Shown here: in pieces, positions 1 to 12,909 of the stretch
Position numbering within the stretch: position 1 is the stretch's first letter
How the letters are laid out: every line of letters starts with the position of its first letter
Assembly (NCBI GenBank): GCA_038736825.1
Contig: JAVYME010000032.1
Span: 1-12,909 of the forward strand
Source of the DNA: Candidatus Iainarchaeum sp.
GTDB lineage: Archaea > Iainarchaeota > Iainarchaeia > Iainarchaeales > DTGL01
Reading direction: 5' to 3'
Length of the DNA: 12,909 nucleotides
The notes under the pieces: model-generated
Databases searched by the model: none
What the model was told of the DNA's origin: nothing
Seen by the model: the letters and a program-made list of their open reading frames with translations, nothing else
Program-made: the position numbers and the translations under genes

Positions 1-549
1 GGCACTGGTGATGATGGTTGCGGTGGAACCTTGAATTGCGGAGATTGCCCGACAGGCCAAAAATGCAATATTGGAACCCACAAATGCGAACCAGAAAGTG
101 TGCCCCCTACAGGGACTTTTACTTTGCTGTTTTATTTTGACGAAATAAAACGTGAAGGTGCAACTATTAGCGATTACGATAATGCCTTGAGATGTGCTTC
201 TTGGTTTGCTGGAAAGGATTTAAGCACTTTGGAAGCCAAACCACAACATGAAGCGGTTTACAAGAATTTAAACCAGTTTTTTGAATTGAGAGAAGGTTCA
301 TTGACAGGAACAAAGCTTTCCTGCTCTGTTTCTGGTGACTATCTAGACTTTAAAGATGCTGAAGGCACTCAACCCTATTATGTAATATCATGCCCTGGCG
401 TGAAGTTCAATCAATCCTATGCCTTCATTTTCAAGTATAAGAAAGCCGATGGCAAAACTTACATGATGGCTTTCAAGATGAATGTTGACGGACAAGGTTA
501 TTTGAAGCCAACAGGCGAGGTTTTGGCAAGGGACAAAGAGGTGGAATGA
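1..549 (+). CDS. extracellular Cys-motif protein, C-terminal part (5' end lies outside the window)
   Basis: Frame 1 is open from base 1, with no stop before the TTG at 31 that the ORF track uses; the stop is TGA 547-549. The window starts inside a CGGTLNCGDCPTGQKCNIGTHKC cassette of the CGxCPxGxxCxxGxxC type also seen in the next gene. The rest is a ~140 aa Cys-poor domain I cannot assign to a family. Confidence 0.6.
   Translation, partial: GTGDDGCGGTLNCGDCPTGQKCNIGTHKCEPESVPPTGTFTLLFYFDEIKREGATISDYDNALRCASWFAGKDLSTLEAKPQHEAVYKNLNQFFELREGSLTGTKLSCSVSGDYLDFKDAEGTQPYYVISCPGVKFNQSYAFIFKYKKADGKTYMMAFKMNVDGQGYLKPTGEVLARDKEVE
538..544 (+). promoter_or_regulatory. Shine-Dalgarno site (GAGGTGG) serving the TTG start at 551
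   Basis: GAGGTGG lies 6 nt upstream of TTG 551 and overlaps the end of the upstream CDS. No in-frame ATG precedes the signal peptide. Confidence 0.5.
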
Positions 550-550
550 A

Positions 551-2734
551 TTGTTTTCATCCAAGCTGGCAGCCAAAGCCATTATTTTTTCATTGTTCAC
601 AGTACTGTTTTTTGCAACAGTTGCATCTCAAAATCCAGGGCCTCAATTGACAGGTGGAGGTCTTTCATCTGAACAAGTTCCACCTTTTCCTTCTGATGGC
701 GCTGTTGGTTCAAGGTCTTGCGGTTCAATTAAACATGGCAAATGCGGTGCAAACAACATGTATTGCAATGATGGCTCTCTTACAGAAAACTGCAATTTGT
801 GTCCTCCATGTCAAAGCGGCTTTCACTGCAATGAACAAGGACATTGTGAAGCTGATATTTCACCAATGTGTGATCCTGAAACCGAAACAGAGGTTTTGGG
901 GCCGGAAGGCAAATCAATGTGTGTTCCAATTGGCGAGAGAACAGGTGATTGCTCTAAGTGTATTCCCTCGATTCAAAGCCTTGATTATGGTGGTGGAACC
1001 CTCACTCAGGGAAAAACAGTCAATTTAACGCTTGGATTGGGAGACGAAAGCTGCACAGCCTCCAAGGCAGTATTGATTGTTTCAACAAGAAAACAAATAC
1101 TTAATTTCAACACCTACTGGCATGTTTTCAATTATCCAGTAAAAAACGAATTTGCAAGTGTGAAAGCTGCATTTGACTCAATTTTTCGTTCTGAAGGCGA
1201 AGTTGATCCAAACAAAAGCACAAGGGATTTTTCAAGTGAAGTCTTTTTGTTCTACCAGTTCTGGAATTTTACAGTAGATGCACAGGTAAAAGACAACCCA
1301 TCAAATTTGCAGGATTTTTCTTTGCCTTTTACAAGCGAACAACTTGATCCGCCTTTCAAAGAAAAAATGGACTGGCTTGCGGATAGGAATAAGGATTATG
1401 AAGCACTAATACCAAGGCTTAATGTTGCATCTATCCCAAAGAGAGGATTTTTTGAAGCCACTAGAGAGGGAACAGATGACAAGTTCATTGAGGGCATGAA
1501 TTTCAAGTTTGCAGTCAAATACAATTGTGATGGAAGATGGAAATTCAGTGATTTCCAGTCTGTGCCTTTTACAGATGCTGGAGCAGTTGTGAAAACATGC
1601 ACAGATGGAACCCCTTACGGGGAATGCTATAAGGGCAGCGATCCAGCAAAAATCGGCACTTTTTGCAATCAAGGCACAATTGAGGATTGCACTTCTCACA
1701 CACAATGCTGCCCTTCAGGCACAACCTGCCAGTCAGGCAAATGTGTTGCAAGCTCAAAAAACTGCACTTATGAAGGCACTGCAATTCCAGTAAACACTTG
1801 TGTTTACAAAATAACAAGCAATCAATCCCACAAACCAATATTTTGTGATGCAAGCGCTTCTTTGGTTGCAAAATGCAGTGGTGCCAATGGCTCTGCATCA
1901 GAATGCGGTTGTCCGCCAGAAATGAACTGCCAAGCAGATGGAACCTGCAAGACAGCAGTGACTGGCCCTACAGGCCCAGGACCACAAAGAACCCCAGGCA
2001 ATCCACCGGTTGAAATCCCGCCATTTCAAGAAGGCGGCGGAACAAGCATTACGGGCGGCGGTCTTGCAGACAACGCTTGTTATATAGTTGTGCAGGCAGA
2101 ATTCAATGGCACAACGTATGATTCTTCCAAGACGGTTACTGTTGATTCTTCTTCAATTGATTCAATTTCTGTAAAGGGAAAGTTTTCCTTGAGCCAAGAG
2201 GGCTGTGCAATAGAAGCCGGCGCACAATACGGTTTCTGGGATAATTCAAGCTTTTTGGGTTCAAGAAAGGGCGGTGGAACAATCACTGCAGAGCAGGCAA
2301 CCCAAATGAGTAACAAGCAAACAGTGGAAATTCCAGGCATTGTTCTTGCCGGAATTAAAGGCTTTAATGGTTCAAAGTTTTTTGGAATCACTGGAAAAGT
2401 GAAACCAAAGGGGGCAACGCAGTTCTCTCCCAAAAACTCTGCAACAATTGCCTTCCAGTTTGGTTCCGGTGGCACAACCACTCCGCCTGGCGAAAACAAG
2501 TGCTCTGATGGAACAATAAAAAACAATTGCTCTGCAACAAAGCCAAAGTATTGTAATGAGTCGTTGGAGTTTGTTGATAATTGCCGGGAATGCGGTTGCC
2601 CTGCGAACAGCGAGTGCCAGGCTGACGGTTCTTGCAAGGAAATAGTGCCTCTTGCTGGCTGTGATCCCTGCCAGAGCATTGCGGGCTGCCTTGCATGCAT
2701 TGACAAGGCAATGGCAGAACAAACCCTGAAATGA
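551..2734 (+). CDS. large secreted Cys-rich multidomain surface protein with C-terminal 4-Cys tail
   Basis: 727-aa ORF. The TTG start lies 1 nt after the upstream stop and has an SD. N-terminal signal peptide: MFSSKLAAKAIIFSLFTVLFFATVASQ. Four cysteine cassettes lie at 719-847, 1598-1744, 1763-1948 and 2501-2635; the clearest is KCSDGTIKNNCSATKPKYCNESLEFVDNCRECGCPANSECQADGSCK. There are many N-x-S/T sequons and G/T/P-rich linkers. The extreme C-terminus is GCDPCQSIAGCLACIDKAMAEQTLK. Confidence 0.8.
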   Translation: MFSSKLAAKAIIFSLFTVLFFATVASQNPGPQLTGGGLSSEQVPPFPSDGAVGSRSCGSIKHGKCGANNMYCNDGSLTENCNLCPPCQSGFHCNEQGHCEADISPMCDPETETEVLGPEGKSMCVPIGERTGDCSKCIPSIQSLDYGGGTLTQGKTVNLTLGLGDESCTASKAVLIVSTRKQILNFNTYWHVFNYPVKNEFASVKAAFDSIFRSEGEVDPNKSTRDFSSEVFLFYQFWNFTVDAQVKDNPSNLQDFSLPFTSEQLDPPFKEKMDWLADRNKDYEALIPRLNVASIPKRGFFEATREGTDDKFIEGMNFKFAVKYNCDGRWKFSDFQSVPFTDAGAVVKTCTDGTPYGECYKGSDPAKIGTFCNQGTIEDCTSHTQCCPSGTTCQSGKCVASSKNCTYEGTAIPVNTCVYKITSNQSHKPIFCDASASLVAKCSGANGSASECGCPPEMNCQADGTCKTAVTGPTGPGPQRTPGNPPVEIPPFQEGGGTSITGGGLADNACYIVVQAEFNGTTYDSSKTVTVDSSSIDSISVKGKFSLSQEGCAIEAGAQYGFWDNSSFLGSRKGGGTITAEQATQMSNKQTVEIPGIVLAGIKGFNGSKFFGITGKVKPKGATQFSPKNSATIAFQFGSGGTTTPPGENKCSDGTIKNNCSATKPKYCNESLEFVDNCRECGCPANSECQADGSCKEIVPLAGCDPCQSIAGCLACIDKAMAEQTLK

Positions 2735-2756
2735 TTTTTTTTGAGATGGTTGAAGG

Positions 2757-3989
2757 ATGAAAAAAAAGTTTTTGGTTTTAGTTTTTTTGTTTTTTTTCCT
2801 TGACTGTTTTGCCTTCACCATAAATTCAAGGGTTGCTGACACAAGCCAGGAAATGAGGCGCGATCTCACAGAATACGCGGCAGGAGTTGCAAACACCTCT
2901 AGCCCTACAACTGCTTTCATTAAATTGCAGGAAACCGCTTTTTCCGTGAATGTTTCAGGCTTAAAGGACTGGCATGGAGAATACACTGCAGTTGCATTCT
3001 TGTACGGGCCAAGATTGATTTCAAAAGAGGGCACTATTACAGCGGAAAAGCCTTCAATAAAACTTAGGTTTTATTGGAAGAAAGGCAGTGAAATCCATGA
3101 ACTGGATTGCGAGCCAAGGCCTACGTTGAGCCTTAAAACTGTTGGGCAAGAGCAAAGGTGTGATTTGAAGGATGGCGGTTTTGCAAGGGATGGCATAATT
3201 GTTTACAGGATTGACAAAATTAGTGGTCCCGATTATGTTGAAAAGACAAGGATTGGCTGGTGGGTTTTCAAGCTTTACAGTTATTATTCCATAAAATCCG
3301 GTGCTGATCCAGCAGTGACAATAGATTACAGTTTAAAGTTTAGGACTGACACTGGCACTGGTTCTGGTGGCACTTTCACTGAGTGGGTTTCAACAGAAGC
3401 ACAACTGCGAGAAATAAGTTCTGGAGCAACCACTGGAACTGGGCAAAAGCCATTGATTGGCGCTGATGCCTGCAAGCCTTTAATTGGCAAGATTTATTAT
3501 GCTGGTGCGGAAACAGTGGATCCAAAAAGCTTTCATTTAGCGAATTTTGGAGACATTTTTTCGGTTATGGTGAGAGCCGGAGTTGACTGCCAAATAAAGG
3601 ATTTTTCTCTGGGATTGTGGAAAACCAGCACTATAAGCGGGCAGCCTGAAATAAAAATAGGCTTTCTTTTGGATGAAATTACAACCTTAAACCAGCAAGG
3701 CTCTTTTTGGAAAAATGTCATGCTCAACCAGGCAGCATATCCTGCAAAAATGTATTTGGCTGCAAGGCTTGTGAATGCAGAGGGAAGAGAGTTCTTTTCA
3801 GCTCCAGTTGAAATGACTTTTCCGTCTGTAAGTAATGGCACTGGAACCGGCACTGGACCTGGTACTGGGCCTGGAACTGGCACCGGCACTACCACTCCAC
3901 CTGTTCCATTAAAGGGTTGTGATCCCTGCCAGAGTGTTGTGGGTTGCATTGCCTGTCTTGACAGTGCAATGGCTGGAGCTCTAAAATAG
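2757..3989 (+). CDS. secreted protein of unknown family with the same C-terminal 4-Cys tail
   Basis: 410-aa ORF with an ATG start 22 nt after the upstream stop. Signal peptide: MKKKFLVLVFLFFFLDCFAFT. The body is largely beta-strand-like sequence with two Cys pairs. It is followed by a Gly/Thr/Pro linker and the tail GCDPCQSVVGCIACLDSAMAGALK. A hairpin terminator lies downstream. Confidence 0.8.
   Translation: MKKKFLVLVFLFFFLDCFAFTINSRVADTSQEMRRDLTEYAAGVANTSSPTTAFIKLQETAFSVNVSGLKDWHGEYTAVAFLYGPRLISKEGTITAEKPSIKLRFYWKKGSEIHELDCEPRPTLSLKTVGQEQRCDLKDGGFARDGIIVYRIDKISGPDYVEKTRIGWWVFKLYSYYSIKSGADPAVTIDYSLKFRTDTGTGSGGTFTEWVSTEAQLREISSGATTGTGQKPLIGADACKPLIGKIYYAGAETVDPKSFHLANFGDIFSVMVRAGVDCQIKDFSLGLWKTSTISGQPEIKIGFLLDEITTLNQQGSFWKNVMLNQAAYPAKMYLAARLVNAEGREFFSAPVEMTFPSVSNGTGTGTGPGTGPGTGTGTTTPPVPLKGCDPCQSVVGCIACLDSAMAGALK
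3837..3902 (+). other. low-complexity Gly/Thr/Pro linker (GTGTGTGPGTGPGTGTGTTTPP) inside the CDS
   Basis: Direct translation. Synonymous codons are mixed (ggc/gga/ggt/ggg, act/acc), so this is a protein-level linker and not a slippery DNA microsatellite. Confidence 0.8.
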
Positions 3990-4016
3990 GCATGGAATAA
4001 ATGTTAAAAAAAGAAT

Positions 4017-4042
4017 AAGAGCCGCATTTTTTTGCGGCTTTT
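4017..4042. terminator. bidirectional hairpin terminator between the convergent units
   Basis: AAGAGCCGCA (4017-4026) pairs with TGCGGCTTTT (4033-4042). That gives a 10-bp stem with one G-U pair and a 6-nt T loop. It is followed by T7 on the + strand (4045-4051) and by T7 on the - strand (complement of 4006-4012). It sits between the stop at 3989 (+) and the stop at 4064 (-). Confidence 0.6.
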
Positions 4043-4063
4043 AATTTTTTTGTCTTGTTTTTT

Positions 4064-6301
4064 TTATTTTTTGCTTTTCTTTGAATTGGTTGTTTTTTCT
4101 GCACTGCTTTTTGTTTCGCCTTTGCCTTCAGGCTGCTTGTATGCTTGATAGGTGAGGATTACAATGATTAAGGCTATTAGTCCAAGGAAGAAGAGTATTG
4201 CAAGGTTTGCCAGGCGGTTTCCGCCAAGGGTTGCGAGCCCTGCTTGTTCCTGCTTGTTTTGGTCTGAAATGGTTTCTGTTGGAATCGGTGTTTGGGTTTC
4301 TTCTGGTTTTATTTCTTCCATTGTTGCTTCTTCTTTCGCTAAATCCAGCAAGAGGGTTTTCTTTATCACGCCTTTGTCTGTGTTTATGGTTACCTGCATT
4401 GAAATGTTTTTGTCTTCAATGCTTTTGCCGAGCGAGATTGTGGCAGTAATGGTTTTTTCCTCGTTTACATCCAATTCAAAGGCTTCTGTGTCGAATTTGG
4501 CTGTATAGCCTTCGCCTTTTATTCCGGTTACTGTGAGCTTGCAATTGCCTGTGTTTTTGAGTTTGATTTTTGCTTTTACTGTTTTTTCTGTTTCAAGGAT
4601 TTCCTGCTCTATTTCTGATTCTGCTGAGACATCTATTTGTTCCAATCCAATTGTTTTCACTTTCACTGTAATTTTTGACTTGTCACTGTAATCTCTTGCT
4701 TTTATTTCAAGCAATGCCTCGTATTGTCCTTCTGTTATGTTTACTGGTGGAGAGAGGAATGCATAGAATTCCTTGGTTTCTCCTGCTTTGAGTGTAATTT
4801 CTGATGGCTCTATTTTGAGCCAGTTGATGCCTGTTGCCTTGATTGAAACTGTTTGCTCCATTGTGCCAGTGTTTTTTACTGTGGAGGTAATGGCTTTGCC
4901 TTGCGGGCAAACAAACGCTCCAGCGCTCATTTCAATTGTTTTTTCAAGGCCTTTTTTTGAAACTTCCAGTGAATAGCAGTCGTTGAGGTTGAAAGAGAAT
5001 TCTTTTGCGTACTTGAAATAGTTGGAGTCTATTTCCAGCAAAAAGGATTTTTGGCCTGTTTTTTCGCCTGCAAGGTTGAAGGTTACTGTTATTTTTTTCT
5101 TTTCCGCTGGCCTTAATTCAAAGGTTTCCGGTGTTACTGTGGCTTTTATTCCTGTAATGCTTGCTCTTGCAATTATTGCGTTTTTTGTCGTGTTTTCTGC
5201 TTCAAACTCGTATGAGAGCGTGTCTTCAATGCATGCGCTTTCAATGCCGGAAACTTTTGTTATTGCAAGGTTAAAGCAGTCTTTTATTGTTGCTTTGAAT
5301 TCTTGAACTGTTTCTTTTCCGTATGTTGGCGAGAAGGCTTTTATTGTGAAAGGGTATTCTTTTTCCTCTGCATTGCTTGTGTGAAAGTAAAGCTTTATGT
5401 CTTTTGATTCGTTTGGTTCCAGCACCAGGGCTTTTTCTTTTAATTCAATCCATTCTGGTGCTTCAAGGCTTAATTGAAGGGTGTCTTTTGCCCTTCCAGT
5501 GTTTTTTATTGTTATTGCAATTTGTTCTTCGCGGTCGTTGCAGGCCTGGATTTTTTTCTGTGAATCTGTTCCTATTTGTATTGCCTGCTTGTCTTTTATT
5601 TCAAGCGAGAAATCTGTGGAAGTGGAAAAATCTGTGCCTTTTATTTTTGCTGTGATTTTTCCAGTGTATGTTTTGAGTTCTGCATTGCATGGAGCTTCTA
5701 TTTTGAGCTGGGCGGCTCTTTCAGCGCCCTTGTCTAAAAGGAATTCTTGCGGCAATGCTATTGAAAGCCATTCCGGCGGCAAGCCCTCTATTTTTGCTTG
5801 CACTGTTTCCATTGTAATGCTTTTGTTGGCGATTTTTATTTCAAAGAGCGCTGGCTCGCATTGTCCTGCTTCCCTGTTTTTTGGTTCAACTGAAACTGCA
5901 AGGGTTCTGCATTCTGGCAGTGAGAGAGTAATGTTTTGGGTTTTTTCCCCTTTTTTGGAGGAATATTTTAATCCAATCACGTAAGTGCCGGGTTTTGCAT
6001 AGCAACAAGGAGTGAAGAAAGCGTAAAGTTTTTTTGTTTCGCTTGCTTCAAGAGAGAACACGAGAGGGTTTTTTGCAATTTCTTGGCCGTTAATGTTCAC
6101 CCAGTCAGCGCTTTCACCTATTGCGGTGAGCGAGTACTCTATTGTTTCAGGCCAGTTGTTTTTGAACTCGTATTCTGTTAAAACTGACTCGCAGCATTTT
6201 GCCTGCAATTGGAAAGGCCCTGAAACAAAATCGGCTTTTGCGGTTATTCCAATCATTATGAGCAAGAGCCCTAAAATCGTGTATTTGTTGAATGCGTTCA
6301 T
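4064..6301 (-). CDS. membrane-anchored surface protein with tandem Ig-like (CARDB/NEW3-like) repeats
   Basis: 745-aa ORF with an ATG start and the SD AGGAGGT 7 nt upstream. Signal peptide: MNAFNKYTILGLLLIMIGITAKA. There are about 6-7 repeats of ~95-105 aa, each with a Cys near its start and strand-like patterns such as xIKNTGxxxxTV...GINWLxIEP...LxxGExKEFYAFL. The C-terminal TM helix is LANLAILFFLGLIALIIVILTY, followed by a Lys/Ser-rich tail. Confidence 0.85.
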   Translation of the reverse strand: MNAFNKYTILGLLLIMIGITAKADFVSGPFQLQAKCCESVLTEYEFKNNWPETIEYSLTAIGESADWVNINGQEIAKNPLVFSLEASETKKLYAFFTPCCYAKPGTYVIGLKYSSKKGEKTQNITLSLPECRTLAVSVEPKNREAGQCEPALFEIKIANKSITMETVQAKIEGLPPEWLSIALPQEFLLDKGAERAAQLKIEAPCNAELKTYTGKITAKIKGTDFSTSTDFSLEIKDKQAIQIGTDSQKKIQACNDREEQIAITIKNTGRAKDTLQLSLEAPEWIELKEKALVLEPNESKDIKLYFHTSNAEEKEYPFTIKAFSPTYGKETVQEFKATIKDCFNLAITKVSGIESACIEDTLSYEFEAENTTKNAIIARASITGIKATVTPETFELRPAEKKKITVTFNLAGEKTGQKSFLLEIDSNYFKYAKEFSFNLNDCYSLEVSKKGLEKTIEMSAGAFVCPQGKAITSTVKNTGTMEQTVSIKATGINWLKIEPSEITLKAGETKEFYAFLSPPVNITEGQYEALLEIKARDYSDKSKITVKVKTIGLEQIDVSAESEIEQEILETEKTVKAKIKLKNTGNCKLTVTGIKGEGYTAKFDTEAFELDVNEEKTITATISLGKSIEDKNISMQVTINTDKGVIKKTLLLDLAKEEATMEEIKPEETQTPIPTETISDQNKQEQAGLATLGGNRLANLAILFFLGLIALIIVILTYQAYKQPEGKGETKSSAEKTTNSKKSKK

Positions 6302-6306
6302 TTTTT

Positions 6307-9024
6307 TTACCTCCTGTGCCAGACCGGCTTTGAATGGTTTGTGTCGCTCTCAATGAACCCCTTGAGAGCAATCATTACTATAACTATTATCAGTAAAATA
6401 ATTAACCCTATGCCTAGTGGTTTTCCAAGGGCTGCCAGGGCTGAAAGCGGCCAAAAGCCTTGAGTTGCTTCACTGCTTTTGCCTTCGCTTTCTGCCGGCA
6501 CTGGTTGTTGCGGTGAAACAACAGCTATTGTTATGTTTTTTGAGATTTTTCTGCCATCAAATTCAACTGAAAGCGTTCCATAATAGTTTTCTGGCGCAAT
6601 TTCTTCAGATGCCCACGCATTGAATTCAAATGCTGCCACTTCTTTTGCTTCCAAGTCAACTATTGCGTTTTGAATGCTTGTTCCTTGCGGCATGGACCAA
6701 TTTATTTTTATTCCTGAAATTTTTTCACTGGAACGGTTTGCAAGAGCAACGCTTACCTTTTTGGTTTCTCCCGGGAAAATGATTATTGTTGAAGGATATG
6801 CGGCAATTTCAATTTCTGCTTGCACTTTTTCCCTTGCTTTTACAACACTAAAGTAAATTCTTTTGCTGAAGGTTTCACTGCCTTTCACCAAAACATCAAA
6901 CCAGTAAGTGCCCTCTTTTAAGTCCATTGGAGCGTCCACGTTTATGAACACTTCCCTGCCCTTGCCGGGAGCAAGAGTGAAGCTCTTTTCTGAAAGCGTT
7001 ATTTTTGCCTTTGTGCTATTGCTTATTTCTATGGAATAGCTTTCATTGTAATCGCCCTGGTTTTCAATCAAGAGAGAGAAAACCGCGTTAGAGCACTGTT
7101 CTATTGTAGTGTTCCTGTCCTTTACAGAGAAAACGCTTTTCCTGCGCTTTTCAACATCAAAGCACGCTGTCTTGTATTCGCGGTGCTTTGCAGTCCAAGC
7201 ATAAAGTTTCACGTAATGCTTTCCTGTTGCCTCGTCCAGTCTTGCGCTTGCATTTAACCTTAATGTTTTGGTTTCGTTTGGGTTCAAGTCAACAGAGCCC
7301 TGCACTTCTGTCGGAATGTCCGCTATTGTTTGCAGGTTCACTGTCAGGTTGTTGGAAGTGTTGTTTTTTACTGTAAAGGAAATGTTTTTGTCCTTGCCTT
7401 TTTCAAGGGAAACGCAAGTGCCTGAAAGCGAGAGCGTAAAGGATTGAGTGTCAGGCTCTTCACAGTCCTTTACAGTGAAATAAGCCTTGGTTTGAGCGTA
7501 TTCTTGGTCTGTTCTGGCAGAAACGTTCACATAGTATGAGCCAAGGCTTGTGCCAGGGTACACGTATGTTTTCAATGGCACATATTTTTCAGAGCGCGCG
7601 TCAACTTCAATTGTGCTTTCCTCAAAGTATGCTAGGAATTCTGTGCTTGAAGCCTCAAGCTCCACTTCTTTTATTTCGCTTGAATTGTTTCTTACTAAAA
7701 TGCTGAGAGTGCCTGTTTCGCCCCTGCAAAGCGCTTTGGTTGTGCTTGAAATGTAAAGGCAAGAGCCTGAAGTGCAAGAACCACAAGTTGTACAGGATTC
7801 AACTTTAATGCTTATTGAAGCGCTTTCCTTGTTGCCTCCGCTTTGCGCTTCAAGTTTTGCAGTATAGTTTCCGCTTGGAGCGTCAATTGTTTGTATTGAA
7901 AGCGAAACCCAAGTGCTTTCTCCAGGGTTAAGGCAAACATAGTTTGTTGAGGCTGTTGCATCAATATAGCTGGAATACTCTCTCCCGTAAAGGTTAAGGC
8001 AATAATAATTGCATGAATTGTTTTCAATTTTCACCCTGATGTTTCTGGCATCATTTCTTTGCATGCGGATTGAATTGTATTCTGGGTAAAGGCGAACGCT
8101 GAAACCACAACCACTGGAAGAAGAACCGATTTTTACAGTGTCAAAAGAGAAATCACTGTAATTTTGTCCGTCAAAAGCCCTCACTGTGCACTGCCATTCA
8201 TCGCCGTATTCAGTGAAAGAATTGCTTATGGTTGTTGTATTGTTTTGCGTGGAATAACTTCTAAAAGTGGAACCATTTCTTTTCCAAGTGTAATGGTATT
8301 CTATTGAATCATTGTCTGGGTCTGTGGAATGCGCATAACATACAAGGTCATCTGAGTTCACAGGCGAAGAAGGGGAAATGTAAACGTTTGGCGTGCTTGG
8401 CGGCCTGTTCTGGGTTGAACCAATGCAAAACCCGTTGAGGCAGCCGTTAATGCATGCCTCTTCATTGGACCAAGAGCAGTCCGCGTTCTGGTATGCGCGA
8501 GTGCAGCAATCCTTGCACTTCCAGCCAGGAGTGCATTGCTGTCCTGAAGAAATTGTTATTTCGTAGTATCCATAGTTTGAATAGGTTTTTTGATCGTATG
8601 CTCTTACTTTGCACATCCAGGTTTCTCCAGGGGAAGTGTGGGTTGCCTGCAATACATTGGTTTGAGAGCTTGAAATTCTAGTGGAATAGTATTCGCTGTT
8701 CCTATACCACTTGTATTCGTATTCTATTGGGTCGTTGTCAGGGTCTGTGGAATAAGCGCGGCACACTAAGTCATTGTTTGTTGTTGCCGGGTTTGGGGTG
8801 ATGCTTACCTCTGGAATTGTGGGGGCACTGTTTGGTTTTGGCGTGCAGGTTCCATTAATGCACCCATAAGGACAGTATTCTGTTTGAAGCCAGTTGCAAT
8901 TGCAATCTCTGTATGCGCGATGGAATGCGTCCTTGCAAAACCAGCCCATCATGCAATCAGCAAAAACCGGCATTGAAACTGCCAGCAACAAAAATAAAAC
9001 CATTAAAGCGTTTGTTTTTTTCAT
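6307..9024 (-). CDS. giant membrane-anchored surface protein: two N-terminal Cys-module + DxDxD Ig-like units, then CARDB-like repeats and a TM anchor
   Basis: The ORF track starts this ORF at TTG 9057. I prefer ATG 9024 (MKKTNALMVLFLLLAVSMPVFA, a signal peptide) because GGGGGG lies 9 nt upstream of it. A tandem ~140-aa unit is present twice (8110-8955). It is followed by ~550 aa of Ig-like repeats rich in N-x-S/T sequons and by the C-terminal TM LGIGLIILLIIVIVMIAL. Confidence 0.85.
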   Translation of the reverse strand: MKKTNALMVLFLLLAVSMPVFADCMMGWFCKDAFHRAYRDCNCNWLQTEYCPYGCINGTCTPKPNSAPTIPEVSITPNPATTNNDLVCRAYSTDPDNDPIEYEYKWYRNSEYYSTRISSSQTNVLQATHTSPGETWMCKVRAYDQKTYSNYGYYEITISSGQQCTPGWKCKDCCTRAYQNADCSWSNEEACINGCLNGFCIGSTQNRPPSTPNVYISPSSPVNSDDLVCYAHSTDPDNDSIEYHYTWKRNGSTFRSYSTQNNTTTISNSFTEYGDEWQCTVRAFDGQNYSDFSFDTVKIGSSSSGCGFSVRLYPEYNSIRMQRNDARNIRVKIENNSCNYYCLNLYGREYSSYIDATASTNYVCLNPGESTWVSLSIQTIDAPSGNYTAKLEAQSGGNKESASISIKVESCTTCGSCTSGSCLYISSTTKALCRGETGTLSILVRNNSSEIKEVELEASSTEFLAYFEESTIEVDARSEKYVPLKTYVYPGTSLGSYYVNVSARTDQEYAQTKAYFTVKDCEEPDTQSFTLSLSGTCVSLEKGKDKNISFTVKNNTSNNLTVNLQTIADIPTEVQGSVDLNPNETKTLRLNASARLDEATGKHYVKLYAWTAKHREYKTACFDVEKRRKSVFSVKDRNTTIEQCSNAVFSLLIENQGDYNESYSIEISNSTKAKITLSEKSFTLAPGKGREVFINVDAPMDLKEGTYWFDVLVKGSETFSKRIYFSVVKAREKVQAEIEIAAYPSTIIIFPGETKKVSVALANRSSEKISGIKINWSMPQGTSIQNAIVDLEAKEVAAFEFNAWASEEIAPENYYGTLSVEFDGRKISKNITIAVVSPQQPVPAESEGKSSEATQGFWPLSALAALGKPLGIGLIILLIIVIVMIALKGFIESDTNHSKPVWHRR
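6309..6315 (-). promoter_or_regulatory. Shine-Dalgarno site (AGGAGGT) for the 6301 start
   Basis: On the - strand the sequence reads AGGAGGTaaaaaaaATG. The site overlaps the last codons and stop of the upstream gene, which implies translational coupling. Confidence 0.6.
8110..8955 (-). repeat. protein-level tandem duplication (2 x ~140 aa) at the mature N-terminus
   Basis: Unit 1 is 8536-8955 and unit 2 is 8110-8535. Both contain GW(F/K)CKD...RAY...C...(E/A)(Y/A)C.(Y/N)GC.NG.C, then P.(P/S)TP.V.I.P..P....DLVC.A.STDPDND.IEY.Y.W.RN........T......G(E/D).W.C.VRA(Y/F)D... The copies have diverged at the DNA level. Confidence 0.75.
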
Positions 9025-9033
9025 TTTTTTTCG

Positions 9034-9039
9034 CCCCCC
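9034..9039 (-). promoter_or_regulatory. Shine-Dalgarno-like G6 for the 9024 ATG
   Basis: The - strand reads GGGGGGcgaaaaaaaATG. Confidence 0.5.
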
Positions 9040-9067
9040 TTTTTTTCTAGCTGTCAAGCGCTTTTCC

Positions 9068-9538
9068 TCATTTTATTGTTTTGCATCTCCCTGACGCGGA
9101 ATCGCATCCGTAAACGCAATTGATTTCTTCAACTATTTTTCCAGTGTTAAGGTTGATTTTAACGCTTTTTGTGTTGCGGTGGAAAAAACTGCCCTCGCAT
9201 TTCCATTTAAAATTGCTTCCAGAAAGGCATTTTCCTGAAACCCTGTCACAACCATAAAAGCATTCTGTTTTTTCTGTTTTGCCTGTTAAAAGGTCTTTTT
9301 TCACGCTATACCATTTAGTGGAAAAAATTCCAAGAACCTTGTAATAGCCTTTCTGGCAAGAGAACTGGAATCTTGGAACCATTGAAATGCTGTAATCCCT
9401 TTCATGCCAACAACTTGTGCAAGCAGGGCTTGCTGTGGACTGCCCTCCTTTTCGGTAATCTGAGAGAGAGCCTGCAAAAGCGAAAGGCATTCCTGAAAGA
9501 ATTGAAAAAAACAATATTGCAATAAACAATTTTTTCAT
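9068..9538 (-). CDS. small secreted protein with two W-x-C...C-x-YGC...G-x-C modules
   Basis: 156-aa ORF with an ATG start and GGTG 8 nt upstream. Signal peptide: MKKLFIAILFFSILSGMPFAFA. The two modules are FSCQKGYYKV...TECFYGCDRVSGKC and KWKCEGSFFHRN...INCVYGCDSASGRC. No TM anchor. Confidence 0.8.
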   Translation of the reverse strand: MKKLFIAILFFSILSGMPFAFAGSLSDYRKGGQSTASPACTSCWHERDYSISMVPRFQFSCQKGYYKVLGIFSTKWYSVKKDLLTGKTEKTECFYGCDRVSGKCLSGSNFKWKCEGSFFHRNTKSVKINLNTGKIVEEINCVYGCDSASGRCKTIK

Positions 9539-9546
9539 TTTTTTTT

Positions 9547-9550
9547 CACC
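9547..9550 (-). promoter_or_regulatory. Shine-Dalgarno-like GGTG for the 9538 ATG
   Basis: The - strand reads TAAGGTGaaaaaaaaATG, immediately after the upstream stop. Confidence 0.45.
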
Positions 9551-10798
9551 TTATTTCAGCTTACAATAGTTTCCGCTTGAAAGGCGCGCACAATAATATC
9601 CTTGAGGGCAATCACTGTTGTAAGTGCACTCTTTTCTGCCCGGATTGCATGAACCATTGGTGCAGCCATTGTCACAGTATTCTGCATAACCCCATATTTT
9701 GCTGCCATAAACATCAACTGGCACTTTCCAAGAACCACTGCAAACCCATTTTGAGCTTGGAGAGTAAAGACTGCCATAATTGCTTGAAACCACTGGCGGC
9801 ACCACTGTGGGTTTTGTGGTTGCACGGTATTGTGAAATTGTTGTTGGCTTGTGCTGGCTTGCTGGAGTTGATTCAGGTTGAATGGTTTTTGCAGGGGTTG
9901 TTTTGACTTCAAAGCCTGTGGATTTGCCAACGCATTGCCCGTTTTTGCAGGTTTGACAGCTTCCACAAGTCTGGTACAAAAAACTGGCTTCAGAGCAATC
10001 CTTGTAAGTGAATTTAATGAATACTTTGCCTGGCTGTGCTGGATCGCAAAATGTTTCGCTTTTTGGAGTGCAGGTTTTCACTGGCGGTTTTGGCGCTGGA
10101 TTGCAGTTTCCACTAGCGCATCCGTATTGGCAGTATTCTTTTTGTATTATGTTTCCGCATGACAGGTCTATTTTTATTCTGTAGTTTCCTTGGCATTGCC
10201 ATTGGTATTGTGGTTGTGGTTTTGGCTTGCATTGTGTTGTGTTTGGGTCGCATCCGTATTGGCAGTATTCTTTTTGTATTATGTTTCCGCATGACAGGTC
10301 TATTTTTATTCTGTAGTTTCCTTGGCATTGCCATTGGTATTGTGGGGCTGGCGCTGGATTGCATTTTCCTGTTGCTTGATTGCAACCATAAGCGCAGTTT
10401 TCCGGGAATGCGTGTTCATAGCCCCATTTGAAAGAGGCTGGAAGTTGGGCTTTTTCTATTCTATAGCTTGTGTTTCCCCTGCACTCGTAAGAGGTTTTCC
10501 AGTTTATGCTTTCAAAACGGCCATTGTAACAGTAAACATAGTCTGTTTGCGGCTTGTATTGGGCAATGGATGTGTTTTTTGTGCAATTGCTGAAATAGTC
10601 TATTTTGTACAGGGTTCTGCATTCGTCAGTCCAATTGGTGGTGCAGTCTCCGCACTTGTATTCTGTTTTCACCAGGTATGGAGTGTAGCAGGAGGGGTTG
10701 CCTGTGCAAGTGCAGTTTGGAATTGTTTGAAGTCCAGCGGCTGCCAAGGGTAAAAGCAAAAGGAATGCTATTGCAATTATTGTTTTTGTTTTAACCAT
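9551..10798 (-). CDS. secreted Cys-rich modular protein (about 9% Cys), paralog of 11484-12359
   Basis: The ORF track start is GTG 10807. I prefer ATG 10798 (MVKTKTIIAIAFLLLLPLAAAG, a signal peptide), which has AGGAG 10 nt upstream and overlaps the upstream stop (ATGgtTAA). Architecture in order: a YLVKTEYKCGDC...CAYGCNQATGKC domain; two identical QYQWQCQGNYRIKIDLSCGNIIQKEYCQYGC modules; a CGSCQTCKNGQC cassette; a Thr/Pro linker; then a final WVCSGSW...EYCDNGCTNGSC module. Confidence 0.8.
   Translation of the reverse strand: MVKTKTIIAIAFLLLLPLAAAGLQTIPNCTCTGNPSCYTPYLVKTEYKCGDCTTNWTDECRTLYKIDYFSNCTKNTSIAQYKPQTDYVYCYNGRFESINWKTSYECRGNTSYRIEKAQLPASFKWGYEHAFPENCAYGCNQATGKCNPAPAPQYQWQCQGNYRIKIDLSCGNIIQKEYCQYGCDPNTTQCKPKPQPQYQWQCQGNYRIKIDLSCGNIIQKEYCQYGCASGNCNPAPKPPVKTCTPKSETFCDPAQPGKVFIKFTYKDCSEASFLYQTCGSCQTCKNGQCVGKSTGFEVKTTPAKTIQPESTPASQHKPTTISQYRATTKPTVVPPVVSSNYGSLYSPSSKWVCSGSWKVPVDVYGSKIWGYAEYCDNGCTNGSCNPGRKECTYNSDCPQGYYCARLSSGNYCKLK
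10117..10345 (-). repeat. perfect 97-bp direct repeat (10117-10213 and 10249-10345), period 132 bp, in frame inside the CDS
   Basis: A base-by-base comparison shows the two 97-bp stretches are identical. They are separated by a divergent 35-bp linker. The 132-bp period equals 44 codons. The flanks share GGCGCTGGATTGCA (starting near 10091 and near 10350). Confidence 0.95.
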
Positions 10799-11363
10799 AA
10801 AATTCACGCTCCTGCCTGCTTTTGATTGTTATTATTTTTGCGATTATGGCGATTGATAGCAGAATTATTATTGCGATGAGGAATATTAGTGTTAAGCCTT
10901 CAATGCCGCCCAGTGCTGCCAGTGGTGTTACACTGTTTTTTTGTTCTTCTTTTTGGGTTTCATTTGGCTGTGTTTCCTGTATTGGAAAGTATTTTGCGGA
11001 GTGCACTCTGATTTCTTTCAGCACTGTTGTTTCTCCAAGTGAAACCATTAGGCTGGAATTGTAAATTGTGCCTTCTGTTTCGTCAGATGGAAAGATTGTG
11101 AGGTAAAAGGTTGCGCTTTCCATTGGCTTGATTTTTTCTGGAATGCTGGAGATTGTGTAGTGCAAGCCGGCTGGGCCAATGAAAAGGGCTTTTAGTTCTT
11201 TTTCTTGTAGGGAGGTGTTTTGGACTGTTACCGGCATTGTCATTTCCCTTACGAGGTATACATCGTTCCAAGTTTTTATGTGGCTTTCATCGAAAGCGCT
11301 TGCACTGGAAAAAAGCAAGAGCAGTATTCCTGTTGCAAGCGCAATGCACAAATTTTTTTTCAA
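10791..11363 (-). CDS. small membrane-anchored protein with one Ig-like domain
   Basis: The N-terminal region has no ATG. Candidate TTG starts are at 11369 (ORF track) and 11363. GGGGG (complement of 11371-11375) lies 7 nt from the 11363 TTG and only 1 nt from the 11369 TTG, so I prefer 11363 ((M)KKNLCIALATGILLLLFSSASA, a signal peptide). The protein has one ~110-aa beta-rich domain, a Glu/Gln-rich spacer, PLAALGG, and the TM LTLIFLIAIIILLSIAIIAKIITI. Confidence 0.7.
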   Translation of the reverse strand: MKKNLCIALATGILLLLFSSASAFDESHIKTWNDVYLVREMTMPVTVQNTSLQEKELKALFIGPAGLHYTISSIPEKIKPMESATFYLTIFPSDETEGTIYNSSLMVSLGETTVLKEIRVHSAKYFPIQETQPNETQKEEQKNSVTPLAALGGIEGLTLIFLIAIIILLSIAIIAKIITIKSRQEREFYG

Positions 11364-11370
11364 AACCAAG

Positions 11371-11375
11371 CCCCC
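11371..11375 (-). promoter_or_regulatory. Shine-Dalgarno-like G5 for the 11363 TTG
   Basis: The - strand reads GGGGGcttggttTTGaaaaaaaat. Confidence 0.45.
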
Positions 11376-11421
11376 TTTACATTAACTTATTAACTTTGAT
11401 ACATTAATTTATGTCGCCCCT

Positions 11422-11438
11422 TATATAAAAACCTTTCT
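11422..11438 (-). promoter_or_regulatory. archaeal BRE/TATA promoter (AGAAAGG-TTTTTATATA) for 11363 and downstream genes
   Basis: The - strand reads aGAAAGGTTTTTATATA, about 55-60 nt upstream of the start codon. A 14-mer is identical to the promoter at 12424-12437. A conserved ATTAATG lies ~22-26 nt downstream of the TATA centre, a plausible initiator. Confidence 0.6.
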
Positions 11439-11483
11439 ATTTTTCCTTTTTTTCAAAATTTCGTTTTTTTGGTTGTTGCTGTT

Positions 11484-12359
11484 TTAATTGCATTGCCCTG
11501 TTGCCCTATTGCAGCCATTATAGCAGAAAGTCTGCTTTACAACAGTGCTCTTGTCCTGCAGTGTTTTAACGCTGTAATTGCCAATGCAACTGTAAAAATA
11601 TTGCTGGTATGCTGTGGTTGTTGTCGGTGTTTCAGGTGCTCTGTATGCTTGAATTCCAGCTGGCTCCCTGTAAACTGGCTGTGGCGTGTATTCTGGGGTT
11701 TTTTCCTGCATGCACCTGAATCCAACTGGATCGCAAACATAGCCACTGCCACAGGTTTCTATTGTTATAACGCAGCCATCCGAATATGCCTTTACAACCC
11801 TGTTGCCCCTGCACTCCAGCTTGTATTCAGGGTTTGCTGGCCTTGTCCATGCTGGATTGCATTTTCCAGTGCTCCAATTGCAGCTGTACTGGCAATAGTC
11901 AATGCTTGTGGTTTGCATCATTGTCCAACCCCAAGGGGAAAAGAATTTTCTGTATGCAACTGAATAGCCATTGTTTTTGCATTCATTCCATGTTATCCAG
12001 GCAAAGCTTTCAAAGTGACCGTTTATGCAGTAAAAGTATCCTGAAATTTTTTCTGTGGTTGTTTTTGATGTGCCGTCACTGTAATAGCTGGTTGTGTAAA
12101 GGGTTTGGCATTCAGGGGTTAATCCCCTAGAGCAGTCACCGCATTTTTTTTCTGTCCTTACAATGTAAGGGCTTCCATAAGAGTATGGCTGGGTGTAACC
12201 ATAATATGAAGTGGTGGTTTGCGGTCTGTAGGATTGAACAGAGGTTGTTTGAGTTGGAGTTGCCCTGTATGCTGTAGTTGTACCGGATAATGCGAATGCT
12301 GCCGGTAATGCCAAAATGAAAATTAATCCAATTATTGAAAGAATTTTTTTTCCAGTCAT
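11484..12359 (-). CDS. secreted Cys-rich modular protein, paralog of 9551-10798
   Basis: 291-aa ORF with an ATG start and GGGGGG 8 nt upstream. Signal peptide: MTGKKILSIIGLIFILALPAAFA. YIVRTEKKCGDC...ECQTLY...YCINGHFES..W....EC...CQYSCNWSTGKCNPA aligns with the N-terminal domain of 9551-10798. Two further modules follow, the last being YSCIGNYSVKT...FCYNGCNRATGQC. There are Thr/Tyr/Pro linkers and no TM anchor. Confidence 0.8.
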   Translation of the reverse strand: MTGKKILSIIGLIFILALPAAFALSGTTTAYRATPTQTTSVQSYRPQTTTSYYGYTQPYSYGSPYIVRTEKKCGDCSRGLTPECQTLYTTSYYSDGTSKTTTEKISGYFYCINGHFESFAWITWNECKNNGYSVAYRKFFSPWGWTMMQTTSIDYCQYSCNWSTGKCNPAWTRPANPEYKLECRGNRVVKAYSDGCVITIETCGSGYVCDPVGFRCMQEKTPEYTPQPVYREPAGIQAYRAPETPTTTTAYQQYFYSCIGNYSVKTLQDKSTVVKQTFCYNGCNRATGQCN

Positions 12360-12367
12360 AAAAATAA

Positions 12368-12373
12368 CCCCCC
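12368..12373 (-). promoter_or_regulatory. Shine-Dalgarno-like G6 for the 12359 ATG
   Basis: The - strand reads GGGGGGttattttaATG. Confidence 0.5.
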
Positions 12374-12422
12374 AAAGAAGTAACTATTTAACTGTTGTTC
12401 ATTAATAATTATTCTCCTCTTT

Positions 12423-12438
12423 CTATAAAAACCTTTCG
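12423..12438 (-). promoter_or_regulatory. archaeal BRE/TATA promoter (CGAAAGG-TTTTTATAG) for the minus-strand surface operon
   Basis: The - strand reads CGAAAGGTTTTTATAG, 64 nt upstream of ATG 12359. It shares the same 14-mer as 11424-11437. ATTAATG lies at 12400-12406 (complement). Confidence 0.6.
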
Positions 12439-12457
12439 CCGAGCGCTTTCACAGCCA

Positions 12458-12521
12458 GTGAAGCCAGTGAAGGGATTGCGAAGGAAAAGCGAAGGCGCTT
12501 GACTGCTTCACAGTCCTTCAC
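12458..12521. promoter_or_regulatory. array of four GTGAAG hexamers (two direct, two inverted); candidate operator/UAS or 3' hairpin of the CBS gene
   Basis: GTGAAG occurs at 12458-12463 and 12467-12472, inside a tandem 9-mer GCCAGTGAA x2 (12454-12471). CTTCAC occurs at 12506-12511 and 12516-12521. The arms can pair as 7 bp + 6 bp around a 33-nt loop. That loop contains GCGAAGG x2 and a small AAGCG/CGCTT hairpin (12487-12500). Confidence 0.35.
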
Positions 12522-12552
12522 TCAACCCTTTTCTGAAAATCCGGGAAAACTC

Positions 12553-12909
12553 TTAACCTTTTTCAAGTGCTTTCTTGAGAAGGTCTGACTTTGTGATTAT
12601 GCCGGCAATTTTTCCACGCTCTGCCACAAGAACCGCCTGTTCGTGATTCAAAATTCCGGCAAGAACAGGGAACACTGTATGGCTGTTCACAACAGGCAAA
12701 GGCTCACCCATTATATCTGAAGCCTTTAAGAGATTGAACTGGCTGCCCTTTTCCCTAATCGCGGAAAGAGCCCCGCTTTCGGTTATTATGCCGACACACT
12801 GTCCCCTTTTTACCACTGGAATCTGCGAAAAACCGTTTTTTTCCATTATCTCAACAGCCTTTCTGGCGCTCTCATTAAAGCTTATTGATTTGACTTTCCT
12901 GCTCATGAT
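12553..12909 (-). CDS. CBS-domain pair (Bateman module) protein, 5' end probably outside the window
   Basis: There are two CBS motifs: ...VKSISFNESARKAVEIMEKNGFSQIPVVKRGQCVGIITESGALSAI and ASDIMGEPLPVVNSHTVFPVLAGILNHEQAVLVAERGKIAGIITKSDLLKKA. The frame stays open to the window edge. The ATG at 12906 sits in the position of the usual (D)IM-x-x-x-V motif of CBS1, so the true start is likely upstream. Confidence 0.85.
   Translation of the reverse strand: MMSRKVKSISFNESARKAVEIMEKNGFSQIPVVKRGQCVGIITESGALSAIREKGSQFNLLKASDIMGEPLPVVNSHTVFPVLAGILNHEQAVLVAERGKIAGIITKSDLLKKALEKG

Follow-up and report, generated by a model that had tools for sequence, protein, structure and literature searches.

Two adjacent genes, here termed P1 and P2, encode otherwise dissimilar secreted proteins that end in nearly the same four-cysteine tail, and comparison of its sequence among related loci indicates that this tail is a conserved and selected C-terminal module. 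The window, meaning the whole stretch of 12,909 nucleotides that was analysed, is one whole contig of a 'Candidatus Diapherotrites archaeon' MAG; its features are listed in Table 1. DNA-pattern scans, together with an exhaustive profile hmmsearch of 1.84 billion (1.84e9) representative proteins, located the tail at eight related loci, where its carriers were without exception orthologues of P1 or P2 and ended with it. The kind of module is familiar; the module itself is undescribed and its distribution is narrow. With a probability of roughly 45%, the tail is a mini-domain, stapled by disulfides or by metal and carried on a flexible tether, that docks P1 and P2 to each other or to a shared envelope partner encoded in the neighbourhood.

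Table 1. Coordinates of the principal features of the window
Feature	Position	Strand	Length	Remarks
P0, C-terminal part	31..549	+		Opens the co-directional P0-P1-P2 group; truncated by contig start
P1	551..2734	+	727 aa	ORF; P0003 in public data
P1, last 'CSDGT...DGSC' cysteine cassette	2501..2635	+		Immediately precedes tail; missing from L008 and L018 orthologues
P1 tail, IVPLAGCDPCQSIAGCLACIDKAMAEQTLK	2642..2731	+		Core G-C-D-P-C...C-I-D at 2657-2704; 14-tail HMM E 6e-18
P2	2757..3989	+	410 aa	QXK06_05110; starts 22 nt past P1 stop
P2 Gly/Thr/Pro low-complexity linker	3837..3899	+		TRF array 3837-3890; disordered in AlphaFold prediction
P2 tail, PVPLKGCDPCQSVVGCIACLDSAMAGALK	3900..3986	+		Conserved core 3915-3962; 14-tail HMM E 9.5e-16
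GC-rich hairpin then T-runs, both strands	4016..4043	.		Between convergent P2 and 745-aa genes; consensus scan only
Ig-like-repeat envelope protein	4064..6301	-	745 aa	C-terminal TM helix and basic tail; candidate docking partner
Ig-like-repeat envelope protein	6307..9057	-	916 aa	C-terminal TM anchor; syntenic; candidate docking partner
Four-gene block	9068..12359	-		Conserved in cluster
Three small Cys-rich secreted proteins of the block	9068-9538, 9551-10807, 11484-12359	-
Protein with C-terminal TM helix	10791-11369	-	192 aa	Fourth gene of the block
HTH-CBS regulator, CBS-domain part	12553..12906	-		Flanks cluster; truncated by contig end

Both reading frames were as the first-pass annotation had given them, and signal-peptide-like segments were present at the N-termini of P1 and P2. 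The signal peptide of P1 is followed by an N-terminal domain (the LDPPFK..W region), cysteine cassettes, a beta domain of ~130 aa, the last cysteine cassette and the tail; in P2, the signal peptide is followed by a pair of beta-sandwich domains, which contain four invariant cysteines, then by a GT-rich linker and the tail. The near-identity of the two tails, from which the first-pass annotation had started, was borne out by BLASTP (18 of 24 residues identical, E = 5e-10); outside the last ~25 residues, all BLASTP scores between P1 and P2 had E > 1. The identical 17-nt core was likewise present at 2660-2676 and 3918-3934, and belongs to a direct repeat of 59 nt (2657-2715 vs 3915-3973, 81% identity). 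A degenerate motif pattern matched exactly twice in the window, compared with no matches in 200 shuffles. The tails had, however, been started one codon too late, since the I codon at 2642-2644 and the P codon at 3900-3902 belong to them. Immediately upstream, P0 was read from its ORF as a secreted protein without the four-cysteine tail.

The proposal that the tails are preceded by similar domains fared less well. A cysteine pair had been described as C-x41-43-C in both proteins; it was found as C-x41-C in P1 but as C-x38-C in P2. Domains of ~120-130 aa do precede the linkers, and their alignment by hhalign gave a probability of 30% (E = 5.7e-4), by which homology was weakly supported and a shared domain of ~130 aa was not established. 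Moreover, the P1 orthologues of L008 and L018 keep the tail and lack both the ~130-aa domain and the CSDGT cassettes; therefore, the arrangement of domain plus linker is no conserved part of the feature.

The tail itself was conserved. Across the 14 tails from eight loci, the invariant core was C-x-P-C-x-[ST]-[IV]-x-G-C-[LI]-A-C-[LI]-D, followed by about 8-11 residues; the C-x2-C-x6-C-x2-C spacing was the same in all 14, and the last cysteine stood 9-12 residues from the stop codon. Nine columns were invariant or nearly so, i.e., the four cysteines, P, G, A, D and a serine that is threonine in one copy, while orthologous bodies shared only 38-63% identity. The linkers before the tail were PT-, GT- or EP-rich, varying in length and composition with each orthologue, and the architecture of P1 was also variable, the tail being retained.

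The relationship between the two tails was examined by codon within a core of 17 codons. In the window, 7 codons were identical between P1 and P2, 5 differed synonymously and 5 non-synonymously; the corresponding values for the L014 pair were 4, 9 and 4. Identical codons numbered 11 of 17 in L016 and in L018, and 16 of 17 in L012, which indicates gene conversion in this one lineage. Similarly, the P1 tails of clade B (L012/L019) and clade D (L016) shared 0.88 and 0.75 identity, respectively, with the P2 tail next to them, but only <= 0.71 with the P1 tails of other clades. Going by these comparisons, the P1 and P2 tails have evolved partly in concert. In clade A (window, L008, L018 and L017), the P1 endings (..K.MAEQTLK) stay distinct from the P2 endings (..SAMAGxxK), and therefore the two tails are not fully equivalent.

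These patterns also bear on whether the tail does anything at all. The first-pass annotation had allowed that it might be a simple local duplication; the tail occurs at eight loci and its copies differ at numerous synonymous sites, which shows that no one-off event of this kind is involved, and a recent local duplication was rejected as a full account given this synonymous divergence and the conservation across clades. It is also very unlikely that the tail merely caps the structure passively, with no partner, or survives as a neutral leftover of a local duplication that gene conversion has spread. The narrow distribution and the nearly identical DNA of the L012 pair speak for this reading, but 14 of 14 gene copies keep the tail across clades whose bodies are only ~40% identical (all family members having been collected via their tail, so that tail-less orthologues could have escaped), and the nine columns remain fixed, or nearly so, despite diverged synonymous sites, with adjacent linkers varying freely.

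The distribution of the tail was narrow. The hmmsearch produced 15 matches, of which 8 were members of the P1 and P2 families; the other 7 were rejected as internal, multi-copy translations of CRISPR- or REP-like repeat DNA. Chance accounted for 9 of 11 pattern matches in the genome collection, these being out-of-frame or interrupted by stops in GC-rich bacterial DNA, as well as for two of the four metagenome loci (L013 and L015) and the single match among viral contigs, which lay antisense to an SSB gene. When an HMM of the 14 tails was applied to six-frame translations of nine loci, it recovered P1 and P2 C-termini only (E = 1e-14 to 1e-19), the next best match having a value of 0.18. The tail is thus not a tag of many signal-peptide proteins: neither the 1.84e9 proteins nor the nine loci contained another protein family with it, and its only carriers were orthologues of two adjacent genes; P2, or its start, lay directly 3' of P1 in all eight loci, with a spacing usually of 9-22 nt (66 nt in L012). 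Being confined to two gene families, the tail looks less like a sorting signal of general use than like a private module for docking or pairing.

In line with the first-pass annotation, the tail fitted none of the C-terminal domain models described so far. Neither Pfam nor NCBIfam matched the full proteins (E <= 0.1), P1 being without any match; the isolated tails had none at E <= 10 apart from two matches interpreted as noise (E = 0.18, AhpD-core, and E = 0.38), and a search of PDB sequences with the tails gave 0 matches, even at E <= 10. A word-indexed protein search using a 40-aa tail alignment also had no match, which is uninformative because the window's own database entries were missed too; the same kind of search, run with the whole of P2 or with a P2 profile of six sequences, returned only the query and P0014, and is too insensitive to bear on the existence of tail-less orthologues.

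Tripartite C-terminal signals combine a signature motif, a TM helix and a basic cluster, usually of Arg (bioRxiv 10.1101/2023.06.07.544157). The tail has a short signature motif, as do PGF-, CGP-, MYXO-, PEP- and GlyGly-CTERM and LPXTG, and it resembles the cysteine-bearing tripartite signals in that Sec-secreted surface proteins end in a short motif of invariant cysteine, which stands behind a Thr/Ser/Pro-rich stretch that is probably glycosylated. However, no TM-length hydrophobic segment followed the motif: the longest uncharged run was 9-15 aa, only 9-12 residues remained past the last cysteine, and the maximum 19-residue Kyte-Doolittle mean of the tails was 0.45-1.46. Nor was there a C-terminal Arg/Lys cluster, the last residue of a tail being a lone K or R, or else D, E, Q or S, and the curated NCBIfam sorting-signal HMMs did not match the tails. 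The tail lacks both TM helix and basic cluster and so is not a tripartite, sortase-type signal, in agreement with the first-pass annotation. It further differs in having four cysteines, where tripartite signals have one or two; among the 1.84e9 proteins and the nine loci only the P1 and P2 families carried it, where tripartite signals have many carriers per genome, and no CPBP or archaeosortase-type gene lay nearby.

The tail could nevertheless be the recognition signal of a dedicated, unlinked processing or attachment enzyme, in a TM-less analogue of sortase, archaeosortase or myxosortase sorting, where the tail would be cleaved or one of its cysteines modified, and P1 and P2 joined covalently to an envelope protein, a glycan or a lipid. 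Consistent with this are the placement of the tail at the very end of the protein, its distance from the stop codon hardly varying, and the lack of any other visible anchor in P1 or P2; the tail also follows a Thr/Pro/Ser/Gly-rich stretch, such as has been described upstream of CGP-CTERM and archaeosortase signals, and has invariant cysteines, as do MYXO-, CGP-, JDVT- and Synerg-CTERM signals (bioRxiv 10.1101/2023.06.07.544157). This reading is unlikely, however, considering not only the composition of the tails and the failure of the NCBIfam models but also that just two substrate families were found anywhere. The first-pass annotation had looked to a co-occurring enzyme, yet no peptidase, oxidoreductase or sortase-like gene was present within the conserved cluster, and the four loci with extended conserved neighbourhoods (the window, L016, L018 and L021) offered no candidate. 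The cluster consisted of envelope-type proteins only: TM-anchored Ig-repeat proteins, Cys-rich secreted proteins and a TM protein of ~190 aa.

Structure prediction of the tail alone by AlphaFold returned a loop and a helix holding the second CxxC, at low confidence (pLDDT 61). For full P2, predicted from a 3-sequence alignment, the body was moderately confident and formed two beta-sandwich domains; residues 360-387, corresponding to the linker, had pLDDT < 50, and the tail was not packed against the body, although its own pLDDT of 35-47 is too low for showing its fold. The possibility raised by the first-pass annotation, that the tail is no more than a terminal helix belonging to the domain before it, did not apply, because a variable, low-complexity linker lies between body and tail. 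Foldseek found 0 PDB matches for the tail model, itself of low confidence, and only weak, generic Ig/FN3-like matches for the P2 body (E > 0.006). The hydrophobic moment of the tail helix was modest (about 0.25); given this, and the lack of flanking basic residues, an in-plane amphipathic membrane anchor was not favoured.

The cysteines might instead bind a metal (Zn, Fe, Cu or Ni) at a functional site or act as a redox-active pair of CxxC motifs, serving surface metal capture or thiol-disulfide chemistry rather than docking. All 14 tails contain the two cysteine pairs of a Cys4 zinc knuckle, ribbon or treble clef, and C-x2-C-x6-C-x2-C, whose second CxxC opens a predicted helix, resembles the knuckle-plus-helix sites of treble-clef and zinc-ribbon proteins. 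Moreover, C-x-P-C, spelled CGPC at the first pair in L017, is the active-site spelling of thioredoxin-like oxidoreductases. Against this, ~25 residues behind a disordered linker are far too short for a thioredoxin fold (~100 residues), and no thioredoxin-family model in Pfam or NCBIfam was matched; the knuckle is spelled C-x-P-C and not C-P-x-C-G as in zinc knuckles, and no Pfam, NCBIfam or PDB match at E <= 10, and none by Foldseek, was obtained. Since this explanation also leaves exactly two adjacent, otherwise unrelated carriers and their homogenised tails unaccounted for, it is quite improbable. Among cysteine-stabilised mini-folds such as apamin and endothelin/sarafotoxin, a two-cysteine N-terminal loop is joined by two disulfides to a two-cysteine C-terminal helix within ~20 residues; this is compatible with the loop-plus-helix prediction, although these are free peptides with C-x-C ... 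C-x3-C, whereas the tail ends large proteins and has no homology to them.

As to fold, cysteine chemistry and docking function, we infer that the tail would be an autonomous mini-domain of ~25 residues, borne on a flexible tether that is rich in Pro/Thr/Gly/Glu and probably glycosylated. Its two carriers would be co-transcribed beta-sandwich proteins that reach the Iainarchaeia cell envelope by Sec secretion. The four invariant cysteines would staple the short C-x-P-C loop to the first turns of the C-terminal helix bearing the second C-x-x-C, with either a pair of disulfides or a single bound metal ion as the staple. In their mature forms P1 and P2 have even cysteine counts, which, with the four invariant cysteines of P2 bodies, is compatible with extracellular disulfides. 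The putative outcome is a knob that is rigid and bears a conserved hydrophobic stripe, although the modest hydrophobic moment of the helix counts against this reading. The knob may act as a docking or pairing module that holds together P1 and P2, neither of which has its own membrane anchor, or fastens both to a single partner from the cluster. Either of the two Ig-repeat proteins with TM anchors, or one of the small Cys-rich proteins, would be a candidate for this partner. The 745-aa Ig-repeat protein, syntenic in all loci, has an odd number of invariant cysteines (11), and the 916-aa protein contains a variable (C-x-x-C)n run (about 7759-7794).

A parallel in logic may be the cohesin-dockerin system, where small autonomous C-terminal modules on flexible Pro/Thr linkers are likewise shared by several otherwise different secreted proteins; the suggestion from this analogy is non-covalent docking onto a scaffold encoded nearby. 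Dockerins, however, are duplicated Ca-binding F-hand segments of ~60-70 aa with no cysteine requirement, while the tail is 25 aa and based on four cysteines, and a cohesin-like partner was not identified; Pfam Dockerin_1, with its duplicated Ca-binding segment of ~22 residues, matched neither tails nor full proteins. In the Rad50 zinc hook, two chains dimerise by each contributing a CxxC motif to a single metal ion, which is a possible model for P1-P2 pairing by analogy, although the tail is extracellular and has only six residues between its pairs. A more specific version of docking is rather unlikely: that the tail is a new, minimal and TM-less assembly tag of DPANN envelopes, its knobs joined mutually or to the (C-x-x-C)n run or unpaired conserved cysteine of the Ig-repeat proteins. 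Through a shared metal ion or disulfide exchange, this would amount to an extracellular 'zinc-hook/disulfide-hook', fixing anchor-less canopy subunits to anchored stalk subunits in Iainarchaeia.

DPANN archaea are uncultured, ultra-small and often host-dependent, and to our knowledge almost nothing is known of how their envelopes are built or how anchor-less surface proteins are retained. A compact, TM-less tail on exactly two co-expressed secreted proteins of a conserved envelope cluster provides a concrete, testable handle on this. Its reach is limited by the narrow clade and the two protein families; if it is a docking tag, it would be a new type among prokaryotic C-terminal surface-attachment modules, and could double as a small engineered coupling tag.

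The surroundings of P1 and P2 were also conserved. A full-length P0 orthologue of 478 aa lay directly 5' of P1 in L008 (2940-4376), and likewise in L021. Downstream, the hairpin beyond P2, judged by its consensus, is the likely end of a P0-P1-P2 transcription unit. At the far side of the cluster, HTH_3+CBS orthologues of the flanking regulator occupied the equivalent position in L016 and L021.

The window is one whole contig of 12,909 bp, from a MAG labelled 'Candidatus Diapherotrites archaeon'. The shared tail of P1 and P2, adjacent genes of the window whose stop and start codons lie 22 nt apart, is real. The P1 protein ended in IVPLAGCDPCQSIAGCLACIDKAMAEQTLK and the P2 protein in PVPLKGCDPCQSVVGCIACLDSAMAGALK; BLASTP of P1 against P2 aligned these ends with 18 of 24 residues identical (E = 5e-10) and, as the first-pass annotation had it, found no significant match beyond them. 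The 17-nt identical DNA core described there was also present, inside a 59-nt direct repeat of 81% identity, and a degenerate motif pattern matched twice in the window and never in 200 shuffles. The tails themselves had been located correctly, with start positions one codon too late. The similarly spaced cysteine pair attributed to the preceding domains has a spacing of x41 in P1 and x38 in P2, and the likeness of these domains was weak in profile-profile comparison (probability 30%, E = 5.7e-4).

A scan of 185,579 species genomes with a degenerate DNA pattern produced nine chance matches and two genuine ones, locus L001 in an uncultured archaeon and L008 in a Ca. Iainarchaeum MAG. The stricter pattern used for the metagenome collection identified L012 and L014, with two in-frame C-terminal copies apiece, and two further loci that were chance matches. 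Exhaustive hmmsearch of 1.84 billion representative proteins with a two-tail profile (E <= 0.001) gave 15 matches. Eight were genuine, comprising P1, P2 and six proteins orthologous to one or the other; the remaining seven arose from translated repeat DNA and matched only in part, at many internal places. Contig look-ups added L016 to L019 and L021. The total was 14 tails in eight loci, so the tail is not restricted to these two neighbours, the case that had been set out as refuting. At six loci both genes were complete, adjacent and in the order P1 to P2, and at the remaining two the contig stopped shortly past the P2 start. A 14-tail HMM, applied to six-frame translations of nine loci (window, L001, L008, L012, L014 and L016 to L019), matched solely the C-termini of P1 and P2 (E = 1e-14 to 1e-19; next best 0.18). 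Therefore, rather than tagging many secreted proteins, the tail is a conserved feature confined, across the proteins and loci searched, to two neighbouring gene families of a narrow Iainarchaeia/Diapherotrites clade.

Features of the window and of related loci on other contigs
Feature	Locus	Position	Strand	Remarks
P0	window	31-549	+	truncated by contig start; Cys cassette
P1	window	551-2734	+	727 aa; further Cys cassettes
Cys cassette	window	2501-2635	+	within P1
59-nt direct repeat	window	2657-2715, 3915-3973
P2	window	2757-3989	+	410 aa; QXK06_05110
Hairpin with T-runs	window	4016-4043		after P2
Large Ig-like-repeat protein	window	4064-6301	-	745 aa; C-terminal TM helix, basic tail
Large Ig-like-repeat protein	window	6307-9057	-	916 aa; C-terminal TM helix, basic tail
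(C-x-x-C)n run	window	7759-7794	-	aa 422-433 of 916-aa protein
76-nt direct repeat	window	8276-8351, 8699-8774	-	within 6307-9057
Three Cys-rich secreted proteins	window		-
418-aa secreted protein, longest ORF	window	9551-10807	-	GTG at 10807
132-nt tandem duplication	window	10117-10380	-	within 9551-10807
ORF overlap	window	10791-10807		17 nt
192-aa protein	window		-	C-terminal TM helix
HTH(XRE-type)+CBS gene	window	12553-12906	-
HTH(XRE-type)+CBS gene	L016	9447-10025
HTH(XRE-type)+CBS gene	L021	20258-20818
Pyr_redox_2 and 83-aa genes	L021	3050-4315
P1 and P2 tails	L012	1270-1347, 3205-3282
Region with Cys cassette	L008	2940-4376
Region with Cys cassette	L017	14-2548

All 14 tails contained the core C-x-P-C-x-[ST]-[IV]-x-G-C-[LI]-A-C-[LI]-D, usually preceded by Gly and followed by 8-11 residues, with the last cysteine 9-12 residues before the stop codon. 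Beyond the core, position +3 ([ML]) and a position near the end ([LMF]) were hydrophobic, and the final residue was often Lys or Arg (D, E, Q or S in others). The segment before the tail was of low complexity in every case (PT-, GT- or EP-rich), in a linker whose length and composition differed in each orthologue. Architecture varied across the P1 family; the L008 and L018 orthologues retained the tail without the 130-aa beta domain or any cysteine cassette. Neither a TM-length hydrophobic run nor a basic cluster occurred in the tail, and sequence searches of Pfam, NCBIfam and PDB, including isolated tails at E <= 10, returned no match. Position, upstream linker and invariant cysteines are common to the tail and to Cys-containing tripartite sorting signals (as defined in bioRxiv 10.1101/2023.06.07.544157), but the TM segment and basic cluster of those signals are absent, and in place of their many substrates only two carrier families came to light among the proteins searched. 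What stood of the original reading, then, was a conserved and unmatched C-terminal module distinct from known tripartite tags; a general sorting signal is not supported, with two adjacent gene families as its only carriers among the proteins searched. Set among C-terminal attachment and docking modules of surface proteins, it is phylogenetically narrow and has no family match in the libraries searched.

Codons of the P1 and P2 tails were compared within each locus across a 17-codon core. Identical codons, synonymous differences and non-synonymous differences numbered 7, 5 and 5 in the window, 6, 6 and 5 in L008, 4, 9 and 4 in L014, 11, 4 and 2 in L016, 11, 2 and 4 in L018, and 16, 1 and 0 in L012. 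In most lineages, selection has kept the tail peptide as the DNA diverged, which argues against a passive cap or neutral duplicate, a very improbable reading. For L012, identity at 16 of 17 codons while the adjacent linkers differ indicates a recent gene conversion that homogenised a tract of ~55 nt confined to the tail. Identity between P1 and P2 tails was 0.88 in clade B (L012/L019) and 0.75 in clade D (L016), against <= 0.71 with tails of the same family from other clades. P1-type (..K.MAEQTLK) and P2-type (..SAMAGxxK) endings remained distinct within clade A (window, L008, L018, L017). Given the resemblance to the neighbour's tail in clades B and D, the tails evolve partly in concert, as expected of symmetric binding to one another or of binding to a common partner.

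The whole cluster was syntenic in four loci (window, L016, L018, L021), with P0, P1 and P2 on one strand, and the ~740-aa and ~920-aa Ig-repeat TM proteins, two to three small Cys-rich proteins and a ~190-aa TM protein on the other. Within the cluster, none of these loci encoded a peptidase, a transferase, an oxidoreductase or a sortase-like protein. This counts against an enzyme-processed attachment signal dispensing with a TM part, a reading judged unlikely. Outside the conserved cluster on the L021 contig (Ca. Iainarchaeum), ~5.7 kb upstream of P1, lay genes for an 83-aa protein with no Pfam match and for a thioredoxin-reductase-like flavoprotein (Pyr_redox_2). An HTH-CBS regulator flanked the cluster at the same place in three loci, and its product may regulate the cluster.

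AlphaFold2 modelling of P2 from a three-sequence alignment (mean pLDDT 66) gave a body of two beta-sandwich domains, with weak, generic Ig/FN3-like Foldseek matches only, a disordered linker, and a low-confidence tail (pLDDT 35-47), helical from residue 394. Modelled alone from eight sequences (pLDDT 61.5), the tail placed the first C-x-P-C in a loop and a helix from just beyond it to the end, including the second C-x-x-C; Foldseek found no PDB match. Given these scores and the lack of a match, a Cys-stapled loop plus helix is predicted with low confidence. The cysteine spacing recalls knuckle-plus-helix zinc sites and Cys-stabilised helices, homology to which was not detectable. Mature P1 and P2 have even cysteine counts (44 and 8), and P2 bodies carry four further invariant cysteines, which is compatible with extracellular disulfides; the tail cysteines may be joined in two disulfides or may instead hold a metal ion. 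That the tail is a metal or redox site with a function of its own is distinctly unlikely. The reading tentatively preferred (probability roughly 0.45) is of a Cys-stapled mini-domain on a tether, by which the two anchor-less secreted proteins would be docked or paired within an envelope assembly; in working logic it would come closest to a dockerin-type docking module, to which it bears no relation in sequence or size.

The ~740-aa protein had 11 invariant cysteines in five orthologues (window, L001, L016, L018, L021), including a vicinal PCC pair and a lone 'NTGNC' cysteine in a distal Ig domain. Since this number is odd, at least one conserved cysteine may be unpaired or interchain. In the membrane-anchored 916-aa protein, a (C-x-x-C)n run between two Ig-like domains was very variable in length among the L016, L018 and L021 orthologues, with 3 cysteines in L016 and 13 in L021 (SCSSCSDCGTCGNCDSCTDCSGSCGSCSSC...). 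Both proteins offer possible docking sites for the Cys4 tails, that of the (C-x-x-C)n run being a candidate for metal or disulfide docking.

At the N-terminus of the 916-aa protein, the 76-nt repeat (74% identity) corresponded to two 'TDPDND.IEY.Y.W' modules, each with a Cys-rich cassette before it. The 132-nt duplication (89-94% identity) doubled a 44-aa Cys-rich module (PQYQWQCQGNYRIKIDLSCGNIIQKEYCQYGC) of the 418-aa protein and looks like a recent module expansion. The longest ORF of this protein overlapped the end of the 192-aa gene, and translation may instead begin at 10798, the codon further downstream that was first annotated. A ~45-aa cysteine cassette (C.DGT....C....KP.YC.....L....C..CGCP....C..DGSC), with no Pfam or NCBIfam model, recurred across the families of P1 and P0; it looks like a module that is mobile between such envelope proteins.

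Follow-up and report, generated by a model that had tools for sequence, protein, structure and literature searches.

Diapherotrites/Iainarchaeota are uncultured DPANN archaea, and we know of no account of their cell envelope or of their mode of interaction with other cells. Ig-domain S-layer glycoproteins of archaea include csg of Haloferax volcanii and the SLP of Nitrosopumilus maritimus. In Sulfolobales, including Metallosphaera, the S-layer is encoded by the two-component operon SlaA/SlaB (PMC11329633). Among DPANN archaea, the Micrarchaeota S-layer protein SLP_Mh is an acidic, glycosylated protein of ~100 kDa that was identified mainly by in-silico features and abundance; its S-layer domains are recognisable, sulfur-containing residues are almost lacking and its anchor is uncertain (bioRxiv 10.1101/2021.04.28.441871). 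Large extracellular SLT (murein lytic transglycosylase-like) proteins occur in Woesearchaeota and Pacearchaeota according to the part of Castelle et al. 2021 (PMC8204110) considered here, in which there is no mention of a C-terminal Cys tag or of an anchor operon.

We analysed a stretch of 12,909 nucleotides, hereafter the window, which a homolog search identified as a complete contig (12.9 kb) from a MAG of Candidatus Diapherotrites. The ORFs of the original prediction and their coordinates were reproduced, and the annotated features are as follows.

1-549, plus strand: A, 3' part of a secreted Cys-containing protein, 5' end cut by the contig edge, frame open from base 1
551-2734, plus strand: B, 727-aa secreted Cys-rich protein (6.1% Cys) with leader and C-terminal tag
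2757-3989, plus strand: C, secreted protein of 410 aa, its tag preceded by a Gly/Thr/Pro linker
4016-4043, strand not applicable: GC-rich hairpin between the convergent units, flanked by T-tracts on both strands
4064-6301, minus strand: D, 745-aa type-I membrane protein (leader, orthologs, paralogy to the E stalk)
6307-9024, minus strand: E, 905-aa type-I membrane protein (AF2 model, ortholog alignment)
9068-9538, minus strand: F, 156-aa secreted protein with two Cys modules
9551-10798, minus strand: G, secreted protein of 415 aa (8.9% Cys) with Pro-rich linkers between its four Cys modules
10791-11363, minus strand: H, 190-aa anchor with one Ig domain (leader and TM helix, H-family profile)
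11415-11436, minus strand: BRE/TATA promoter GAAAGGTTTTTATA of the H-G-F-E-D operon, its core identical to that of the promoter before I
11484-12359, minus strand: I, 291-aa secreted Cys-module protein, paralog of the N-terminal half of G
12415-12436, minus strand: second, duplicated BRE/TATA promoter and leader before I
12553-12909, minus strand: J, HTH_3 + CBS regulator gene of which the 3' part is present (CBS domain, E-value 4e-20)

We read the window as most of a clade-specific cell-surface cluster consisting of a scaffold, variable Cys-module accessories and tag-bearing cargo, and regard this reading as evenly balanced between right and wrong. Like csg and SLP, its large anchors combine a Sec leader, a string of Ig-like domains, a Thr/Pro/acidic linker, a C-terminal anchor, sequons (in E) and an acidic mass of 80-100 kDa. 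D and E nevertheless have no sequence or HMM relationship to these proteins, no PGF-CTERM or other sorting-signal model was matched in the window, and this locus has three paralogous anchors in a single operon, one with a Cys-rich tip, instead of one lattice protein. It resembles SlaA/SlaB in encoding surface components in an operon, one of them a C-terminally TM-anchored stalk protein, but there is no homology, the core consists of three proteins that are all anchored and paralogous to each other, and the soluble partners are small proteins with Cys modules. SLP_Mh is likewise an acidic surface protein of ~100 kDa from a DPANN archaeon, whereas D and E are without its S-layer domains, their C-terminal TM anchors are clear, and E is rich in Cys.

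The cluster gives three handles on this lineage, namely a conserved anchor trio of candidate envelope components, a rare Cys module and a clade-restricted tag, the last marking a very small set of secreted proteins that are peptidoglycan-lytic enzymes in some lineages. Should the tag serve for docking or sorting, it would represent a new archaeal surface-display mechanism and would identify effectors shown to bacterial partners; if not, the locus would still be the best surface-coat candidate in this lineage and could be targeted with antibodies, cryo-ET and metaproteomics.

Layout, expression signals and gene order

All eight complete ORFs (B-I) carry the Sec-type leader that had been predicted for them, in which a hydrophobic stretch within residues 1-30 comes after a short, basic n-region, and most of the leaders end in an AxA-like putative cleavage site (VFA/DC, AFA/GS, ASA/FD, AKA/DF and AFA/LS). 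Since roughly 10-15% of the proteins in an archaeal genome are estimated to be secreted, eight consecutive secreted proteins are far beyond chance. The prediction that the locus has no enzymes applied to the window, where Pfam and NCBIfam searches gave zero enzyme, ATPase or transporter families, but not to the system as a whole, because the tagged gene of deeper relatives encodes an SLT lytic transglycosylase.

The minus-strand unit was expected to have a promoter and an internal promoter, and two identical archaeal BRE/TATA elements were found, their core AAAGGTTTTTATA being repeated exactly at 11424-11436 and 12424-12436 (minus strand). The element before H is conserved ahead of the H orthologs in the related loci L001 and L007 and is followed by a conserved 5' leader with TTAAT repeats and a GGGGG Shine-Dalgarno site. 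Gene spacing in this unit, calculated from the ORF coordinates, is -8, 12, 43 and 5 nt, and starts are preceded by Shine-Dalgarno sites of the GGAGG or GGGGG type, both in agreement with the original prediction; the spacing of -8 to 43 nt along H-G-F-E-D suggests translational coupling. The two units do converge on one element, the hairpin at 4016-4043, which with its T-tracts on both strands is likely to be a bidirectional terminator. Scans for sigma-70 promoters and intrinsic terminators, whose models are not relevant for an archaeon, remained at background level, and neither tRNA genes nor Rfam families were matched in the window.

Gene order is conserved in relatives. The order J-H-(G)-E-D is kept at 33-72% identity in four loci (L001, L003, L004 and L007) and J-H-E-D at 25-29% identity in three others (L005, L006 and L012), so that the synteny on which the original prediction hinged extends down to ~25% identity. 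The orthologs of J are full-length HTH-CBS proteins in the equivalent position (L001 and L003-L007), and J is always directly upstream of the anchor operon and co-directional with it. The regular architecture proposed for the minus-strand unit was thus recovered for the order of H, E and D but not in full, as gene I is window-specific, the number of small Cys-module genes varies among relatives and the deep relatives are without modules. Housekeeping neighbours such as the SAM synthetase and CTP synthase genes are equally syntenic, and synteny alone is therefore weak evidence of a functional link; adjacency may reflect low rearrangement rather than function, which counts against our reading.

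Anchor proteins and the Cys module

Anchors had been proposed among the minus-strand proteins, and D, E and H each proved to have a single C-terminal TM helix between an L-[AS]-[AT]-L-G motif and a basic tail; all three thus have the secretion signal and membrane attachment looked for in S-layer proteins. H, the first gene of the conserved core operon, encodes a leader, one Ig-like domain, a linker, LAALGG, the TM helix and a basic tail. D, with orthologs at 28-72% identity, comprises a leader, an N-terminal domain, ~5 Ig-like domains, a Glu/Thr/Pro linker, LATLGG, the TM helix and a Lys-rich tail. E has a distal tip made of two copies of a 4-Cys module plus FN3-like domain, then five Ig-like stalk domains, a linker, the TM helix and a conserved tail ending in SKPVWHRR; tip and stalk are visible in an AF2 model (mean pLDDT 77), and the TM helix and tail are the best-conserved regions in the ortholog alignment (0.78-0.79 identity).

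Residues 150-711 of D aligned with residues 326-883 of E by hhalign (probability 99.3%, E-value 3.5e-20), and an H-family profile aligned with the last Ig domain, linker and TM helix of E (probability 96.9%, E-value 1.5e-10) and of D (probability 88.8%). Judged by these alignments, H, E and D are paralogs with a common membrane-proximal module of Ig domain, linker, L-x-x-L-G and TM helix, and they differ in length, with 1, about 6 and 9 extracellular domains among the three. Despite the L-x-x-L-G, TM helix and basic tail, no CTERM model of NCBIfam matched D, E or H (E-value <= 0.1). We suggest that this anchor module would let the three proteins assemble as a scaffold tethered to the membrane, which is a candidate for an envelope or S-layer-type coat.

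A somewhat unlikely alternative is that D and E, with H, are the glycoproteins of an S-layer lattice and that the Cys-module and tagged proteins are unrelated secreted neighbours. The masses of D (82 kDa) and E (101 kDa), their acidic pI of 5.4, their conserved position beside core genes and the Haloferax/Nitrosopumilus-like succession of leader, Ig-like string, acidic/Thr/Pro linker and C-terminal anchor all agree with such a lattice, as does the enrichment of N-x-S/T sequons in E (24 observed versus 11.4 expected, P<0.0005). Dense sequons and Thr/Pro linkers had been predicted for the locus at large; sequon enrichment is significant in E only, is marginal in B, G and H and is not seen in C, D, F and I, and the linkers are limited to B, C, E and I. 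Cys makes up 3.5% of E and 1.7% of D, above the level usual in S-layer proteins. At the family level, D and E gave the only Pfam/NCBIfam matches reported for the anchors and secreted proteins, all sub-threshold or generic Ig-like (FixG_C, HYDIN/Cep192 Ig, NPCBM_assoc and choice_anch_T). Homology to S_layer_N/C, DUF1608, SlaA/SlaB, csg-like or PACE-CTERM families was not found at cut-off, the best match being a weak, domain-level one to NF033506, a putative S-layer family (23.7 bits; cut-off, 110). PDB sequence searches with B, D and E were empty, and a Foldseek search of the PDB with the E model returned only generic multi-Ig structures (hydin/CFAP and complement MG domains) with TM scores of 0.1-0.2, which are uninformative about function.

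Against the lattice stand this lack of any S-layer family at threshold, the generic character of the Foldseek matches, and the arrangement of three paralogous anchors in a coupled operon with D and E promoterless, which would be unusual for the most abundant protein of a cell. The 4-Cys module occurs in 11 copies across E, F, G and I. A profile of the module matched 39 of 1.84 billion (1.84e9) representative proteins, and the module is restricted to the clade; the matches include E, F and I of the window, a protein (P0052) whose 14,444-bp contig also encodes an E ortholog, another (P0060) whose 8,884-bp contig also encodes E and D orthologs, and one that takes the place of E in L008. L004 lacks a separate G gene, and its E-like protein bears G-like modules, hinting at a fusion. 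This apparent fusion and the presence of the E-tip module in G, F and I suggest that E and at least the Cys-module proteins belong together, in conflict with the view of unrelated neighbours.

The soluble module proteins vary among relatives. F has orthologs only in the nearest relatives (L007 and L013), G orthologs are just 30-38% identical, and a 132-bp tandem duplication in G (10117-10365) doubles one of its modules. I is 35% identical to the N-terminal half of G over 234 aa (E-value 3e-31) and is absent between J and H in L001 and L003-L007; by sequence it is a paralog of G confined to the window, and the promoter before it is a duplicate as well. Lineage-specific elements are genes I and F together with the enzyme-free cargo, and Cys modules are missing from deep relatives. 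In the lineage of the window, the E tip and the secreted I, G and F bear one common disulfide-type 4-Cys beta module, and we infer that soluble I, G and F are held at the E tip by module-module contacts.

The reading of a scaffold with accessories and cargo has difficulties of its own. The Cys content of E is atypical of S-layer proteins, and D and E sit at the end of a five-gene operon without a strong promoter of their own. The E tip is no more variable than the stalk, unlike in many host-contact proteins: among close orthologs, tip identity (0.58-0.69) is not below that of the stalk (0.46-0.63), and a rapidly evolving tip was rejected for these orthologs. Nor did Pfam, NCBIfam, PDB sequence or Foldseek searches reveal homology to characterised S-layer, adhesin or docking systems. 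What stands of the predicted dedicated envelope, S-layer or host-contact module is that the genes are not a random collection, given their synteny, the paralogy of H, E and D, the common Cys module and the tag; its S-layer aspect gained no family homology.

The C-terminal tag of the convergent operon

B ends in the four-Cys sequence GCDPCQSIAGCLACIDKAMAEQTLK (core DNA 2660-2704) and C in GCDPCQSVVGCIACLDSAMAGALK (core DNA 3918-3962), in both cases after a flexible linker. This tag has the form C-x2-C-x6-C-x2-C-[ILV]-D, lies 7-11 residues ahead of the stop and extends over ~25 residues plus a short helix. It contains neither a hydrophobic or TM helix nor a basic tail, and so differs from the tripartite sorting signal of motif, hydrophobic helix and basic cluster, and no Pfam or NCBIfam model matched it. 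A literature search found no description of the locus, the Cys module or the tag, and we consider the four-cysteine tag to be previously undescribed.

The DNA pattern of the tag was found in 6 stretches of 185,579 species genomes, all in DPANN MAGs, where ~1 was expected by chance, and in 7 stretches of a metagenome collection. In the window and fetched loci, nearly all matches are 7-11 residues before a stop (the exceptions are L020 and L021), and as far as its sequence pattern tells, the tag is confined to the Iainarchaeota/Diapherotrites clade. The central domain of B, which has no match in Pfam, NCBIfam or PDB, is ~35-38% identical to tagged proteins of L001 and L007. Orthologs of C are all tagged, with 64% identity in L007 and 34-36% in L001 and L003; the homolog search with C matched C alone, its low-complexity GT/GP linker probably having swamped the word index. 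In the deep relatives L005, L006 and L012, the gene beside the anchor operon encodes a tagged, secreted protein of 518-1356 aa with an SLT domain (assigned by precomputed Pfam in L005 and L006 and by homology in L012), comparable to the SLT proteins of other DPANN archaea, whereas the SLT catalytic domain (PF01464) is absent from A, B and C in Pfam searches. The passenger domains bearing the tag, SLT among them, are unrelated to one another.

These properties recall dockerin-cohesin pairs and sortase, archaeosortase or exosortase signals, where a short conserved C-terminal element also follows a flexible linker, is joined to unrelated passenger domains and is encoded in clusters with candidate scaffold or anchor genes. 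The tag differs from them in its ~25 residues with four Cys and in being without TM helix or basic tail, and from sortase display in that the window has no sortase-like gene; sortase, archaeosortase and rhombosortase genes were absent from the window and fetched flanks alike, and dockerin, cohesin and SLH domains had no Pfam match in any window protein. In our reading, the convergent operon would supply the secreted cargo B and C, each with linker, tag and short helix, and the tag would retain or dock them on the surface structure. Its presence on SLT lytic transglycosylases in sister lineages points to the wall of a neighbouring (bacterial) cell as a target. A more specific proposal, which we put forward tentatively and think unlikely as it stands, is that the tag is a new display signal that docks diverse secreted cargo, including the peptidoglycan-lytic SLT enzymes of sister lineages, on the H/E/D scaffold, an archaeal counterpart of cohesin-dockerin or sortase display with which Iainarchaeota would present effectors to partner or prey cells.

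The anchor and tag operons could also be functionally unrelated neighbours kept together by inherited gene order, with the tagged proteins docking to a small N-anchored protein of their own operon or being released. In relatives the tag operon begins with its own ~190-aa helical N-anchored protein with two invariant Cys, which suggests that it could be a self-contained system and counts against our reading; a TrmB regulator gene sits between the units in deep relatives, and gene order around the locus is generally conserved. We nevertheless judge this alternative improbable, as all tag loci with sufficient flank have the tagged gene in convergent orientation to a D-like gene and tagged genes are found only at the anchor locus in these cases, the adjacency has outlasted both the replacement of cargo domains and a fall of anchor identity to ~25%, and L005 has a tagged SLT gene with no small N-anchored protein in the fetched region. 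A free C-terminal Cys of the ~190-aa proteins was considered as a covalent partner of the tag and is unlikely, because the two invariant Cys suggest an internal disulfide.

Finally, we regard as highly improbable that the plus-strand proteins are subunits of a Sec-dependent, donor-strand-exchange surface filament of the threads or bundling-pili type with the Ig-repeat anchors as base: C-like and several neighbouring proteins of relatives do share a mature N-terminus AF-[TV]-[ILV]-x-T right after the leader, where a donor strand would sit, and look beta-rich in AF2 at low confidence, but the single-sequence AF2 model of C (pLDDT 35) is unusable as a structure, Pfam and NCBIfam showed no homology to known thread or pilin families, and a C-terminal four-Cys tag is foreign to known donor-strand systems.

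The tag had been predicted for two, perhaps three, plus-strand proteins, and it holds for B and C but not for A, whose C-terminal domain has matches among proteins that lack the tag and are encoded in the convergent unit of L001 (649 aa and 391 aa) and L007 (478 aa).

Gene content and operon layout

ORF analysis returned the same gene set and coordinates as the original prediction, which had proposed an all-secreted surface or attachment island at 551–12359. A Sec-type leader, expected for all eight complete ORFs, was recognized by sequence inspection in every one (the first 30 residues hold a basic n-region and a hydrophobic segment), followed in most of them by an AxA-type site.

Genes of the window (position, strand, description)
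1–549, +, A, gene with its 5' end cut by the contig edge
551–2734, +, B, protein with a C-terminal Cys tag
2757–3989, +, C, protein with a C-terminal Cys tag
4064–6301, −, D, Ig-repeat anchor
6307–9024, −, E, Ig-repeat anchor with Cys modules
9068–9538, −, F, Cys-module protein
9551–10798, −, G, Cys-module protein
10791–11363, −, H, Ig-repeat anchor
11484–12359, −, I, Cys-module protein
12553–12909, −, J, HTH-CBS regulator, cut by the contig end

The anchors D, E and H each carry one C-terminal transmembrane (TM) helix, with a common L-[AS]-[AT]-L-G motif before it and basic residues after it. None of the window proteins matched an enzyme, ATPase or transporter family in Pfam or NCBIfam, as had been anticipated; the matches of D and E were limited to generic or sub-threshold Ig-like families, J contained a Pfam CBS domain, and PDB sequence searches with B, D and E gave zero matches. 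The suggested density of N-x-S/T sequons was found in E (24 observed versus 11.4 expected) with no significant enrichment in the other proteins, and Thr/Pro linkers were present in B, C, E and I and absent from the rest.

The intergenic distances of −8, 12, 43 and 5 nt in the minus-strand unit were reproduced from the ORF coordinates, and starts were preceded by Shine-Dalgarno sites of the GGAGG or GGGGG type. The two suspected promoters proved to be archaeal-type elements, one before H and one before I, and the convergent units probably share a terminator, a GC-rich hairpin (4016–4043) with T-tracts in both directions that lies between them.

Promoter and leader elements (position, strand, description)
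11424–11436, −, BRE/TATA element AAAGGTTTTTATA before H
12424–12436, −, identical copy of AAAGGTTTTTATA before I
11364–11450 and 12360–12450, −, TTAAT-repeat leader, also at 7880–8011 in L001 and 790–878 in L007 (loci of close relatives)

The BRE/TATA sequence occurs exactly twice in the window, and the same element, together with a comparable leader, lies upstream of H orthologs in L001 and L007. Between this element and the GGGGG Shine-Dalgarno site, the leader reads TTAATG ... AGTTAA(T) ... AGT; these TTAAT elements are conserved from genome to genome, also in the duplicate before I, and may constitute an operator, perhaps for the adjoining regulator J.

Anchor proteins and the Cys module

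E was modelled with AF2 using 13 orthologs (mean pLDDT 77). Starting distally, the model comprised a tip made of two units, each combining a 4-Cys module and an FN3-like domain, then five Ig-like domains, a disordered linker and, at the membrane, the TM helix. In profile-profile comparisons, D was a paralog of the stalk and anchor of E (probability 99.3%, E 3.5e-20), and H matched the membrane-proximal part (final Ig domain plus linker and TM) of both E (probability 96.9%) and D (88.8%), so the three proteins are size variants on one anchor module. Identity among E orthologs was highest in the TM and cytoplasmic tail (GIGLIILL...SKPVWHRR; 0.78–0.79), compared with 0.46–0.63 in the Ig domains and 0.33 in the linker.

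Region of E with the highest identity among orthologs
6307–6420, −, TM and tail, ...LKGxIESDTDxSKPVWHRR

This pattern suggests a specific packing of the TM and tail within or at the membrane and is a possible sign of a specific membrane or cytoplasmic partner. The terminal PVW[HR]RR is retained even at 33% overall identity.

The Cys module has the form W-x-C-x-G ... C-x-Y-G-C-x(2-5)-G-x-C and is present in 11 copies (two each in E and F, four in G and three in I), and no Pfam family covers it. Its profile matched only 39 cluster representatives among 1.84 billion, with E, F and I of the window themselves in this set. Also among the matches were P0052, which shares a 14,444-bp contig with the E ortholog P0003; P0060, whose 8,884-bp contig also carries E and D orthologs; and P0070 (1120 aa, 8 matches to the profile), which occupies the E position at the more distant locus L008 as the upstream member of an anchored pair. 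Pairs of this kind, two large anchored Ig/CARDB proteins in tandem, were seen in more distant archaeal contigs at L008 4601–10154 and L009 17–9714, two loci from which the HTH-CBS neighbour and tagged genes are absent.

Tandem duplication in G
10117–10365, −, 132 bp, 1.9 copies, 94% match

The duplication doubles a Cys module along with its Pro-rich linker (QYQWQCQGNYRIKIDLSCGNIIQKEYCQYGC repeat) and is a recent change in module number. Gene I was seen in none of the relatives examined. It is paralogous to G (35% over 234 aa) and is preceded by a duplicated promoter and leader.

The C-terminal tag and the convergent unit

A Cys tag had been assigned to two, perhaps three, plus-strand proteins; B and C both end in GC[DNS]PCxS[IV]xxGCxAC[IL]D followed by 8–9 further residues, and A has no tag. 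The convergent-unit proteins of the close relatives L001, L003 and L007 end in the same element, and a second flavour, ECSxCxT..ECLACxD[YW]KF..., ends lytic transglycosylase (SLT) domain proteins of the deep relatives L005, L006 and L012. The passenger domains before the tag are mutually unrelated, and no NCBIfam or Pfam model matches the tag itself.

Scanning with a back-translated DNA pattern, for which about 1 chance match was estimated in 596 Gb, yielded seven stretches in the metagenome collection and six in 185,579 species genomes, the latter all in DPANN MAGs (five carry the label Diapherotrites/Iainarchaeum or uncultured archaeon; the sixth is labelled Micrarchaeota but has the same locus). 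Across the window and all fetched loci, some of which overlap, the matches lie 7–11 residues before the stop codon, except in L020 and L021, which look like chance or unrelated matches, and in L010, which is truncated by the contig end. Wherever a tag locus has sufficient flank (L011, L012, L013, L016, L018, L019, L001, L003, L005, L006, L007 and the window), its tagged gene converges on a D-like gene ∼0.1–1.5 kb away. Judged by this pattern distribution, stop proximity and convergence, the tag is a genuine, strictly C-terminal, clade-restricted element, confined to this locus as far as sampled. At L021 249–293 (−), the tag-like ECNECSTIIGCLACIDSFF falls early in a Cys-rich open frame instead of at a C-terminus, and may reflect chance or a different use of the motif, the 1265-bp contig being too short to tell.

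Features of the convergent unit (position, strand, description)
Window 3837–3890, +, 12-bp repeat GGCACTGGAACC, 4.5 copies, encoding the (GTGP)n linker before the tag of C
L001 21254–21832, L003 20032–20586, L010 3582–4190, −, ∼190-aa N-anchored protein
L007 12377–12937 and 15824–16399, L006 17514–18128 and 19267–19863, −, ∼190-aa N-anchored protein
L005 12528–14933, L006 12602–17536, L012 6056–7886, also in L018 and L019, TrmB-family regulator and tagged SLT protein

At the position of the (GTGP)n linker, relatives have different repeat linkers (PGTE, EPV). Their convergent operon begins with the ∼190-aa protein. An N-terminal TM segment anchors this protein, its ectodomain is helical, and of its two invariant Cys one lies at or beside the very C-terminus; the window counterpart would lie just past the 5' end, upstream of A. 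In deep relatives, the TrmB-family regulator and tagged secreted SLT proteins replace B and C beside the D-like gene, and no SLT domain was found in the window proteins. Castelle et al. (PMC8204110) describe large, extracellular proteins with SLT domains from other DPANN lineages, in keeping with this cargo.

Conservation and possible role of the locus

In the close relatives L001, L003, L004 and L007 (33–72% identity), the order is SAM synthetase on the opposite strand, HTH-CBS, H, G-like, E and D, then the convergent secreted-protein unit. Small Cys-module genes number three in L007, and L001 and L003 have one larger gene each. L004 has none, and G-like modules lie within its 1098-aa E-like protein (43% identity between G 220–289 and E-like 338–398), which, as a fusion, hints that G and E act together. 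The deep relatives L005, L006 and L012 (25–29% identity) retain HTH-CBS, H (which has two Ig domains here), an E-like protein consisting of the stalk alone and nearly free of Cys, and D; none of the three has Cys-module genes. Since the surrounding housekeeping genes are likewise syntenic, gene order alone is weak evidence of a functional link.

The best-supported reading, of moderate confidence, is a dedicated cell-surface system in which the three paralogs H, E and D would together form an anchored scaffold, a candidate component of the envelope or S-layer whose assembly and role we infer. In this lineage, the Cys-module accessory proteins would associate with the like-module tip of E, and the tag would act in docking or retention of the convergently encoded cargo. 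The original proposal of a dedicated module was partly upheld, in that the genes are clearly linked by paralogy, shared rare elements and a conserved arrangement; its exact composition is lineage-specific, and its function can be stated only conditionally.

The architecture resembles that of Ig-domain S-layer glycoproteins and two-component S-layer operons, and no S-layer family homology was found in the window proteins with Pfam and NCBIfam; a plain S-layer with unrelated neighbours is a possible but less favoured explanation. Rather unlikely is a new tag-based surface-display system: the tag follows a logic similar to dockerin- or sortase-type display, the tripartite sorting signal is absent from it, and the window proteins contain no dockerin, cohesin or SLH domains. 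That two independent modules are adjacent merely by descent appears unlikely; a small N-anchored protein heads the tag operon in relatives and a TrmB gene intervenes between the units, both in favour of this explanation. A donor-strand filament is highly improbable. The published literature searched contained no description of the locus, the Cys module or the tag.

The L012 contig (JAHJUD010000009.1) comes from a MAG with the label 'Candidatus Micrarchaeota archaeon'. Its H-E-D, TrmB and tagged-SLT locus is the one found on Diapherotrites-type contigs, with proteins 48–69% identical to those of L006, and the label may be imprecise.
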